Source: Neodothiora populina
Taxonomy: Eukaryota
Direction of reading: 5' to 3'
NCBI RefSeq assembly: GCF_041146345.1
Contig: NW_027191405.1
Location: forward strand, 186,001 to 250,000
DNA: 64,000 nt
Shown: positions 1 through 64,000 of the stretch, piece by piece
How positions within the stretch are numbered: the first letter of the stretch is position 1
Layout: each line of letters opens with the position of its first letter
The notes under the pieces: model-generated
Told to the model about the DNA's origin: nothing
Databases searched by the model: none
The model's input: only the letters and a program-made list of their open reading frames with translations
Translations under genes and position numbers: made by a program

Positions 1-1655
1 CAGGTGTCCATTCTGCTATGGCTTTGTTACTATCTACCTTGAAAGAAGCGCAGGCTATGTTCCCTCACCGATTGTCTGAGCTTCTGTCACAATTACAGGA
101 TGAGCCACTGCTGCGGGGTGAAGCCGTGCGGGCTACATCAGAGCTGAATCTTGACATCTACGAGAGATGGATCGCGGATGATGTTCGAAACTTCACACCA
201 TTCCTGAGACATGACCAGCTCCAAGGCACTCAGGCAACGAAATTAATTCAGTCATGGGCAACTAGTGCAAAGCAGAAATTGCTTGAAGGACTACAGCGGC
301 TTCTTAGCAGTACCCAGGATGCTCAAAAAGTGGTGGCACTACGAAAGGACGTGATCTCAAGGTCACTCTCGGCTAACAAGAAATTGCCTGGTCTTGACCA
401 AGCTGCCTTCTTCGAGGATCTCCGCGCTTGCTTCTCCTCCGGCTTGCGACATATCGCTACTGAGGCAGCTAATGACTTGGTTCAAGTGGCTGATCAGTTC
501 TTGGGCGATACCGCGTCGGTGAACAATGCTACAGAGCTGCTAGACATTTGGGATCATTCGTTGCTCGACCTTGATCTTACCAAGGGTGCTGTGGAATTGA
601 GGGATATGATCACTAATGTCAGTGAGGGAAGGGACAATCGACTACAAGATCTGCACCGCCAACTGAAGTCATGGGCCTCACGCCTGGCCGATGTATCTGT
701 AACAATTAAGACGATGAGAGAAGACAGATGGGACGACGACCTGGAGCTGGACCTGGACGACGACCTCGAACTGAGTGCACCACCGGATCTACTGACGAGA
801 GAAGACCCCAAGTCTTTAGATGATTTGCTCAACGAGCAACGGAACCAGGCACTTACCAAGGTCTACGAGAAGATCCAATCTACCATGTCTGACAATTCGG
901 GTTCGGAGAATCCACCCGCATTCGTTCTGCGACTCCTCCGGGAGGTGGTGCAACACTCCTCGTCGACTGAAACATCCTCTGTTGCGATAGTGAAGCCACC
1001 GCCCTCATTGCTTGAATTATTGCACAATCAACTTGCTCAGCAAGTCATTTCGCAAAATCCGAGCCGGTCATCCCGATTAATAACGTTCACTCGCGCTCCC
1101 GCGATCACTCTCTGGGAGGGGTCGCCTGCACTTCCAATGCAGCCTTCGCCTGCCTCTTGCCGCTTTTTGTACGATACTTGCAAAACAATGGACAAAATTG
1201 GCGTGGATCTCTGGACACCACGTGCGGTCGCAGTGCTGAAGGCTCGTCTGCGCGATTTGGTCGCTGAGACGTTGGACGAGACCTTGTTGGATCAAGCGAA
1301 GGCCAACGGAGCAGAATCTACAGGACAGATCACCAACGGTGCAAGCAACCACGATGTGGCAGCGAACGGGACTTCTGCAGACGCAGAAGTCGAAGAGAAA
1401 GAGGCAGTCGCGTCTACAAAGTCGAACCACGAGTTCCGAAGGATGCCGAAGTTGACACAAGCAATGTACGACGTGCTCTACCTCGAGAAGATATTGAGTC
1501 TACATGAGAAACACGAGGTGACGGCTTTTGACCGTGTGCTGAACCAGCTCCGAGAAAGCCTGCATCTGGAGGAGAGTGCGTGGGAGCGGTTACGGAAGAG
1601 CACTAGCGATCATCACAGGCGGACCTACCTTCTCTTCGGTCTACTTGCGGTGTAG
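1..1655 (+). CDS. COG1 / Vps51-Vps67 family Golgi tethering subunit, 5' end outside the window
   Basis: 545-aa helical ORF whose frame stays open back to the window edge. Acidic DDDLELDLDDD patch and C-terminal RTYLLFGLL resemble fungal COG1/Vps51-family proteins (from recall). Confidence 0.65.
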   Translation, partial: GVHSAMALLLSTLKEAQAMFPHRLSELLSQLQDEPLLRGEAVRATSELNLDIYERWIADDVRNFTPFLRHDQLQGTQATKLIQSWATSAKQKLLEGLQRLLSSTQDAQKVVALRKDVISRSLSANKKLPGLDQAAFFEDLRACFSSGLRHIATEAANDLVQVADQFLGDTASVNNATELLDIWDHSLLDLDLTKGAVELRDMITNVSEGRDNRLQDLHRQLKSWASRLADVSVTIKTMREDRWDDDLELDLDDDLELSAPPDLLTREDPKSLDDLLNEQRNQALTKVYEKIQSTMSDNSGSENPPAFVLRLLREVVQHSSSTETSSVAIVKPPPSLLELLHNQLAQQVISQNPSRSSRLITFTRAPAITLWEGSPALPMQPSPASCRFLYDTCKTMDKIGVDLWTPRAVAVLKARLRDLVAETLDETLLDQAKANGAESTGQITNGASNHDVAANGTSADAEVEEKEAVASTKSNHEFRRMPKLTQAMYDVLYLEKILSLHEKHEVTAFDRVLNQLRESLHLEESAWERLRKSTSDHHRRTYLLFGLLAV

Positions 1656-3206
1656 TCTGAGTATCAACATGTATAATAACATACCAAGTCACAATTTTGC
1701 TCCAGTTCTTGACCCGAAGAAGAAGAAGACCACATATCCACAAATGACCCAGCTGCACTACTCGTGGGGCCATGGTCAGATGCATTTATGTTGGAGTCCA
1801 AGTATCCTTGTCATTGTCATCTGGTCGGAACCCGTGAGGTGGTAAGGGTTGCGATGCTCCTTGGCAGTGTACCTTTGGCCATTCGTGAAGCGAAGCGCGT
1901 GCTTGACCTCTACGTGTCCTCTCCTTTCTGTGCATCCAGTAATATAGGTAGCGTACCGTACCTTAATTACAGATTCAATCCTTCATAGGAAATCAGAATC
2001 AGTCCCCGAGGAAGCGCAAGGACTGTCGATACAGCACGTAGATTGCATTCATAATACATATTAGATGGAGAAGAGATAGTATACCACTGAATCACTTACT
2101 AGCTGCTGCAATTGACGCCTTAGTCGCTTTTCCCCACAGATCGGTGACGTACTGCAACTGCTTTGACCCTCGGTTTCTGTGCTTTTGATCTCGGGGTAAG
2201 CGTGTGTATGTCGGGCACTGGCACTGTAATAGAACTGTCCGGTGTGTACAGGCTACGAAGGAAGCGAGGACCCCCCCCCCTGTTCTTTTTTCACCCTTCG
2301 CCCTTGACCAAACGCCGATCCGTTTTGGCAGCAACGTGCGGATCGAATGTGCCTACAGGGCCGCCCAGTATCTAGTATGACTTACATTGCGGCAAAGAAG
2401 CCACGTCGTCCGCCCTTTTGGACTCTGTACTTGCACAGCACATCGCATCTGCTTACCTGGGGCAAACACCCGACAGTCTGTTTCGCGAAGCTAGTACTGT
2501 AGTCCTGCAATCACACTTTCTCCATCCAACCTCTTTATTCCTAGCATCCAATCGTCATCCTCGTCGTCGTCAATTGACTGATCGCTCTCTATCTCTCCAC
2601 TCCCTTCGCCAGCTCCACCCCCGGACTGCTCCTATTGTTACCCGAAACGCGGCCGGCGAGAACAACCCTCTCCTTATCCCCCGATTCACGATTCAGGATT
2701 CAGGGAGCTTCGTCTCAGTTGTGAGGCTTAATTCCTTATCAACAAGGCCAAGTCCAGCCAGAGCCAGAGTCGTGGTTTGATTGTGACAAGCCATCCTTTG
2801 TCGCGTGTTTACCCTTTCCATCCCATCAGAGTTTGGTCTATTCAAAAGGTGTACTGTTAGTGTGTGCATTTCTTGCGTGTGAATTGAGTTGATCTGATCA
2901 TTTGATTCCTCACGACCGCCTGCCCAATTATTTGTTATTCCATCCCCGCTTGGTGTTGTCGGCCCCGTCTGGCTGATATACATCGTAGCGAGAGTAGCTC
3001 CGCTCTCCACTCACCGCCGCCGGCTACTACTGCTACTAACAGAAAGTGCTAAAGTGCTGGACCCCCAGCCAACCTAGCATAGCTGTACCCACTTTGCTCT
3101 GACCTCATCCAACTTTCTGTTGGCGCCGAGGCAGGAAAGTGCTGGAAGCGCGGTTGATTGTTGCAACAACAGCTCTCCATCCTTTATAAAGGACAATACC
3201 GCCAAG

Positions 3207-5622
3207 ATTCCCGCCTACAAAGACCGCAATTCTGCAGACATCCCCTTGCATCCGCTGACCTCGCCATCATCTCGCCAATCACATCGTCGGTCCACGTCTG
3301 GAGCAGGTGTCACTTCCTTGGACGAAAAGCGCGGCCGCAGTCGCCGCTCTTCGATCGTCTCGGATTCCGAGTTCAGTCTCTGGAGCGAAACCGGCGACCT
3401 TGTAGACCAGTTCGCCGACCACGACGGACACGACTCTCGAGACTCGTCAGAAGAGGGCGCGCCTCCGAGACGACGCACGCGAAGTCAACAGAAGAGAGTC
3501 CGCTACGCCAAAGGTACAGCCTCAGGCAGGGACAAGGAAGCTCCTCTCGTTCGAAGGAAAGAGGACATCCGCATACCGAGTCCTCCGCCCAGGAGAATCA
3601 ACAGAGCGGAACGCATACTCGCCACAATCATGGCTCCCAATGATGGCCCCTCCCGTATACACGGCCTACATGGCAAGAAGTTGCTGTACGCGCCAGACAA
3701 AGTCCCTGTTTCTGCTGTGTTCCCTGGCTGACATACATGCCTCAGCTACTTCACCAGTGTGTTTGTGTCTCTAGGAGTGTTTGTGTTTGGTTACGACCAA
3801 GGTGTCATGAGTGGTATCATCACGTATGTTTGAAGCAAAAGCCCTTTCCCATATGCAGCAGGCTTGCTTACTCGTCCATTCTGCCTTAGCGGTCCTTACT
3901 TCAAGGACTATTTCAACCAGCCCAGCCGTGCCGAGATCGGTACCATGGTCGCCATTCTGGAAGTAGGCGCCTTTATTTCGTCCTTGTCCGTAGGCAGAAT
4001 TGGTGATGTGCTGGGTCGTAGGCGCACTATTCTCTACGGATCTCTCATCTTCATCATCGGAGGCGCATTCCAGACTTTTGCTACCGGCATGCCTATGATG
4101 CTTCTCGGAAGAATTGTTGCTGGTCTCGGTGTAGGTGCCCTGTCGACCATTGTCCCCGTCTACCAATCCGAGATCTCACCTCCTCACAACCGCGGTAAAT
4201 TGGCTTGTATCGAGTTCTCGGGCAACATCATCGGTTACGCTGCCAGTGTGTGGGTTGACTACTTCTGCACCTTCATCAACAATGACTGGGCCTGGCGTGT
4301 GCCTCTGCTCATGCAATGCGTCATGGGTGCTTTGCTCTGCGGAGGAAGTTTCTTGATCTGCGAATCTCCCAGGTGAGGCTTATAGGTTCCGTTGACCGCC
4401 TCTGCTATTGCTAACAAGATCTAGATGGCTGCTCGACAATGACCATGACGAAGAGGGCATCGTGGTCATTGCCAATCTCTACGGCAAGGGCGACATCCAC
4501 AACCCCAAGGCTCGTGACGAGTACCGTGAGATCAAGATGAACGTCCTATTGCAGCGACAAGAGGGTGAGCGTTCCTACAAAGACATGTTCAAGCGATACC
4601 ACAAGCGCGTCTTTATCGCCATGTCCGCTCAGGCTCTGGCCCAGCTCAACGGTATCAACGTCATTTCCTACTATGCGCCTCTTGTCTTTGAACAAGCTGG
4701 TTGGGTAGGTCGTGACGCTATCCTGATGACCGGAATTAATGGTATCACGTACTTGGCCTCGACGATCCCGCCATGGTATGTAGTCGATACTTTGGGTCGA
4801 CGATTTATTTTGTTGTCTGGCGCATTGGTCATGATCGTCGCTCTCTCGGCGATATCATACTTTATATACATCGACATACACTGGACTCCGCGCTTGGTCG
4901 TTATTTTCGTCATGATCTACAACGCCGCCTTCGGATTTTCGTGGGGACCGATTCCTTGGTTGTATCCACCAGAGATCTTGCCTCTCAGCATTCGTGCCAA
5001 GGGTGCAAGTTTGTCGACTGCTTCGAACTGGGCTTTCAATTGGCTCGTGGGAGAAATGACTCCTATTCTACAGGATCTGATCAAGTGGAGGCTGTATCTG
5101 CTGCACGCTTTCTTCTGTGCTGTTTCTTTCGTGGTTGGTAAGTTTGTTCGCAACCTACTCTGTATCCCTTTACCGTCACGGCTGTGATAGCTAACAGCAA
5201 GAACAGTCTATTTCATCTACCCCGAAACAGCAAACGTGCGCCTCGAAGACATGAACTCGATCTTCGGAGACGCAACGACAGTAGCGCCGACCCCACAGAC
5301 CCTAGCAGAAGCCGAGTCCCTGTTCTCACGCTCGCCAGTCCCATCTCTTCGCCTCGGCGACGGCGGGCACGGCGCACCGCAGGACGCAAGCATTCCCGAT
5401 CTGGACATCGACCCGCCCGCTCTCGAGGTCAGCGCAAACGGCAGACCAATGTACAGTGCAGCGAGCAGCAGGAACGGAGACGCAGGCGAGGGCCTCGGCG
5501 GCTGGATCAGTAATCTGGTCAAGAAGGGCAGTGTCAGCGGGGGTTTGGGCGGTGCGAACAAGGATGGTGGAGCCGCTGGTGGAAGCGGGAAATATAGACG
5601 GATCGGACAAGACGAGGATTAA
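3207..5622 (+). CDS. MFS sugar porter (hexose transporter-like); first ATG at 3630, probable non-AUG start at ATT 3207
   Basis: Introns 3686-3745, 3824-3889, 4373-4424 and 5138-5206 (GT-AG with CTRAC-like branch sites) give a continuous frame. Motifs FGYDQGVMSG, GRRRTI, VPVYQSEISPP, CESPRWL, QLNGINVISYY, WGPIPWLYPPEILP and YPET. Confidence 0.93.
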
Positions 5623-8600
5623 GGGTTATGTTAGAGTTTTCGTTTCTGGTAGTGTAGTACTTGTGTTTTAGAAAGAAAGTAGTCGCAAGAAGAGAACGTG
5701 TAGATTGTTTTGTTTTACCATGTCGCCGGTGGGGGAGAATATTATATTGTCGAGTGTGTTGTGTCCAAACTACACATGTCCCATATCTTCTTCATCGAAG
5801 ACAGAGAAAGGACGAGGAAGATATGATTGGACAGCATTGATTACTCTTGTCTCCATCTTCTCCGAAGAAATGAGGCAATTATAGTATGCATATCCTTTTC
5901 TTCGCATGTACATACAATTATCACACAGAACAGAAGATACCTTACCATTCACACCAGGACCAAGCATCAGGCACGTGTGTGCGCGGAGATGTTCTCCAAT
6001 GCATCCTGTGTCCTCTGAACCTTCCTCTCCTTGCTTACAGAAACAGAAACAGAGCATGAAAAGAAGAGAATAAGACGAAGAGAAGAATCCCAGCTCCCGA
6101 ATGCAAATCTACCCCGGATCCAAAGTATTGGATTATGCATACGCAATGACTGCATAAGCCAGCAAGAGAGTCAGAGCACATGTGCAAGCATTCCCTAACA
6201 TGTTGACCCTCGTTGGCAGTAACAGCAGTCGTCGCAATAGCAGCCACAACGACAGCAGCAATGGCAGAAGCCAACACAAAGTAAAGTGGATCGGCTGTAG
6301 CATCGACTTGTCTACTAATCCCTAGCTTAGCGGAGTGATCTTACGAAGTAGCAGAGATCCAGATCAAACTTGACTCAAGTAGTGATCCACTTCGCGACGC
6401 GTGATCCCTTGTGCAATCCGAATTGCAACAGTGCTTTCTTAGTTTATCATCCAATAACACTGTTCATGTGTCAATATTTCCCCCGCTTTCTTTGCCGATC
6501 GCTGGACTGAGTGAAGGTTGGTTTGGTGCATGGATGGGAATTGTAGATTTAATCAGAGGTGGAAGTCTCGGGAATAGGGAACGGACAGGGTTGCCCTCGT
6601 CTTTTTATCCTGAAATCTACGGTTAGGTTTGGTGCCTCCGGTGTTATCTTCAAAATTGATGATATGTATATTACTTTGGTCTGCCCTCCTCTTGCTGAAG
6701 ATTATTGATGAGCCAATGCGTTTTTTACCAACATGTTGTAGTTGTCGAGTGTACTTCGCACTGCGTTAGACGCTGTCGCCTGACGGATATATGTTGATAT
6801 ATCCACCTCGAGGAGCGACTCTATACAGGATATGCTGTGATCCAGGATCGACAACGTCTATCAAAGAAATAGACTTTGTCGTGTTAAACCCGCCTTACCT
6901 ACAATTCTCCAATGCGTGTCGAGACTATCATGATGCGTTCGTTTGGGCATTTCTATGGTGGTCCGAAGGTCATGAATGTCTTCGGTCAATGGTCTACTAC
7001 CTGTGCTAGATCAATCGATGTCTGTACATGGAGATGAAGAAATGTGTCTAGTGTCTCGTCAGTTGTTCATACGTCGCTCCAATCACTTCCGCTCTGTGTC
7101 GATTTGTAGCGATTGTTTGGCGTCAAAGAAATCCAGTCTTCATCATCCTGAAGAATGTTATGACCATCTTCATGATCATGCTAGCTGATACCTGCAAATC
7201 CCCTATAAGATGATCTCGTGTTAATTGTGCGTCCTGTTTTCATAAAGGCGGAGCTTTCCCGCCACGATGTTTGTTCCGCTGCGGCTCCGTTACCGTGACC
7301 GTAGCGCGCTCATCCCGATCATGGGGTGTCTGTTCGCGCGTGGCAACGTGAAACGACGATCTCGACCTCCAATGCGAATCCAACGATCGCTACGCGAAGT
7401 AGGCGTCAATCATGGAAATCACCACAGATTTTCCGAGAACCCAAGAGGACAAAATCATGTCGGATGTTCTTGTGACACGACGCATATTGAGCATCGCATT
7501 TTCAGAGATGGTATCCTCGATTCGAACCCTCGATCAGGATAATTTTCTGATGTGTTTTTCTTTTTCCATCTCGACTATCTTTATTCATTGATAAAAGCCG
7601 ACCGTGGCATCAGTGCCTATCAGCTTGCCGTTGCTTGACTCGATCGGATGTGGTTACATCGGTGTCCATGAATCGGTCGAATGGCTTAGAATATCTCTAC
7701 CTTTTGCCTTGCTCTTCGATTCCGCCGTCTGCGGTCCATATAAATTTACTGATTTCCGGCCGTTTCGTATGCAAGCCGTCATGTATTGGCGCAGGGTCTT
7801 TTTGACGTTTTGTGGACAGAACATCATGTGGCGATTCGAAGCTTTCAGGCGTGCATGACTGTTTTATGCGATGATGAAATTCGGCAATCCCCCGAAATCC
7901 AATAGGCAGATAACAAAGGGTCCGGCGAAGTCCCCCCTACTATGGAGGTCTGCCCATGTTTCTCGCCAGCCCCAGATTCGCAGAGAATCAGTCTCCAGTC
8001 CGCACAGAAAATTGATTTACATGATCAGCAGACATGGTGCTCGAAGCCTGTGCCGAACGAAATGTCCAGTGCGACAGAGGTTGTCGCATATTTGATGCAG
8101 GGGGCACGCGCAGCTCCTCGCAACCGACCGCAACGTCTTAGCAATGAAGAGGTACTTATACAAGCGCGCAAATCGCCGCTACGCACATTTGGCCAGAGCG
8201 ATCTCAACAACAACCTGTTGCGGTCAATAGGAGGGAAGAAAAAGAATCTCTTGTGCGCAAACAATTGCGACTCAAGCAAAATTGCTCATAGCTTTCGGAC
8301 ACGGCGATTGCGATTATTTGCCTTGTAGTCGCCTGCCAGGAAGATGCCGCTCTGGTACAGCGTTACGACTGTAAGTGGGTTTCTCTTCCATTGGTTGCAA
8401 CGATAAGGTACTTACGGTAGACACGCTCGCAGCGTTGTGTGCACCGCAGTATCGTCAACATGACGCAAGAGGAATTTATATGTAAGCTATGGGCGGCAGT
8501 GAAATATGCCAGTCAACACGCGAAGGAGTTGAGGGTGTCATATAGTATTGCATGTCTGTCTGTGGTGCAGGTAGAGGAGCGGAAGCGGCATCCCATCAAC

Positions 8601-9040
8601 CTCAGGCCACCGCCCCGGGCTATAGAAAAAAAGAGAATCCAGATGCTGGGCTGATCTACTTCTGAGCGGAGTATCTCAAACCGGAGAGTGCCCACCATTA
8701 TCTAGCGTGGCCACCAACCTTAACCTACACCTGGGGTAAAAGGAGCTGCACGTTGGCGCAAATGGTGGGATGGCAATAAACAACAGCACGTAGCAAAACC
8801 AAAACCAGGCTTGCCGATCTGCCACAACCGCTGACTATGACTCTTGTTTGATCTGGATGGCGACGCCATTCCAACGATCCGAGAGGCCATGGTAAGGCGG
8901 TGGCACCAAATCTATGGTGTTGATGTGCTTCTGGCTTATACAGATGGAGTCGGCTACCGTCATGAAACACCAGTCAGGCTCTTTTCGTATATCATGTCAG
9001 CCTCGAATGTTGTTTTCTTTTGGCCCGTTGAGCAGTAATC

Positions 9041-9091
9041 CCGCAATATCCGCAGTCTAAATCGATATCGCGGCCCTACCGCAACATCCGC
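9041..9091 (+). promoter_or_regulatory. Repeated CCGCAAYATCCGC element upstream of the DHA1 transporter (possible Zn2Cys6 site)
   Basis: CCGCAATATCCGC at 9041-9053 and CCGCAACATCCGC at 9079-9091. TATATAA near 9430; ATG at 9589. Confidence 0.3.
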
Positions 9092-9588
9092 TAAGGCCCA
9101 ATCCGTCCGCCGAGAGGAATCTGCAGAGCACGGATCTTGTTTACAGCTTCTGCAGTGAATCCCCGGCTAGCCTTGTTCTGTTGTGCGTGTCGGTCAGCTA
9201 GCCGACCCTGTGGCGTACGCGCTTAGAAGAGGAAGCCATGCGGCAAGTTCATTAGTACCTGAGCTAGCGACAATGCTTGTTATCAGCACTGATTCATGTC
9301 GGGAGCGTAAACCACTAACGCCGCAACACCCTGGGTGGCTTTCGAGAACCACGGGGGGTAAGACTAGCAAAAAAACGCTTCAGCAAGTTGGCACGGAATT
9401 GCTCCCTTGGCAGCTATGGCGAGATGGTTATATATAACGACTCGAGTCCCAGTCGGAGGATATGTTCCTCGTTCAAGTCAAAAACGACTCCGTACTAATC
9501 GCCAAGGCGTTAAATCTAATATATCTACCTTGTCGACTATCAAGCCTGAGCAGACTATCGTTTAGCTATACGGAATACAACCATAATC

Positions 9589-11377
9589 ATGACTACCCGT
9601 CAGTACTCTACTTCGAGTAGCGATGGCACTGAGGTTGAGAAGTCTCACGAGGTCCATCCCGTCACTTCTCACAATCAAGGCCATCTATCTCGTCCCGCCA
9701 CAAACGACCCTCTAGAGCTTCCATATGGAGTTCTTAACGACAATGCAGACATGACAGAGTACACCCAAGAGACTGCCAATGGTACGATACTGCACCAGGC
9801 TACCTCGCGGGTGAGTGGCAAGATGGAAAAGTACGAGCTCGTCACCTTTAAGATCGATGACCCGGAAAACCCCAAGAACTGGAGCAAGGGTTACAAGTGG
9901 TACTGCACTATGGTCGTTGCTTTCACCTGCTTCGTTGTTGCCTTCAACTCTGCCGTCATTACTGCCGATTTGGTTGGCGTGGAAGAGACATTCCATGTTT
10001 CAGAAGAGGTCTCGCTTCTTACCATCACAGTATGTTATACCAACAAGATTGCAAGAACGTGCAATATGCTAACATAATCCTTAGCTCTTCGTTATCGGAT
10101 TCGGTGTCGGTCCCATGGTGTTTGCTCCCCTAAGTGAGAGCGTTGGTCGTCGTCCCATCTACGCTGTGACATTGCTCATCGCTGTTGTCTTCATCATCCC
10201 CTGCGCTGTTGCCAAGAACATTGGAACTCTTCTTGTCTGTCGTTTCATCGACGGTGTCGCTTTCAGTGCTCCTATGGTGCTTGTCGGCGGTACTCTTGCT
10301 GATCTGTGGAGACCTGAGGAGAGAGGTGTGCCCATGGCTGCCTTCTCCGCCGCACCTTTCTTGGGTCCTGCCATTGGTGAGTGACTCGCTACCACATGGT
10401 TATCCTACAAGCGCTAACCATCTTCTACAGGTCCTCTCGTCGGTGGTTACCTTGGTGATGGTCACGGCTGGAGATGGCTCTACTGGATCCAGCTTATCCT
10501 TTCTGGAGCTGCCTACCTTCTTCTCGTCATCACCGTCCCCGAGACCTACGCCCCTAAGCTGCTCGCTACCCGCGCTAAGAAGACCAGAAAGGAGACTGGA
10601 GATGCAAAGTACGTCGCAGAGACCGAAATCGATATGGCTCCTTTCTTCCAGCGCATGAAGACCTTCATGATCCGTCCTTTCATCTTGCTGTTCAGCGAGT
10701 TGATCGTCTTCTTGGTCGCCCTCTACATGAGTGTTCTTTACGCCCTTCTCTACATGTTCTTCGTCGCCTTTCCCATTCTCTACCAAGAGGGCAAGGGCTG
10801 GAGTGCCGGCAAGACTGGTCTGATGTTTATTCCTTTGGCCATCGGTGTCCTGTGCTCCGCAGCTATGGCTCCTATTGTCAACAAGGACTACCTCCGCAGG
10901 GCTGCCAAGTACAACGGCAACCCTCCCCCAGAGCTTCGTCTCATTCCCATGATGGTTTCCTGCTGGTTCGTCGCTATCGGTCTTTTCATTTTCGCCTGGA
11001 CCTCCTACCCCCACGTCAGTTGGGCAGGTCCTGCCATCGGTGGTGGTTTCCCCGTCGGTCTTGGTTTCATTCTCCTCTACAACAGTGCCAACAACTACAT
11101 CGTCGATTCCTACCAGCACTACGCCGCTTCCGCTCTTGCTGCCAAGACCTTCATGCGTTCTTTCTGGGGTGCTGGTTTCGTCCTCTTTACCACCCAGATG
11201 TACCACAGACTCGGATACGAGTGGGCCGGCAGTCTGCTAGCCTTCATTGCGCTTGCTTGCTGCGCTATTCCCTTCGTGTTCTTCTTCTTTGGTCACAAGA
11301 TCAGAGCCCACTCTAAGTACGCCTACTCCCCTGACGAGGAGAACACCCCCGGACCTAAGCAGGACTTTGCCCACTAA
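9589..11377 (+). CDS. MFS drug:H+ antiporter, DHA1 (TPO/FLR1-like) family
   Basis: Introns 10030-10084 and 10377-10430. Motifs [56 protein letters not shown] and [15 protein letters not shown]. Confidence 0.93.
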
Positions 11378-12267
11378 GCGTAGAGGCTTGACTCTGCGAC
11401 GTCCTTGCTTTCAAAGCATCAACCTCACAACCACCATTACATTATATTAATACCGCGGCCATCAAAATTGTATTTGCCACTTGTTCTGTCCAATCATCAA
11501 TACCCGGGGCGGGGCCCCCCTTACCTTTTGCTTAACGTCTTACGAGAAGCAGTCGGGAAAAAGGACGCAACAGAGCGGAACTCAACAACAGGGCTTGTTT
11601 ATTTATTCTTTCCACACTTTTCAGCGGGAAAGGAGCGGAACGGGGCGTGTTTTTGACGATTACGATACCTGAAGAATGGCCTTTCTGGAACTTCTTCTTC
11701 GCCTCGATATGCATAATCATCGACGAGCGAGCACAGCAACCCGGCGTTCTTTGGGGATTTTCTTCTTCCTGCTGACGCCTACACAAGACGAGAGACGGGA
11801 TTTGTTTACTCTGCTCCCTACACTACCATATACACAACACTTATAGATTGCGATATACGTTTAGACTAAATCTAATGAGACCATTGAGAGAAAGACTTTT
11901 CAAACAAACACATTCTCAGATCTATCTTCATGTGCCTGTATGTCTCATCGCACCATCTCTCATTCCATTCCACCTTCTGATCTAGAGTCTACTTGCGCTC
12001 TTCTGCCCACCGACTCGTACCCTCTCTCCCTTCCCAACAGATTCACGCAGTATTCAACATAGTTTTCTTACCGAGAACCTTCCACATCCCCCAACCCAAC
12101 CGAAGACTCGCCCGACCATACTCCGCAGACATCATTAGCAAAAGAAGAGGAAACCAAGGAAGCCACGACCCGCGAACCATTTAGCGAACCAAGTCTCCGA
12201 CGTCGGCATATCGTCGCGGCAGCGGACCTATGAGGGAGAGAGAGAGATGGACACCAAGGAAGACTCC

Positions 12268-12288
12268 ACACACACACACACACACACA
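12268..12288. repeat. (CA)n microsatellite
   Basis: About 10 CA units seen directly. Confidence 0.9.
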
Positions 12289-13149
12289 AAGAGGAAACAC
12301 ACAGGGCAAAGATAACAAACACCAACAGAGAGAGAAAAAGGGTAGAGAGGGCGTGCAGTACAGCACCCGTACCAGAAACCACGCCCGTACCCACTCTATC
12401 ACCTTCTCCGTACGTACAAATACACTACAGTACAGTAAGATAGTACGATCCCGATCTCGTTTCAGTATCTTTTCGCGCCGTTTTTTCCCCCCACTTCTAT
12501 GTTATTGTAAGTACGGGTATCCACTCCTCCAGGAACAAGGACCCACTGGTTTCCCTATCTCCGCAGTAGCAGCGTAGCGCAGCGGAAAGCACACAGACAG
12601 AAAGACAGGAGCAAGAGTCATGGGAATCACGAGTGGGGCTGGTGAACGGACGGTTGGCGGATGAGCGGGAAGTGAGCGGAAAGACTAGGCGGAGGTATCG
12701 TAGGAGTCGAGTAATGTAAAGGGGAAGGGTGGAAAACTGTCTGGCTTGTACCGTACCGTTGCAGTAGAGGCGGGATTAAAGCGTAAGAGAGGGAGTGAGA
12801 GGGGTAGGTGCTTTTCTTCTTTGGTTTCTTTTCTAGTCTAAAGTCACGAGGTTCACGAGGAACAGAGGGTTTTGGTGTTCCTAGATGGGGATGTGAAATG
12901 GAATTGGTGGATCCTGGTTTTTTTGTCCGGTAGTCATGAGTAAAGCGTCTTCCCTTTTTTCCAGAGAGGTCTTTAGGTCTATGGCTCGTAAATGGTTGAA
13001 TGGATATGAGGCTTGTGTTGCGAAATGCTTTTTGCTTCTTTGTTTCTGCTCGAACCATGGATCAGATGTAAAACAGTTGAGCAATAGTAGGGTAAGCGGG
13101 AGGAGCTCTGTGTTCGGCTTGTGGCTGCTTAGGTCCGGCAAAGGTGTTT

Positions 13150-14800
13150 AATGAGAGTGTGAAATGTTCCTAATAAGAGGTTCATCTAGTTGAGAAGTTC
13201 ACTGTATGCTTTTTCTCCTTTGTTCATGTCAGTTGTTGGCATGCGGTATAGCAGAAAATGTGATATCATATATTTTCCCTCTGGATATAGGTTCTACGCA
13301 CATCGTATGCTTCACTGACATCGACTCATAGTACTACGCTCGTCAGCAGAAACCTTCTCGATCTTACTTGATCTGCTTACTATTCTGCCTGTTCTCGCAA
13401 GCATTAGATATGTTCGAGAGAAGCACAGGACATGATTGTGACTACCCAGACATTCGGTTGACCCCTGCTCGCTTATCAGTATGATGTTCGTCTATAGTAA
13501 CTATCTTATTGCTTACGAAGATACACACGCTATTCCCTTTGTGATTAACACTGTTAGGCACTAGGCATATGTCTCTTCCTTCAATTGTACAATGTTCCTG
13601 GAACCGAGTAGTTCATGCTCGCCTTGAACACTAAATAGTAGGTCTTATGAATCGTTCGCGTGGTCACCCTGTTCTCTACATTTAGTGTCATGATCATGTG
13701 GCCATCGAGCCATCTATGCTAGTCTTGCAGTCCTGCACGCTATGTATTCAATGATTCACTAAGACTTATAGAGCTACCTGTGCAGATATCATACTCGAGC
13801 ATGGGTTTTTGAATGGTTCTTTAGACAAGCACGAGTCGTCCGCTCACTTAGCAATAGCCGTGCAAACTACTGAAGCCTTTACACAAACGCTCACTTACCG
13901 ATATACTTCTAGACATATCTTGTTTAAAGGCGAAAGGGCTGGGCCATATCTCACAATCTTGTAGTCGTGAATTGCATTAATGCGGCGATCTGTCTTGCTC
14001 TAGCATCTTACAGTGCTAATACAGATGTCTGGACATCTATAGTTTACTCGCTGGCAACTGCTGCCCGGGCCTTGTCAGAACGCTTTTCAAGCACTCATTA
14101 AGCACCCATCAAGCTATATAAGCCGATCCACATATAGCTGATAGCAAAGCCGTAGGCGTAGCGCAGGTAGAAAGACCACGTAAAGCATGAAGCTCTAAAA
14201 GTTAAACCATCAGAATCACCAGATCATAGACTAAATAATGGTAGTGCTGAATATCGTCAGAGACAGAGGAAAAGGACGGACGATAGACGAGATATCATAC
14301 TGTTATAGCGGTGTTAGTGAGCGGTTGTGGTGTTCCTGAGAAGAAATAGTGTTGGCGGGAAAAGTGATGTTAGGGTTTATGAGGGTGAAGTTGGCGAAGG
14401 AAGTACCTTTGATTGTCAACATAACAGTGCAAGAGTAACTAATTTAGTAAAAGAGCAGAGGAGCAAGATGTACAGAGAAGTAAGAAGAGCAGAGTAGAGA
14501 GGATAGCAACAGTAGGAAGAGTACTATCAGTGAGGCAGCTGATATTACTAACGAAAAAATTGTAACAGTAATGGGAAGATCAATGTGAGTCAGAAGACTG
14601 ATGTTGATATGAGCAGTGAGAAAGCAATAAGAAGATAGATGTAGGTGAGATAATAGATGTTGATCAGTGATAAGTGTAGTGGTGGTGGTGAGTGCATTAA
14701 TGCAAGTAGGGAAACTGATATTAGTGACAGTAGAAACATGACTGAAGAGAGTGGTGGAGGCGAGAAGAATAACACCAGTGGAAAAGGACAGGGGTTATAG
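13150..14800. other. ORF-free, TpA-rich degenerate stretch (possible RIP-mutated relic)
   Basis: No ORF of 60 aa or more in any frame from 13152 to 14589. Many TAG/TAA/CTA triplets by eye; 14340-14800 is strongly C-depleted on the + strand. Confidence 0.35.
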
Positions 14801-15374
14801 TAGCACAAGAACCTCACAAAGCAAAGTCGAAATTCGAGTCAGGACAATGAAACAACTGCAAGAAAGGAATATGTACAAAAAGTTCGAATAATTTGTGCTG
14901 CTGCATGCGTGCATACTACACTCCGACTCTACTACTGTACAGCTGCAGCCTTTGCATTTCCTTCCCTCTCTTTCTCCACCTACCACCACCTCCGCCACTT
15001 TATGCTGCATTGCATGGAATGAAAGCCCAGATCGGAAAGAACAAGGGACAATAAACGATAAGAAAAATGAGAAAACGCCAGACTACGCCATCAGATGAAT
15101 TTCGCTGCTCTTTGCTATCCGTCTCGCTTCAAGCTCCGCTCTTGCCTCATCGTTGGCTCGACGGCTTCTTGTGCGTCCAGCAAGACCACTTCATGCCCCC
15201 GGATGCAATAGAGAAAAAAAGAGACAAAGCCCCATAATCGTTAGTCAAGGCTTTTGTTTCTTTGCATCCGCGATTCCTTTCCTGCTTGTACCTTTCCCTC
15301 CCAAGACACCAAAATCGGGTTTCCAATTGGTGCCGAGGCAGATACACATCTACGAGGATCTCTTTCTTCAAAGA

Positions 15375-17843
15375 TTACACGCTGTGAGCCTGGGGGCCGG
15401 GTCCGTAGTTCACCTGTGCATCAGGGTATCCGGGAGCCATAAAGTTCGTCTTGGGGTTCTTCTGGGCCTTGGCTGCCGAGCAGCGAGCCATCGTAGGCGA
15501 AGATCTCGAGATGGCGTCGGTGAAGAAGAAGTTCTCGATGGGGGTCTTGAGAGCACCGCCGGTCGTCTTGGCACCCTTGTTGCTCTCGACGAGCTGGATC
15601 TTGCTGAGAGATCGCATCTCCTTGGATGTGGGCTCGACAATGTCGTAGCGGCGGAGAGTCGGGGAGATGTCCTCCATGCGGTCGCGGAGCATCTCAATGT
15701 CGTCGTACGGTAGAGGTGCGTTGAGGGCTTCCGAGACGGCGCGAAGAATCTTCCAGTCCTCGCGGGCGGCACCGTAGACCGAGGTGGCAGCACGGCCCAT
15801 CTGCACACGACCCTCGGTGTTGACCCAAGTGGCCGACTTCTCGGTGTAGGTAGCACCGGGAAGGATGACATCGGCGAGCTGAGCGCCCTTGTCACCGTGG
15901 TGGCCCTGGTAGACGACGAAAGCATCCTTGGGAATGTCCTCGGCGGAGACCTCATCGGCTCCGAGCAGCCACAAGAACTTGGGGGTGGTGCTGGCGGTGG
16001 CGGGGTTTGAGACAGTGAAGCCGACCTCGTAGGCGGCGGCGCGAGAAGCGGCGCGCTGGAGGACGTTGTATCCATTCCACTCGGGAGTCAGGAAGTTTTG
16101 CTTGTTCTTCTCCAAGAAGGAACCGACGGTCTCGTAGATGGCCTTGGCGTCAGCGTGCTCGACGGCGGAAGAACCGAGGATGATCATGGGCCGCTCAGCC
16201 TGAGCTAGCTTCTGGCCAAACTCGCCGGCGAGGGCAGCCTTGAGGGCGGACGAGTCCTTTCCGAGGTTCTCGTACTCGAAAGTAGACTCGAAGTCTTCAC
16301 CGACAAGACCGATCTCGAGGTCACTGCGGAGCCACTGCTTGCGGATACGGGCGTTCAGGACGGCGGCTTCGTGGCGGGGATTGGTGCCGATCAGGAGAAT
16401 GCAGTCGGCCTCTTCGACACCGACGATCTTGCTGTTGAACGAGTAGTTGGAGCGGATGTCAACACCGTGGGCGACGGGAGCACTGCCCTGGGGCTGGTCG
16501 AGAGCCAAGTTCTCGGAGCCGAGTCTGTTGGCGAGGTCCTTGGCGGCGACAAGAGACTCGGTGTCGACGAGGTGGCCGGCGACGAACTTGATCTCGTCGC
16601 CCTTGGGCTGCCTCTGCTGGAACTTGTCGCTGATCTCGACGAGGACCTGCTCCCAGGTGGCCGGGTGGAACTCGTTGTCGCGACGGATAAGAGGGTTGGT
16701 GAGGCGCTGGGTGCTGAGACCGTCGCAGGCGAAACGGGACTTGTCGTCAATCCACTCCTCGTTGACGTCGTCGTTCAATCGGGGAACGATACGCATGACC
16801 TGGAGACCCCTGGCGTCGACTCTGATGTTGGAGCCGAGTGCGTTGAGAACATCGACAGTCTCGGTGTGGTAGAGCTCCCACGGTCTTGCGCGGAAAGCAT
16901 ACGGCTTGGATGTGAGGGCTCCGACGGGGCAGAGGTCGATGACGTTGCCTGACATTTCCGTGTCGAGGGCGGTCTCAAGGTATGTACCGATCTGAAGGTC
17001 GTTGCCGCGGCCTGTGCTGCCGAGTTCGGGGGCGCCGGCGATGTCGTTGGCGAAGCGGACGCATCTGGTGCAGTGGATACATCTGTTCATCGAGGTCTGT
17101 CTGAGTCAGTCTCTTGTGTGTCTCTTCTCTCGCCCATCCAGTATGCAACAGTCAGAGTAGCCGAGACGGAAAAGGACGGCATACCTTGACGAGAGGACCA
17201 ATGTTCTTGTCCTCGACGGCACGCTTTCCGCCCAGCTCGTGGAAGCGGCCTCTGTCTCCACCGTATCTCATGCTCTGGTCCTGCAGGTCGCACTCGCCAC
17301 CCTGGTCGCAGATGGGGCAGTCGAGGGGGTGGTTGGCGAGCAGAAACTCCATGACGCCCTCTCGCGCCTTGTGAACAAGAGGCGAGTCGGTCTTGACAAC
17401 CATTCCGGGCTGCACCGGCCAGGCGCAGGACGCCACGGGCTTGGGTGCTCTCTCGACCTCCACCAGACACATGCGGCAGTTACCCGCGATCATGAGCTTT
17501 TCGTGGTAGCAGTAGCGAGGAATCGTCTTTCCCGCCTTTTCACATGCTTGAATGAGGGCGCTGCCGGCTGTCGTCTGTCAGTGTCTTGTGCCTTGTCTCC
17601 TGCTGTTGCTTCAAGTGAATCAGGAACGGAGACCTACCCTCTATTGACACCTTTTCACCATCTGTCCGGAAACAAGAGTCAGCCAATGCACATCGCCCGC
17701 GTCTGTTGCAGTCACACACCAATCGTCAGCTCGACCTCGGCCGAGCGGTATTGTGAGGTTGAGAAGGAGCGCGCGGCATTGAGTCCAGATGCAGAAGCCT
17801 TCTGGGACCGTCTGAGGCCCTTGACGAGCTGTTGCCGCATCAT
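15375..17843 (-). CDS. NDUFS1: NADH:ubiquinone oxidoreductase 75/78-kDa Fe-S subunit (NDUFS1 / nuo-78)
   Basis: Exons 17843-17720, 17661-17638, 17567-17185 and 17096-15375. Arg/Ser-rich mitochondrial presequence. Motifs [43 protein letters not shown] and DLCPVGALT. Confidence 0.97.
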
Positions 17844-19712
17844 TTTGTCTTGATTTGAATGCGACCCAGGCGACGCTGAAAAGAAGACAAAAGGATGATT
17901 CGATGCAAAGAAAAGACGAGAAGAGCTGGTGGTGGTATATACCAAGGTAGTGACAGAGCCTATCACTCTCTCAATGTCTGGCAAGAGCTCCGGGAGTGAG
18001 GCAAGAGCGCTGCGAAACAGGCAGACGGTCTGTGCTCTTAGTATTTCGCCTTATCTGATTGGTTCCCATGTTGGTCAGCGCCGGTGTGGACAGAAAGCTT
18101 TGCATCTTCTGCCTTTGCTTGTGCTGTACTGCAGTAATTTTGACAACACTATACAGACCGACCGGCCATATATGGATCAAATGTATCTGATCACTTCTAT
18201 ACTCCCACATGTCGAGTACTCATCAATACATCTGATATTTCTGCACTTATTCAAGGGAAAGTGATGGAATATGCGACTGCCCACCTCAACACAGAGAAGA
18301 ATCCAACCAATCACAACGCTCAAGCATGACCATTGGCCCAAGCCCCGAGAAATATGACCACTTCCTCTCCTCCATCCCATTCCCCCTCACCAAGTCCACA
18401 GCAGTCACCCGGGCGCCAACGAGTCTCAAACGAGGCCAAGCAGCCTGACCACCCAGTCCCACCCGCTCTCCACAGAAAAGCAAACGCCAAACCGCACTGC
18501 GCAAAAAATCCAATATATATTGCCCCTCCCCCCAAAGCCCTTCTGTCCCTCCTCTCCCTTTCTTCTTTCAACTCATTTCTTGGGGCTTTTATTGTGAGAA
18601 GCATGTGGAATTTTTTCTACACACGCATCTCCTGCAAGCATCACCATAGAGCGAAGAAAGGGAAAGAGGTCGTCTACGGACGGCTTCTTTCGTGGGAACG
18701 CGCCGTAGCTGGATTACCGGATGATTCCTCGTCAGGGGAGTCGGATGATGTACTGTCCTTACCGACGGTCGCGACATTTCTTGATGTTTTTTTTTCCTTT
18801 TTTTTTTTTTCGTACTTGGCTTTTCCTTTTGGTCTGCTGTAAATTGTGAAATGTGATTGATGGTCTATGTGTTTTCCATTGCACGAACTGTTCGATGGCT
18901 TTCAAATGCCCATCTTAAAATGTGCAGTGTTACGTAGCAATAAACCCACGCCCACCACCCGCGTACTCTTAAGCTCGTGGATATGGACACAGGGTCACCA
19001 TGGTGAACTGATGGACTTGACACAAAGTGTTCATGGAACACCTCGTATCGTCCAACGTCCTGCGCATCACCGATATCATCTCACATGCAAAAAACACAAT
19101 CGAGAAACCCGTAGTTCATGTCAAGGGATACAAGGGCGCTGCGATCTACAAATAGAAGGAAGCCCTATAATAAAACTCCCCAGAAACACCGCCGTCCACC
19201 GTAACCCTAGACCGGTACCCTGTGCCATGCCACCGTTCGCCGTGTTAAAGTATGCATGCAGGCATAGTAAACAGTAAAAGGTAAGAATAAAGACTACCAG
19301 GCGCCATGCTAGATCAACTTGCTCCCGCTTCTCGCTACCGCTCTCACTTACCCATCGAAAACAAGAACCAGAAGAAAGGACAGCACTGGCTGTTGACGAG
19401 AAGTAGATAAAACAAAGACAAGGGAGCGATCGGAACCCCTCGTGTGTTTAGTGCTTCCATTCCTACAATGAGGGGAGGACATAAGAGCAACCCTCGTAGC
19501 CATCATCCGTCATCTGGTCGTACCACATCGTTTAAAAAAGGAAAAAAAAGGAAAAACAACAATCGTGCCCAAAGAGGAAGAACTCCGTCAACGCACTTGC
19601 TGGCTCAGTCCATCCCTTTCTGAGCACTTCTGGTAGCAAGAGCGTCGTGAAAGTCTTGAGCGGACGGGCCTAGAGTGAGACTCGTCCAAGACGGCGATCG
19701 AGATATGCTTTC

Positions 19713-22028
19713 CTACTGCATATCGTCCTCGGCAGGCTTGAGTTCGAATCCCTTCTGCTCATAAAACCATTCCGTTTCTTTGTCCCACTTGTACGCCTTG
19801 AAGTCGACACCATATGGCTTGGGCTCGAGGCAGTACAGCATGCCAATGGGCACATCCAAGTCTGCAACCTCTTCTCGCTCCAAGCCGCGGAAGTATGCGA
19901 GGAGGACGCGGGCCACACTGCGATGACCGACGAGCAGCACATGGTCCGTCATGCGCTCTAGCTCGACAATAACAGGACGTAGACGGTTGATTATATCAAG
20001 GTAGCCCTCACCTCCCGGACCAGGGTAGCGGTAGTGGAGCTTGTCCTTCTTGCGCAGAGAGTATTCTGCCGGGTACGCCTGGGCGATGCTCGCGTACGTC
20101 AAGCCCTCCATAACGCCGGCATTCAGCTCGTCCAACATACGCATCTGTTTGATGTCAAACTCTTCCTCGTCGAAGAACTGCGCCGTGTCGATAGATCGCT
20201 TGAGCATTGATGTCCACACACAGAAAGACTTTTGCACGAGTTCGTTGTTGTCGTTGGGCTGATAGTGGGGGTTTGGTGGAGTAGTGTCACCAGGCTGAGG
20301 AGGGAAATGTGAGTTCTGGACCTTGTGCAGCTGCTTCTGATCCCACACGTTTCTGGCGTGGCTGATGAACTTGGTTAAGGATTTGGCGTATTGTATTCCC
20401 TCCGGGCTCAGAGAACTGTCACCGCCGATCTTGCCCGAAACATTGTCCTTGGAAAGACCGTGGCGTGTTATCCAGATCTGTCGAGGGGCGAGGTTGAAGT
20501 TAAGGAGGTAATAATTGGCTTGAGCGGAAAGGAAGCCTCGGATTTGATGACTGATGATCTTGCGACCGACGTCGATCATCTGGATGTAGGGCATGTTCTC
20601 CTTCTCCTCGTAATCGCCGAGAGGGACATAGTTCTTTTCGTAAATGGCAACACGTTGCTTGAAGTCTTCCAGTGACTTGACGGGGTCTTTGTCTTTGTAG
20701 TCCGGACCGGAGAGCTTGAGACGCATATTCGATTCGAGGAGGTTTTCGTCAACGCAGCGACTCTCGAGAAAGAGAACATTCAACTCAGTACCCGCCTTTT
20801 CTCTGATCCTCTTCATGATGACCTTCCTGCGCTCAAGAGTGCTGTTTGTGGCGTCAAGGATACCAACAGAACCATCACCTTCTAAGATGAAGTCCAATAG
20901 CTCGTCCAGAGTGTCCATCGCACACTGCTCTCGTATAAGGGCAGCTCTCTTGTTTGACGGATCGAAAAAGTTTGCTGATTGATCCATCGAATCGGGATCT
21001 GGTGTTGAGACTTTTGTGAGATCAGGCATGTCACCATCGGGACCATCTTGGCCGTCCGGGTGTCCCTCGATTGCATTACCGCCTGAAGCATCGGGAACAA
21101 TGGAGCCTCTGCGTTCTTGACCTTCCGGCGTGCCTGGTGCCTCGATTGCAGAATCGTTGAGCATTATTTGTGCCAGACCAGAAGGTCGAATGTGATCCCT
21201 TTGGTCAAGCAAGCCAGTACGACCGACAATGCTTGGGCGATGATCAGACATGGACTGTCTCTTGTCGGAATTGCTCCTCGTCTTTTCGAGTGTATTCGGA
21301 CCTCCGGCAGCAACACGTCTCCGTTCGCCAACGTTGAAGATCTTGGTGTCGTGTTGCAGCCAGTTCAGGTATCTGGCGAGTTTCTTGGTGATGTAACTCT
21401 TGCCTCTTGCCGGCAGACCGACCATGACAATGACGAGCTTGGCGCCGACATCACGCTTTGCTATGCGGCCATCAGGAGAAACTTTTGATTTGGTCAAGCC
21501 GGGGATATCCAAAGTGGTCGGTCGGATGCGCGGCGTACTCGATCCGGAATTTTGTCGTACGGGGAGCAGTTTAGGACTGTTGGGTGCAGTGACAGCAGGT
21601 GTGTCATTCATAGCCTGCGTACTCGAGGCGGCCCCGAATCCATAACTCGACGGCATGTGTGCGTACATGGGGCGAGGCGGCGGTGCGGTCCCTACTGTTG
21701 GTACTGAAGAGGAGGGAGAAGAATAAGAAGAAGTAAGGTGGTGAGGATGTGTCGGTGGAGGCAGCTCCTTGTCGTCAGTCCGACCTGAGGAGTGCATGAG
21801 GGACTTGCCCAAACTGTCCTTCAGATCCTTCACGTCCCGGAGGGCTTTGAGGTCACCTCTCTCATCGGTGGCGGCGTGTGTTGGCTGGTCGTTGTTGTGG
21901 CTCGCGTTGCTCATCATAACAAATTTGGCGATATCAGACTGCTGGCTTTGACGACGAGCAGTGGCTTTGGACGGCGGGGATTGAGAGCTTGAGCGTGGCA
22001 GAAAGGCGGGATCGCATATCAGAGGCAT
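19713..22028 (-). CDS. PFK26: 6-phosphofructo-2-kinase / fructose-2,6-bisphosphatase (Pfk26-like)
   Basis: 771-aa ORF with MVGLPARGKS Walker A, FNVGERRR, DATNST and a histidine-phosphatase domain (ITRHG, ELNAG, GHRSV). Confidence 0.93.
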   Translation of the reverse strand: MPLICDPAFLPRSSSQSPPSKATARRQSQQSDIAKFVMMSNASHNNDQPTHAATDERGDLKALRDVKDLKDSLGKSLMHSSGRTDDKELPPPTHPHHLTSSYSSPSSSVPTVGTAPPPRPMYAHMPSSYGFGAASSTQAMNDTPAVTAPNSPKLLPVRQNSGSSTPRIRPTTLDIPGLTKSKVSPDGRIAKRDVGAKLVIVMVGLPARGKSYITKKLARYLNWLQHDTKIFNVGERRRVAAGGPNTLEKTRSNSDKRQSMSDHRPSIVGRTGLLDQRDHIRPSGLAQIMLNDSAIEAPGTPEGQERRGSIVPDASGGNAIEGHPDGQDGPDGDMPDLTKVSTPDPDSMDQSANFFDPSNKRAALIREQCAMDTLDELLDFILEGDGSVGILDATNSTLERRKVIMKRIREKAGTELNVLFLESRCVDENLLESNMRLKLSGPDYKDKDPVKSLEDFKQRVAIYEKNYVPLGDYEEKENMPYIQMIDVGRKIISHQIRGFLSAQANYYLLNFNLAPRQIWITRHGLSKDNVSGKIGGDSSLSPEGIQYAKSLTKFISHARNVWDQKQLHKVQNSHFPPQPGDTTPPNPHYQPNDNNELVQKSFCVWTSMLKRSIDTAQFFDEEEFDIKQMRMLDELNAGVMEGLTYASIAQAYPAEYSLRKKDKLHYRYPGPGGEGYLDIINRLRPVIVELERMTDHVLLVGHRSVARVLLAYFRGLEREEVADLDVPIGMLYCLEPKPYGVDFKAYKWDKETEWFYEQKGFELKPAEDDMQ

Positions 22029-22917
22029 ATCAAGTCAGGTTCCCGGCCGGCCAGTGCAGTAAAATGCACAGATGGAATCTCCCGATGACGGAATCCTTAA
22101 CTCCGCTCGTATCCCAGATGAGAGCTGGAATCACCTGCAGGCACCAGACTGCAGACTACGACTAGAAAACCTGAACCCTTGGGAAAAAAGCCCTTTGCCG
22201 AAGCTCAACCTTTTGCACTAGAAACAAGTGCGAGAACAGGGTCCAGTCTCGCCAGCGCTGGACTTGCAAATCGTTGACAAGTGGGCTGGGCGGGGAGATA
22301 CTTCGGTGCTCGATCTTGTTGAGATGTCCTCAGTGTTGTCGATGATTGAAGACGCCGTGATGCAAATAACACTGTATCGAGTGAACATGCGGCTGTACTG
22401 TAGCAAATACTGCAGGCGTGGTTCTGGGAAGGAGAGTCAATTGTGCAATAATTACTTTGGATGACCGGCGGATGACTCACGATGCTTTTTCTTCGTTTGA
22501 GCTTGCAACGCGCTTTCACTCTTCAAAGTGCTTTCTCTCAAAAGCCAGAATAAAATAAAATTTCTTTGTACTTGTACTGTACTGTACGGCACGGCTTGCA
22601 CTACCTTACTGTGCTGCTGAGCCACCTGCTAACCCAAGGTTGCGGCAGCCGAAGCTGGGTAAAAGTAATCGTTGTAACTCGTAGCGTATCCGTGCCTGCT
22701 GATCTGACGCGCGCGTGCTAAGTGGTTCGACAGCAGTGCACGCAAGGGCGTTGTGACGTATTGGTTAGATTGCTAGCTGCTGATAGCTGGAGATTTTGGC
22801 CGTGATGTGAGGCAACACTCTGGTTGATGGGTACCTCGAAAGGGGGATGGGTCACCAGGGCTGTGGCAGTATGGCTCGTTGGCTCGTCACAAACAAAATG
22901 TAGGCCCGACCGGCTTT

Positions 22918-22943
22918 ATCATCATCATCATCATCATCATCAT
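22918..22943. repeat. (ATC/CAT)n trinucleotide microsatellite
   Basis: About 8 tandem ATC units seen directly. Confidence 0.9.
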
Positions 22944-24015
22944 GTTATACTTACCCAATGCCAACTCCTGCCCCGTTTCACGCTGATAGCACATAGCCTT
23001 CCTGCACTGCCTAAGATCAACGGAGAACGCGGCCACGGCGAATCGGAGGGCCCCCACGCTTTCGTGTCGTGCCTAGCTGTACGAGGGGCACCGTAAATCC
23101 GATGGCATTATTTTCTCCGACGCCTGATTACGCTGTGACTCGACACTCCAAGCACACCCAGCTTTCCCCAGTCGTGGTAGATCGATTGGCTGTAAAATAC
23201 CTATCACTCCGCTCCTGTATCTCTCAACATTGTACCAAGGCGTTGAATAACGATCCTTATCTCTCGTCGTTGTTATGTTTCTGTCTGGATCTACTGTTCT
23301 TTCTATGCAGTGTAGTTGCCGTACCTCATTGTCAAGTCTCCTGAATTTGTGAGCAACATATCTAGGTCTTCGCGCTCGTGATTGCCTAATCAGGCGTTGA
23401 ATCTGCGCAGGCGGCTCTCCGCCCATCTGCCCTACACGAACCCCCCCAAAGATAGGCCAAGCCTGATCCTACAACAAGTCCGGAACTTCTGCGAAGCCGC
23501 TGATGTCCTTTACTGTACTGGCAAGGATGGATGGAGCACTGTACACCGCGAGGCTCTATGCAAGTCCGGAGTGAATGGGCGAATTTGTGCGCAGGATCTG
23601 GCGTGTTCCAGCTCCTGAAATGGTCCCAAACAAGGTTTATGCCCCTCCTGACGAAGATCTGCCTCCGCACTGTACAAAGTAATAATGCATCGTATTGACT
23701 TCATGACATGAATGTGCTGCCCTCAATCGCCTTCATGTTGCAAGGATGTCCATCGATCCTTACACCTCAAATATAGCTTTCGGTCAGCCCAGCTGTGGTG
23801 CAGTACGCCGGATTTACTCATACTGCTCGGTTCCTCTCTGATTCAGTATGACGGCAGCATGTAGTCACGATCAGGCCAAAGCTACCTTAGGTAGCCTCCC
23901 AATTGGACTCCATGCAATACTTTTCGTTGATATGGATATGTGCTCAATACCGTACAATCTCCGTGGATTTGTGTGAAAGCAGCGCCATCTCAAGGCAAGA
24001 CCGCCGTGCAAGTCT

Positions 24016-24487
24016 TCATCCAAGCTTGAGAGTTAGAACAAGCAGCGAGATGTAAGCCGCCATGCTGATGGCAGTCAAGACGACCACCACATTCCCCGAC
24101 GTTCTAAATCGCTTCCTGTGCAGTCCATCCTCGCCAACTTCACTGAAGAACTGTCGGTTGCCCTGAGCTCTCCTGAATGCACTTACGGCTAGTACGCCAG
24201 CGCCATACACTGCAAAGAGGGCTCCGATACTGTAGAACTCGCTCGTGAAAATCTTGAGGACGACCAGTGCGAAACTAAATTGACCCAGCGACGTCCGGAT
24301 GTAAGCCCCTTCGAAGGTGCGTTGTGCAGCGCGGATCTCAACGAGCTCTTGTGGGCTCAAGATGACACTCCGCGCTCGGTGAAGACGCAAATGGAAGCGG
24401 TCGGCAGCATGACGAGTCTGTATTGCACAGTAAGAGGCTTAGTGGTTGTACATGGTGACCCGTATTGGTCCGTCATACCTGGAACAT
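24016..24487 (-). CDS. DUF202-family small membrane protein (136 aa)
   Basis: 9-nt first exon ATG TTC CAG (24487-24479), intron 24478-24418 (GTATGA..CTAAG..TACAG), then exon 2 with RAAQRTFEGAYIRT, three hydrophobic segments and FRTSG. Confidence 0.8.
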
Positions 24488-25434
24488 TGTCACGGAGGTT
24501 GCGGTCAGTAAAGTAGAGAAGTCCGACACGCTTAGCTCGTGAATGGTCCCACAACCCATTCGTGGGAGGATTGCACCGGTCAAACCGAGTGCGCGATAGT
24601 GCGCAAACTGGGCCGCTTCTGGAAGTTCCGTAAGTCAAAATCGCAGCTGAGAGAGATGTCTCTATGATGATTCGACAGAAAACACGAAAGTAATGCCAAT
24701 AATCACTGTTCTTTCCTCACTGTTGTTACTTTGCTGCATCCACTTTGTCTCTGAGATCCACACCCGCCAAGCCATACCAGACCCTCGTAAGCCCGAGGCA
24801 CCTCAACGTCATTGTCCCAGCACATATGACTCCAGTGGAGCTGCTAGCGACCTCGAGGCTCACCCTGCCTTGCAACAGCGCCGCAACATGTTGAAGAACA
24901 TAATTACCTGGACGCTTGACACGTATCTGAAGTGCTGCACCGAAGCATACTGACACAAAAGCGCTGGCACCCAAGAACAAAAGCCCAAGACCGGGTCTGT
25001 AAAAGCAGTTTTTTCTCATTCTGCAACTGTTGTCATAACACTGCCACATACACGAGTAAGTCTAGTAATAGGACCACTAAATTATTCCTGCCCTACACTT
25101 CTTTGCCAACAAGTGCTCTCGCTTCTGCGCAGACCGCCCTCGGGCGTCGTCCATACCAACCACTCATTTATTTACCTCTACCATACGCGAGACGCAGTGA
25201 CCATGGGGTTTACCAACCTCTTAGAACTAAAAGGCTCTCTTGCTAACGGCTATCCTGACCATTTGCTGTTGTGTTTGTGTTTGTCTAACCATCTCTGTCC
25301 TATCGTTTGATCGCATACCATAATCTCGCTCTGCAAGTGGCTTTTTTACTCGAGTAATCTTGGAGAACTTGAGATATACTTGCATTGGATATCCAATAAC
25401 CAATCGTGACCTTGGGACAAATTTCAACCTCACG

Positions 25435-26129
25435 ATGTTCATATCATTAACCAGATCATCACTGCTACTATCACTGCTCAACACAATACCCTATGCCAGA
25501 GCAGGGTCATGGGGAGCAGCTCCCGCAGCACTATCACAGCAGCTCAATGGAGTATGCCCGAACTGGGCGTCCATAAACTGCCAGTCAATATCACAGCCAG
25601 ACTAGTACGTCTCGCCCCGTCGAAAACCTTCCGCACATTCGACCAGGGTCTCGTACGAATCCGTTACATGACCCCAATCACTGACAACGATTCCCCCAGC
25701 TGTTGCACAGAAGGCTACTACTGCGCCTATGGCGGGCCGGAGAACCACATAGGCTGCTGTCCGAACAACGAAGTCTGCGACGGCTCACCGCCCTCGGTAT
25801 CAACCACAGTCTACACGACGACGCAAACCGTGGCCGCAACGACATACACCGAAGTCCAAGGCGACACGACCATCTACGTAGCGGGCGGAACGACAGAGTA
25901 CGTTGGCGCCACGACGACAGAGTATATTTACGGCACCGGCCCGACGACCATTTGCTCGACGATGACGGAGCATAACGTTGAGCATCTGCCTACTACTGCC
26001 GCCGGGGCTTGTGGGGTTATTCTTATTGTTAATGGCGCGGGCAGAGGGATTGAGGACTGGGCGCTTTCCGGGACGTTGGCTGCGCTGAATGCGGTTGGGG
26101 GGTTATTTTTTTTGTTGGGGCTCATGTGA
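25435..26129 (+). CDS. Secreted Cys-rich, Thr-rich, probably GPI-anchored cell-surface protein
   Basis: Signal-like MFISLTRSSLLLSLLNTIPYARA. Intron 25605-25699 removes the stop and joins QPDY to CCTEGYYC..GCCPNNEVC. Thr-rich stalk and hydrophobic C-terminus. Confidence 0.8.
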
Positions 26130-26704
26130 TCTGATGATGGGGATGTGCTTGTTATGATTATGATGGCGAGACGATTGTCAATGAAAGACTTTACTAGCAT
26201 TTGAATGAAGATTACGTCGGAAGAAGAAGCTGTAAGATTATGATGGCCTCTCAGGGTTTTGTCGGGCATCTGATGCTGTATCGTATATAGTAGATGGCGA
26301 GAAAAGGACTCTGAACTAGTGACTTTACAGACAATAATTGGTTTGTCGACAGCTTGCAGAATTGATGAAGCGTCGGCATAGGGTGCTGATCAGCTACGAG
26401 CCTCGCCAATGCCACCTCTCAACGTTCAGACTGTGGCGAAGTTGAATCAAGGATGATATGAGTGAAACATATGCGTCTTTCATATTCAAATAGGGTGCTG
26501 TTGACCGAATATATTTAACTCAGAAAGTAGTCCTCGCTCGAAATCACATTCAGCAATAACGATCCACTAATGACAATCGCCACCAAAGTATGTCCGTTTC
26601 AATCATGATTCGTATCTCATACATGTGAAATCAACGATTCCTTTGCCAGACCCAAACGAAATGGTCTACCGTCCCCTACTTCCCCCTATAAGTGCTTTAA
26701 GCAC

Positions 26705-29700
26705 TTACACGTCCAATTGGAGGTCTGAAACCCAATGAGATCCCCCAGCACATCTATACCCACCACTCTGTTTGATCCTGCGAAACCCAGCACAACAAAC
26801 CCCCATCTCCCTCAATTTCTTCTGTGCGACAGCTTCTTTCCTGCGCTGTTCCTCGGCGGCTTTCATAGCCTGCTCTATTTGCGCTTCCGCCAGCTGTCGG
26901 TCTCGATTGGCTTGCGCTTTCGCCAGGCGAGCGGCCTCGAGTAGGCGTTTTATCTCGTTCGCTTGGTCTTCGGAGTGGGAAAGTTGGGATTGTTGTTCCA
27001 AGGTATTGAGATGCGCTTCTTGAGCGAGCTCATGGAATGCTACTCGTTCGGCTACGAATTCGTGTGTCTCGATGTGTCTCGCTCTTTGCGCCTCTTGATA
27101 TGCCTGGCTGGCTCTGTCGGCTTCGAGTTGAGCCCAGGTCTCGTTTGAGACGACTGCGTCTCTTGGAGTATAGAAGACACTTTCTGATATGATATCCAAT
27201 TCCTGTACTAACTCAGGAGAACTGGGCGAATCAGGCTTCACCGAGGAAATGTCCGGAGTCGCGGATGATGATTGATGGGCAGGTGGATCGGGGTGTTTGG
27301 GTCCTCGATTTTGTATCGGTAGATCGAAAGAAGGCAAGGCACTACGACCTGCGTTTTCCCTTCCGCGGCGCTCGAAGAGCATCTGCTTCAGAGCACTCTC
27401 GATATCTCCCACAGAGATGGTAAGTGCATCAGTAGTCTCGCTTGCTGACAGTAATGCACTTCGGGTAAGTGTCTTGACAAGGTCATTCACGTCTCTGCCG
27501 TTGGCCCACGAGTGCAATTCCGACAATTGACCAAACAAAGAGTGGACATTTGGAGTAGCACGAAGGTCGCTTCCATCGATTGTGATGTTTGACTTTGACA
27601 CTCCATGTCTGAGTAAGTTGATACATTGCTCCGTCGTAAGGTTGTTGAAGACCACCTCGGCTGGAAATCGACTGGATAGACCCCTATTCACGTTCATGGG
27701 TTTGTTCATATCATCATCGTAGCCAGCAAGGAAAACGACAAGATTATACTGGAACTCTGGCTTCGTCGAACTATCGACGAGCTCGTTGATGGCTTCTGTG
27801 GCGAAATGACCTTCTCCGAGGCGGTAGGCTTCGTCGATGAACAAGACTTTGCCCAAAGCTTTTCGGAGTAAGCCTTGAGTTTTAAGGCCCGGTCTGTCCG
27901 ATGTATTGTCCGATCAGATCGGTGGCCGAGCACCAAACGACTTCAGCTTTGGCCAAGTATCCCATGTCGTAGTATATCTGGCCCATATCTTCTGCTGTCG
28001 TGGTCTGTCCTGTACCTGCCATGATAGTCAGCACATGTGGACGAACTTCTGCCAGCGCATTCATACTTACCGGGAGGGCCCTTGAATACGAAGTTGAAAG
28101 GGATGTAGTCTTGAACTCTGAGACCGCGCTTCCGCATACTTTCTGCAGTCTTTTGGTAGTTTTCGAATTGCGTAATGATGGTTTCGTAGCCTTGAACGTC
28201 TTGAAATAGCAATTTGACAGTCGAAGCAGCGCTGGATCCACGCTCATGATCTGGATCAAAGTCGAAAGATTCGAACATAACCTCCCAATCGCGGTCTTCT
28301 CTAGGCTTACGAGACTCTCGAATCTGTTGTCGATTCTTAGCCGCGCTGATGAGATTCTCCACAGCTCCACCGTTGCGAAAGTTGGGCAGGCGCCTAGATC
28401 GGGCTAGTACTTCTATGGCAACATCTTTGGCAGCCTCGGTAGCATCGAGCCCTTGCTGTGCGAGCTTCAGGTCGAGTATCTGTCTTAATTGGACATCGTC
28501 AAAATCTTCGAAGAAGAACGCGTCCTCGATTGGAAAGCGACGTGCTAGACCCGGATTGGCATTCTGGAACATCTCCTTCATTTGGTCTTCGTATCCCAGT
28601 AGCAAGACGCACCGATCATCGCCTGGGGTGTTCTGGATCTCGGCAACCAAAGTATCGATCACGGCAATCTTGAAAGAATCCGCGTTGCTTCCCATGTCCC
28701 CAGTACTTTTACCGGCCAGCATGTATGCTTCATCAATGATGAGCACTTTGCCTTTCGAAGCAGCAAGGATAGCTTTTGTCCTTTCCTCCGACTGTCCCAA
28801 GTAAGCTCCTACAAAGTCTGCAGGGTTCTTCACCATCACTTCTCCATTAGAAAGCAAACCAAGATCAACCAGAACTTGGCCATGGAGTTTACCCACGGAA
28901 GTTTTGCCCGTACCTGGTGAGCCAAGGAACACTTTGTTGAAGCTGATCTCTACAGGCTTCTTCTCATGCAATTCCCTAAGATAGTTCTTCGCGATCCGGT
29001 CAATCATGCTCTCAATGGAATTTTTGACGGACTTCAGGCCGATCAAAGACCGTAACTCCTTCCATGCTTCGCTGTTTAAGGCAGCCTCGGATGATCGGGT
29101 CCTATAAGGTCCTCTTTCGTCAGTAGGAAGTCATCACTTGCCAGACCGTTCTTTCTTTCTCATTGAATGCGATCTGCTTGTCGCTCCCAGATCTTGGAAG
29201 ATCTATTCTCGAGGTCTCTGGCATTGCCAAAGCCATCTGTGCCCCTAGCACGGCCGAGTTGACAAACGAAGATTCGAGAGTACAAGCCGTCTAATCCATC
29301 CTCGACCTTCATTCTCCCGGAGTATTTTTCGCGAAGCATTGCAACAAACATCTTGAGTAGCTCAGGGTCTGTATAGTCGGCGAACTGTAGTTTATATGGT
29401 AGGCGACTGGTGAGGCCGGGATTATGCTCAAAGAAAGTCTCCATTTGCTTGTTGTATCCAGCAAGAATGAAGACGAGCTTGCCGGTTTGGTTTTCAATCT
29501 CAGCCAATAGATAGTCCAAGACAGCCTTACCACCAAAGTTGTGTCCTGCAGTGAGCTGATAAGCCTCGTCGACAAAGATAGCTCCTCCCCCTGACTCTAG
29601 AATGCGTTCGATCTCTTTACGAGCGACTGTGATCCCATCATTCGCAAGCTTGGAGCCAGAAGTCTCCAGAAAGCTTGTGCCGGGAAGAATATCGACCGAG

Positions 29701-32700
29701 GTCAAGAAATTTGCATAGAGACGCGCTACTGTAGTTTTGCCTGAGTTGTGATTAGCATACAAGATGTTCCACAAGGTTGAGACGATCATACCTGTTCCCG
29801 GATTGCCAAGCAGGACAACACCAAAGCGTTCCTTGCTGATATCGGTTCCTTGAAGTTTGCTTGTGTCTATTTTGGCTTTGATTTTCAAAACTTGGGCCTT
29901 GACGTCTTCCAAGCCGATAATTTTCATTAAGTCATCGATGGATTCATTGCTGATATTCTCCACTGTCTTTTGGCGTTCCCATTCCTGCTCAGATGGGGAA
30001 GCCTTATGCTTCTTTGTCGACGAGCTGGTCGCAAAAGACCTCGAGGTCCTCGAACCAAACTGCGCTTTATGATGATTGACAGGCAGAGTTGGTTTCGATG
30101 TCGACATCATGGAAGAGCCTTGTTGGCCCTTCTTCTCAGAGTCCGTTGCTTCGGTATTTGCGACAGTCTGATTTATGGCATTCGCTAGATCCCTTTTCTT
30201 TTGTTCCAAGGCGATTTGGAGTTTTACAGCTAGAGATTGATCACTTAAGGTCTGTCTGGCTAGCGCGATTTGTTTGTCGATCTTCGCCATCTCAGCAGCA
30301 TGTTCGTTCAGCAATCTTCCTTTCCTCTCTTGTCTCTCCAATTCTTCCTGCAACTTCCTTCGTGCAATCTCTGCTTCCCGGCTGCATCGAGAACAAACAG
30401 ATGGCTTTCGCCTCCAACACACGAAGAGTAAAGTATGACCCTTGTCGCACTTGGTAGAAATCTCGTACTGGCACTTGATCTTGGAATGATCGCTGAGTTG
30501 GTGGCATTTCGATGCGCATGGATGCAAGCCACAATTTAGGATGGCTCCACTGTTCGATTTGTTAGACTGAAAAAGAATAGCGAAGGTAACGCATTTGGAG
30601 GACCACTTACCACGGGTCAGCACATCCTCCATCCGGGCATTCTGCGTCGAACTCTTCCGGGGAACGAATGACCATTGTGCGGTGTGGGTGGCGTTCGCAT
30701 CGTACAGGCATACCGTCGTACATATGATTGCCTGACTTGAGCAACTGAAACAAGGATGACCACAAGTCGTGTCCTCTTCGAGACTCGCGTAGGGTTTCAG
30801 CATTACCAATGATGATCATGCCATTCCTGGCTCTGGAAAGGAGTACGTTGAGACGTTCTGGAGTTGACAAGAACCCAATATCACCGTCAGCATTGCTGCG
30901 TGTCAAGCTCAAAACTACAATATCGCATTCCTGGCCTTGATAATTATCTATTCCGATCGTGTTAGCTGACCATAAAGAAGAGCAGGGAGATGATACATCG
31001 ATAACATACCGATTGTAGACATTGCTATTCTCTTTTTGTTCAGGTTTGCATCTTCAGCTTGCATCAGACCAGCCTGGACTAAGTCGTAGGAGTCCAGATC
31101 ATTGAGCACCGGATCATTATCCTTGCCTAGCTGCCGCATGAGCAGGTCCAATTGGCCAAGGTAAGGTATCAGTACAACGATCTCCCCAGTGCCGTAACCC
31201 TGTTGGCCTAGATAGCGAACACACTTCAAGGCCATCTTAGCTTCGAAAGTGTTTCGCTTGGATGACTTCGACGACATTGCTTTCCAATTCGGTTCTTCCT
31301 TTGTGTGGTCCTCTGTATGTCCATGGTTGATGAAAACTATGTTATCTGTCAAGCCACGGATGTCGGATCGATTGCGCGTTGACTGAGCATCGGTGGGATC
31401 TGGATAAGTCAAGGGTTGGACAAGTAAAGAGATTTCAGGTCTCATCTGGTGCTGCTAGCAGAGGACATGATGAGGGTAGCCTTCCAAGACAAGTCTCTCG
31501 AAAAGGGAGCGATCCAGATCATAACCACTTCCTTCTTCTACGCTCAACGGCCAGCTGACCTTCGGTCGCAACTGCTTGTGGTCACCTATTAGTACAAGTT
31601 GTCTCGTCTCGGAGCTCATTGCTGTTGTTATGTGGCTTTCGAGAATTTCCCCGGCTTCTTCCACCAAGAGTACACCAGGAGCGGCTTCTTGCAGAGCACT
31701 CGCATACTTCGCTGCCGCTGTTGTGGTACAAGCTATGAACCGCTTGCTCTTCAAAGTTTCGGTATCCCTGCGTCCGAATTGGATGGCTTTGTCTTCGAGA
31801 TGACCGTCGTGTCGTTACGCAGCAGTGCAAAAGGTTGATACATGGTCTTTGAGGATACCAGACAACCAGCGTTCAACCAGGGCTTTCCGCATGGATGATT
31901 CAGTGTTCCAAATGACAGGAAACTGTAAAACCACCTCGGGATAAATTCCAGCATCCTGTCCATGGCACCATCGGTCGATCAAATACAATTTGTTGGCGGC
32001 TTTGTTATTGCGGGCGACGCGACGCATATTACCAAGCTCTTCCGGTATAGTGAAAGCCTCGAAATATGGCTCGGATTCGTCAGAGAATTCGAGGAAGTCC
32101 AACAGTGATGACTGAACATTCTTCGGCTTTGTGATCTCGCTCATGACTTCATGCATCTGTTTGGCCTCTACACCCGCAAGGTCTGTTGCTTTGTTAATCA
32201 TGGACCAGGAATCAGAACCGAGTCTATAGGTGCTACTCCTGGCTTGCTCCGAAAGAAGGAGGTGCTTCATGTTAGCACTAGTTTTAGTGGCAGTACCGAG
32301 CCGGACGATGTCCCTCTCGGGTATACCTGCTTTTATCACATCTTGAACAAATTGGTCAAGTGCATGATTGGTGTAAGTCACAACAAGTATGCGCTCACTG
32401 GTCGCATGGTGGAGAGCCTTTGCTACGAGTGCGCCTATGAAAGACTTGCCAGTACCCGGAGGCCCTTGAATTAAGCTTACTCTTTGCGTTAAACTTGCTA
32501 GGGGGCATTCCATCTGGGACTTGTCGAGGCTGACCTGACCAGGTAGACCCAGTACACCCTGAAGGTCAGTGTTCGCATCATCAGTGACCCGTTGCACAAT
32601 CGATTGAATTTGTGGACATGACATGGAAGAGGGATGCGGAAGAACCATATCCGGCTTCCAGAACAGAATCTCGTCAGCCAATGGAACATTGCTCAAGTCC

Positions 32701-34004
32701 TGTAGGCGTTTCAGAATTGGTTCGTAAGAGAACATCGCTGTATCAAGCTGCACTAAGATTATGCTTGAGTTCGTTTGTATGCCCGCAAGAAGAGACCTAA
32801 GACTCCTACGGTCCAAGATCCTCACTCCTATGGTGGGAGGACTTTCAGACAGCAGTTTATCGTTCCTGTATAGCGTACCAAAGCCAATGAGCTGCCCATC
32901 GATGTTGAAACAACATAGAGAGTTATGTTTCAGGAATCTCGGATTATCTTTGAAAAAATGTTTGCGCTCCTTGGCTTCCAGATTGCGAAGTTGCGGCAGG
33001 TCGAATGGACTTTCTAGCAGGACTATCCATGGGTGGGTCCTTCCATCGGTCTGACATGATATTCCTGCAAGCTTGAGGTGTGGAATGATTGTCAATTTCC
33101 TCTTACTCTTCTTCTGTCCCATAGCAATCTGGGTGTCCTCTCGAAATTCGACCAACATGTCTTCTCGACAGAGACGGAATAGACTCTCCGTATACAGCCT
33201 ACGCCTCTGCTTATCGTCTGTACATTGGTGCACTTCGGTAGCGCGTAAGATGAACGCCTTGGATGTAGTAGTTAGTACTTCATCCGCTGTCGGTATAATG
33301 CTCACCTCTCTGAAGTTGGCGAAATCGTTCTCGTGACGCCCACCAGGTTGTTCACCAGATTGTCCGAGGCCAAGAATAGATTCTGGATCTGAGATGGTCT
33401 GAACTATGTGTCTGATCTTATTGCCATATCGTCGTGTCGCGCTATCTGCAGACTCTAAGAGTGATTGTTGAATAAGGGTATCATTAGCTGTAGCAAGATG
33501 GGCCGGCTCTAGTTCGAATGGCCAAGCGATGAGACTACTCAGAAGCCAACCGAAACACCTCGATGAGTCTTTATCCAACAGACATTGTATTTGAGCTTCG
33601 ATGAAAGTTTTCCAAAATATGGGGGGCTCAACAATGCAATCGAGGATCTGCCGTAGGAATTTACCACCGCATACGCTCTCAAGATCTGAATTCTGGAGGT
33701 ATCGCAGCAGAGGTACAGCACAGGTGCTGATGAAGTCCATGGTAGTCTCGACACGAAGAGCTGCCTGGATAGCCGAGGTCCCCGCTGCGCTACCAAGGAT
33801 TTTTTCGACACAACTGACAGGATCGGATTTATCAACGATAGCCTCAATGAATAGTCTTGACATGCGAGGATGAGCGACACTGATGTCTCCGTGTAGGGCC
33901 TTCATGAACGCGCCATGCAGCTTCTTACTGCGATCGGAAATGGGATGTTGTCGAGATTCCTTACGCCTATAGTCGCCATCACGAGCTTGCTGTTTTCTGA
34001 CCAT
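26705..34004 (-). pseudogene. Disrupted ZNFX1/NFX1-like SF1 helicase fused to three CbxX/SpoVK-type AAA+ modules
   Basis: Motifs PGGRHENDF, IQGPPGTGKS, YTNHALDQF, VEEAGE, IGDHKQLRP, SLFERL, DNYQGQE, RLNVLLSRAR, a Cys/His finger, then GNPGTGKT, GSPGTGKT and GPPGTGQT. Introns 31009-30948, 30610-30550, 29791-29741 and 28070-28016. In-frame stops at 31817-31815, 31457-31455 and 29162-29160; frameshifts near 29093 and 27884. Confidence 0.88.
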
Positions 34005-36918
34005 GCTGAAAGATTGTTACCACAACGAAGGTCCTACAGACAGTGCATGTAGGAAGAAGAGCAAAGGTGGAAGAAACTGCGATGATGTTCGTAGAGATAC
34101 TCAAAAGTATGCTTAGGACTGAGAGAGTTTTGCCAGAGAACAATGAGAGTCAAGCAGAGACAGATCACAAGGCTGCATGAGATCTAACACTGCTGGCATG
34201 ATTGGACGAGGACTGAAGCTGTTTCATACGTATGTGTTGGATGCTCAAGCCTTGCATAAGGTACCCCGGGCAGTTCATGTTTCCCTGCTAGGCAGCGCCA
34301 ATCCAGTCTGGCTACTTTATCAATGGTATACATATTGCATGCCTGAAGCTGGGTCTCGACGTATGGTTTTCTGTGCGTTTCCGTTAGCTGGCTTATGAGA
34401 ATTCAAGAAGCAAGTGTGAGACCAGGATTGCGAGTCCCAGATATTGTAGACGTCTCATTTCCCCTCACCCTGACTCCGAACTTCTATTGGCCGATAATGA
34501 GTTGAACCTTTCTCTGCATCAACAAGTCTTGAGATCGACAGCAGAGCAAGGTGTTTGAATAGAGAAGATTGTCAGGAGGCTGATTAGTTGTCCTGTTACT
34601 GGTTTCATTGAGTCAAAGTTGATATGATTACTGGCCATTATTCACATCATGACCACAACTAATGAGCGAGTTTTAAACATCCTTATGGTACGAGAAGAAC
34701 CAAGGACTTACTGTAGAGACGCTTAAAAGGTGCTCCTTAGTAGAGTCCTAAGTGGCTAAGGTAGCTATGTTGTTTGCGTGCGGAGACAGACACTCATCCG
34801 CAGCTCGAACACGGGGTCCACAATATAAAAGACACGAAGATTCACGACTTTCGCGCCTGACGAACGACATTTCGTAAACGAAAGTCCACGGATCTTCCAA
34901 ATATATTGATAAACTGTTAGTAAGGCCAATAAGGTCTCGGGGGTGATGAGAGGTCCACAGCTCCGCTATTTGGTTGCGATTGCCTCGAGTACCTGAGTTA
35001 CTCGTTCTGGGCAGGGCCGGGCCGGACGTGAGAAAGATCCACAGGAGTGGCTGATTTTCCACACTCGAACATCAGGCACTCGCTTCCATATTATGGTGGC
35101 ATGCCAGAACAATAATTCGTTGACATACCATCGTCTGTAGATTCGATGAGATTCGTAACTTCTGGGAGACAAGTATCTGCCTCTATCAAACTGCGATATC
35201 ACAAAAAGGAGGCATGAGAGCCTCTCCTTTGGTGGGGTCAGACATCAAGTGACGTGAGCCAAGATATATGGGCAGCTTAGGTACTGGACCAACTATAGTA
35301 ACAGCAAGGTAGTAGTTCGAGCCTTAGTCGGTGACGAGAAAACATCATCTGATTGTCAAGTTGTCCTTCGAGGGATTTACAATAATTGTATCTTGCTTGT
35401 ATGCACGAAAGTGCGGATTCAAGACGAGGTACGATACAAGAATGTACCTTGGGTACAGTACCTTGCCGGAAGCATCGCAAGTGAGATACGAATAAGGTAT
35501 CCACCTCAATCTACTAAGGTTTGCAAAGTACCATTCGCTCTTTATGCAAGGTACAAGTGCGGTGCAATACATCAATCTCCATCATGCTCTTCGAAGCTGC
35601 GAGGGTGGGATTCACGTCTAGATAAGGTAGCCATAGATGCACTCGTCGACTCGAAGACCCGACAATCTGCTAGGCTCTGCCGCCATAGAGAGATGTCCCT
35701 CACTAATATGCAGGGGTAGTGTTCGTGGTTCACGTGCGTCTAGCTCATGTGCCTCTTATATATGTACAAAGATACTGTACAGCACATTTCGCACGAGGGC
35801 AATGACTGATTGTGGATGCAGAATGGAACGAATGGCTGTGGCACGGCTGCCTGCCTCACAAGTGCGCGTCATCTAGGAAAAGTGAAGTCAAGTTTTTCTG
35901 CGAAAGGGGGTGGTTCACCCGCCATTCTGAAGCTCTCGAAGCTTTGATTTTGCATCGCAAGGCTGGTAGTCTCGACCTTACCTCGAACGCATGGAAATTC
36001 CGCACTCGAAGCATCAAGCCACATGGGCGAGCGACACTGCCTGCGAAGATGAACCCCATGTTCAAGATAATGAGGACACAGACGTTCAGCATAGGACAAC
36101 AACTGAGGTATACATAGAGTAGACGGCCGCCCCAGATGTCGTGGGTATTGGCGTGAGACAAGCGCTCGTCATGGTCGTGGGCGTAACAGTGAACGGCGTA
36201 CAGTGCTCGTTTCTTCCCGTCGCAGCTTTCCTGCATGCGGCATGGTTGGATTCGAGACGATTATATGATTGGACATAAGTCGTCTCGGCCGTTGTTGTGG
36301 CTGGTGGCTAGGGGAGATTGAGTCAGGAAGCTTCCGTGAGACTCTCCACCTTCCAACATCAGCGGCCGGTATATGGATGATGGAAACTGCTTTGATCAAC
36401 GCTGTCGTTGTCATGCCACTCTACTCTAATTCTTCGGCTTTTGCATCTCGCCCATCTTTGATCGTCTTGCATGGGTTATTATTCTAGAAATCCCTCGTCC
36501 ATCATCCCAGTGCCTGAAAGTAGCATCGCAACTAATTAACAGCATCCCTACCCGACACCAGATCCTTGTGCCTAATCATTCGCTAAGCCGCACCAGGACA
36601 CGGGACACGGGCGTTGGTCGATACAGGGTTTGATTAGCGCAGCGCGTCTGGGTTCATCCAGCCTGTTTGGTGTTCATCTCGCAGGTACAGGTCAGGGCGT
36701 TGCCAGCATCTCCTCACACCTCAACTTGACGGGATCTGCTGGTCATTTCTCGACTTTTTTTGTTTCCCATCGCGACAAAAGGGAGCCTTGCTGTCGCTGT
36801 CAGTCGCTATCAATCGATACACTCGCTTCCCAGCAGCCTCTGAGACACTTGTCCCTTCGACAGACAGCCTGCAAACACACAGCAGGCGGTTAGCGCTTGC
36901 CTCTCCCAAAAGATCGTC

Positions 36919-38246
36919 ATGTCCACCGCTTATGGCAACTTTCACGTACGACTCTCGTCTCCCACTGGATTGCGATGCCACTGCGCTCGGAAGCATATGC
37001 AAGAACTAGCTCCTGACATTGATTTCTAGGACTTCTGTCGAGACTCTGGAAGCGCACAAGCAACGATCCCTGTCTGCAATGTACGTTGATCGTCGCCAAC
37101 TCATTCACACCGAAACTTCGCTCCAATGGACTCGATAATGCCCTTTGAAACTAAGACTCCCGACTAACAATATGCAAAACAGCTCTTCTCTGAGTCACCG
37201 ACACACGGAGGCAACGGCTATGGAGGATGCGACCTGCGTGGAATATCGTTGAGTGGAGGGCGACATCTTGCCAATCTCGGTCAGTAGAATGGATGCGCCA
37301 TCTGGTGAAAGACATGTTGAACCCCAACTCATACATGAGCAGGCTCGATATTGTTGGATGGACTTGCGATACTCATCACATTGTTTCTGCTATGGCGCTC
37401 AAATAGGAAAAGAGCAGCTGTAGGACGAAGGTAAGACAAAAATCATGTATCTGCAGTGAACGAGCGATGCTGATGATGTTACTTTCAGGGAGATGCAGCT
37501 CTTCCTCATTGGCTACATTGTCATTTCAATCTGCGAGATTTTCACCATTGGAGGCTTTCCTCTGAATCATGCGACCCGCATAGTAAGTTGCAAGTCATGT
37601 ATCAACAAGCGCATCAAATCACTGACTGTGTCCAGGGATTCTCCGCTGTGCATATGGCCGCCGTCACCGCAACTACATGGATTCTCATGATAAACGGCGC
37701 TGTAGGCTACCAAGTCGTGGACGATGGCACCGTCCTGTCGCTAGGCCTCATCTTTGGATCTGCTGCAGCACTCTTTGTCGGCACGGGATACATCGCACTC
37801 GACACAGGCTTTAGCTGGACTGGATATTGGGACTCGACGTTGACAGCCCCGAACCGATCGTATTCGCTTTACACCCTGTACCTATTGGTACCTCTCGTCT
37901 TTCTCGTCATATATTTCATCCTCGAGACATATCTCGTCCTGCGAGTGCTTGGCGAAAAGAGACCAATGCGTGAGTGCAACCACTGTTGCCAATGCTACGA
38001 GAGGTCCCAAACGCTAACAAACCTACAGTGTACCTGATTGGTGCCGTGCTCTTGTTCGCCATAAGCCAGATCTTTCAGTACGTCATCAGTGTCCACCTCT
38101 GTAATGCGTCGAACGGAGCCATAAACGGCGGTCTTTTCGAGACGCTGTTCGTACTCCTCGCCGTCATCATGATCTGGGTCTTCTGGTCCAGCATCACCGA
38201 GGACGACTGGCCGTTGCCTGTGGGCCCTGGCACCTCGTACGAGTAA
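36919..38246 (+). CDS. Chs7-family chitin synthase export chaperone (CHS7-like)
   Basis: Seven exons: 36919-36945, 37030-37080, 37183-37279, 37343-37430, 37489-37582, 37636-37969 and 38029-38246. They give GNFHDFCRDS..PVCN, RKRAAVGRREMQLFL, GYQVVDDGT and FWSSITEDDW. Confidence 0.9.
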
Positions 38247-38956
38247 GCAGCGAGCTGCAATCAACACTCAATGCTATCACAGCAGCACATTTCGAGCACC
38301 CGGTGGTTCTGTCCACCAAGCTCACCTTGATGTTTTACGCGTTTCACTTCAATGTCTCCTTTCACTTTCGAAATACCCCATGCGCTGAGGGCGAACAGCC
38401 CTGGTGACGCCGCAAGCAGGATCGTCGATGACTGACGATTGCATTTGCGGGAGCGCATCTTCCGCAGCTTCATGTTTTTTTTTCCTTCTTAGCCATGGCG
38501 ATGGATGGTTCCCACGACACAATCTTGACTGACACCCATAGATAATCACGGTGCGCTTACAAAAGCACTTCTAATACTTATTTACTCGAACTCATTTCTC
38601 CTGTACATAAGGTAGCTCTTACTGTTGCCATGTTACTACTTTTGGCCATAATGCGAACACGTGATTTGGTGAATCTGGTGAATCTGGGGAAGACGGGATC
38701 AGACAATGACGTTCGCATCTGGATTCGTAGCAGACAGTGTCACGAAAATGGAAAGAAATCAAGTTCACAATAGGCCGACATAGTCTTGTTGAGTCTCGAC
38801 TTGTTGTGTGTGTCGAAGCGACATGGCAAACTTCTGTTCCGCATCTCTTCGTCTGTGACGCGTGCTTGCTCGATTTGATTTTCAGTAGTCGAATCCACAA
38901 CCACCTTCCCATTTTCCGGACACCTCAAATTCGGTCAACCGACCGGTCCCACCAGC

Positions 38957-40381
38957 ATGGCGAGCTCCGAGGCCGAGTACGACACTCGTATGAGCGACGA
39001 CGAAGATGAAATCAACCAGCATCGAGGAGCTCAGAATCGAGATGGACAAGGAAACCGTAACCCGAGCAATGGCAAGTCAGCCGCAGCAAGGTCGAAAGCG
39101 AAGGGCATGGCGAGCTGGGAGGCTGGAGCACAGAAGAACTGGGATCTACAAGAGGGAGACGACGGGAGCTTGGGAGATGTGCTTGGAGGGTTGGAGGAGG
39201 CCAGTAAAAGAGCGAGGCTTCAAAAGGACACAACACCGCTGCAGAGAGGCATCATTCGTCACACTTTGCTGGTCATCGATCTGTCGACGGCTATGCTGGA
39301 AAAAGACCTCCGCCCCTCACGTTTCCTGCTCACTCTCACCTACACGATAGCATTCGTGCGCGAGTATTTCGAGCAGAATCCAATTTCTCAGCTTGGTGTG
39401 CTCGGAATGAGAGACGGCCTGGCTATCCGCGTAAGTGACATGTCGGGCAACCCGAACGATCACATCAATGCCATCAAGGGACTACGGGGCCAGGATCCTA
39501 TAGGCAATCCGAGCTTGCAGAATGCTCTTGAGATGGCTCGAGCTGCATTATACCACACGCCTTCACATGGTACGCGTGAGGTCGTGATCATACTGGGTGC
39601 ACTGCTCACATCTGACCCCGGCGATATCCACGATACCATCAAAGCGTGCATCAAGGACAAGATCAGGGTCAACATCATTGGCTTGGCGGCGCAACTTCAC
39701 ATATGTGCTGAGATCTGCTCCAAAACGAATGCGGGAGACACCAACGCCTATAATGTGGCTCTCGATGAAGTCGACTATCGCGAGCTTCTAATGGCCATTA
39801 CGACACCTCCAGTCATGCGATCAACAGAATCTGCCGCCGCCGCTGCGCAGCAGCAACTGCACAACGCCAACGCAGCTCTTCTGATGATGGGATTCCCTTC
39901 TCGCATGACCGAAAAGACTCCAACTTTATGCGCCTGTCACGGCAATTTGACACGTGGTGGATATCTCTGTTCTCGATGCAGCGCAAAAGTCTGTTCGTTA
40001 CCAGCTACTTGCCCGACCTGCGACCTCACACTTATTCTCTCCACTCATCTTGCCCGATCTTACCATCACTTGTTCCCGTTGAAAAATTGGGTTGAAGTGT
40101 CATGGTCAAGAGCCCGGCAAAAGGGGAGCAAGCAGTGCTATGGCTGTCTTTTCTCCTTTCCGCCCTTGCCGCTACACAGCAGTGCCTATGGCATGAATGG
40201 GGAGCGAGCCAAGCAGAGGAGGGCTGAAGGCGCGAGTGAGAGCAGCAGGTATGAATGTCAAACCTGCGAGCGGCACTTTTGCATTGACTGCGATGTCTTT
40301 TGTCACGAAGTCCTCCACAATTGTCCTGGTTGTCAAAGTAGCGCACACCTCCCAGGTGCGGAAAATGAAGCCGAGGCTTGA
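38957..40381 (+). CDS. SSL1: TFIIH subunit Ssl1 (p44 / GTF2H2)
   Basis: QRGIIRH, KDLRPSR, EYFEQNPISQLG, PSLQNALEMA, zinc finger CACH..GYLCSRC..LPATCPTC, LARSYHHLFPL and C-terminal FCIDCD..HNCPGC. Confidence 0.97.
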   Translation: MASSEAEYDTRMSDDEDEINQHRGAQNRDGQGNRNPSNGKSAAARSKAKGMASWEAGAQKNWDLQEGDDGSLGDVLGGLEEASKRARLQKDTTPLQRGIIRHTLLVIDLSTAMLEKDLRPSRFLLTLTYTIAFVREYFEQNPISQLGVLGMRDGLAIRVSDMSGNPNDHINAIKGLRGQDPIGNPSLQNALEMARAALYHTPSHGTREVVIILGALLTSDPGDIHDTIKACIKDKIRVNIIGLAAQLHICAEICSKTNAGDTNAYNVALDEVDYRELLMAITTPPVMRSTESAAAAAQQQLHNANAALLMMGFPSRMTEKTPTLCACHGNLTRGGYLCSRCSAKVCSLPATCPTCDLTLILSTHLARSYHHLFPLKNWVEVSWSRARQKGSKQCYGCLFSFPPLPLHSSAYGMNGERAKQRRAEGASESSRYECQTCERHFCIDCDVFCHEVLHNCPGCQSSAHLPGAENEAEA

Positions 40382-41126
40382 TCTCTGGTTTCCACCGAGA
40401 AGCGTCACGATCAAGACATGCCCAAGCTCCGCACAAGAATGAGGCGGAGCTTAAATGACACACCATACCCAGCTGAGATAGCCACGATTTAGTTCCAACG
40501 CAGCACGCGACGTGCGGTATCATAAAGCAAGCCATCATTAAGCCGACATACAAGGGCGACACCGTTACGACGCAAGCGTATGGCATGGCTCTGCAATGGA
40601 TACCAACAGGGAGCTCAAGCGAGCCTACAACGAATTGATGGTGTCGAGCGCCGCTCAGCCAACCGGATCTGGAAGTTGCATAATTGCCAAGCCAAGTCAC
40701 ATCTCATAGAACAAGGCAGGAACGATGCGGGCCAAGATCTCGACCGATCACCATGTCCACCTTTAGTCAGGCTTAGTCCTGATATCCGGTAGACAGGCAT
40801 CCTACCTTAATCCTTTCAACGCCAGCCTCAATCTCAACAATCGCCAACTTCGGTTATGTTGACGAGATTGGGACCTTGGTACCATACAGGTGTTACATAG
40901 GTAGACAGCAGTAATATTTAATCGCCAAGGCACACTCTGTACTGAGGGCTACCTTTAAAAGAGTCGCAACTACGCTCAGCTGACCATTACGCGCCACATT
41001 TGTTAGTATTCCACAAGAAACGTGCTAGCTATTGCCTGCAGGGTGAACCAAAAACGGACTGCCACTGAAGATCCTGTGTCACCAGACGATTTTCTTCACT
41101 TCCCGCGATGCAAACGTTAAAGCGAA

Positions 41127-43519
41127 ATGTCAGAGCCAGGTATGGGATGCTGTGAAGCGAAACTTTCCCAATTATTCCCACAATATCCTAGCACCAACAT
41201 CTACCGATTCGCAAAAGACAGGACTGATTTTGACAATTTTCGTGAGTTAGTCGAGTACTCTAGTGTTTCTTCGACTTCACTCCAGAAAGAAGATCACATG
41301 CTTTCTGAGCGAGGCCAAGCCTTCGCGAACCTTTTACAAACACACAATCGACGTGCGCTGAGGATATGTGTAGCCACCAACATCTCGTTGAAGTTGTACC
41401 AACCACTCTAGCGCCTGCCTTCACTATGTTCAGACGACTCTGGAGTGACCTCCCATACGCCGTGTGCAACAGATCGTCTGTCGATAGTACGGCAGCTAGA
41501 CCGTATAACGATAACCCTTGAGGAGTCGTGGCAAGTGACCACAAATCGTCGATGGCGAACAACGATCACTATGCGTTTTGTAGCGAACGAAGAGCTAGAG
41601 TGGCTACATGGCTCTAATTCGAGGACACAAACCGCAGACATAAGCACTTCACGAATCCACGGTCATTGTTCTAGTAAGGCCTAACGCATTTTCTTTTCTT
41701 TCGCAAGCAATCCTTGGAAGCTATCGAGATAGAGCGATGGACAGAGCATCCAGTGGAACCGCATCGGAGCCTTTGGCAAGCAATGCAAACGATGGCTGTT
41801 TCGATGTCATTACTTTCAGGACGGATGAATCTAGTGTAACAGAGATGGAAATAATCTCGCCCACTCTTATCATAAGCTTGTAGGAGACTTGCATCGATTA
41901 TCCCGGACTAGAGTATAAATCACTCTTCCAAGATCGAGTTGCTTTCACTTCGCCTTACATGATGCTCTTCTATAACTTGGCCAGCCTGCAGGAGCGTGCG
42001 CTCGAGGCGCAAAGGTCAGAAAAACGCCATCTGCGCACATTGTTAGAATACCTCGGAAACGAGCCTTCGTCAATCACGTTGCAGGGATTGCTATCACAGA
42101 CGTGTCGCACTATTTCCCTCCCGGACTTGTGGCTTATATACCGAGCTGGAACCACTGTATATAGGATATCCCCTGATGATCGCAGGAACTGGCAAGCATT
42201 CAAGATCCGGAATGTGTACTATACCACAGGCGATTATAGCAAGCTGAGTATCCATTACTATGGCCTTGTATTTGACAGTACGAGGACCCGCCTCATCCCA
42301 CAACATCACAGTGTTCTGGTGCATCCTTGGGTCGGCGAGAGATTCATAGCAGATCTTGAGCTCGTACCTTCCACCTTTCTTCCCGACCAGCAACTGCAGT
42401 CACTACGCAAAACTTTGGAGAGCCGTGGCCGGAGCTACTGGTTCCTCAGAGGGAAGGCGACTTGCCATGCATACGAGGAGAACAATGTCTGGCACGGCTC
42501 TTCCAAACGAGTCAGTTGGAGTGCGAATGTCGTGAGTACGCTTCAGCGAGCTAACGAGAGACGCAGGGCAAGATCAATATCGTACTAGATTTCACTTCGA
42601 TTGATAAAGAAAACTATACTCGCAAACCAACAAACGAAACTGAGGGGCTCCTCTGTTCTTGCTCTACATGTGCTCTCAAGTATTCTGCGCTTGGATCTTT
42701 CCCACCCATTACAGCAGATACCAGGAGGAGATGTCCGCACGACATGTATCCCATGCTCGAGCTACAGATGCAGTCGCCGCAAGCAAGGCAGCCCCCCTAT
42801 ACAGCTTGGTCTGGTCGGAGATCTCTGGCAAAGGATTTGGCCATCTCGAACAGTCTATGAACGACGCAACACGCTGTGCCGAGCGCTGGCGTGCCGTCCT
42901 TGTCATAGACCATGCTGATGCATTAATCAACCCATCAGCGAGCCGAGGCCACTCGGCCGATACCTACACTGATTTTGTTATGAGCAGACTCGAGCATCAT
43001 ACCGGCCTCGTGTTCCTGCTGGCAACGCAGACTGAGGCTCGCCTAACTCCGATGATATGTTCCAAGATCAGCCTCGTTGTGACATATCCCGAGTTGACTT
43101 CGGTCACGAGAGCCAAAATTTGGAACAATCTATTGAGGTCGTGGCCGTGTGATGTCGAAGACCGACAAGTGATTTTCAGCCTTGTTGGCGTGGTCTGCTC
43201 ATACAACCTGAACGGACATCAACTACGCAATTGTATAGCCACCGCACTGAACTTTTCAACACATGACACTGCAATCCAAAGACAACGTTTAGAGATAGCG
43301 ATCGCCCATGATGCTGAGTTGCTTGCGGCCAGCACATCTTCTCAGCAGCGCGATTTACACCGACGTCTATCGGGCTCCATCCATCTCAAACACCTTGTTG
43401 ATGATGACACCGGTAGCCACGGCCGAAGCAGCCGAGGTCGCGGCCGAAGGGTGGACGTGGAGGAAGTTGCCTGCGCATGTCAGGAGGCCGCAGCTGGCGT
43501 TCGAGAAGGGTCTGCCTGA
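41127..43519 (+). pseudogene. Degenerate fungal AAA+ ATPase (DUF7025-type N-terminus plus AAA remnant); 5' boundary uncertain
   Basis: EIISPTLI..DYP interrupted by in-frame TAG at 41881-41883. LWLIYRAGTTVY and RGRSYW motifs; intron 42511-42566; CSCSTC. A frame change near 42750 leads into AVA..PLY, RWRAVLVIDHAD, RLEHHTGLVFL, YPELT..RAKIW and LNGHQLRN. No Walker A. Confidence 0.7.
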
Positions 43520-44095
43520 CACTGATGCCGAGGATGATAGGGCCAGGAAGCAGAAGTTGAGGAGGTTGGGACAGAAGGAGGAGAGCGAGGAGGGACTGTC
43601 AGCGGTTGGGCAGGGTGGGAAGGAAGAGGATGAAGTCATGGAGGAGGTGGATGAGAATGAGGGAGGGGAGGGGGCTTGATGTCGGTTATGGCTGATGGGA
43701 AGCAGAGGCTTACCTTTTGCATGTGTGCTTACCTGCTGTGATGGCAGATTGATCTCTTCGCTTTCTGGTGGTGTTTGAAGTATTTGTTAGGTTCTCATGA
43801 GCACACGCCAAGTTACTTTTCGTGGACATTAACAGATAAACAAAGTCAACTGAGTTATGGACATACCGCATTATCACATGCATATCGTAATTTGATGGCT
43901 ACAGCATACACGTTCACATGAATGATTGTCGCAAAAGAATTGATGAACTCGAGTCGGCGACGCCTCAGCTGTTGACTTTCATAAGAATTCATGTTTCGTT
44001 CTCGTCTTTCTATCAATCAAATCATAGTAAAGACCTTCTCACGAGCCACCCTCCACCATCAACATCAACATTAAACAACCAGAAAGAGTCCACGC

Positions 44096-44479
44096 TTAAA
44101 CCCTCTTAGGCAAACTCCTCTCGCCAGGCTCCTTTCCCTCAGCCTGCGCCTCCTTATCGGCCTTGGTCTGCAAAAACCCCGCAATCTCCTTGGACGACGC
44201 GCCGAGCAGGTTGAACAGCGCCTCGTGGATGTGGAAGCTGGGCAGGCCCGCGAGCAGCAGCTTGTGGGTCTCGCCTTCTAGGAGCAGCGCGTCGAAGGTG
44301 TCCTTGCCGTCGGTCTTGCGCTGGCGCAGGACGATGCGGAACGAGGTTGGGAAGAGGACTGCTGCGTTGGCTTTTTGTCGAAGGTAAGTACGTGTGGTCA
44401 AAAGTAGATATGTTGAGGTGGAGGTCGGCTTACAGAGGATCTGGTCACGGTAGAAGGATTCTTGGGCGGCGGCGGACAT
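44096..44479 (-). CDS. Small hypothetical protein A (106 aa) of a tandem four-member family
   Basis: ATG in CGCCCATCATG context; phase-1 intron 44433-44371 (GTAAGC..AAG); strongly C/G-ending codons; motifs shared with neighbours. Confidence 0.75.
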   Translation of the reverse strand: MSAAAQESFYRDQILCKPTSTSTYLLLTTRTYLRQKANAAVLFPTSFRIVLRQRKTDGKDTFDALLLEGETHKLLLAGLPSFHIHEALFNLLGASSKEIAGFLQTKADKEAQAEGKEPGERSLPKRV

Positions 44480-45446
44480 GATGGGCGGTTTTGTTGTTGA
44501 GTTACTGGATGTAGTGTAAATTTGGGATTCAATGGATATAGGCTAGATACACGGAGTCTGAGAGAAGACATACTTTATGAAATGGGTATAGAGGTATGTT
44601 GTGAGATTTGGACGTGTATAGAGAGCTGATGGGGTATTATCTAGATGGAAAGAGTTCAAGAAAGAGAAATGAATGAAGCTATTTGTTTTTCAACCACGAA
44701 TCAATCACTAACCAGAGCACCTCATCATCCCTCATCTCTCTTTCTCCTCTCAATCCCTGGCTAATCCACCTGCTTTGCCGTCGTTATCCCAGGAAATGAC
44801 GCAACCTGACATCATGTCTCGAAAAGCGGTGCACACGGAAAAAGCTGGATGTGTGCAGGGCGGCTTCAAGCACAAGCTACCTACCTAAGCTAAGCTGTGC
44901 CAGGAACAAGCAACACACAAACCCCACTATGAGGGGTAACGCCGCCGGTGCGTGCGGATGTTGAAGATCTGCCGCTCGGACTTGCATTACTGTAACAATA
45001 TCCAGCCCGATTGCGAGTTACAGATGAGCCTCTGTTCGTTCAGTGCATTTGCATTGTTTGGATCGTACCGATCATCGCTCTTTGCGAGAGTGTCTGTCGA
45101 TGGTATCTCATGTAGACAACTTCGTGCTCATAACCCGGCTCTGTTAGGCAAAGGCATGCAATGGCTGGCGGCTAGTGGCGTTCTGGCCGGCCTAGTAGGT
45201 GCAGTAACGTCGATGAGGCCGCGCGCGTAATTGGTCCAAGCTCTTCCGTCGGATCATAGCCGTCGACCTCCGTCATGCACCTCTTGAGAGGAGCAACCTA
45301 ACCTAGATCTTCAATCGTTCATCAATTCCTTCATATTACCCCCCCCCCAAACTGCTGTATTGTACACGAGAAGATAAATAATGGCATTCTTCTTTCTGAC
45401 GATGTCGGTGCTGTCTTCAAGACTTTGTAGGTCGCCCCATCATGGA

Positions 45447-45779
45447 TCAAAACTCCCGAACCTTGTCGCGCAGTCGAATCAATGCTCCCTCGACAGTGTC
45501 CGCCAGGTCGCCATTGTACTCTTCAAATCCCCGACTTGCCTTTCGCGTGTCCTTGCGGATCAAGATGGCGCGAAAAAGCTGCGGCCGTCCGTATCTGTCT
45601 TCGTGACCGGGACTGATCTTTACTGACATGTGCTTCTGCTTGTCGTTTGGGAACCTGAGGCATGCTTTTCCTACAGATGTCATCAGTCCCCGTCTCTGGA
45701 TTTCTGTGAAAGTTGTCTTGTTACCGAGGATTTCTTCCTCGAGTTCCTTGCCTTGGTCCGGCACTGGATAGCTGGGCAT
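45447..45779 (-). CDS. Small hypothetical protein B (92 aa) of the same family
   Basis: ATG in GCGAAGATG context; phase-1 intron 45724-45671 (GTAACA..CTGAT..TGTAG) after EEIL; family motifs present. Confidence 0.7.
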   Translation of the reverse strand: MPSYPVPDQGKELEEEILGNKTTFTEIQRRGLMTSVGKACLRFPNDKQKHMSVKISPGHEDRYGRPQLFRAILIRKDTRKASRGFEEYNGDLADTVEGALIRLRDKVREF

Positions 45780-46411
45780 CTTCGCAAACTTGCATTGGTG
45801 CTGTTGCTTTACTACACTACACGACAGACCCATCTTGATGAGACTAGCTTACTTATTACTGGAAAAAGCTACTCCCGAGAGCTACGCGGCAGTGTCTTGA
45901 TAATGGATTCCTTAGGCTTGTTAGACGTGCTGATTCTGGATCTTCTACTAACATAGTCACCAGGTCTGTATCAACAAATTGTACGCCTCCGTACTACGAA
46001 TAACGTGTGTCAAAGCTAGCATGTGAGTCTGGTACGACTGTGTCTGATTGGATTTTGTTGGTCTGTGAAGGCTTTGACCGACCACATTGGTGGAAGCTCA
46101 TCCACGGCAGGTGACGAATTTCAATCGCATCTGAGTTTATGGGCGTGCAAAGAACTTGTCATTAGCAAATTATCCTGCTTGTTCAAAGCGTAATTCACCA
46201 TACATCTTCGGACTATCTCGTGGGCTGTCTGGTTTGAAGCGACACATGGCAGCTGCAGTAGCACTCGAAGCTACGTGCGGCTCGTGAAGGACACCACTCA
46301 TATCCTAACATCGCACACATCGAGGCTTCCTCGTACTGTCATACCAATCCCTCGACAATCAGTGGGTTGCTTCGTCAGTGGGTATTGTCGACTGCCCACT
46401 TGTCTTCGACA

Positions 46412-46753
46412 CTATTTGTGTGCTTTCGTCAACTGCTCGAGTCTGGATTTCACGTTCTTCAAGGCCGATCGGACACTGTGTGCTGGGCGACCTTGGATAT
46501 AGCACGTGACCTCCACACCGTTCCGGTCTTCTTGCCACAGAAGTCTTGCTGCGGCGCTGGGTTCGTCATGTTTCGCTCCGATATCCACAATCTTGATGCT
46601 TTGCTTTTCGCCCTTTGTGATGGCTTGGATGGCTTCGGCTGGCAAAGGTAAGTCAAATGGAGTGCACGAAGATGCGATCGTCTTACTCAGAATTTGTTTC
46701 TCCATTTCACCGCATTGCGAAACTTCTTTCTTCATGAAATTCGCGACATTCAT
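46412..46753 (-). CDS. Small hypothetical protein C (about 97 aa) of the same family
   Basis: Phase-1 intron 46686-46639 (GTAAGA..TTGAC..CCAG) after KQIL; family motifs present; the start could be a downstream ATG. Confidence 0.65.
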   Translation of the reverse strand: MNVANFMKKEVSQCGEMEKQILSKTIASSCTPFDLPLPAEAIQAITKGEKQSIKIVDIGAKHDEPSAAARLLWQEDRNGVEVTCYIQGRPAHSVRSALKNVKSRLEQLTKAHK

Positions 46754-47441
46754 TTTCACACGACTTTACTCCAAGGAGTAGAAGATTCAGTAAGTTGTTT
46801 CTAAGTCTCAACGAAGGGTGCCTCGTGGGTTTTAGTCGCCTCATCGGAGGTCACGGCGAATTCTTATCAGCTCTGCCAATGCACAGTGACATCGGAGCTG
46901 CATATGCAATTATTCCACCATGCTGAAATAGTATAATAGAAATGCATCCGAGTCTGAGTTGTTCCACAAATTACAGCTCAGCTTATAACGGTGTTGTTGA
47001 TATTATCCATGCCAGCCTGAATCGCAATACCGATGGATTGGTATGCGGAACGATCACGTTGACTCTCGGTGCCCTGCATTCTCGCTCGCGTGCTTTTTCA
47101 TCGACTGAGAGTTCGTGGGAGTCAAATATGCATGCGCTGGCAGAACTCGCCTTGTGGAACAGCTGCTCCATTCCGGCAGAATGCCTCATGTAACAACGGT
47201 GATTTACCATTTATCAGAGATCACAACGAATGCATCAGACTGGAGAAAACAGTAAAATCTGAGGACACAATTCTGTAATGCTACGGTGCTATCATCGTAG
47301 GAACTGTGGGCTCTAATTTACATCTACCGTGGTTCTTCGAGCGCAATAGCATACACTGCTAGCAGTAAGTGCAGTAAGTGCATCAGGATAGCTGGTGGCC
47401 TCAAATACCCCTCCCAACTCTTGTGGTTGGGATCCTTTCAT

Positions 47442-48020
47442 TCAAAATGCAGACAAACCCCGCCTGAGACGCTCTTCCTTGACCATCTCAAACAAGTCCC
47501 GATACGCAGCCACTTCGGTACGCTTTTCCTCGCCGTTCATCAAGGCATCATTCGTGATCTTGACCTGAACGACAGCCGTGAAGGCCAAGTCCATGTCACT
47601 CACCACACGGACTCTGATATCTTGGTCTGGATACAAAGGCCGCGCTAGACCTACACCAATCTCAGCAACTAACATTTCTCGATGATAGAAATGCGATGGG
47701 TAGAACTAACGACAGATAAAATTCCTTTCGGCAAGGTACTCTGCGTCGTCATCATCGTCCGACGGCAGATTACCCTCGTCTTCATCCTCGGTGTCCTCGT
47801 AATCATCGTCTTCTTCCTCGGAGGAGTCAACATCATCATCATGTTGTTGTTCAAGACGCGCTCGAGGGCCCTGTTCTTGCTGATCCAACGCCCGAGACTC
47901 CCGTTCTCCGCCCGGCGCGTGTAGTGATATTCTAGCCAACTGGAGCGAATCCACGTCGAGCCTGTCGTGGGGGGAATTGAGAGTCGCGCATCTGCGACAT
48001 TGCTCTATCGCATCACGCAT
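47442..48020 (-). CDS. Hypothetical protein D: acidic N-terminal region plus the family domain; start uncertain
   Basis: Phase-1 intron 47710-47651 (GTTAGT..GCTGAG..TGTAG) joins the D/E-rich ORF (..AERNFIC) to RLARPLYP..GEEKRTEVAAYRDL. ATG 48020 has A at -3; upstream exons are possible. Confidence 0.65.
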
Positions 48021-49554
48021 CGTGTGAGTCCTGAGTCGCAAGCTAGATGAATGGAAATAAGTATCAAGAGGAACCAGTTCAGTCAAAGAGTCGATTGCCT
48101 GTAGAGCCTCTTGCCTCAGGGAGAGAAGCAAGGGGAGAGCAGAGGATGAGGGAGACGAAGCCCCATCTCTTATACCTCAGTCCAACGTAACGCAGCAAAA
48201 AACCAGCAGCCCAACCTTCCCGTGGTGTAACGAGACACAGAGAAGCGACCGGCCTCATCATCGTCGTAGTTGTTGTCGTCGTCGCTGGTCGCAATGGAAG
48301 CACAAGAAATGGGCCAGGCGACAGAACGAGCGGGTGCATCATGACTGTAATCCTGGCGAGCACAAAGGTGCGCAGTGGACGCAAAGGGTCTATAGAGAGT
48401 GAAGCCGAAGCCCCGTTGTAATCCCTTTTTTCCATCCTATAGTACCGTTGCTGTCGTCGTTCTACCCAGAACCACCCTTAGTTGCTACGTGCCTGTTATC
48501 GAAATAGACCAAAAGTTCAATCCAAACAGACAGCTGCATCAACAACACAACCCCAATGGGAAACCCCTTGGACAGTAAAAAGGGTAAAGCCATATCCTGC
48601 TTTCGACCTTGCTTTCGACCTTGGCCTCCGCATCACTTGTCGCACGAACACAACCACCACCAGACCCACTCCCGGTACCAGTTCCAGCCTGCCGGTGAAT
48701 ACCGTGAGCATCACAGGGTCGTTACACAAAGAAAGCTACCTAGCGGGGTAAATAGAATCGAAGAAATATCCAGCAGGATGGTACTTCACAGCCCCCCACA
48801 CACAGAGCAGACAGGGATCTCTTCTACTGTAAAGTGTACGCGACACAGGAACGGCAAAGACAAAGACATGTCCTCACCTCTACGATCTCTACGCATCCAC
48901 CTCAGCTTACGAGCTCTGTACTGTATACCCCAACATGGTGGCGCTGATGGGACAGTAGAGGATATCAGTCATCACTTCTCGGCTGGAGAGACTCCGCCCG
49001 CACGACATCTACAGGGCGGCGCATGGACGATAAAGACTGGGTGGAGAGGTGATTGGAGGAGAGGGGTTGGCTGAGTGGTTGTCGAGTTGAGGTGTTTCTC
49101 GAGTAGAAGGGCAGGTCTCAGTAGAGGAGGTGCTTGAAGCTAAGCCGGCTCTCGCCTTTAAAATGTAGATCTTGACTGTATTTTATTGCACAGGACTACT
49201 CTCTTTTTTGTTGTATGGATGGCTGGGTGGTGGTGGTGGTTGCAGGTGGTGCAAACGCTCGGAGTTTTCTTGCGATTCTTTTGAGTTCTTCTGCTAATTT
49301 TGCCGGTGTGGTATCATTCGTATATAGACGCTTTCTCGTCTTTTGTTCTTGTCCGCTTCTTTTTTTCTTTTTTTTTCTGCTTCTCTTATGCCTCTTCCAC
49401 TCTCTTTGGTCTGTACTTCTGTCTGTCTCCTTGCTTCATCTCTGGTCTGCACATCCCTGTTCGTTCCATTTCCTAGCAACTCTCATCTCTCTTGTGTGCC
49501 AGTTACACGTGTCGAAGCGAAGAGGAGATGATAAGATGAAAACGCACGATACGT

Positions 49555-52509
49555 CTATCCCTGCATGACAAGCCCCAGCGCGGCCTTGGCGTCATCGCTC
49601 AACTTCTCCTGCACAAATTGCGCCACACGACCTCCCGTCCTGCCATCTGCATCTCTCAGATACGCACCCACCCAGGCCTTGACATCCTGGACCTCAGGGA
49701 AGGGATCCCGAGGCAGCAGCTTGCAGGTATTAAGCGGGGTGAAGCCGACTCCGAAACCCACGTCTTCGACGTCTCGGTCTTCGATCAGGAAGGCCTCGGC
49801 TGCGTCCGATGAGGGAGGCAGGGGCGGGTTGATGAGGAGCTTGAGCAGGGCTTCGCAGGTAATGCTCCAGCCGCCCTTGTTGAAGCGGGTCACGAAGGCG
49901 TCCGAGTTTGCGAGCGTGTGCGTCAGCGACACGACTGCTGTCTTGCGATCGTATGGCCTCGTCAACTTTTGTGTGTCTGGGATGATGATTGTGAGGTAGA
50001 CTGGTTTGAACACGCTAGACAAAAAGTCAGTACATTGTGGGTTGACGACATAGCAAAGCAAGACTTACTCGTGCTGGATCTTGTCACACAGAGTGACGAA
50101 CAGTTCAGTGCCCAGACCCTTGTCGTCGCGAGCAGAGAAGAAGTGGTAGAAGCGCACGAAGCGCATGGCGAAGTTCTCTGTGCGTGAGTTATTGAGGCGA
50201 GTGAAGAGGAGCGACAGGATAGTCACAAAGAAAGGCTCGAGCACATTGGTCGGGAAGCTGGCGCAAATGCATTCCAACAGGTCAAAGCCGTGGGACTCGT
50301 TGGCCTTGGAAGAAATCAACTTTTGGAAAATGACAAGGATGGGCTCGACCTGGTTGTTTGCGACAATCTGAGTGGCGGCGCGGGGGATCATCGACGTCAA
50401 CAGACGAGCGAGAGCAGGCACATTTCCCCTCGAGTTGTAGAGATCCAGGCTCAGGGTAGCGCTGAAGAGCGACTGGTAGTAATCCGGCAATGTACCGGTG
50501 GGGTTTGCCTCGAGAAGGGCGGCAAAGATCTGGAAGACGTAGGGCTGGAACTCTTGGACGTCGTCGGCCAAAATCTCGGCAAAGGGATCGAAAATGGCAG
50601 TCTCGAGCTTCTGTGCTTGTGTGGGCGCACCGAAACGCACGACGGCACCGAGCGACTCGAAATGATAGTAGTAAAATCTCGGGTTGCTGGGGTTGTGTCG
50701 GATGACTTTGGTGATGTTGACAAGATTCGTCAGAACCAGGTCGAAGATGGACAGCACGCCGTCTCTTATGACGATGAGAACTCTCATCACACACTTCATC
50801 AGGAACTCGTTCTCCTGAATCTTCTCGGGCTTGCTGTCCTTGGTCATGAGCAGGAAAAGATGCTGCAGCAGATCCTTGGCCAGGGGCTGCACGGACTCTC
50901 GTGGAATGAAGAGCTGCTTGTTGTCGTCGGTCAGGTACAAGACTCTCTCGACAGCAATGGCGGCGTATGAGTGGACGACAAAGTTGGAGTCGCCGAGGCA
51001 CTGCACAAGCAAGGGGAAGGCAGCCTGCCATTGCGCCTGGGTGAGCTGACTGCGGAAGGTGTAGAGGTACTTGATGGCGCCGACTTTGAGGATGGCCTCG
51101 GCGTCGGTCTCGGTCAGGTCAGAGGCGACGTTCTTCTGGAAGAAATCAATGACATCAACGAAAGAGTTGGTCGACTGGACGCCGCGCGCAGCAGTGGCGG
51201 TGCCCTTTGCGGCAATGGCAGAAAAGAGATAGACGGCCGTGTCCTTTGATTTCCAATTCTCCGACTTGTTCTTCTGATAGTCGGCCAGGTAGTGCTGCAC
51301 GTACCGAGACACGACGTCGGTGACAAGCTTCTCGAACTGCTCCATGAGTTGGCGCAAGAAGTCTGTGGCCGCTCTTCTCCTCGTGTCGCTGTCTGATCCT
51401 TCCAAATCTCTTCTGATGAACTCGATGGGCTCGTCTTCGAACAACTCGACGTCGGACTCGCGCATGGAGAGGTTGGGCAAGATGACCTGCTCGACGACCT
51501 TGCCGAGGATTGCGTCGTTGTTGAAGCTCTGGGCGTATTGGGTGATTTTGGTGACAGAAGTCAAAAACTGCAGCGCCTTGCTGACGAGCACATCGTACTT
51601 GGTCTCGGATCCGATGGTGGTGAGCAGAGTCCAGGAGCTCTCGACGAACTGGCCGAGGTGGGGTCCAAAGGCATCCTCGTACTTTTGCACGTACAGGACC
51701 AATGCCTCGAAGATCCCAGCCTTGACGTATTCCAGCGGACCTGCCTCGGCCTCGTCGTCGGAGTGAAGCAGAGGGTTGTCGTAGGTCAGGTATCTGAGCA
51801 AGAGAGCGCTGATGCTGGCCAGGTTCTCCTCGAAGACGGGTGGCAAGTCCTGACACGAAAGGTCGTAGAAGAGCTTGATGGCGAGGTTCAGGGTGGAGAA
51901 GTGCTGCTGCAAGATGTTCTTGTCCGACTGGTTCTGACTGATGACAAGGTCCGTGTTTTGCAGAAGTTGGAGGAAAGGGGAGCAGAACTTTGACAGCACG
52001 TGGTTGATCTCGGTGAAGAGAGCGTCTGATCGGAAAAGAGGACGCCATCTGCGGAAGATGGAGTGTGCCACCTGTAAGACGCCGTTGTTCACCTGTGCAT
52101 TGTCGGGGGTGAGTCGTGAGACAAGATCATCAACCAGGGTGTCCCATCTCTGCCAAAAGTCACTGTCTGCGATTGCGCTGATGGCCTCGCCGAGCTGAGT
52201 CTGCATCGAAGGAGGCACGGAGATCATGAGGCCGATGAGCTCGCGCTTGATGGCGACTACCTCGTCGGCGGGCAGCCTGTAATTGCCATCCTCGTCGGTC
52301 CAGTTGCGTTTGATGAAGTTTTTGAAGAAGAGGGCGCTCGCCAGACGGGTCGTCTGTGGATATGAGTCTGCGGCGACGATCTGTAGCAGAGCGAGAGAGA
52401 AGGCAGGCTTGCTCTCTTCTGCTTTGATCGCCTGTTCGGCCTGCTTGCTCTGACGGGCATCGAGGGTCGCATTGAGAAGCTGTGCAACAGCAGCCAGATC
52501 TACGGACAT
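49555..52509 (-). CDS. CSE1: Exportin-2 / importin-alpha re-exporter Cse1
   Basis: IBN_N-like RLASALFFKNFIKRNW, WRPLFRSDALFTEI, FEDEPIEFIRRDLEGSD.DTRRRAA, ENEFLMKC and NPSNPRFYYYHFES. One intron, 50068-50015. Confidence 0.97.
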
Positions 52510-53385
52510 GGCGAAAGTGGCAGGAACGAAGAATATCCAGAAGAAGCGCGGAAAGGAGTGAATAAATGTAGACGCAGACGTGGTCAGCTGCCCTCGAGAG
52601 TGTTCGCCGGGTGAGGGGTGATTGTTGGGGATGAGAAATATGAGGAAATGGATGGTAGAGATCCAGTGCACAGTGGCAGTAAACAATGATGGAATTCTTG
52701 TTCGCAAACCTATCGGAGCTTAGCAGCTGAAAAGCCAAGAATCGAAGGGGAATCGGAAGAGGAAATGAATCATGGAATCACTGGATTTATTGATTTCATT
52801 AGTCGTTGATCATCAATTAGCCCCGGCATTTGCTGCACACCTGTACATTGCAGCATTTGTTTCTGCCTGAATTGCCTGGACCTGGCCTGGATGGACAGGT
52901 GTACAGTACAGTCCGTGCGGGAAGACATGTCGGCGTTTGTGTCTCTCTTAACGCCGACCAAGGGACGTTCGAGGGCGTTTCGGTTGCCTCGATCGGATTT
53001 GGCTGATATCAAGTCGTCCAAGGTGCAGTCTCGAGGCTGCAAAGCAGGAGACGGGATTGTGGCGACGGCATACACTGACAAGACAGCAGCTGTAGAAAGG
53101 AAGAGAAGACAGGGTGGCATCCTAACCCGAAGGCGAACCATCTGATCGCCCCCTTCCATCGTCGCCTTGACTTGGCACTGGCCCATCTATCTGTTATTAT
53201 TGTACATACCCTACGACCACTCGAACACCATCAACCTATTGCACCTTCCACATTCTCTGCACTTGCCTTGGTTGGATTACCTCTTTCCTCGACATTCACA
53301 CGCCACCGATGCGTCGCCCTTGGCATAGTGATCTCGCATATCATCAGCATCGGCCTGCTCATCCTCAGTGATCATCGTCGTCGCC

Positions 53386-56300
53386 ATGGCGGCGCCCATC
53401 GACTATGCCCGCCTGCGCGAGCAGACAATGGGCTCCGGCCTCGACGAGGAAGCCGTCACAGTAAACACCCGCGCCCTCATCGACAAGGTGCTGGCGAGAT
53501 ACTCTGGAGAGTGGACGACGCTGCGTGAACTGATCCAGAATGCTGCAGACGCCTCTGCTAAGAAAGTCGTCATCAAGTTCGAGACTCTCCCCTCGCCCAC
53601 CATACCCGTGCCTTCGACTGCCGACCCATCAGCACAGCTGAGACATGTCTTGCTGAGCCACACGCTGTCGAGACTGCTGGTGTCCAACGATGGAGAGGCG
53701 TTTGGCGAGAACGATTGGTCGAGATTAAAGAGAATCGCAGAGGGTAACCCAGACGAGACCAAGATTGGTGCTTTTGGTGTTGGCTTCTACTCGGTCTTTG
53801 CCGACTGCGAGAATCCCTTTGTCGGCTCTGGCGACCAGACCATGGCCTTCTACTGGAAAGGCAATAGTCTGTTCACGCGGAGGGGCCGTTTGCCTCAAGG
53901 CACCAGCACCGGCGAGACCTGCTTTGTCCTGGACTACCGCAACACCACCTCTCCCGTGCCCAATCTTCTGTCCATCTGTCGGTTCCTCAGCACTTCTCTC
54001 ACCTTCGTCGGTCTGGAGAAGATTGAACTTTGGCTGGACCAATGGAACCTGGCCACTCTGCACAAGACCATGGCCCCCTCTGCCAACGTCGACATCCCTT
54101 CGGACATCAACCCCAAGACAAAGGCTGGCCTGATGAAGATTGTCGGGGTTGACTATCAGAATGCACAAATCCACGCCTCCTGGATGAATGTCATAGGCTG
54201 GACCCGTGTCGCCGACCACGCCCAGTCCCTCCAGCAAGCTGCCGACGCCGCTCCGCCCACTCAGTCCCTCCGCAGCTTCTTCAGTCGCCTCACTGGAAGC
54301 ACAAATGCCACCGGCGCCGCTGCGAAGACGGCCGCCCGAGCCGAGGAAGCCGCTCAGCGCGCCATCGCCGAAGACCTCGCCGGCACGAGTGAGGCCACTG
54401 TCTTCCTGCGCATCAGCACTGTCAATTTGCAGACTTACTGCAGCAAGACTCTGGCTGCCGAGCTCGAACGTGCCACCAAGAAGCCTCCTCCGAAACACAC
54501 CAAGATCGCAATCTTGACCTCGTCCTATCATGAGACTTCCCAGACCACCGTTTCTGGATCCGGCTCGTCCAAGGCTGGGGATATCTTCGCCTCTGTTCTG
54601 CCCACCAAGAATGGCCGCATCTTCATCGGCTTCCCCACCGCCCAGACAAGCGGCTTGTTGGCCCACATTTCTGCCCCCTCGGTCATTCCCACTGTCGAAA
54701 GAGAGAACATTGACCTGAATGCGCGTTGGGTCCGCGACTGGAACGTTGAGATGCTTCGTGTCGCTGGCATAGCATGTCGCGTCGCTTACAACGGGGAGAT
54801 GCTCGAGCTCAAGGCCAGTCTCGAGCGACAGATGACCAAGTCTGGCACCAAGAAAGTCACAAAGCAAGATCTGGCCACCATCTTGCCTGCTGCTGTCCAT
54901 ACCTTCAAGCAGTACACATACCAGGAATCCACCCCTTCTCCACAGGTCGGTCAGATCGTCGAGGAAGCCTTCTGGACCTGTAACCAGAAGGCCTCTGTCA
55001 CCATTGTCTCGACGCGCGGCGTACTGCCCAGCAACGAGGTGCGCATCGCCAGCGAAGAGCTGAGCTTTGTCGATGGCATCCCCGTCGTGCCCGACGAGAT
55101 TGTCGACGGCAACGCTCTATTCCTCAACAAGCTGAAAGATTTTGGATTACTATCTGATATCACCACACAAGACATCAAAAAGGAGCTCGAGGCTAGAGCT
55201 TTGGACGAGGCACAACTTTCCGAATTACTCAAATGGGCTGCACGCAAATTGGCCAACGAGTCGCTGGACGTCTCTGCCATATCAACCATGTTTGACGGCA
55301 CTGTAGCCACAGTCGACCAGCAGGAGAACAAGACCTACCCGAGTCCTGTTCTTCTGTTGGGCGCTATTGATGCTTTCCCCAATGTCACGAAGATCCCTAT
55401 CGATCTGCCCGTGCCACCCACCACCATCCCATTCCGTTTCATCAAAGGCATACCCAAAAATCAACTGGAGGCATTCGGTTGGACGGAATTGCAGATAGTC
55501 CCCTGGCTACGCTACCTCCTCGAAAAAGACGGTTCTGGACTGCCGTCCGAACAGAGCTTCACCACGTCGGTACCCTTCGCACTCCAAGTCTTGCCTGTCC
55601 TGTCCAAGGGCTGGGACGCACTTAGTCAACCGTCCAAGAACACCGTCAGCGAAATGCTCTCTACTCGCACAGTCATCCCGACCAAGTTGGGTCTGCGCAA
55701 GCCCAGTCAGGCCTACTTCTCTTCGGTCAAGCTCTTCGACGACCTACCTACGGTCCAGGGCCTTCAAGGTGTCAAGGAGAAATTCCTCGGTGCTATTGGT
55801 GTGCGCAAGACCGTGGAGCTTTCTGTCGTCTTCGAGCGTCTGATGGCCAAATCCACAAATGAAAATGGTGTGGCGGAAAGCAAATGGAGTCACGTCGATC
55901 TGATCAAATATCTGGTGTCTGTTCGGGAAGACATTCCGGTCGAGGACATGAGCAAACTACAGAAGACCCCAGTCTGTCCTGTGGAGAAGCCTGGCGAGGT
56001 AGGCAAGCCGAACGGCGGCAAGTTGTTCAGGATCAACGAGCTATACGAGCCCAACCAGAGCATGCGTGATCTCCAACTGCCCTTGCTGCATTGGCCAGAG
56101 CCTCTGCGCAAGAGCAGCCCGGAGCACAGGTTCCTCATTCTGCTTGGGCTCAGGACCTACCCAGAGGTCATCGACATGGTCGCCATAATGGCCAAAGCCG
56201 CCACCAATGGTGACGCAAAGATGTACGACATGGCTTTACGATACTACATCACAAATTTCCACACAAACGGCTACCGGCGCTTCCCAATGGGAAGCGTGTC

Positions 56301-58776
56301 GACCCCCTTTCTGCCCATTCAGGGACAGCCGCTCACCAAGCTGGCTCTACCAATCGAGTGCTTCGCCAACAAGCGCGCCGCCATCCTGGGTTTCAACATC
56401 CTCCGCGAGGATCTTCGCGATGATGCTCACCTCTTCGGCGTAGAGGCAGACCCAGCCATCATCGTTTGTGCCGATCGCCTGATTCGCAACCCTCCAAAAA
56501 CAAAGGCTGAAGCCAAGGACATGTTTGGCTATTTCGCTGGCAGACTTGGTGAGATTGGTGCCTCGGGCCATCTCGCCGAAAAGCTTGGGGAGTCGCGAAT
56601 AGTGCCTGTCCTCAAACGGTCGCCTGGTGACACTGTCGACAAGTCTGATAAGGTACGTCTTGTGACACCCCGCTCGTGTTTCTTGGGCGACAGCAATGCA
56701 TACGGTGACATCTTTGATTTTGTGGACTTTGGTTCCGAGGCGAACTCTTTCCTCTTAAAGATTGGCTCAAAGCACGAACCGAGCGCGACCGAATTAGCAG
56801 GCATGCTCATGCGCGAGCCTGGTCGTCTTCTCAATGCACTCGGCTTCGAGAAGTATTCTAGCCTTCTTCGCAGGATTGCCGACAACATACCTGCCCTTAA
56901 GGCGGACAAGACTCTCTGGGCTGGTCTGCAAAAGTCGGCCTGCTTGCTTGCAGTCAAGGAGATATCTGCGCCGACGAACGGAAAAGCTGCTGCAGCTGAT
57001 GACGAGTACAACGAGTACGACGAGGATGCATCCATCAAAGAGTACCACCTCATGACACCTGCTGACATAATCATCGTCGATGACTACACGAGTTTCCGAC
57101 TGTTCAGAGACAAGCTTACCTATGCGCCGCAAGAGGAAGCTCTGGAGAAGTTCTACGTATCTCTTGGTGCTCCTTATCTGAGCCAGGTCGTCGAAGACGA
57201 TCAGCGCATGGGGCCACTTCTGCCTGATCAATCTGGGGCCAAATCATTGCAGCGCCTTCTGAACGAACGTTGTCGCTTGTTCTTGCACGATCATGCGCCA
57301 GAGGCGATCCGTCACGATGCCAAATGGCTGGAGAAGACATTGGTCATCAGAATGACGAGCTTCCTCACGCTCAAGAAAACCCTTAGACATGGATACAACC
57401 TTGTGCATAATGAGAAGAGGACAGCAGCTTTGCATCGGGAGACGAAGAGAGATGCGACCCTGTATATTACTCAGAGCCCAGACATGTACGAGATCTCTCG
57501 CGCCATCATGACCCTTCTCATCAAACGGCCAAAGCAACAAGACTTCCTCGCCTTGGAGATGATCATGGAGAGTAATCTCCGCCGACTCAAGGCTAAAGGC
57601 TATAACGTAGACCGTATCCTTCGACAAAAGGCCGCCGAGTCTCGTGTGGCCGAGAGCGAGCGATTGAAGGAGCTCGAGGAGCAGCAGAAGCGCGCCGCAG
57701 AAGAAGAGCGGGCTCTTCAGGCCCAACAGGGCTCTCTGTACCCGCAGCTGTCACAGCAGAACGGCTTGGCGCAGATTCCCAATCGACCTATACAGACCCC
57801 TGACCGCACTCGAGCTATACCTGGCGCGTTCGAGACATCTCCAGAGTCTGTGCCTACAAGTGCACAGGAAAAGAGGAAGACTGGATTCTTCAGTCAATTC
57901 AAGGAGACTCTTGGTTTGAACATGGTGTCAGACGCCCAAAAGCATATCAAAGGCCTTGAGCGCAATCGTGACAATTACTACAAGGCTCAGGAACAATTCA
58001 TCGAAGATGAACGCAAGGCGACCGAGGAGGCAGGCGGCCGTCCACCACCTTATACACACCAAGATGCCACCCTGCCGCCACCACCTCCTCACCCGGATCA
58101 TGTTGAGCAAGTGACACCTGCTCCGGTGCTATCTCAGAATCTCCGAAGTGCGGCACAAGCCAGTCGAGCATACGACAGTACTACACTGTTCGATCAACCC
58201 ACGACTCGTGAGATCAAGGAGACGCCGACTTACTGCGATACAACCCCTGCGACGAACCTCAGGCTTTGGGCCGAGTCGAGCGCCGGCGTCAAAGTCTATC
58301 TCGACGATTCTATAGCCACAGTCGAACGCGATGCCTTGGTCAATGCTCACAAATCCGCCATCAATGTATTTGCCTATCTGCTACTAGACATAAGCAGCAT
58401 CTACGATCTCCGCCCTCAGTCCCTGCATATCTTCTACAATACCTCCGGCTCCTCCATCGCCTTCAACAAAGGCGGCGCCATCTTCTGCAATCTCCGCTAC
58501 TTTCTGCAGCTACACATGCCCAACTGGAATGACCACAGAGACGATGCGAAAGGAAAATGCGCCGCTTTGGTCTATTGGTTCGTTACCGTCGCTCATGAAT
58601 TGGCACATAATATCGAACAGACGCATAATTCAGCGCACGGGTTCTACACGGAGAGCTTCATTGGAGAATTTTGGTTCGAAGTCTCCAAGAAGTGTGGGAT
58701 TTGGGTCCAGGAGGCGAGGGAGGCAGCTGCAAGTGCAGCAGGGCAGCAGCAAGGCCAGAGGTCTCTGATGGATTGA
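53386..58776 (+). CDS. Large GHKL (HATPase_c / sacsin-like) ATPase with DUF3684-like middle region and C-terminal HEXXH motif
   Basis: Intronless ORF of about 1,796 aa. RELIQNAADA, VSNDG, IAEGNPDETKIGAFGVGFYSVF (GHKL motifs); C-terminal IAFN..IFCNLRYF..WFVTVAHELAHN..H. Confidence 0.88.
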   Translation: MAAPIDYARLREQTMGSGLDEEAVTVNTRALIDKVLARYSGEWTTLRELIQNAADASAKKVVIKFETLPSPTIPVPSTADPSAQLRHVLLSHTLSRLLVSNDGEAFGENDWSRLKRIAEGNPDETKIGAFGVGFYSVFADCENPFVGSGDQTMAFYWKGNSLFTRRGRLPQGTSTGETCFVLDYRNTTSPVPNLLSICRFLSTSLTFVGLEKIELWLDQWNLATLHKTMAPSANVDIPSDINPKTKAGLMKIVGVDYQNAQIHASWMNVIGWTRVADHAQSLQQAADAAPPTQSLRSFFSRLTGSTNATGAAAKTAARAEEAAQRAIAEDLAGTSEATVFLRISTVNLQTYCSKTLAAELERATKKPPPKHTKIAILTSSYHETSQTTVSGSGSSKAGDIFASVLPTKNGRIFIGFPTAQTSGLLAHISAPSVIPTVERENIDLNARWVRDWNVEMLRVAGIACRVAYNGEMLELKASLERQMTKSGTKKVTKQDLATILPAAVHTFKQYTYQESTPSPQVGQIVEEAFWTCNQKASVTIVSTRGVLPSNEVRIASEELSFVDGIPVVPDEIVDGNALFLNKLKDFGLLSDITTQDIKKELEARALDEAQLSELLKWAARKLANESLDVSAISTMFDGTVATVDQQENKTYPSPVLLLGAIDAFPNVTKIPIDLPVPPTTIPFRFIKGIPKNQLEAFGWTELQIVPWLRYLLEKDGSGLPSEQSFTTSVPFALQVLPVLSKGWDALSQPSKNTVSEMLSTRTVIPTKLGLRKPSQAYFSSVKLFDDLPTVQGLQGVKEKFLGAIGVRKTVELSVVFERLMAKSTNENGVAESKWSHVDLIKYLVSVREDIPVEDMSKLQKTPVCPVEKPGEVGKPNGGKLFRINELYEPNQSMRDLQLPLLHWPEPLRKSSPEHRFLILLGLRTYPEVIDMVAIMAKAATNGDAKMYDMALRYYITNFHTNGYRRFPMGSVSTPFLPIQGQPLTKLALPIECFANKRAAILGFNILREDLRDDAHLFGVEADPAIIVCADRLIRNPPKTKAEAKDMFGYFAGRLGEIGASGHLAEKLGESRIVPVLKRSPGDTVDKSDKVRLVTPRSCFLGDSNAYGDIFDFVDFGSEANSFLLKIGSKHEPSATELAGMLMREPGRLLNALGFEKYSSLLRRIADNIPALKADKTLWAGLQKSACLLAVKEISAPTNGKAAAADDEYNEYDEDASIKEYHLMTPADIIIVDDYTSFRLFRDKLTYAPQEEALEKFYVSLGAPYLSQVVEDDQRMGPLLPDQSGAKSLQRLLNERCRLFLHDHAPEAIRHDAKWLEKTLVIRMTSFLTLKKTLRHGYNLVHNEKRTAALHRETKRDATLYITQSPDMYEISRAIMTLLIKRPKQQDFLALEMIMESNLRRLKAKGYNVDRILRQKAAESRVAESERLKELEEQQKRAAEEERALQAQQGSLYPQLSQQNGLAQIPNRPIQTPDRTRAIPGAFETSPESVPTSAQEKRKTGFFSQFKETLGLNMVSDAQKHIKGLERNRDNYYKAQEQFIEDERKATEEAGGRPPPYTHQDATLPPPPPHPDHVEQVTPAPVLSQNLRSAAQASRAYDSTTLFDQPTTREIKETPTYCDTTPATNLRLWAESSAGVKVYLDDSIATVERDALVNAHKSAINVFAYLLLDISSIYDLRPQSLHIFYNTSGSSIAFNKGGAIFCNLRYFLQLHMPNWNDHRDDAKGKCAALVYWFVTVAHELAHNIEQTHNSAHGFYTESFIGEFWFEVSKKCGIWVQEAREAAASAAGQQQGQRSLMD

Positions 58777-58885
58777 TAGCACTTTTTGGACTCTTGTGGA
58801 CTTGGTCATAGATGTTTCATACATTCGACCTAAGCGACGAGGAGACGCATATATACATACATCATGAGAAGACGTAATAGATACC

Positions 58886-58915
58886 TACGCACACGCGCGC
58901 GCATACATATACACA
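58886..58915. repeat. 30-nt perfectly alternating purine-pyrimidine tract
   Basis: TACGCACACGCGCGCGCATACATATACACA seen directly. Confidence 0.75.
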
Positions 58916-61404
58916 ACACGCATCTCGCACGAAAGCAAACTTATCCTTCGAAGCTAGCTGTTACACACGAGGGAGATCTTCATCATACCAGAGTGGTGCA
59001 TGAAAACCATTTATATAAATATGTACATTATTAACACTCCAGTCGTGCATACAGAAGAGGAGAACAAGCAAGCCCGTTCGAGACTGATCGATCGACTGAT
59101 CAGATCATGCCTTGGCCATATACACCACCTTGCTGTACAGCACACATGTTACGAACACAAAATGTCTCGGCACTGTCTCAGGTCTCATGTTAACATACGA
59201 CCACCACTATAAGATGGTTTTTTTGGTTTGACAACGGGTGTGAGGATATGGCTATAAACCCTGCAAGTTTGGCATGAATGCTTTTTGATTCTCGATGGAC
59301 TTGGGGGGGTCATTACCTCCGTAGATTGATACTCGTACAGTACCTCTGGAATTTTGTGGCTGTTACATGTTTGTACTTACTCCTTGGTCAGATCTGAAGG
59401 GTAATAGTAATCAAGGCGTGGACGGACATGGGAGCAGTTCAGCCTTCCAGTTGATTTCCTTGTCGCTTCTTCTGTCTTTCTTTCTCATTTGTCTTTTTCG
59501 TGCACGCAGACGCCGAGAACAAGAGCCGCGACTTTTTGCTTTGCTTGCCTATATGTCGTGGTCCCACTTTGCTTAGGAGCAAGTTTTTTTTTTTCTGATC
59601 CTTGTCTAGTTCCAGAGGAAAGGACCCATCAACTAAGGCAGACCTTCGAAACATCTTCGGCTGATGCAAAGTACTGCTGCTTGTACTGTCGAGGTTACTG
59701 GTCCTTTCCTTTTCTTTCATCTAAGTGCAGTAAACTCTGTTCATGTTGAGCCCCCCTTTTCTGTCCATTACTCTTGGAAGCGGCGCCTTGGCTGTTTGAA
59801 GAGCAAGGACGACGGGTTCTACTCCTTTTTTTGCTTCGCACATGACAGCCGACCTTGGGGTCAAACCGTTGTAAAGAGCGGAGTGAGGAGGAACAAGAAG
59901 AAAGCATACTCGAGTCGTTAAATAGGAGTCAGGATATGCAAAGGGAGAGAGACTTTTTGCGTGACACAAGACAACAAACAAGATCCGAGACATGTCATGC
60001 AAGCCATGTGGAAATCCCGTTCCGAAGCGGTGGCGCCGGCGGGCGACAGCCTGCAGCCGGGCTGTTTTTGAACTGCTTTGCAGGCAACACGCAGACAGAG
60101 GTACAAGTACCCCAGATCGGAAGTGGCTTTTCTTTACTCAGGAGCGCAGCCAATGAAAGAGCGGTGCCTGGAACGGATTTCGCTTACACCCGCTCGCTCT
60201 CTGAGTGCCTTTAGCCTTAAACAAAGACTCCCGCGGGTACTTGTACTATGTACACTTTTTCTGATGGCGCTTGTCGCAGATTTGATGCACTGTCAATCAT
60301 TACCCCAGTCCTGCTCAATCTTCCCAGGGAGCCAGACCAATGTCGTGATATTGATCGAGCAGGGTGTCAAATGACGCCGCGTTGCCATGAAGGTCGATGA
60401 ACGATTCTAGTGCAGGGATTAGATCGTGGCTTGCATTGCGTTCGATGAGCTCCGTGTGAGACGAGACATGCCATTCGGATTGGCAGAGCACGTATGAGCC
60501 AGTAATCATGGCAGGTATATCTTCGTATCGCCGCTCCGACAAGCGATGCTAAGTCAAAGATCGTGCATATGCGAAAACACCATCGTCTCGATAATGCTCG
60601 AACAACGACAACAACGTCTCTTACCCAACCAACCACAAGCGTCTCCTGACTCCTTTTCGGCAGTCGCACAACCGTCCGTGTTCGAGCCTGTCCGACCAGA
60701 CGCAAAGACGTATGCTGAGGAAGGAGGCGGTTTCACTAACGGCGCTAGTCCAAGCCAGCCGGGCCCCTGCACGCCCTGAATTCAGGTACCTGCGACTAGT
60801 TGCCGCATCCCCGGAAACACCTACTTGTGTCAAGAGCCATTGTGAGGTCCATAAAACTATCCCCCTTCTGCCTTCAATCACTGCGCTCTCCCTTTCTTTT
60901 CGCTTCACTCATCCGAACACTTTCTCCTCGCGGCTTCGTTCTGCATTTCACTCATTTCAAGTACGCTTAGGTCGTACGTGCCATGTGAGTAACTCTTTTT
61001 TCGTTCCTTCTTGTTACCCCAAGGGACGGCGCCGTTGCGCTCGTTATGTATATAAAAACGCTCCACGAGGCAGCCCAGCAACCATCGTTACTGCCCTGCC
61101 ACCGCATCCAAGCCTCCTCATAACGTCTATATAGGCGAAAAGAGAGAAAAAAAATGACGAAGGCTTTGTATTGGTTTTCGGTTTTCTTGTGGCTATATAA
61201 TGTGCTGTCGCCTTGCAACTTCTTCAATCATATCCAAGCAGCAGCATCAGCAGTAGAACTCAGCGGCAGGATCGCTAATGATTGGAATCAAAAACACAGT
61301 CCTTTGGAGAAGCTCTTTATTCTGGATCTGGAATCCCCGTCAATACACATCACAGAGCAACTTTCTCAAATCATCAACTCTCTCACAAATCTCAAAACTT
61401 CAAC

Positions 61405-63127
61405 ATGCGTACCTCAACTCTCGTCTCCGCGGCATTCGCCGGATGCGCCGTCGCTTCGCCTCTTGTCAGGCGCAACCCAGTCCTGGAGATTGACACCGTC
61501 ATTGACGAAGTCATTGTGACTGACATTGTCACGGTTACTGCTGGCGTGCCTGCCCCCACCGCAGCACCAGCACCCGTCACCGTCACCCAGGTCGCCACAA
61601 CTTCCGCCGTCGAGGCTCCTCCTTCAAGCTCCTCGGCTTCCGCTCCGGCCCAAACCTCCAGCGTAGCACCAGTCGTTCAGCACAACTTCTTCGGAAACTT
61701 GGGAAGCAACCCCTCTCCCGCTGTCTGGACTTCGGCCTGGACGTCAGCCTGGACCTGGACCGTGGCCGCTTCTTCCAGCTCTGTTGCCGAGCCCACCACT
61801 TCTTCCATCTATGTTGCTCCATCCTCCTCTGCTTCCGCCCCTTCGAGTTCTGCTGCTGAGGTAAGCTCCTTGAATTCTTTACTTAAACGTACTCTTCGCA
61901 AGCGTGAGGACTTTACTAGCCTCATGGCTGTCATGTTCCGCCCTTCCCAAACCGCATATGAACCTCCAGCGTTCTCGGCCACCCAGACTGCAAATGGCGA
62001 GAAGCCTTCCTCCGCTTCGACCAAGTCGTCCTCCGTGAGCACCAAGGCCACTTCCACAAGCCAGTCGTCGAGCATTGCTGCAGCCACGTCGAAAAGCGCG
62101 AGTTCAACAGCAACGTCTGGTGAAGCAGCTTCGTCGACGAGGGAGACTTCGAGCAGTGCATCTGCGACCAGTGATTCCGTTCCAACGAGTTCTTCGAGTT
62201 TCTCTTCTTCCTCTTCTCTTTCTTCTTCTCTCTCATCTGTCACCCCCTCATCCGCATCCTCTACCACTTCCTCTTCCTCTCTCACTTCATCGGACACACC
62301 ATCTTCCACTTCCTCAGACGTGCCCTCCTCCACTTCCGCAGACGCACCTTCTTCTACCGCTGTCATAAACACCCCAATTACAACATCTGAACTGCCCTCT
62401 TCCACTTCGAGCACCTCAGACACCCCCCAACAGGTCAATAACACATTCCCCAAACACTACATCAGACATGAAACCACGCTTTCATAGCTGTACATCGAAC
62501 ATTGTTTGCTGACAATTTTCTATAGTCTACCATCGCAGCCGCTGCACCTGCTGTTGCCACCACCTACAACGAGAAGGTCATTGCTCACCACAACGTTCAC
62601 CGTTCCAACCACTCAGCCCCTGTCCTGACCTGGAGCGATGACCTCGCCAACACTGCCGCTGCGATTGCGGCCACCTGCGTCTACGCTCACAACACCACTG
62701 CCGGCGGCGGTGGCTACGGCCAGAACATCGCTGCTGGTGTCGAGGCCACCAACGTCTCTTCCGTCATCACTGACCTCTTCTACAACGGTGAGGTTGGCTT
62801 CTTCGATGGTCTCTACGGTCAGGCCAACCCTGACATGAGCAACTTCGAGAGCTGGGGTCACTTCTCCCAGATTGTCTGGAAGGGCACCAACCAGGTCGGC
62901 TGCGCCACCCACGACTGCAGTGCCACTGGTCTCGCCAACACTGGTACCGGTGTTTCTCCCTTCTTCACTGTCTGCAACTACGGTCCTCCCGGTATGTGTC
63001 ATCGAACTGGATTTGTTTGTGATAGCGATTACTAACAGCGAAATCAGGCAACTACGCTGGCGAGTACGCCGACAACGTTGGCAACTCTCTCAACCGCGCT
63101 ACCGTTGATTCGAACTACGGTCAGTAA
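61405..63127 (+). CDS. Secreted CAP/SCP/PR-1 (Pry-like) protein with Ser/Thr-rich N-terminal region
   Basis: Signal MRTSTLVSAAFAGCAVA. CAP motifs HHNVHR.NH, LTWSDDLA, GYGQNIA, WGHFSQIVWK..VGC and TVCNYGPPGNY. Introns 61861 (or 62434)-62525 and 62992-63047. Confidence 0.93.
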
Positions 63128-64000
63128 ATGTCCTGGAGACACTCATGGACAGAACAACCAAAATGGAACGAGCATCCTCAGGAGGAGCCGAAGCAGCAAA
63201 TTGTCGGGTACAAAATAGAGGCCAATTGCGAAAAGGGGCTATTATCGCACACGATTCTGATTCTATGATGGCATCGAAGGGGGTGATGGGGCATGCAGGA
63301 CTGGTTTCTTCATACATCATTTCGCTCCTGGCGAAGATGAATGGCATGGCTTGCCTATTAGGGGTTTTCTTTTCTTTTTCTTTTCTTTCGACGAAAGAGT
63401 CGGGGTCAAGAGAGGAGGACTCGAGCGTCAAAGTCAGGCACGCGAGGCCGATTTCTTCACCTTCGTTGTTTATACATTTGCAATGTTTCTATTTTTGCTA
63501 AGAGAGAGAGTGGTTTGGTGTGGTTCTTTTTGGAAGGGTTGTGGTGGTGGATTACCGTAGCTTCAGCTTTAGAAGATGCAAACGAGAAAAGACTTGAATC
63601 TCGCCGATTGAATTGAATGATGATTTGGTGTCTACATTATATCCTTTTGTTTCTTTCTGTGCTTGTTCAACTGGTTTTGGGTGTTTTATCAAGGTAGATA
63701 AGTGGATTGTAAGTACCTTGACTCGTAGAGCAAAGAAGGACTCGTGACGCATGCAGAGATGCCTGTTTCCGGCTCGCCATGCACAGGTATGAGAATAGAT
63801 ACTGCAACTGCAGGGTAGGCAAGTCAAAAAGACATCATGACGATCGCGGACATGGTCGGTAATAATGCAAGGTCACGGTAAGGTTAAGATGCCAATCTTG
63901 GATGAGGTACCGAGCCCTCGAGGAACATGTGGGGTCGTTGTTCCGATGACGGAGGATGATGGAGGCGGAGGTCCCCGCAGGTGATGCAAGAATGAAATGA

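Follow-up and report, generated by a model that had tools for sequence, protein, structure and literature searches.

A conserved AUU codon as the probable start of an N-terminal extension in a Pezizomycotina sugar porter

Described near-cognate starts and the present locus

Conserved non-AUG starts are known, yet few are well documented in filamentous fungi. The closest described systems are fungal cpc-1 and the ArgRS and LeuRS genes of Cryptococcus. In cpc-1, conserved near-cognate starts that include AUU begin an N-terminal extension, and near-cognate codon use has been shown experimentally (Ivanov et al., 2017, mBio, PMC5487733). The cpc-1 gene resembles the locus analysed here in its occurrence in the Pezizomycotina, in its in-frame extension upstream of the annotated AUG with a good -3 context, and in its conserved near-cognate codons, one of them an AUU that gives way to AUC or AUA in some species. 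It differs in offering several candidate codons and in having two regulatory AUG uORFs overlapped by the extension, whereas the present locus has one proposed start codon, at the edge of conservation, and in the window a putative leader without AUG. The products also differ, cpc-1 encoding a bZIP factor and the present gene a predicted membrane transporter.

In Cryptococcus, initiation of ArgRS makes use of an AUU in the context cccaccAUU, and the LeuRS extension has ACG/AUU starts (Wallace et al., 2020, NAR, PMC7049704). The likeness lies in an AUU within an otherwise strong context (cccaccAUU compared with accgccaagAUU here) and in two isoforms from one mRNA, which for our gene is a prediction. 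The ArgRS and LeuRS extensions serve mitochondrial targeting, belong to basidiomycete yeasts and were seen by ribosome profiling; in the transporter clade, by contrast, the extension would form a tail of 127-166 residues on a membrane protein with many transmembrane passes, and nothing evident in it suggests targeting. The same paper also mentions N. crassa rco-3/sor-4, a sugar transporter homolog under uORF regulation (PMC7049704). It shares with our gene that a fungal MFS sugar transporter is encoded and that features of the 5' leader bear on expression, in our case as a prediction; it is a different gene, and the mechanism is repression by an AUG uORF and not an in-frame non-AUG start.

Typical sugar porters (PF00083) have a short N-terminus, in contrast to the conserved extension of 127-166 codons, belonging to no Pfam family, in the clade of the present gene. 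An AUU-extended proteoform of another protein offers a further likeness, in this case from a mammalian gene: work by Tzani et al. from 2016 reportedly found that an AUU upstream of the annotated AUG gives an N-terminally extended form of PTEN. The literature searched, to which most subscription journals did not belong, yielded no account of non-AUG initiation in this family of transporters.

The gene model and its N-terminal extension

The window, by which we mean the whole 64,000-nucleotide stretch of Neodothiora populina DNA analysed, carries the gene on its forward strand. Counted from an ATT at 3207, the gene model has five exons (3207-5622) and an uninterrupted frame of 722 codons, laid out as follows.

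3207-3629, + strand: N-terminal extension, 141 codons, first part of exon 1; no Pfam family, ortholog matches with low dN/dS
3630-3632, + strand: main ATG, start of the predicted short isoform, context ACAATC-ATG-G; equivalent ATG in 54/54 representatives
3630-3685, + strand: rest of exon 1 (gene model), followed by intron 1 at 3686-3745 (GTACGC...CAG)
3746-3823, + strand: exon 2 (gene model), TM1 region, followed by intron 2 at 3824-3889 (GTATGT...TAG)
3890-4372, + strand: exon 3, PF00083 Sugar_tr with E 5.6e-37, followed by intron 3 at 4373-4424 (GTGAGG...TAG)
4425-5137, + strand: exon 4, PF00083 with E 1.2e-49, followed by intron 4 at 5138-5206 (GTAAGT...CAG)
5207-5622, + strand: exon 5, ending in the stop TAA at 5620-5622

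The PF00083 matches reach 128 bits for exon 3 and 170 bits for exon 4 (cut-off 22.3), and the ortholog P0002 covers positions 3-452 of the 452 in the profile. Alignment of the gene model with P0002 extends over 697 residues at 77.5% identity, and the protein body is 74.5-78% identical to its orthologs over 550-697 residues. The gene product is thereby predicted to be a sugar porter (PF00083, MFS). Ortholog labels include 'high affinity glucose transporter' for N. crassa XP_956491.3, as well as MFS monosaccharide transporter, hexose transporter, STL1 and STP1, all of these substrate names being the labels of their sources.

For comparison, a locus search with a narrow alignment gave 80 orthologous metagenome loci, of which 72 could be anchored, the eight dropped loci either beginning inside the extension or having no anchor. 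Collapsing at 95% identity left 53 non-redundant loci, which together with the window make 54 representatives. These representatives are kin, and counts taken over them are not independent trials. They are spread over the Dothideo-, Lecanoro-, Leotio-, Sordario- and Eurotiomycetes within the Pezizomycotina.

The 141-residue in-frame extension from the ATT, proposed in a preliminary description of this DNA, gains strong comparative support, in that conserved coding sequence sets in at this very codon. The extension matched no Pfam family; taken alone, 3207-3629 matches residues 22-159 of P0002 (E 3e-25, 46% identity), and the extension by itself also matches a Podospora homolog (E 3e-9). Its shared motifs are xIP, (R)RPANIPLH, FSLWSDTGDLVDQ, QKRVRY and RKEDIxIP..R.I..AE.ILA.IM. 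Ortholog extensions are 127-166 codons long, and in all 54 representatives the reading frame runs from the ATT-equivalent into the main ATG with neither a stop nor a frameshift. Across 152 ortholog pairs the dN/dS of the extension has a median of 0.156 and a maximum of 0.47. From this codon-level conservation we regard the extension as protein-coding and under purifying selection in the main frame. Homology sets in at the ATT itself, the query starts of the best stretches clustering at residues 38-52 of P0001, in which I44 corresponds to the ATT.

These observations bear on the possibility that AUG 3630 is the sole start in this organism, the upstream frame being an untranslated leader or a relic that is still open. 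In N. crassa XP_956491.3 (565 aa), the ortholog with the best curation, the annotated start is the internal AUG equivalent to 3630, and AUU is among the weaker near-cognate start codons. Furthermore, the extension in the window is among the more divergent, with at most 62% identity to any match, and lacks the EDPL motif. Against this, its 141 codons are in frame and stop-free with the significant match to P0002 given above, the extension frame is under purifying selection across the orthologs, and the window has preserved both the ATT and the context around it. We therefore consider exclusive use of AUG 3630 very unlikely.

The ATT codon, its context and the scarcity of ATG

The features around the proposed upstream start are listed below.

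2380-3206, + strand: ATG-free stretch upstream of the ATT, a putative long 5' leader, possibly with part of the promoter
3075-3077, + strand: in-frame stop TAG that closes the transporter frame upstream, the frame being open from 3078 to 3731
3198-3206, + strand: initiation context ACCGCCAAG (-9 to -1), with -4 C and -3 A conserved
3207-3209, + strand: ATT, proposed near-cognate (AUU) start of the long isoform, conserved in orthologs

At the 5' edge of conservation the 54 representatives carry ATT in 51 cases, ATA in two and ATC in one. This is not the usage of isoleucine codons elsewhere: the remaining Ile codons across the representatives comprise 218 ATC, 66 ATT and 96 ATA (17% ATT), and three other conserved Ile columns read ATC 43/ATT 7/ATA 3, ATC 26/ATT 16/ATA 12 and ATA 31/ATC 13/ATT 8. 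An A occupies -3 in 53 of the 54 and a C occupies -4 in 51, and information content is highest at -4, -3 and +1 to +5. The window reads ACCGCCAAG-ATT-CCC, a context that the preliminary description had called ideal. The -4 C and -3 A are indeed good, but the nucleotide at +4 is C, both in the window and in 46 of the 54 representatives, and 'ideal' overstates the case; G at +4 is named as important for fungal start contexts (Ivanov et al., 2017, PMC5487733). A misread ATG at this position is ruled out, ATT being found likewise in 51 of 54.

Structure-assisted (START-type) non-AUG initiation is recognised by a stable hairpin downstream of the codon, and no such hairpin is present. A consensus structure was not found among 40 of the 54 representatives, all of them loci with ATT, and the 90 nt following the ATT in the window fold less well than shuffled sequence (-5.4 kcal/mol compared with a shuffle mean of -11.3; z +2.36).

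A scan of the window placed plus-strand ATGs at 2377 and 3630 with none in between, and the transporter frame is stop-free from 3078 to 3630, both as the preliminary description had stated. At 1253 nt, the resulting gap exceeds every other in the whole 64 kb, the runner-up measuring 478 nt; for minus-strand ATGs (read as CAT) the longest gap is 609 nt. With 1094 ATGs in the window (0.0171 per nt), about 21 would be expected per 1250 nt. The null for ATG depletion was 5000 dinucleotide-preserving shuffles of each interval. Shuffles of 2380-3629 held a mean of 12.3 ATGs and never fewer than four, with none of the 5000 free of ATG, and the same was true of 2380-3206 (mean 10.4, 0/5000 without ATG). 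The ATG desert at 2380-3629 is not due to chance. For the extension alone (3210-3629), 649 of 5000 shuffles lacked ATG (mean 1.67); the absence is not significant within the window, and its significance comes from the orthologs only.

Between the ATT-equivalent and the main ATG, the 54 representatives contain four ATGs in 23,244 nt, the window contributing none. Counts in the four 100-nt bins after the ATT are 1, 1, 1 and 10 where 41-66 would be expected, and the bin from -100 to -1 holds 2 against an expected 48.5. Upstream, depletion in the orthologs is strong to only about 100 nt from the ATT and partial to about 300 nt, and ATG is not depleted beyond -400 in the 54 representatives. The 827-nt ATG-free length in the window is therefore organism-specific. 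An alignment of orthologous leaders had been suggested as a check for conserved coding signal, ATG depletion and a conserved near-cognate codon, and all three are present across the 54 representatives.

The main ATG at the end of this interval lies in a strong context: 48 of the 54 representatives have a purine at -3, and 46 have G at +4. If ribosomes scan from upstream of the ATT, just such an absence of ATG in all frames is to be expected along the whole extension. This absence stands against a reading in which AUU begins the long form while the short form arises from a second transcription start in or just before the extension, and not by leaky scanning. A TATAAA lies at 3185-3190, just 5' of the ATT in the window; if this were a working TATA box, some transcripts would begin 3' of the ATT. 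The element is not conserved, however, the equivalent place in the orthologs being occupied by the motif GGGCTGCTCC, and all eight of the mRNA-like ortholog contigs described below begin 5' of the ATT. A second transcription start as the source of the short form is in our estimation unlikely.

The leader motif was found in 34 of the 53 orthologs, the window copy being only degenerate. Distances from its GCTGCTC element to the ATT span all three frames (19, 9 and 6 loci), and no codon periodicity was found upstream of the ATT in the 54 representatives; because of these two features the upstream conservation is non-coding. RNAalifold, applied to the 34 motif-bearing loci, proposed a 4-bp stem GCUG/CAGC, the pairs of which are essentially invariant with no compensatory changes, and this speaks neither for nor against structure. 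Rfam gave no match in 1600-3700.

A further question is whether another near-cognate codon is the start in the window. Candidates exist in frame, namely CTG 3099, CTG 3117 and TTG 3120 upstream, which the preliminary description had listed as alternatives, and ATC 3240 or CTG 3255 downstream; as a near-cognate start, CUG generally outperforms AUU. The three upstream codons are present as described, but they are not conserved and fall in a stretch without homology: the 43 codons between the TAG at 3075 and the ATT gave no ortholog match (best E 0.12, to an unrelated region), and stops are frequent in the orthologous counterpart of 3078-3206. A pyrimidine stands at -3 of CTG 3117 and TTG 3120, and partly of TTG 3246 and CTG 3255, and only the ATT is conserved along with its context. 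It is thus decidedly improbable that one of these codons takes the place of the ATT. CTG 3099 and ATC 3240 have a G at -3. Minor additional use of CTG 3099 may occur.

mRNA-like ortholog contigs and proposed initiation at two starts

The remaining alternative is an ordinary AUG start, supplied by an exon before 2380 that is spliced into 3078-3206, and here the most direct evidence is provided by eight contigs of 2.4-2.95 kb (L011, L014, L035, L048, L058, L060, L068 and L079). All eight have an unbroken frame of 695-723 codons from the ATT, and their RNA origin is inferred solely from missing introns, which were absent in each of the four (4/4) that were compared with near-identical genomic loci. 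They retain 121-490 nt of leader upstream of the ATT, with an in-frame stop at -21 to -156 in every one (8/8), and their uORFs are short (1-37 codons) and all end before the ATT. The ATT and the stop that precedes it in frame share the first exon, so that an AUG start of the extension is impossible in these eight ortholog contigs. A spliced-in upstream ATG exon had been named in the preliminary description as a result that would refute the non-AUG extension; no junction is seen in the four compared contigs, in which collinearity with genomic sequence extends through the ATT and 5' of it over 212, 189, 490 and 124 nt. Sequencing run X1, which is probably DNA, yielded two short contigs in the window (3460-3748 and 3905-4118), the first of them collinear with the genome into intron 1 and uninformative on transcripts.

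Several points would favour such an exon. The frame is open for 43 codons 5' of the ATT in the window, many public gene models adopt an exon of this kind, and a conserved ...CAGCC could be read as an acceptor, lying about 15-20 nt before the ATT. In several Neurospora and Sordaria annotations the predicted protein begins further upstream, at an in-frame Met (MVDHARD...). However, the N-termini annotated upstream of the ATT vary in both length and sequence, and several carry the label partial. A contiguous in-frame ATG upstream of the ATT occurs in none of the 54 representatives, in-frame stops lie as near as -15 and -21 in several orthologs, and the nearest ATG in the window is 830 nt upstream of the ATT. 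An upstream exon would also leave the fixation of the ATT and its -4C/-3A context unaccounted for, and we judge it extremely unlikely.

The reading that we prefer, and hold to be likely, is that AUU 3207 starts an isoform of 722 aa and that leaky scanning to AUG 3630 gives a second of 581 aa. The preliminary description had proposed leaky scanning to two isoforms, and the fixed ATT, the -4C/-3A context, the lack of ATG between the starts and the mRNA-like contigs all argue for it. Scanning ribosomes would meet no AUG in the leader, and a fraction of them would initiate at AUU 3207 in its conserved C(-4)A(-3) context, giving a 722-residue protein with a conserved cytosolic N-terminal tail of 141 residues. 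Other ribosomes would pass through 423 nt that selection appears to have held free of AUG in every frame, and the strong-context AUG 3630 would then yield a 581-residue transporter with an ordinary short N-terminus. We infer AUU use in this organism, the isoform ratio and a role for the tail, most likely regulation of transporter trafficking or activity; the sensor-like or PKA-regulated role put forward in the preliminary description is a conjecture.

The loci sampled show the arrangement to be conserved far outside this organism, in several Pezizomycotina classes. Its signatures are unusually clean: one AUU and its -4C/-3A, both fixed, followed by an interval that contains no AUG until the strong one at its end. 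Spanning several classes as it does, it could act as a natural reporter of leaky scanning and of how stringently start codons are selected. It would also point to a systematic annotation error, since more than 100 public orthologs have invented N-termini, carry partial marks or, like the N. crassa reference, are missing the extension. For transporter biology, the prediction is of a pair of isoforms, one with and one without the conserved cytosolic tail.

More tentatively, and with some doubt on our part, the fixed AUU/AUG pair may constitute a clade-wide device of the Pezizomycotina that yields tailed and untailed transporter, in a ratio set by the stringency with which the cell selects start codons, and perhaps also by the conserved leader motif GGGCTGCTCC..CAGCC that lies some 30 nt before the AUU. 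If so, the unusually long AUG-free leader (~800 nt) would add to the AUU/AUG device in the organism of the window, and the state of the translation machinery would directly tune the share of transporter that carries a regulatory tail.

Gene structure and the ATG-free stretch

The transporter frame is stop-free from 3078 to 3731 and is closed on its 5' side by a TAG at 3075-3077, which bears out the open frame upstream of the ATG at 3630 reported in the preliminary description. The in-frame ATT proposed there as a near-cognate start is present at 3207-3209, in the context ACCGCCAAG-ATT-CCC, as are the in-frame codons CTG 3099, CTG 3117 and TTG 3120 that had been named as alternatives. The gene model has five exons.

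Exons of the sugar-transporter gene model
3207 (ATT) or 3630 (ATG) to 3685, + strand: exon 1
3746-3823, + strand: exon 2
3890-4372, + strand: exon 3, Pfam Sugar_tr (PF00083) match
4425-5137, + strand: exon 4, Pfam Sugar_tr (PF00083) match
5207-5622, + strand: exon 5

Removal of the four GT..AG introns (52-69 nt) gives an unbroken frame of 722 codons counted from the ATT, or 581 from the ATG, and the product is 77.5% identical to the annotated ortholog protein P0002 across 697 residues. Exons 3 and 4 score far above the Pfam cut-off for Sugar_tr (PF00083); the 141 codons before the ATG matched no Pfam family.

A scan of the window placed + strand ATGs at 2377 and then at 3630, and the 1253-nt gap between them is the longest without an ATG in the 64 kb (runner-up 478 nt; for CAT, which is ATG on the reverse strand, the maximum is 609 nt). 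With 1094 ATGs in the window (0.0171 per nt), about 21 would be expected in 2380-3629. Dinucleotide-preserving shuffles of this interval (n = 5000) averaged 12.3 ATGs and none (0/5000) was free of them, so the claimed absence of ATG withstood both scan and shuffling. Shuffled likewise, the 827 nt 5' of the ATT gave a mean of 10.4 ATGs and again 0/5000 without one. The extension's 420 nt lacked ATG in 649/5000 shuffles; taken alone, its lack of ATG is thus not significant within the window. The 827-nt ATG-free stretch is far longer than its ortholog equivalents and suggests a long leader in Neodothiora populina. In the 45 ortholog loci that extend far enough 5' to include an ATG, the closest one is 49-457 nt away from the start codon. 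Further upstream, a 550-codon stop-free frame at 3-1655 (+) is open at the window's left end and closed by a TAG at 1653-1655; it matched no Pfam family above cut-off (best YbaB_DNA_bd, 18 bits vs 25.5). From that stop to 2377 there are ten ATGs, after which none comes before 3630.

Conservation of the extension and its putative start codon

A search with the stop-free translation of 3078-3686 (P0001) matched 112 longer proteins and 136 cluster representatives; the named matches among the 112 were nearly all Dothideomycete MFS transporters of ~700-770 residues. The extension alone (3207-3629) matched residues 22-159 of P0002 at 46% identity (E 3e-25) and a Podospora homolog at E 3e-9, and the homology search with the 43 codons of 3078-3206 returned no matches. 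The edge of conservation in the protein alignments is 'x-I-P', the I being the ATT codon; 5' of it the annotated ortholog N-termini differ in both length and sequence, and several records are flagged partial. Two further protein searches, with 32 N-termini aligned, found that the tail, the 'xIP' edge and an internal 'IM' all recur outside Dothideomycetes, in four other classes judging by protein names: Lecanoromycetes, Leotiomycetes, Sordariomycetes (including Podospora, Fusarium, Colletotrichum, Trichoderma and Neurospora) and Eurotiomycetes (Penicillium). Across 152 ortholog pairs of 60-92% identity and dS below 2, the median dN/dS of the extension was 0.156 (maximum 0.47). On these sequence comparisons, the extension is coding and conserved.

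Metagenome contigs were scanned with a narrow alignment, giving 289 pattern matches, 91 confirmed relatives and 80 loci that were kept. Anchors at the 'IPLH' Ile and at the main Met could both be placed in 72 of the 80; the other eight (L046, L052, L054, L057, L059, L076, L078, L080) were dropped because the contig started within the extension or an anchor was not found. Collapsing at >95% identity across the first 240 nt left 53 loci, which with the window make 54 representatives; these share ancestry, and counts over them are not independent trials.

The codon at the conservation edge is ATT in 51/54, ATA in two (L018, L031) and ATC in one (L064), with A at -3 in 53/54, C at -4 in 51/54 and C at +4 in 46/54. 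Other conserved Ile columns read ATC 43/ATT 7/ATA 3, ATC 26/ATT 16/ATA 12 and ATA 31/ATC 13/ATT 8, and all Ile codons of exon 1 apart from the edge codon, pooled, ATC 218, ATT 66 and ATA 96. Given this free synonymous usage elsewhere, it is the nucleotide sequence of the ATT that is conserved, a constraint not called for at an internal Ile. Over the 54 representatives, information content peaks at -4, -3 and +1 to +5; it weakens at third codon positions downstream of the ATT and has no codon periodicity upstream. A contiguous in-frame upstream ATG was found in none of the 54, and the closest in-frame stops lie at -15 (L012) and -21 (L008, L032, L068). The three loci with ATA or ATC form a small lineage with '...KSRLPANI(R/P)LH', whose ATC member has C at -3 and is followed directly by GTG; a shift of the start codon is possible in this lineage.

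The main ATG was found in all 54 representatives (with a one-codon offset in seven), with a purine at -3 in 48/54 and G at +4 in 46/54. Between the two starts there are only 4 ATGs in 23,244 nt, one in frame and three out of frame. Counted in 100-nt bins against expectation from base composition, the bin directly 5' of the ATT holds 2 ATGs vs 48.5 expected, and the two bins farther 5' hold 30 vs 45.8 and 37 vs 51.8, with no depletion beyond -400. The four bins 3' of the ATT hold 1, 1, 1 and 10, the last being mostly the main ATG of shorter extensions, and the bin with the main ATG holds 217.

mRNA-like contigs and leader elements

Eight ortholog contigs of 2.4-2.95 kb (L011, L014, L035, L048, L058, L060, L068, L079) carry an unbroken frame of 695-723 codons from ATT to stop. 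Near-identical genomic loci served as a comparison for four of them (L035/L032, L068/L070, L048/L053, L058/L051). In all four, intron-sized blocks of the genomic copy are missing, and the missing introns are the sole ground on which we infer that the eight are RNA-derived. The first block runs unbroken from the contig start through the ATT, with leaders of 212, 189, 490 and 124 nt (L035, L068, L048, L058). All eight have an in-frame stop 5' of the ATT (-21, -21, -39, -69, -81, -81, -87 and -156), and their upstream ATGs open only uORFs of 1-37 codons, all closed before the ATT; hence in those mRNAs the conserved tail cannot begin at an AUG. In both L035 and L068 the stop is at -21, and the interval from there to the conserved residues contains just one near-cognate codon, the ATT.

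A TATAAA at 3185-3190 (+), 17-22 nt 5' of the window's ATT, could be the TATA box of a shorter transcript and, if functional, would imply transcripts starting 3' of the ATT; the orthologs do not share it. What recurs there (L001-L079) is a motif, (T)GGAG..GGGCTGCTCC(N4-5)CAGCC, ~30 nt 5' of the ATT (about -45 to -15). Its GCTGCTC occurs in 34/53 loci, 28-44 nt from the ATT and spread over the three frames (19, 9 and 6 loci), so the motif is not coding. The window copy, at about 3170-3182, is degenerate. RNAalifold proposed a GCUG/CAGC stem; the motif could form a small hairpin, GCUG/CAGC or GGAG/CUCC, for which covariation was not seen.

One locus group (L004, L005, L007, L014, L016, L020, L022, L032, L034, L037, L041, L044, L067, L068 and others) shares a conserved CAATGTGACCG element, an ATG followed immediately by TGA and so a one-codon uORF, at about -119 to -169 from the ATT; the mRNA-like contigs L014, L035 and L068 include it. 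The same group has a CCCTGTGACGTGC element (TGACGT core) ~90 nt 5' of the ATT. Both elements are absent from the window.

Probable dual initiation and its place among fungal non-AUG starts

The preliminary description had proposed a non-AUG extension from the ATT, with leaky scanning yielding two isoforms, and the ortholog comparison supports it: AUU-initiated dual isoforms, a long form from ATT 3207 and a short form from ATG 3630, are the probable reading. The scanning model predicts for dual initiation the order found here, namely a leader without AUG, a fixed near-cognate codon with a good -4/-3 context, an interval free of AUG in all frames, and a strong AUG. Out-of-frame ATGs in the tail would do no harm if initiation by all ribosomes took place at the AUU; that such ATGs are almost lacking implies that many ribosomes scan through, and the short form would be expected to predominate over the long one. 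No downstream hairpin that might aid the AUU was found. N-terminal tails of yeast nutrient transporters control endocytosis. By likeness to these, the extension, which has no known domain, may be a regulatory cytosolic tail, as suggested by its conserved motifs of acidic, basic and Ser-rich type; the PKA-type sites named in the preliminary description are putative.

Several database records touch on this gene. For N. crassa, the reference protein XP_956491.3 (565 aa) begins at the internal AUG, and other Neurospora and Sordaria records run to 781-816 aa from two different upstream starts (MVDHARD... and MPGGSWRALG...), invented or real, some models reaching an upstream in-frame Met (Neurospora records P0436, P0438, P0439, P0435, P0406). 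Several sugar-porter orthologs bear the source label 'Ribulose bisphosphate carboxylase large chain', evidently a propagated misnomer, and others are fused with neighbouring genes, e.g., with PF00443, PF03641 or PF00153 domains (mislabelled or fused records: P0006, P0038, P0050, P0099, P0281, P0314, P0318, P0388, P0389, P0395).

The closest case described is fungal cpc-1, in which conserved near-cognate codons start a conserved N-terminal extension; the set includes AUU, swapped for AUC or AUA in some species (PMC5487733). A further case is Cryptococcus ArgRS, with an AUU start in the context cccaccAUU (PMC7049704). A non-AUG start for this sugar-porter family was not found in the literature covered, most subscription journals lying outside it. 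The putative transporter AUU start is well supported comparatively and would join the known conserved non-AUG starts of fungi, with practical weight for annotation.
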